Assembly: GCA_000004985.1 (NCBI GenBank)
Contig: GG739032.1
Length of the DNA: 9,800 nucleotides
Strand: one strand, 5' to 3'
Source of the DNA: Naegleria gruberi
Taxonomy: Eukaryota
In this document: in pieces, positions 1-9,800 of the stretch
How positions within the stretch are numbered: position 1 is the first letter of the stretch
How the letters are laid out: every line of letters starts with the position of its first letter
Notes under the pieces: model-generated
The model's input: only the letters and a program-made list of their open reading frames with translations
Told to the model about the DNA's origin: nothing
Database searches by the model: none
Made by a program: the position numbers and the translations under genes

Positions 1-1692
1 TTCCGAAGGTATTCAATGCAAACAGATTTCACACTCTCTTGTCAAAATTGTCAAAATCAACAAAATACCATTCAAATCAAACAAGGTTATATTGATGTTG
101 ATACAGGCATAATGATTTACATTCCTCTCACTCAAGAAAAAACAATGAAACTGCCATCATCTAGTTCCTCTGCCAGCATTTCAACTGTTGTCAAAATATT
201 CGTTGAATTAACTGATACTCATACAGGTGAATTCAGAATTATGTATTACCATGTTACTGTGATGCGTGTTGTTGTAACTACAATTACACAGATTGTTCAT
301 CAAGTTAATACCCAAACCAATACAATCATGTCATCCTTTGTTAAAGATGGTGATTCTAGTCAAAGTATTTCACAAACAATTAATACCATTGTTGCAACTA
401 CTCAAATGTTACAAGCTTTACCTGAATCTGAGAAGAGTTCCACTACTATAACTAATATTCAAACAACTTTATTAGATATTTTGGCCAATGCAACTGAAAC
501 TACTTCAGAAGAAACAATCTCAAAGTCAATCTCATCAATGATTGTCTTTGCTATTCACACCATGTTAAAGAATGAGCACAATATTGGACAAGCTGTAATT
601 GAAAAATCAGTGAATGCTCTTGAAAATATTGTGGAACAAAATTTCAGAAGCAATGTTGGTGTTTCATCTCAGACCTCTCAAACTTTCATGTCAGTTGTTG
701 AAAATCTAGTCTATGCCTCTCAAAACATTGCAAATCTGAAAGATCAATTCACAAGAGACGAAGAAATTTCTGCACTTACTGAAAAACTTGCTCTCGCAAT
801 TGTAACAGGAGAACCTGTAAGTGCGAGGGTTGTAGTATTAAACAGTGGTGTTTCGATTGTAAAGGCTGATAAGGAATATTTTAAATATCTTTCTCAATCA
901 GTGATTGGCTCACCATCCTCAGCAAATAGAAAATACCAAGCAAATATTGTTAATATCACCGTGCCAGATATTCTAGTTAGTGATAGTAATCCACTTGGTT
1001 CTGCAACTTATTCAGTTGTGGTTAAGGAAAACATTCCAATTATTGTACAAAAGTTAATTAATCAACAGGATGAAAATTCCCCACTGGTCGTTGTTTCTCC
1101 AGTTAGTACAAGTTTCACTGTTCAATCCAACACAACAGCTGTTGATTTGGGACAAAATATTACATTCCACATTCGTGTTTCTAAAGATGATTATACCATC
1201 TTTGATATTTCTTCCTATTCATGTGTTAGAGTTCAATCTGATCTAGGAAATGATTACTCCTCTTGTTCAATTTCTGGTTATAATAATGCCTCTTCAACTA
1301 TTGATTGTAATTGTATATTCTCAGATTTATTCATTTCTAATGTGATAGTTGTGAAAAACACTTCCCTTAGAACATTACAAGCTTCCAATACGACCAATCT
1401 CACCACTCATATCATTATTATTTCAGCAGTCATTGGTGGAACCTGTTTAATTTCGGTTACTTGTTTCTTCATTGCACTAGTTGCTGTTGTTATTTATTGT
1501 ATTAGGGGTTGTGGAAGAAGAAAAACTAGGCCACACGAAGAGAAGGATAATTCCTCAGATGGTGCAGAAATGGTTATTCGTATACCTATTGCTCAAATGA
1601 TTTCTCTTCCCTCGCAAAGTCCATATCAGGAATCAGCCAATACAACTTCAACACAAAGTCAAGGTAGTACTACTGCACGGATGTTGGTATAA
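1..1692 (+). CDS. Partial (5'-truncated at window edge) type I membrane glycoprotein. Large Ser/Thr/Ile/Val/Asn-rich ectodomain with many N-x-S/T sites. Four-Cys juxtamembrane module (about nt 1213..1350). Single TM (about nt 1411..1503). 62-aa basic cytoplasmic tail starting RGCGRRK.
   Basis: Reading frame 1 is open from nt 1 (first ATG at 16) to TAA at 1690..1692. 558+ codons without a stop in roughly 30% GC DNA. A hydrophobic 31-residue stretch (IIIISAVIGGTCLISVTCFFIALVAVVIY) is followed by a positively charged stretch. The Cys pattern C-x13-C-x13-C-x-C lies about 33 residues before the TM. The same architecture recurs in the ORF at 8178..8951. Confidence 0.6.
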   Translation, partial: FRRYSMQTDFTLSCQNCQNQQNTIQIKQGYIDVDTGIMIYIPLTQEKTMKLPSSSSSASISTVVKIFVELTDTHTGEFRIMYYHVTVMRVVVTTITQIVHQVNTQTNTIMSSFVKDGDSSQSISQTINTIVATTQMLQALPESEKSSTTITNIQTTLLDILANATETTSEETISKSISSMIVFAIHTMLKNEHNIGQAVIEKSVNALENIVEQNFRSNVGVSSQTSQTFMSVVENLVYASQNIANLKDQFTRDEEISALTEKLALAIVTGEPVSARVVVLNSGVSIVKADKEYFKYLSQSVIGSPSSANRKYQANIVNITVPDILVSDSNPLGSATYSVVVKENIPIIVQKLINQQDENSPLVVVSPVSTSFTVQSNTTAVDLGQNITFHIRVSKDDYTIFDISSYSCVRVQSDLGNDYSSCSISGYNNASSTIDCNCIFSDLFISNVIVVKNTSLRTLQASNTTNLTTHIIIISAVIGGTCLISVTCFFIALVAVVIYCIRGCGRRKTRPHEEKDNSSDGAEMVIRIPIAQMISLPSQSPYQESANTTSTQSQGSTTARMLV

Positions 1693-1979
1693 TAAATTGT
1701 TTGTTTTGTACAAGGTTTGGTTAGGATTCAGAGTTGATTTATTTGGGTTATTTAAGAGATTACTTAGTGAAGATTTATATCATTGATTATATTTCTTATG
1801 ATCTATAAATGATGTAAATTTGATGTTTTCATTTCTTGTATTGATAGATATTTAAAGGTCAGGTCAGTACTAACTTTTGAATTATGGACTTTGAAAAGTC
1901 AAATGTTTGGGACGTGAATCTACTCATTAGATTGAATAGGTATTGCTAATAAAGGAACATTTCATTGATTTATTGATTA

Positions 1980-2029
1980 NNNNNNNNNNNNNNNNNNNNN
2001 NNNNNNNNNNNNNNNNNNNNNNNNNNNNN
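1980..2029. other. Assembly gap (50 N)
   Basis: Run of n characters. The ORF-track entry 1943..2239 is translated through it and is not real as drawn. Confidence 0.99.
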
Positions 2030-2041
2030 GTTTCAATTACA

Positions 2042-2239
2042 ATGCATGTCGATGATGATTGTAATATTGTGGTGAATGCTCTGGTGAAAGATATTAAAAA
2101 ACAAATTAAAATGACAAAGTACGATAGAACTCTCTCTAGAGAAGAACAATTAAAGATGATTGAAGATAGCTATTCCTTGGGAGTGAATTTGCCAGTCATT
2201 TACAAAACAACTATAGATGGTTTAGAGGAATTGGATTAA
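2042..2239 (+). CDS. Hypothetical small ORF (65 aa from the first ATG after the gap). May be a 3' fragment of a gene whose 5' end lies in the gap, or spurious.
   Basis: Open frame from the gap to TAA at 2237..2239. No recognisable domain. Charged and Lys-rich composition. Ends 30 bp before the left inverted repeat. Confidence 0.15.
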   Translation: MHVDDDCNIVVNALVKDIKKQIKMTKYDRTLSREEQLKMIEDSYSLGVNLPVIYKTTIDGLEELD

Positions 2240-2269
2240 AGACATGTTTATTTCTCAACAAGCATACTT

Positions 2270-2335
2270 TTGTTACACGCCACAATTTCCGCGTGGCTTT
2301 TACGCCAAAATTTCCACTCCCGAAAATTCTCGCGT
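2270..2335 (+). repeat. Left terminal inverted repeat with subterminal direct repeats (AATTTCCGCGTGG at 2283..2295 and AAATTCTCGCGTGG at 2322..2335).
   Basis: Aligned by eye to the reverse complement of 3828..3899. 13/13 match at the tip. Roughly 36 of the first 45 positions match, allowing one indel. Confidence 0.6.
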
Positions 2336-2663
2336 GGTTTACAAACGCAGAAATGACCTTAATAGGACATTAATACAAGTTGTAATTAAGCTTAATAAAT
2401 TGAAGGGCATCCAACCACTGATGAGTTTAATATATTGTATATTGAACATTATTCTCCTATTACAAAACCAAAGAGTTGAAAAAATATAATCTCTACTTTG
2501 ATGATTTTTATCATGAGGAAGATATCTTGTTCCGAGAAATTAATACCACTCATTAATCATTACCTTTAAGCAAAGAGAGTGTAATTTCCTGTGAAAATAA
2601 TATTAACTCTTGTATTTATTAAATACAGTATTACACCTTGTAGTATTGTTAATACTTTAATAC

Positions 2664-2695
2664 GGAGAAAATCTCCTTAAAATGAGATTTTCTCC
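2664..2695. repeat. Perfect 12-bp-stem hairpin: GGAGAAAATCTC, then CTTAAAAT, then GAGATTTTCTCC.
   Basis: Arm 2664..2675 is the exact reverse complement of arm 2684..2695, with an 8-nt loop. Lies inside the TIR element. Confidence 0.7.
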
Positions 2696-2913
2696 TAAGG
2701 TCCAAATAAGGGTTGGATTCACACTACCTTAACCGAAAAGACATCATCTACTAATTTTATTATTTAAACTATGAATGGTGGAATGTGAGCAAAGCAATTA
2801 ATATAGATTGAAATAAACGCACCAAGAATAAAACAAATTGAAAATTTATTGAAAATTGTTTTGAATCAAGGTTGAAAATCAGCAAGATTTCCGACCATGA
2901 AATTTACCATGTT

Positions 2914-3780
2914 GGAAAATTCACTGTTTGTGAATTTTATTGATGGTGCGATGATGATGACCTTAAATATATTTTCCTTAATGATCGGAAGTGAACTTGT
3001 TGATGATATTGATGATAAAAGATATGATGAAGTGAAAATTCCACAACTCGATGAATACTAAGTGGAAAAATTCCAACTCTCTTGATGGTGATATTAGACA
3101 TCCCTACTAATGATACTATGTTGTTGAAATTCAATCGTCATGATGAAAATATATGGTGAATGATGAATACACCACCAACAAGGTGAAAACTCCAAATATC
3201 CAAAAACTATTATTCGGAGTGTTGTTGAAGATATATTTGAATAGTACTATTCGAAGAAAGTTTGGAAGATGATGAAGTACATGTTGAGTTGTGGCATATG
3301 TATATTTTCAAAATATACATGATTGATGAAATGAGAAGATGAATTCCTGCTATTGATATTGGTGATACTATAGAGTATTGCCAACAATCCCTAATTGAAG
3401 AAATTCCTAGTGAACAAGTAAATCTCCTGATGAGGATGATATTATGAGAAATTTGTAATTTCACCCTATTACAACTACTAAGGGAGATTTCAATTGCTCA
3501 AATTACTAGTAATATAATAATAAATATACTGCGATGATGAATTTCAGCTTAATGATGATGTTTGGAAGTTTGAAAATTCCGATGATAGAAAATATTCCGA
3601 GAAGAAGAACTACCATAAAATATTGCTATAATTACTATTGGTGAGATGTAGCCCAGCTACTATAATTGAAATATTCCAATATGATGATGATTTGATTGAA
3701 TTAAATACCAATGATGATGAGTGGAGGTATTTTTTAAAAGTAATGAGAGAGGACATTCAAAACAAATTAGGATTCCGAAA
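2914..3780. repeat. Degenerate array of units carrying (G)AAAATTCC-like and GATGATGA-like cores. Either decayed tandem repeats or a decayed coding region.
   Basis: AAAATTCC-like cores at about 2916, 3036, 3068, 3127, 3185, 3344, 3401, 3571, 3591, 3671, 3771. GATGATGA and variants occur at least 12 times in 2940..3720. All frames are interrupted by stops. Confidence 0.5.
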
Positions 3781-3827
3781 TGGAGAGTTTAATTTCCTTA
3801 TTGGATTTTCTAATAAGGGTTCGAAAA

Positions 3828-3899
3828 AGTGGCGTGGCTTAATAACGCCAAGAATTTTTTGGCGTGGATTTTCACGCGAGAAATTCTGGCGTGTAACAA
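3828..3899 (-). repeat. Right terminal inverted repeat (GTGGCGTGGCTT ... TTGGCGTGGATTTTCACGCGAGAAATTCTGGCGTGTAACAA).
   Basis: Reverse complement matches the left end. Internal GGCGTGG / CACGCG sub-repeats mirror those of the left end. Confidence 0.6.
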
Positions 3900-4039
3900 T
3901 TATTATCATATTGAATTCAATTCTAAAACAATAAAATTGATACCAGATGTATATCAGTGTGACTAAATGTATCTGGTAAAGTTACATGATGTTTGGATAT
4001 ACTTTCATTGAGACAGTGTGTACAATTGGATATCTGTTG

Positions 4040-4159
4040 AAAAGTTCACGCCGCTTTTTTGCAATGCTTCCTCAAACAATAGAATGCTCCCTTTTCCCGC
4101 CAATAAAAACCGTTTGGATTGTAAAAATGATAAAATTCTGTTCACTGTGAACGTGTAAC
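4040..4159 (-). repeat. Third, degenerate copy of the TIR-end sequence, in the same orientation as the right TIR. It lies immediately upstream of the transposase ATG.
   Basis: 4132..4159 AAAATTCTG-TTCACTGTGAA-CGTGTAAC matches right-TIR tip AAATTCTGGCGTGTAAC, except for an 11-bp insertion that creates the palindrome GTTCACTGTGAAC. Upstream, AAAAGTTCACGCCGCTTTT (4041..) and CTTTTCCCGCCAATAAAAACC (4091..) resemble the subterminal blocks AAAAGTGGCGTGGCTT and GCTTTTACGCCAAAATTTCC. Confidence 0.4.
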
Positions 4160-4177
4160 TTCTATTCAAATATTCGT

Positions 4178-5761
4178 ATGGATGAACGGTTAGAATTAAT
4201 CAAAATGAAAAGAAAGAACGGAGACGCCTCCAGCACTAACAAAAAACAAGCTACACTCGATGGCTTTGTTACCTCCAATCAACAAAATAGCCAAGATCAG
4301 CAATCAAGCCAACTCAGTCCATCCAACGGCCAAAACCTAACACCTAAATACTCTGCTAAGCAGTTGGATGATGAAACTGATTGGATAGCATCTTTATTCA
4401 ATTTTAACAAAGAAGGATTTGAAAAGGTTTCTTCCAACATTGTGTATCCTAAAATTACCGAAACTCCTACCACTCCTAAAACCATTCTGAGAAATGTAAC
4501 TTGCACTGAGGTCAGCCTTGAACTTCTAATTTCAAACATGATTCCAAACCACTTTTGGCAAATACTATTGGACATATTAAACACTAACTTGACCAGAGAG
4601 AGTACAACTGGAAAAGCATCTTCACACTCAAAGTATTACAATGATATTGATATCTCTCAGCTTTTCTCTTTTTTGGGAACTGTAATTAGCTTAGAAAACA
4701 ACCATTCAAAGTTGAATGCCAATGCCAAAACCAATTTACAACAGCTTCGTGCAGAAAAGTTGGATAGCATGATTCCTGGTTATAGAAGATACTTTTCTTT
4801 GATGAAATGTTTTGCTCCTTCTGACCAACAATTTGAATTGATTTCAACAGCATTAAACGATATCACTTTAAATGCTGTTACAATTGGTTCCAATTTTGTT
4901 GTGGACGAAACAGTGTATGCATATCAGATTTCCTCAATCGTTAAAGCAGAGGCTGAACTCTTGCAATGTCCAATTCCAGTAGTGTACATTCCAAGAAAAC
5001 CATATCCAAATGGACTTATGTCGTATAAGTTGTGTGTACTATTTCCTGGATGTAGGAAACCTTATGTTTTAGCCATCCTTCCTCAATACAAAGTTCCTAT
5101 GGATTCCCCTCAGGAAGCAATGTTAAAATTGTTGAAAATGGTTCGTGAATGTACTGATCAAAACTTGCATATTACTGGTGATGCTGCATTTGGTTCATTC
5201 ACTATCTTTGATGAGCTAATCAAATTGAATGTTGTTGGCACTTTCTCTATTTCAGGTACTGAAAAGTCATGGATCTGGGATTTGTTGAAGAGAACACTCA
5301 CTCATGGTAATTGGAAGGCTGCTGAATTTATTTCAAAATCTGTGATCGCTTCTATGCAAAGAAATCCTCAATACCAATCAGACAGAGACAAGAAATATCA
5401 CCATCTTGTTTCGAATGCATTTGATTTTGAAACCTCACCAATTTCACTGCCAACCATTTCAGCAAACTCTTGCAAATATTCTACCTCCTTTTTGCAGAAA
5501 AATACGGTGGAAAAATTGAAAGAAATTGGAAAGAAGGAACATATCAAATTAAGTAAGCTCACTAAGGATGAAATCATCCAGAAGATTCAATTTATTTGCA
5601 ACTCCACAAATGTCAAATCACTTCAACTACATGCTTTGCATTCGTTTGATCAGAATCAATTTAACGCTACCTCTGCTATCCATCATGACCATTATAGACG
5701 TACTTTTAATCTTGTCGACATTCAAGATAAGTACCATTATAAGGCTAGATATGCCTATATC
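4178..5761 (+). CDS. piggyBac-family (DDE_Tnp_1_7-like) transposase. N-terminal 528 aa with intact DDD catalytic triad. C-terminus lies in the gap.
   Basis: Uninterrupted 528 codons. Blocks align to T. ni piggyBac transposase as I recall it. LFSFLGTVI matches IYAFFGILV. YRRYFSLMKCF matches DRFDFLIRCL. VVDET (D243, nt 4904..4906) matches TIDEQ (D268). VYIPRKPYPNGLMSYKLCV matches VYIPNKPSKYGIKILMMCD. ITGDAAFGS...VVGTFS (D335, nt 5180..5182) matches ITCDNWFTS...IVGTVR (D346). YRRTFNLVDIQD (D514, nt 5717..5719) matches YNQTKGGVDTLDQ (D447). Confidence 0.8.
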
Positions 5762-8176
5762 NNNNNNNNNNNNNNNNNNNNNNNNNNNNNNNNNNNNNNN
5801 NNNNNNNNNNNNNNNNNNNNNNNNNNNNNNNNNNNNNNNNNNNNNNNNNNNNNNNNNNNNNNNNNNNNNNNNNNNNNNNNNNNNNNNNNNNNNNNNNNNN
5901 NNNNNNNNNNNNNNNNNNNNNNNNNNNNNNNNNNNNNNNNNNNNNNNNNNNNNNNNNNNNNNNNNNNNNNNNNNNNNNNNNNNNNNNNNNNNNNNNNNNN
6001 NNNNNNNNNNNNNNNNNNNNNNNNNNNNNNNNNNNNNNNNNNNNNNNNNNNNNNNNNNNNNNNNNNNNNNNNNNNNNNNNNNNNNNNNNNNNNNNNNNNN
6101 NNNNNNNNNNNNNNNNNNNNNNNNNNNNNNNNNNNNNNNNNNNNNNNNNNNNNNNNNNNNNNNNNNNNNNNNNNNNNNNNNNNNNNNNNNNNNNNNNNNN
6201 NNNNNNNNNNNNNNNNNNNNNNNNNNNNNNNNNNNNNNNNNNNNNNNNNNNNNNNNNNNNNNNNNNNNNNNNNNNNNNNNNNNNNNNNNNNNNNNNNNNN
6301 NNNNNNNNNNNNNNNNNNNNNNNNNNNNNNNNNNNNNNNNNNNNNNNNNNNNNNNNNNNNNNNNNNNNNNNNNNNNNNNNNNNNNNNNNNNNNNNNNNNN
6401 NNNNNNNNNNNNNNNNNNNNNNNNNNNNNNNNNNNNNNNNNNNNNNNNNNNNNNNNNNNNNNNNNNNNNNNNNNNNNNNNNNNNNNNNNNNNNNNNNNNN
6501 NNNNNNNNNNNNNNNNNNNNNNNNNNNNNNNNNNNNNNNNNNNNNNNNNNNNNNNNNNNNNNNNNNNNNNNNNNNNNNNNNNNNNNNNNNNNNNNNNNNN
6601 NNNNNNNNNNNNNNNNNNNNNNNNNNNNNNNNNNNNNNNNNNNNNNNNNNNNNNNNNNNNNNNNNNNNNNNNNNNNNNNNNNNNNNNNNNNNNNNNNNNN
6701 NNNNNNNNNNNNNNNNNNNNNNNNNNNNNNNNNNNNNNNNNNNNNNNNNNNNNNNNNNNNNNNNNNNNNNNNNNNNNNNNNNNNNNNNNNNNNNNNNNNN
6801 NNNNNNNNNNNNNNNNNNNNNNNNNNNNNNNNNNNNNNNNNNNNNNNNNNNNNNNNNNNNNNNNNNNNNNNNNNNNNNNNNNNNNNNNNNNNNNNNNNNN
6901 NNNNNNNNNNNNNNNNNNNNNNNNNNNNNNNNNNNNNNNNNNNNNNNNNNNNNNNNNNNNNNNNNNNNNNNNNNNNNNNNNNNNNNNNNNNNNNNNNNNN
7001 NNNNNNNNNNNNNNNNNNNNNNNNNNNNNNNNNNNNNNNNNNNNNNNNNNNNNNNNNNNNNNNNNNNNNNNNNNNNNNNNNNNNNNNNNNNNNNNNNNNN
7101 NNNNNNNNNNNNNNNNNNNNNNNNNNNNNNNNNNNNNNNNNNNNNNNNNNNNNNNNNNNNNNNNNNNNNNNNNNNNNNNNNNNNNNNNNNNNNNNNNNNN
7201 NNNNNNNNNNNNNNNNNNNNNNNNNNNNNNNNNNNNNNNNNNNNNNNNNNNNNNNNNNNNNNNNNNNNNNNNNNNNNNNNNNNNNNNNNNNNNNNNNNNN
7301 NNNNNNNNNNNNNNNNNNNNNNNNNNNNNNNNNNNNNNNNNNNNNNNNNNNNNNNNNNNNNNNNNNNNNNNNNNNNNNNNNNNNNNNNNNNNNNNNNNNN
7401 NNNNNNNNNNNNNNNNNNNNNNNNNNNNNNNNNNNNNNNNNNNNNNNNNNNNNNNNNNNNNNNNNNNNNNNNNNNNNNNNNNNNNNNNNNNNNNNNNNNN
7501 NNNNNNNNNNNNNNNNNNNNNNNNNNNNNNNNNNNNNNNNNNNNNNNNNNNNNNNNNNNNNNNNNNNNNNNNNNNNNNNNNNNNNNNNNNNNNNNNNNNN
7601 NNNNNNNNNNNNNNNNNNNNNNNNNNNNNNNNNNNNNNNNNNNNNNNNNNNNNNNNNNNNNNNNNNNNNNNNNNNNNNNNNNNNNNNNNNNNNNNNNNNN
7701 NNNNNNNNNNNNNNNNNNNNNNNNNNNNNNNNNNNNNNNNNNNNNNNNNNNNNNNNNNNNNNNNNNNNNNNNNNNNNNNNNNNNNNNNNNNNNNNNNNNN
7801 NNNNNNNNNNNNNNNNNNNNNNNNNNNNNNNNNNNNNNNNNNNNNNNNNNNNNNNNNNNNNNNNNNNNNNNNNNNNNNNNNNNNNNNNNNNNNNNNNNNN
7901 NNNNNNNNNNNNNNNNNNNNNNNNNNNNNNNNNNNNNNNNNNNNNNNNNNNNNNNNNNNNNNNNNNNNNNNNNNNNNNNNNNNNNNNNNNNNNNNNNNNN
8001 NNNNNNNNNNNNNNNNNNNNNNNNNNNNNNNNNNNNNNNNNNNNNNNNNNNNNNNNNNNNNNNNNNNNNNNNNNNNNNNNNNNNNNNNNNNNNNNNNNNN
8101 NNNNNNNNNNNNNNNNNNNNNNNNNNNNNNNNNNNNNNNNNNNNNNNNNNNNNNNNNNNNNNNNNNNNNNNNNNNN
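5762..8176. other. Assembly gap (2415 N)
   Basis: Run of n characters. ORF-track entries 4178..8179, 5568..8951 and 5745..8216(-) are translations of N and are artifacts apart from their real flanks. Confidence 0.99.
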
Positions 8177-8177
8177 T

Positions 8178-8951
8178 AGATTCGTTGGAGAAGATCACAT
8201 GAAATTTGAAACTCACTTTTTAACTATATTATCAAATAAGAATTATAGATATTATTACAATAATATGAGAGCTCAATTTGAGAATAACAACATTACAATC
8301 CAAGGTGGAATGAAAAATTCTGGAAAGAGACAATTATTTACTTTTATTTCATCAAGTACTACTCTTAATCATATTGCAACATTTGACACAAACACTGTCT
8401 TGGTTTCTGAACGGTCTATAATGGAGAGAAAACAACAAGATGTCTCCATTTCCACATTTAAAAAGGAATCTATTAATTCTAACTTGATTTCCTTCTCGTT
8501 TGTTGATATATCAACAGTTAACAATCAATCAATTTCCTATACATTCCATTTAAATTCAACAAGAAAGTTAAATACCTTAAGAGAATATTCATGTATTGTT
8601 GTGAAGAATTATACCCAAATTCTTAGACAGAATGATTGTTCTCTATCTATTGATGGCCACTTATTAACATGTAAATGTACTTCCATTCAAAATAATTCTC
8701 AAATTGCCATTCTTACTACTGAATATTCAGAAGATACAACTCAATCGTTAACTACTCAATCAAGTAACAACTTGCTTTACCTTCTATTCCTGTTATTGTT
8801 GATCATATTAATAGGTATTGCAATAGTTGGGGTTGTTGTGGTTCCTGTTATCATTGTGTTGGTCAAGAGAAAACAAAAGAAACCAAAAGAAGTTGTAAAC
8901 TCTGTTGAACTACCAACAGCAGTTCATAATTTGTGGCTAGAAACAAAATAG
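8178..8951 (+). CDS. Partial (5' end in gap) type I membrane glycoprotein, paralogous to the 1..1692 protein. Four-Cys module (about nt 8583..8720). TM (about nt 8772..8864). 28-aa Lys-rich tail.
   Basis: Frame open from the gap edge to TAG at 8949..8951. Contains EYSCIVV...C...TCKC...IAIL, then a 31-residue hydrophobic stretch LLYLLFLLLLIILIGIAIVGVVVVPVIIVLV, then KRKQKKPKE. Same Cys spacing and same Cys-to-TM distance as the ORF at 1..1692. The first in-frame ATG after the gap (8199) gives no signal peptide, so the true start is probably inside the gap. Confidence 0.55.
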   Translation, partial: RFVGEDHMKFETHFLTILSNKNYRYYYNNMRAQFENNNITIQGGMKNSGKRQLFTFISSSTTLNHIATFDTNTVLVSERSIMERKQQDVSISTFKKESINSNLISFSFVDISTVNNQSISYTFHLNSTRKLNTLREYSCIVVKNYTQILRQNDCSLSIDGHLLTCKCTSIQNNSQIAILTTEYSEDTTQSLTTQSSNNLLYLLFLLLLIILIGIAIVGVVVVPVIIVLVKRKQKKPKEVVNSVELPTAVHNLWLETK

Positions 8952-8974
8952 AGTTCATCAAGGTTTTCTCATAT

Positions 8975-9060
8975 TCTTCAGAACTTTTGTCTAAAAATAT
9001 TTTTCCAAGATTTGCAATAAAACCAAAGAGGACTAACCACATGAAACACAAACAATTCAA
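8975..9060 (+). promoter_or_regulatory. Candidate core promoter for the polyubiquitin gene. GAACT (8981..8985), A/T-rich TCTAAAAATATTTTT (8990..9004), and Inr-like AAACAATTCA (9050..9059) about 22 bp before the ATG.
   Basis: The motifs resemble the GAAC element and the AAAAATTCA initiator described for Entamoeba core promoters. The intergenic distance is only 129 bp. Motif matching was by eye only. Confidence 0.2.
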
Positions 9061-9080
9061 GAAAAAAGCAGTTAACAACA

Positions 9081-9539
9081 ATGCAATTATTCGTCAAGAC
9101 ACTTACTGGAAAAACCATCACATTGGAAGTTGAATCAAATGATTCAATTGAGAATGTTAAAAGAAAAGTTCAAGATAAGGAAGGTATTCCACCAGAACAA
9201 CAAAGACTCATCTATGCTGGTAAACAATTGGAAGATGGCAGAACGATCAATGATTACAATATTCAAAAAGACTCTACTCTTCACTTGGTATTGAGATTGA
9301 GAGGTGGTATGCAACTCTTTGTTAAAACCCTAACTGGAAAGACAATTACAATTGAAATGGAATCAAATGATACTATTCAAAATATGAAACAAAAGATCTT
9401 TGATAAGGAAGGTATTCCATCTGATCAACAAAGATTGATTTATGCAGGTAAACAATTAGAAGATGGAAGACAACTCTCCGATTACAATCTTCAAAAGGAT
9501 TCAACAGTTCATTTAGTTTTGAGATTGAGAGGAGGTTAA
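9081..9539 (+). CDS. Polyubiquitin with two head-to-tail ubiquitin repeats (9081..9308 and 9309..9536). Each ends LRLRGG. Stop falls directly after the second GG.
   Basis: Two 76-aa units, [14 protein letters not shown]...[12 protein letters not shown]...[10 protein letters not shown]6, K11, K27, K29, K33, K48, K63, I44, H68, V70 and R72 are present in both. Repeat 1 has about 11 differences from canonical ubiquitin and repeat 2 about 20. The repeats differ from each other at 15 residues and at many synonymous sites. Confidence 0.9.
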
Positions 9540-9608
9540 TATTCTAGCTCCATTTTCGAAATTCATTAAATAAAGTGTTACTACTCATACTCATAGCTTC
9601 TGTGATTA

Positions 9609-9800
9609 CCTTTCCAAATCCAATAGTGGATCTTCAAAGTCTTCCTTCAAAATATGATTAATCCGTTTCAAATCTAGAGGTGATAAATGATTACCAAGTA
9701 GGGAGACTTCTTTTAATCTTGGCATTTTGAGAAGGAAATCAACGAGTGATGAATTAAGATAGCAATCATCCAATGCTATTTCTCCAAATATTAAATGATA
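9609..9800 (-). CDS. C-terminal 64 codons of a leucine-rich-repeat-like protein that continues beyond the right window edge. Stop codon at 9606..9608 on the minus strand.
   Basis: Reverse-complement translation from 9800 is YHLIFGEIALDDCYLNSSLVDFLLKMPRLKEVSLLGNHLSPLDLKRINHILKEDFEDPLLDLER, then stop. LKEVSLLGNHLSPLDL fits the LxxLxLxxNxL LRR consensus. It falls one codon under the length cutoff of the supplied ORF track. Convergent with the ubiquitin gene; the two stop codons are 66 bp apart. Confidence 0.35.

Follow-up and report, generated by a model that had tools for sequence, protein, structure and literature searches.

A putative non-autonomous terminal-inverted-repeat element with mirrored arrays of GCGT half-sites on a small scaffold of Naegleria gruberi

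Elements of the hAT type are recognised by an 8-bp target-site duplication and by YARNG termini, Mutator-like elements (MULEs) by a 9-11-bp duplication and by long terminal inverted repeats (TIRs), often over 100 bp, and CACTA/CMC elements by CACTA(G) termini together with a 2-3-bp duplication. The internal repeat of piggyBac is the 17-mer TGCGTAAAATTGACGCA, and to our knowledge the TTAA target is regarded as invariant in the piggyBac superfamily and as otherwise universal there. The ends of piggyBac consist of a 13-bp terminal repeat and of palindromic internal TGCGT...ACGCA repeats that are bound by the transposase; the half-site is TGCGT(c/a)AA, TGCGT and ACGCA stand 7 bp apart, and the motif is read by the C-terminal domain of the enzyme (PMC5861402). 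Ginger and Gypsy elements both have ends that start with TGTNR (PMC2836005). As for the repeats reported from amoebae of this genus, Kolobok, MuDR and DIRS-like elements have been listed for N. gruberi or Naegleria, and CMC-EnSpm, piggyBac and Gypsy elements for the sister species N. lovaniensis, in both cases at low abundance.

The locus that we compare with these systems is a segment bounded by inverted repeats (2270-3899, 1630 nt, assigned to neither strand). It lies on a complete, small, unplaced scaffold of Naegleria gruberi, and this whole stretch of 9,800 nt is the window of our analysis. Three contigs make up the scaffold (1-1979, 2030-5761 and 8177-9800), with two assembly gaps, of 50 N and of 2.4 kb. 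Its first gene encodes a membrane protein (gene A, 16-1692) and is unique, as a homologue search returned nothing except gene A itself. The 50-N gap separates this gene from the end of an HSP70-like gene (2030-2239, plus strand), of which the last 69 codons and the stop are present; the next 30 nt are its 3' flank. At 100% identity, the fragment matches the C-terminal end of N. gruberi NAEGRDRAFT_48082 (P0008), a protein whose full gene sits on a 537-kb scaffold and whose first 407 residues are missing from the window. To the right of the segment, a 278-nt spacer (3900-4177, plus strand) leads to the open reading frame of a piggyBac-like transposase (4178-5761, plus strand), which runs into the 2.4-kb gap; beyond this gap lie the end of a gene resembling gene A and then a di-ubiquitin gene. 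The annotated fusion protein NAEGRDRAFT_76570 (P0009), whose gene model spans the 2.4-kb gap, is a separate artefact. Unplaced, gapped, and carrying a gene fragment and a transposase gene that are both duplicated, the scaffold has the character of a repeat-type context.

The left border of the segment can be set against a closely related strain, represented by an ENA metagenome contig (L025) that encodes an HSP70-like protein (P0010) belonging to the 90% cluster of P0008 and 98.7% identical to it. Positions 1341-1581 of this contig are collinear with positions 2030-2270 of the window at 99.2% identity (2 mismatches in 241 nt), which covers the whole left flank (2030-2269, plus strand) as far as the element tip. 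The two sequences then diverge, the window reading ...GCATACTTT/TGTTACACGCC... across the junction and L025 ...GCATTCTTT/GACAGATTTTACAAATGGG.... The left tip and the end of the L025 homology coincide within 0-2 nt (2270/2271), and on this alignment the tip is a genuine border between DNA shared by the two strains and DNA found in the window alone. For the inserted DNA the most likely first position is 2271, where it reads TGTTACACGCC, and by symmetry the candidate element would be 2271-3898. A presence/absence breakpoint of this kind is seen at the left end only. The 105 nt of L025 that follow the breakpoint (GACAGATTTTAC...) were found nowhere in the window, and in particular not after 3899.

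Since the continuation of L025 is absent after 3899, the left and right flanks do not derive from the splitting of a single target site, and a target-site duplication between them is therefore not expected. The preliminary description had noted no direct flanking repeat apart from TT, and this was borne out when the flanks were rechecked. It had also taken the missing duplication as a hint of old age or of a duplication-free mechanism; because the flanks are non-collinear, the absence says nothing on either, and the puzzle of the missing duplication appears to be largely accounted for by this arrangement. Duplications of TA, TTA/TAA or TTAA, sought with the boundary shifted inward to CACGCC, were rejected as evidence. 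The TA arises automatically from a palindromic dinucleotide inside an inverted repeat, and TTA/TAA are inverted and not direct. TTAA is absent from the junctions and from the L025 empty site, which reads CATTCTTT/GACAG, the nearest TTAAs of the window being at 2236 and 4196.

The terminal sequence TTGTTACACGCCA is found on the plus strand in the left arm and on the minus strand in the right arm. As first described, 2270-2282 and 3887-3899 are exact reverse complements of each other (13/13), and the match extends to 19/20 positions ungapped and, once a single 1-nt indel is allowed, to 25/27. When the 7.3 kb of real sequence are shuffled under a first-order Markov model, the longest perfect inverted repeat is usually 12-14 nt long, so that the perfect 13-mer does not by itself exceed chance in such an AT-rich window, in which an unrelated 14-mer inverted pair is also present. 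The alignment of the arms scores 42 with plain match/mismatch scoring, a value equalled by about a quarter of the shuffles, and 37.6 bits with a composition-aware scoring that gives weight to rare G/C matches, a value reached by 5 of 200 shuffles (p ~0.025). Taken by itself, the score of the tip alignment is only marginally significant. The similarity further inward is weaker than the roughly 80% over 50-70 bp that had been proposed: past column 27 the alignment is gapped, with an 11-nt and a 2-nt indel, 50 matches are obtained in 83 columns over 70 nt, about 60% of the columns beyond the first 27 are matched, and the inner 28-90 nt of the arms are only modestly more similar than in shuffles (33/2000).

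It is the motif architecture of the arms, far beyond chance, rather than the perfect 13-mer that constitutes the strong signal. The left arm (2270-2349, plus strand) has a GC content of 46%, against 30% in the interior of the segment, and the right arm (3825-3899, minus strand) one of 43%. Two AATTTC(T)CGCGTGG blocks had been ascribed to each end, and they do occur in the left arm (2284-2296 and 2323-2337), but not in the right one. The actual pattern consists of five half-sites of the [CGT]GCGT[GTA] type per arm, which follow the same alternating series of orientations when read from the tip. In the left arm these are CACGCC at 2276 (minus), CGCGTG at 2290 (plus), TACGCC at 2301 (minus), CGCGTG at 2331 (plus) and AACGCA at 2344 (minus), with a degenerate motif, CACTCC, at 2316; in the right arm the series is repeated at 3888, 3873, 3861, 3844 and 3831. 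Measured from the tip, the left-arm offsets are 7, 21, 32, 62 and 75 and those of the right arm 7, 22, 34, 51 and 64, the last two right-arm sites lying 11 nt nearer the tip than their left-arm counterparts. Adjacent half-sites make up palindromes of the forms CACGCC-N8-10-SGCGTG and GCGT-N7-9-ACGC.

With a slightly looser definition, 10 of the 13 GCGT-type half-sites of the window fall in the two arms. The GCGTG/CACGC core occurs nine times in the window, against 1.4 occurrences expected, and seven of the nine are inside the two 80-nt arms; not one of 2000 shuffles yields four such cores within a single 80-nt stretch. Elsewhere between the genes of the window, the half-site motif was not seen to cluster. 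As the arms are alike in design and yet non-identical past 27 nt, they are better seen as two different termini, left and right, that belong to one element than as the product of a recent inverted duplication.

The interior of the segment (2350-3824, plus strand) is non-coding and AT-rich, with 30% GC and a longest open reading frame of 98 aa. Its open pieces contain no Pfam domain, and when a concatenate of all open plus-strand pieces of the element was searched against 5.8 billion proteins, no homologue was found, the flanking HSP70-like piece excepted. The idea that the interior is degraded sequence of the transposase or of the adjacent genes was also considered and rejected, as tblastn gave no match at all. 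Searches of the interior found no tandem array (TRF reported just three trivial 2-copy repeats), no tRNA and no Rfam family, all Rfam matches being far below threshold. Local palindromes are present at 2664-2695 and 3298-3320. The interior is strongly asymmetric between strands, with 25 copies of GATGA on the plus strand versus 1 on the minus strand and a positive GC skew. C/D-box snoRNAs are characterised by a box C (RUGAUGA) that is paired with a box D (CUGA), and by a terminal stem. Six weak Rfam matches to C/D snoRNAs occur in the interior, all on one strand, and the GATGA-rich strand offers 17 box-C-like sites (20 TGATG[A/T] matches) versus only 2 CTGA. A cluster of such snoRNAs was rejected, box D being nearly missing and terminal stems being limited to one candidate with a 2-bp stem.

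We propose, with moderate confidence, that 2271-3898 is a non-coding copy of a non-autonomous cut-and-paste (class II, TIR) DNA transposon. Terminal inverted repeats are required of such an element and are found here, and the segment has no coding capacity for a transposase, as is expected of a non-autonomous one. The earlier reading as a non-autonomous TIR element is thus retained for a segment that looks inserted, is non-coding, is bounded by TIRs and has its left tip at the L025 breakpoint, but the label of a hAT or Mutator-like MITE that went with it is not: the termini read TTGTTA/TGTTA and not YARNG, no 8-11-bp duplication is seen, and the segment is 1.63 kb long. MITEs usually measure under 800 bp, against 1630 nt here.

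A transposase supplied in trans would mobilise 2271-3898. Recognition by this enzyme would involve the 12-13-nt tips (TGTTACACGCCA) and, with the enzyme in multimeric form, also the five alternating GCGT/ACGC half-sites of each ~75-nt arm; the two ends would then be paired and cut at the tips, and the segment reinserted elsewhere. The mobile unit that begins at the left tip would end at the right one, and the right flank would derive from another locus, through recombination or assembly collapse between copies, through an adjacent deletion, or through an abutting second insertion. Events of these kinds are all common around transposons, and they fit the character of the scaffold. The mobilising enzyme would presumably be a DDE transposase, for which the adjacent piggyBac-like protein is one candidate and, because the ends read TGTTA...TAACA, a Ginger/integrase-type enzyme another. 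The foreign sequence after 3899 obliges the transposon reading to assume an extra event, which must be assumed if the right tip is to be taken as a putative insertion end.

Pattern searches and the literature added little to this picture. The pattern TTGTTACACGCCANAATTTC had 0 matches in the viral contigs scanned, and the pattern TTGTTACACGCCN{7,10}CGCGTG had 21 in metagenome contigs, all of which we judge to be due to chance, because the contigs have a GC content of 41-65% (bacterial) and show no similarity beyond the pattern. Several dispersed copies would be expected of a transposon family; in the viral and metagenome contigs scanned, no second copy was seen. A literature search, with the N. 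gruberi genome paper outside its scope, returned no description of the element. Were the transposon reading confirmed, it would explain why the 9.8-kb scaffold resisted placement in the assembly, and it would provide one characterised DNA-transposon family with strain-level insertion polymorphism in a protist for which mobile elements have been little described.

The gene closest to the right arm bears on the question of the enzyme. The open reading frame at 4178-5761, which starts 280 bp to the right of the segment bounded by the inverted repeats and falls outside it, encodes a divergent piggyBac-like DDE transposase with a SAP-like insert. It has a 97% identical twin, NAEGRDRAFT_80349 (P0001), on a 395-kb scaffold. 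Against PF13843 (DDE_Tnp_1_7) the open reading frame itself stays below threshold (E=0.0013), its relatives P0002, P0003 and P0007 carry this domain, and the profile matches piggyBat at E=0.005. These similarities suggest that it belongs, distantly, to the piggyBac superfamily, and its product is a candidate for the enzyme that acts on the arms, either in trans or as a transposase linked in cis. P0002, a complete relative with 36% identity, has no C-terminal cysteine-rich domain; around its gene (L022-L024) neither terminal repeats nor GCGTG clusters were found, and its neighbours are ordinary genes. In the right flank of the segment (3900-4177) there is no TTAA, a lone CACGCC stands at 4047 and TCCCGCCAA at 4095-4103. 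The stretch 4041-4052 (GTTCACGCC), upstream of the transposase, was considered as a degenerate left end and found unconvincing, being a single isolated motif.

The main alternative to the proposed element is a larger, autonomous transposon, which would extend from 2271 through the piggyBac-like transposase and end inside the 2.4-kb gap, and in which 3825-3899 would be an internal inverted cluster of binding sites or a relic of a rearrangement, ~280 bp upstream of the transposase gene. This would be the simplest reading of the L025 comparison, in which DNA foreign to L025 runs from 2271 to at least 5761 (the contig end) and never returns to L025 sequence; moreover, the transposase is multi-copy, and the piggyBac family does carry internal copies of its end-binding sites, with GCGT-core palindromes. 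We nevertheless consider a larger element unlikely. The right arm is not a short internal site but a full outward-facing end, with the five-site layout and the identical 13-nt tip and with differences in detail from the left arm, which favours a complete TIR element. A non-coding leader of 1.9 kb would be unusual, TTAA, the defining target of piggyBac, is missing at the junction and at the L025 empty site, and the 36%-identical P0002 is embedded among ordinary genes, with no sign of terminal repeats or GCGTG clusters.

The same gene also allows a narrower proposal, namely that the adjacent SAP-domain piggyBac-superfamily transposase recognises the arms as the ends of its element, with arrays of GCGT half-sites in place of the single repeat bound by the cysteine-rich domain (CRD), and with integration that does without TTAA. 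We regard this as a decidedly speculative and improbable reading; under it, the insertion site may lie upstream of a tRNA gene. If true, the transposon would be a relative of piggyBac whose rule of target choice has changed. The locus goes beyond the routine only if the adjacent transposase turns out to act on its ends, and is otherwise a matter of ordinary repeat annotation.

The complete TIR element must further be weighed against a solo LTR of a Gypsy-type retrotransposon, 1.6 kb long, reading TGTTA...TAACA and left behind by LTR-LTR recombination. With a start at 2271 the ends do fit the Gypsy pattern TGTNR...YNACA, the interior is non-coding and strand-asymmetric, and Gypsy elements are among those reported in N. 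lovaniensis. However, five motifs are mirrored here over ~75 nt per arm, whereas the similarity between LTR ends normally covers a few to ~20 nt, and no 4-6-bp duplication was found. There is also no primer-binding site after 3899, no polypurine tract before 2271, and neither gag/pol nor a second direct copy in the visible scaffold, and we think a solo LTR very improbable.

No more credible is an explanation without mobility, in which the arms would be clusters of sites for a host sequence-specific DNA-binding protein, with a regulatory, boundary or recombination function, that bracket a non-coding region lying between the HSP70-like fragment and the transposase-like gene. The motif clusters are indeed the statistically strong feature of the locus, palindromic pairs of half-sites would suit dimeric factors, and the right cluster is located 280-350 bp upstream of a gene start. 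Yet the identity of the 13-nt tips, and of 25/27 positions, extends over positions outside the motifs, the arms mirror each other relative to the tips, a presence/absence breakpoint between strains falls at the left tip, and of all the intergenic parts of the window only the arms show such clusters. An inverted repeat that arose by chance in AT-rich intergenic sequence, to which the 13-mer and the plain alignment score, both within the shuffled range, would point, is extremely improbable given the composition-aware score (p ~0.025), and is effectively refuted by the motif clustering (0/2000 shuffles) and by the L025 breakpoint, an independent end of homology at the left tip.

Returning to the described systems, the non-autonomous TIR element that we propose does not fall readily into any of the families whose hallmarks were given above. 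For hAT, the flanks GCATACTT and TTATTATC differ and the termini are not YARNG, the duplication test being weakened by the non-collinear flanks. For MULEs, no 9-11-bp duplication is seen, and high identity is confined to 27 nt. For CACTA/CMC, the first CAC lies 6-7 nt inside the tip, and the TTA/TAA that flank a CACGCC end are inverted and not direct. For piggyBac, membership fails on the defining target, as there is no TTAA at the junctions or at the L025 empty site. The general plan is nonetheless familiar from Ac/Ds (hAT) and from dSpm/En-Spm (CACTA), which likewise combine a short perfect tip with subterminal motifs in both orientations over the first ~80 nt. The 13-nt perfect terminal inverted repeat recalls En/Spm, and left and right ends that are similar but not identical, together with the lack of coding capacity, recall Ds and dSpm. 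The element differs from Ds and dSpm in that its termini are neither CACTA nor YARNG, that no 3-bp or 8-bp duplication was found, and that its 1.63 kb exceed the classic MITEs.

A second likeness is to Ginger1 and Ginger2 (Tdd). With the start defined by L025, the ends read TGTTA at 2271 and TAACA at 3894-3898 and conform to TGTNR, a 5-nt pattern that was matched post hoc, and the ~75-nt arms come within the 40-270-nt range of Ginger TIRs. Unlike Ginger, the element shows no 4-5-bp duplication between its non-collinear flanks, and its insertion site is neither CCGG nor RTATAY; an integrase-like transposase is characteristic of autonomous copies, and no integrase-like open reading frame is present on the scaffold.

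By analogy of layout, the architecture of the arms most closely resembles the ends of piggyBac. In both, a 13-bp terminal repeat is followed by palindromes whose core is GCGT/ACGC and whose spacer is AT-rich (in the present case, predicted binding sites), the spacing differs between the two ends, and here a gene for a piggyBac-superfamily transposase is found 280 bp away. The sequence GGCGTAAAAGCCACGCG (minus strand, 2290-2306) agrees in 12 of 17 positions with the 17-mer of piggyBac, of which the published account gives the half-site and spacing only. The differences from piggyBac are that the element is without TTAA, that its tips do not start with CCC, that each arm carries five half-sites and not one 19-bp repeat, and that the relative P0002 is without the cysteine-rich domain, the domain that reads TGCGT in piggyBac. 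Measured against all of these systems, the element is probably a new representative of a class already described, the non-autonomous TIR elements.

The interior of the candidate non-autonomous element (2350-3824, within the inverted-repeat-bounded segment 2270-3899) displays an extreme strand bias of the GATGA/TGATGA motif (25 versus 1) and a positive GC skew, both opposite in sense to the strands on which the adjacent genes are encoded. Asp-rich peptides can be read from its open pieces, with the frame shifting from one to another, and the interior could be what is left of a badly eroded coding sequence, or else an array of degenerate motifs. Two strong local palindromes also lie within it. 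The first, GGAGAAAATCTC-N8-GAGATTTTCTCC (2664-2695), has a perfect stem of 12 bp and outscores every other inverted repeat in the whole window when composition is taken into account in the scoring; the second, ATGTATATTTT-C-AAAATATACAT, lies at 3298-3320.

At the empty site, represented by the metagenomic contig L025 of a near-identical strain, the contig ends with GCGTCGATGGTTTAGTGGTAGAATACG (L025 1660-1686), which resembles a tRNA gene's 5' half. Searches of this stretch with ARAGORN and Rfam returned no match, because the candidate tRNA is cut off by the contig end. If it is indeed a tRNA, the insertion site would lie about 79 bp upstream of the gene. In protists with compact genomes, mobile elements classically find a safe haven close upstream of tRNA genes.

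On the left side of the element, only the last 69 codons of an HSP70-like gene are present (2030-2239), beginning at a contig edge and 100% identical to the full gene NAEGRDRAFT_48082 on a 537-kb scaffold. This fragment is explained either by an insertion contig specific to one haplotype, by a partial duplication that travelled with the element, or by a fault in the scaffolding. The adjacent membrane-protein gene (16-1692) is found on this scaffold only, which counts against a simple haplotig. Having no detectable homologue among 5.8 billion proteins, it is an orphan gene. Its product and that of 8178-8951 are both Ser/Thr/Ile-rich single-pass membrane proteins; a short juxtamembrane motif with a Cys is all that the two share (blastp E=0.33). 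A di-ubiquitin gene (9081-9539) consists of two units of 228 nt, each somewhat divergent from canonical ubiquitin and only 76% identical to one another in DNA.

The divergent piggyBac-like transposase ORF (4178-5761, + strand) is publicly annotated as part of NAEGRDRAFT_76570 (4205-8951, 721 aa). This model is an annotation artefact, a fusion joining the ORF, across the 2.4-kb gap, to the C-terminal part of an unrelated membrane protein gene. Some 80-110 nt 5' of the MKRKN start, the 9-mer TCCCGCCAA, which resembles an E2F site, occurs both in N. gruberi (4095-4103) and in a 36%-identical metagenomic relative (contig L022, about 1563-1571). The neighbours of this relative are conserved in three samples, and terminal repeats are absent around it. 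Together with the common 9-mer, these features hint at possible host regulation or domestication of this gene family in certain lineages.

Within the ORF, a SAP-like DNA-binding module (about aa 440-500, roughly 5495-5680), which includes FLQKNTVEKLKEIGKKEHIKLSKLTKDEIIQKI, sits after the second catalytic acidic residue and before the third. PF02037 is a precomputed annotation on a relative (P0004), and the family profile matches both the SAP domain of Ku70 (1jjr_A, E=1e-5) and the piggyBat transposase (E=0.005). Such a SAP insertion may be unusual within a piggyBac-type enzyme.

Follow-up and report, generated by a model that had tools for sequence, protein, structure and literature searches.

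The stretch from position 4034 to 5761 of the window (the entire 9.8-kb Naegleria gruberi scaffold), together with its continuation into the adjoining assembly gap, is likely an autonomous copy, visible for its left three quarters, of a cut-and-paste transposon that is young and multi-copy, has its own left end, encodes a transposase with a SAP-like insert and uses an A-N-N-T target, and to which the neighbouring terminal inverted repeat (TIR) element is an independent addition. As reconstructed, the element would have 40-bp imperfect TIRs (CTGTTG...CCACAG), a 171-bp leader, a single gene for a 573-residue protein and a 4-bp target-site duplication (ATAT). The copy in the window is an ordinary, probably autonomous transposon. 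The features of the window are as follows.

16-1692: host gene for a 558-residue membrane protein
2270..3899, unstranded: 1.63-kb non-coding TIR element (TTGTTACACGCC...GGCGTGTAACAA); 20-nt arms, 95% complementary; ends 134 bp before the left end of the transposon
4030..4033, plus strand: ATAT, left copy of the 4-bp target-site duplication; a flank as in eight insertions of relatives, with ATAT also found past the right end in metagenome contig L024
4034..4073, plus strand: left TIR, CTGTTGAAAAGTTCACGCCGCTTTTTTGCAATGCTTCCTC; pairs with the reverse-complemented right end of L024 (CTGTGGAAATGTTTTTCCCGCTTTTTTCTAGTGCTCCCTC) at 29 of 40 positions
4034..4204, plus strand: 5' terminal region and leader, 171 bp; length inside the range of relatives
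4205..5761, plus strand: transposase open reading frame, 519 of 573 codons visible; start taken at MKRKN
4904..4906, plus strand: catalytic D243 (D234 if numbered from 4205), within VVDETVY; RNase H fold, first strand
5180..5182, plus strand: catalytic D335 (D326), in ITGDAAFGS; just after model strand 321-325
5483..5599, plus strand: SAP-like helix-extended-helix insert (LQKNTVEKLKEIGKKEHIKLSKLTKDEIIQKIQFI); follows the insertion domain and precedes the third Asp
5717..5728, plus strand: third catalytic D514 (D505) and D517, in FNLVDIQDK; model helix 503-511
5762..8176, unstranded: assembly gap, hiding about 531 bp of the transposon and then host DNA; the hidden part of the transposon comprises the last 54 codons (from the copy P0103), a 3' non-coding stretch of about 366 bp, and the right TIR with the tip ...CCACAG, then ATAT (DNA from L024)
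8178-8951: host gene, tail of a second membrane protein
9081-9539: host gene for di-ubiquitin

The open reading frame at 4178..5761 comprises 528 codons with no stop and stays open into the N gap, as the first-pass annotation had described it. The ATG at 4178 is in frame with that at 4205 and gives the 528-codon version. The aspartates named in that annotation also agree with the codons (D514 at 5717-5719 and D517 at 5726-5728). D243 and D335 are invariant in an alignment of seven sequences, and in an alignment of 29 the conservation of D243, D335 and D514 is 90% or more; D517 is conserved less than the triad and is replaced by Asn in the homologue P0002. The AlphaFold2 model computed on the 29-member alignment is confident (pLDDT of 81.8, pTM of 0.75) and places the three conserved Asp residues in strand 1, just after strand 4 and in the catalytic helix. 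Both the fold (an RNase H core, an insertion domain and flanking DNA-binding helices) and the DDD catalytic triad are those of the piggyBac superfamily.

The assignment to piggyBac follows from the family profile and the fold rather than from the Pfam score of the window protein. Comparison with Pfam DDE_Tnp_1_7 (PF13843), which had been proposed as a check, gave a divided answer: the window protein alone matches weakly (E = 0.0013, 18.5 bits) and falls below the 22.4-bit cut-off, but 21 of the 29 aligned family members match PF13843 (best E = 2e-14), and precomputed matches are present on P0002, P0003, P0007 and P0020, so that the homology holds at the family level. The family is large: a profile search recovered 1,773 representative clusters at E <= 1e-3, and 236 remain at E <= 1e-30. 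With piggyBac itself it shares only about 15% sequence identity, and a profile search of the sequences of solved structures found the SAP domain of Ku70 and not piggyBac. On the basis of family profile and fold, the transposase is a piggyBac-type DDD enzyme of a divergent branch. As far as sequence can indicate, the earlier view of an enzyme of this type that is intact over its readable length and was recently active is supported.

Two features set the protein apart from the piggyBac transposases. The first is the SAP-like insert, whose helices lie at model residues 427-465. The nearest SAP match of the family profile is the SAP domain of Ku70 (1jjr; E = 1e-8), and Pfam SAP matches 13 of the 29 family members; the window protein itself did not reach a Pfam SAP score. 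The second is the C-terminus. The 54 residues that are missing from the window are supplied by P0103, the third N. gruberi copy, and contain no cysteine; a C-terminal Cys cluster is likewise absent from the full-length homologues. The cysteine-rich DNA-binding domain of the piggyBac superfamily, which the first-pass annotation had placed in the gap, is therefore not expected there. The family in the window lacks this domain and carries the SAP-like motif before the third Asp.

The transposon is present in N. gruberi in at least three copies on different scaffolds (the window, P0001 and P0103), with proteins that are 97-99% identical; the 528-codon frame is 97% identical to the N. gruberi protein NAEGRDRAFT_80349. 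P0001, on a 395-kb scaffold, is 97% identical and has an 11-residue insertion, and its C-terminus corresponds to a loss of 13 nt with a shift of frame when compared with the window. The protein of P0103 (1.0-Mb scaffold) is 99% identical; this copy was the sole addition from a second protein search with the alignment as query. Two of the three or more copies are frameshifted or truncated. At the DNA level, metagenome contig L024 matches 4724-5761 at 97.0% identity and differs by two indels. Multiple near-identical copies on different scaffolds, together with L024, argue for a young transposon family and not for a single conserved host gene. Among the relatives, a single long-read assembly has the homologue of the P0020 cluster on five contigs. 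Four of the copies are full, agree at 98.1-99.6% over a length of exactly 2,195 bp and break off sharply into flanks that are unrelated; the fifth is 5'-truncated (identity across all five of 93-99.6%). Judged from this near-identity, relatives of the window transposon have transposed very recently.

The element ends were solved in relatives, using copies from other assemblies and not the N. gruberi genome. For P0002 (locus L001) and P0013 (locus L020) the TIRs were obtained by gapped alignment of the upstream sequence with the reverse-complemented downstream sequence; the TIR of P0002 is itself gapped, and was missed by a generic repeat finder and caught by gapped local alignment. A metagenome scan gave 13 loci, mostly short, of which L009 and L013 served for the end analysis, their ends being added by pattern scan. 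An all-against-all blastn of the relative loci was dominated by low-complexity matches and was uninformative. All eight complete insertions, from five lineages, follow the rule [ANNT]CTNT...ANAG[ANNT], with these target duplications.

L001, L013 and L020: ATAT
L004 and L005: ATTT
L006: AGAT
L022: AAGT
L009: ATAT / ATTT (one mismatch)

The TTAA duplication of the piggyBac superfamily was found in none of these eight insertions, and the flank in the window is ATAT. The tips are CTNT...ANAG and not CCC...GGG, with TIRs of about 40 bp, in agreement with the earlier remark that canonical piggyBac ends are not to be seen here. The first tip base is C in all lineages, as has been reported for piggyBac-like elements (PMC5381638). 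The simplest reading of these junctions is a 4-bp ANNT duplication; the identical sequence would result if only 2 bp were duplicated, the tips of the element were T...A and targets with A..T were preferred.

The left junction in the window has the same form, with ATAT at 4030-4033 followed by CTGTTGAAAAG from 4034. From there the sequence reads CTGTTGAAAAGTTCACGCC, and the likely start ATG at 4205 lies 171 bp downstream; leaders in the relatives measure 114-173 bp. The left tip is common to the window, L009 and L001. L001 also supplies the exact pattern ATATCTGTYGAA, for which the window has a single match, at the left junction; 18 of 3000 shuffles produced it. The upstream regions of the window and L001 had by themselves shown similarity at a p of only about 0.012, which the end rule later accounted for. 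The gap conceals the right end of the window copy, which we infer from L024: there the element continues for 531 bp beyond the gap edge to ...GGGAAAAACATTTCCACAG, with the tip ...CCACAG, after which comes ATAT. The left TIR aligns with this right end with a local score of 72 (shuffle mean of 49.2, s.d. of 7.1), a value reached in six of 1000 shuffles. The rebuilt element measures 2,259 bp: the leader takes up 171 bp, the 573 codons with their stop 1,722 bp and the 3' sequence about 366 bp.

Within the leader, GTTCAC is repeated at 4044 (plus), 4140 (plus) and 4147 (minus). The inverted pair forms the palindrome GTTCACTGTGAAC (GTTCAC-T-GTGAAC) at 4140-4152, about 55 bp upstream of the ATG, which had already been noticed upstream of the frame. 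We infer that the repeats and the palindrome are subterminal motifs of the element itself, as putative transposase-binding sites or a promoter. CGTGTAAC is also inside the leader, at 4152-4159. The third copy of GTTACACG and the CACGCC at 4047 make a mild coincidence with the neighbouring element.

By analogy with piggyBac, multimers of the transposase would bind the TIRs and the subterminal motifs, cut the element out and open an A-N-N-T target with breaks staggered by 4 nt. Many of the ANNT targets (ATTT, AGAT, AAGT) are non-palindromic, so that simple re-ligation after excision would not always leave a seamless site.

The alternative that survives best, although we consider it improbable, is that the transposon and the neighbouring 1.63-kb TTGTTACACGCC element form an autonomous/non-autonomous pair, the latter being a deletion derivative or MITE-like partner and the shared motifs binding sites. 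The 1.63-kb TIR element named in the first-pass annotation is real (2270..3899), and some short matches do favour a pairing. The exact 8-mer GTTACACG occurs three times in the window against 0.06 expected, with the third copy at 4152-4159; every CACGCC (five) and every CGCCAA (four) in the window falls either in an end of the 1.63-kb element or within 4034-4204; and the tips TTGTT and CTGTT are one base apart. Unbiased similarity tests nevertheless give no excess. In a Smith–Waterman comparison of either end of the 1.63-kb element with 3900-4177, the observed score was reached by 545 of 1000 dinucleotide shuffles, and by 147 of 1000 with lenient gaps. For the words shared with 4034-4204, 2000 shuffles equalled the observed number 782 times for 6-mers, 826 times for 7-mers and 660 times for 8-mers. 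The claim that 4040..4159 is a degenerate copy of the neighbour's end thus fails at the level of shuffled sequence, with GTTACACG as the sole unusual match. The interval cannot be read as a foreign TIR end in right-end orientation either: with the left end at 4034, all of 4040-4159 is contained in the left TIR and subterminal region that belong to the element itself.

The structure of the neighbour also speaks against a pair. CACGCC stands in the left TIR at 4047, but the right TIR has TTCCCGC in its place, so that the motif is not conserved between the two TIRs. Transposon and neighbour differ in their TIRs (CTGTTGAAAAG / CTGTGGAAATG in the transposon versus TTGTTACACGCC in the 1.63-kb element) and in their tips (CT..AG versus TT..AA). 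The neighbour is flanked by ACTT and TTAT, with no ANNT duplication, and a search for target duplications of 2-9 bp gave nothing convincing beyond TT/TT. No transposase remnant was detected in it by tblastn or profile search. One half of the earlier proposal stands, namely a lineage with non-canonical ends; the relation of those ends to TTGTTACACGCC does not, the real ends being CTGTTG.../...CCACAG. The non-autonomous 1.63-kb element is apparently unrelated, an independent insertion of another family, and among the three readings first offered, two adjacent and unrelated elements fits best.

A second of those readings, a domesticated piggyBac-derived gene with a captured TIR fragment as promoter or regulatory element, is very unlikely. 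The frame is open for 519-528 codons, the palindrome lies close upstream of the ATG and the homologue P0002 is found at one locus in three independent samples, all of which would suit a domesticated gene. Such a gene would be a single copy with neither TIRs nor a target duplication; the transposon has its own 40-bp TIRs, an ATAT flank, at least three N. gruberi copies that are 97-99% identical (two of them disrupted) and a further match in L024. Recruitment of a TIR end is contradicted by these copies, which come with TIRs of their own. Even P0002 is bounded by TIRs and ATAT/ATAT, and the relatives appear to have moved very recently. The domesticated genes PGBD1-5 and ciliate PiggyMac share with the window transposase a piggyBac-type catalytic domain with intact aspartates, but they are single-copy and have no TIRs, unlike the multi-copy window transposon with its TIRs and target duplications.

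Membership of the Sola2 superfamily in place of piggyBac is no more credible than domestication. It was raised by the AWWT duplications of dictyostelid Sola2 elements, such as ATAT, AAAT and ATTT (PMC3627910). Sola2 elements (DFa-2, PPa-1, dictyostelids) share with the window family AT-rich 4-bp duplications, a SAP-like motif and amoeboid protist hosts, and hhalign aligns the SAP-like motif of the DFa-2 transposase to that of the window family. This alignment of profile A2 with DFa-2 is, however, confined to the 37 columns of the motif, with a probability of 5.5%, and the catalytic core shows no detectable similarity. The fold also speaks against Sola2. Described families end GA...TC (DFa, PPa), whereas the window family ends CT...AG, and Sola2 elements have additional genes and a much greater size. 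Of the duplications, ATAT and ATTT fit AWWT; AGAT and AAGT do not. Sola transposases are reported to have no Pfam similarity, and PF13843 maps one-to-one to piggyBac (PMC5751038). Sola2 membership was rejected on the transposase and the tips. The bacterial IS4 / IS1380 / Tn5-type transposases, to which NCBIfam gave only isolated weak matches (one family member each to IS1634, IS4 and IS1380), were rejected on the eukaryotic host and gene structure and on a fold far closer to piggyBac.

The preferred reading, a piggyBac-type transposon with an ANNT target, departs from what is described for the superfamily. T. ni piggyBac and Myotis piggyBat (PF13843) use TTAA, whereas the window family uses ANNT, mostly ATAT; piggyBac has CCC...GGG tips and TIRs of 12-19 bp, in contrast to CTNT...ANAG and about 40 bp. 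According to a review of 157 piggyBac-like elements, the superfamily generally targets TTAA and excises precisely, and the rare non-TTAA duplications are mutations in single copies (PMC5381638). Within the genus, piggyBac-type repeats have already been noted, since 29 'PiggyBac' repeats were found in N. lovaniensis by RepeatModeler (PMC6125883). Our literature search, which did not extend to Repbase or Dfam, where the clade may be listed, found no description of a SAP insert or of a non-TTAA target in a piggyBac branch.

The remaining interest is in the clade, which combines a piggyBac fold, a SAP-like insert, no cysteine-rich domain and consistent ANNT duplications. We see an even chance that it represents a widespread uncharacterised clade of the piggyBac superfamily, comprising at least 236 protein clusters in public genomes and metagenomes (50% identity level, E <= 1e-30), with a SAP-like motif in place of the cysteine-rich domain and an A-N-N-T target that is mostly ATAT. 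The piggyBac transposon is a major genome-engineering tool whose defining features are taken to be TTAA targeting and excision that leaves no footprint. If the clade is as proposed, TTAA specificity and obligatory seamless excision would not be universal in the superfamily, and natural enzymes with the piggyBac fold and another target site would exist. The branch would then, if experimentally upheld, be a natural experiment on target reading by piggyBac-type enzymes.

For the window itself the outcome is chiefly a clean-up: the element has its own end and not a foreign TIR, its neighbour is apparently unrelated and the gene model needs correction. The two flanking membrane proteins show no significant match to each other (E = 0.33), which gives no sign of paralogy. 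The gene model on the window, NAEGRDRAFT_76570 (P0154, 721 residues), starts at MKRKN, the ATG at 4205, and is a chimera in which the transposase is fused over the N gap to the downstream membrane-protein frame.

The public gene model NAEGRDRAFT_76570 (721 residues, window 4205-8951) is a chimera, in which the transposase through ...VDIQDKY has been joined over the N gap to an unrelated membrane protein, represented by its C-terminal portion (8178-8951). The second N. gruberi copy of the transposase, P0001 (NAEGRDRAFT_80349; compared with window 5424-5520), is located on a 395-kb scaffold and has an 11-residue insertion, GGTQQDQQNSQ, near its N-terminus. The C-terminus of P0001 corresponds to the window sequence read past a 13-nucleotide deletion, leading to a premature stop. 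P0001 is either a decayed copy or an artefact of the gene model.

The host DNA beside the ATAT duplication shows mutual resemblance among the window, L001 (the locus of the homologue P0002) and L024 (a metagenome contig that is 97% identical in DNA to the window transposon).

Host flanks at the ATAT duplication.
Window 4020-4033: gtaCAATTGG, then ATAT
L001 1490-1503: atCAATTGGa, then ATAT
L024 1552-1565: ATAT, then CCGTTGG

Combined, the three flanks give the near-palindrome CAAttGGATATCCgTTG. This could result from a preference for palindromic targets, or L024 may represent the same locus as the window.

P0002, a relative with 36% identity, retains its TIRs and an ATAT/ATAT duplication. It was found at one locus with near-identical flanks in three independent samples (L001, L002 and L003; JGI, ENA and Logan). 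Repeated sampling of one organism with a fixed insertion may explain this. Copies of the 2,195-bp relative adjoin reverse-transcriptase and RNase H fragments in their eukaryote (L004 4199-6531; L022 7571-7912) and therefore lie in transposon-rich regions; long low-complexity repeats are also present in the flanks.

Residues 590-626 of the Sola2 transposase DFa-2 contain a SAP-like motif that aligns with that of the piggyBac-type window family (PMC3627910, supplement 3), and the Sola2 family of DFa-2 likewise generates 4-bp duplications, AWWT (PMC3627910). No similarity was detectable between the catalytic cores of DFa-2 and the window family. The common SAP-like motif could reflect convergence or a deep relationship.

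The di-ubiquitin encoded at window 9081-9539 has an identical counterpart, EFC46164.1, on another N. gruberi scaffold of 537 kb, and no partner at >90% identity was found for the 558-residue neighbour (window 16-1692). Hence the small scaffold is not just a duplicate haplotype of that region.

The scaffold also carries a separate element.

Window 2270-3899: non-coding TIR element, 1.63 kb

Apart from TT/TT, no clear target duplication was found in the flanks of this element. Its 12-bp tips, TTGTTACACGCC, are perfect, and both ends contain several subterminal CACGCC, CGCGTGG and ACGCCAA motifs.
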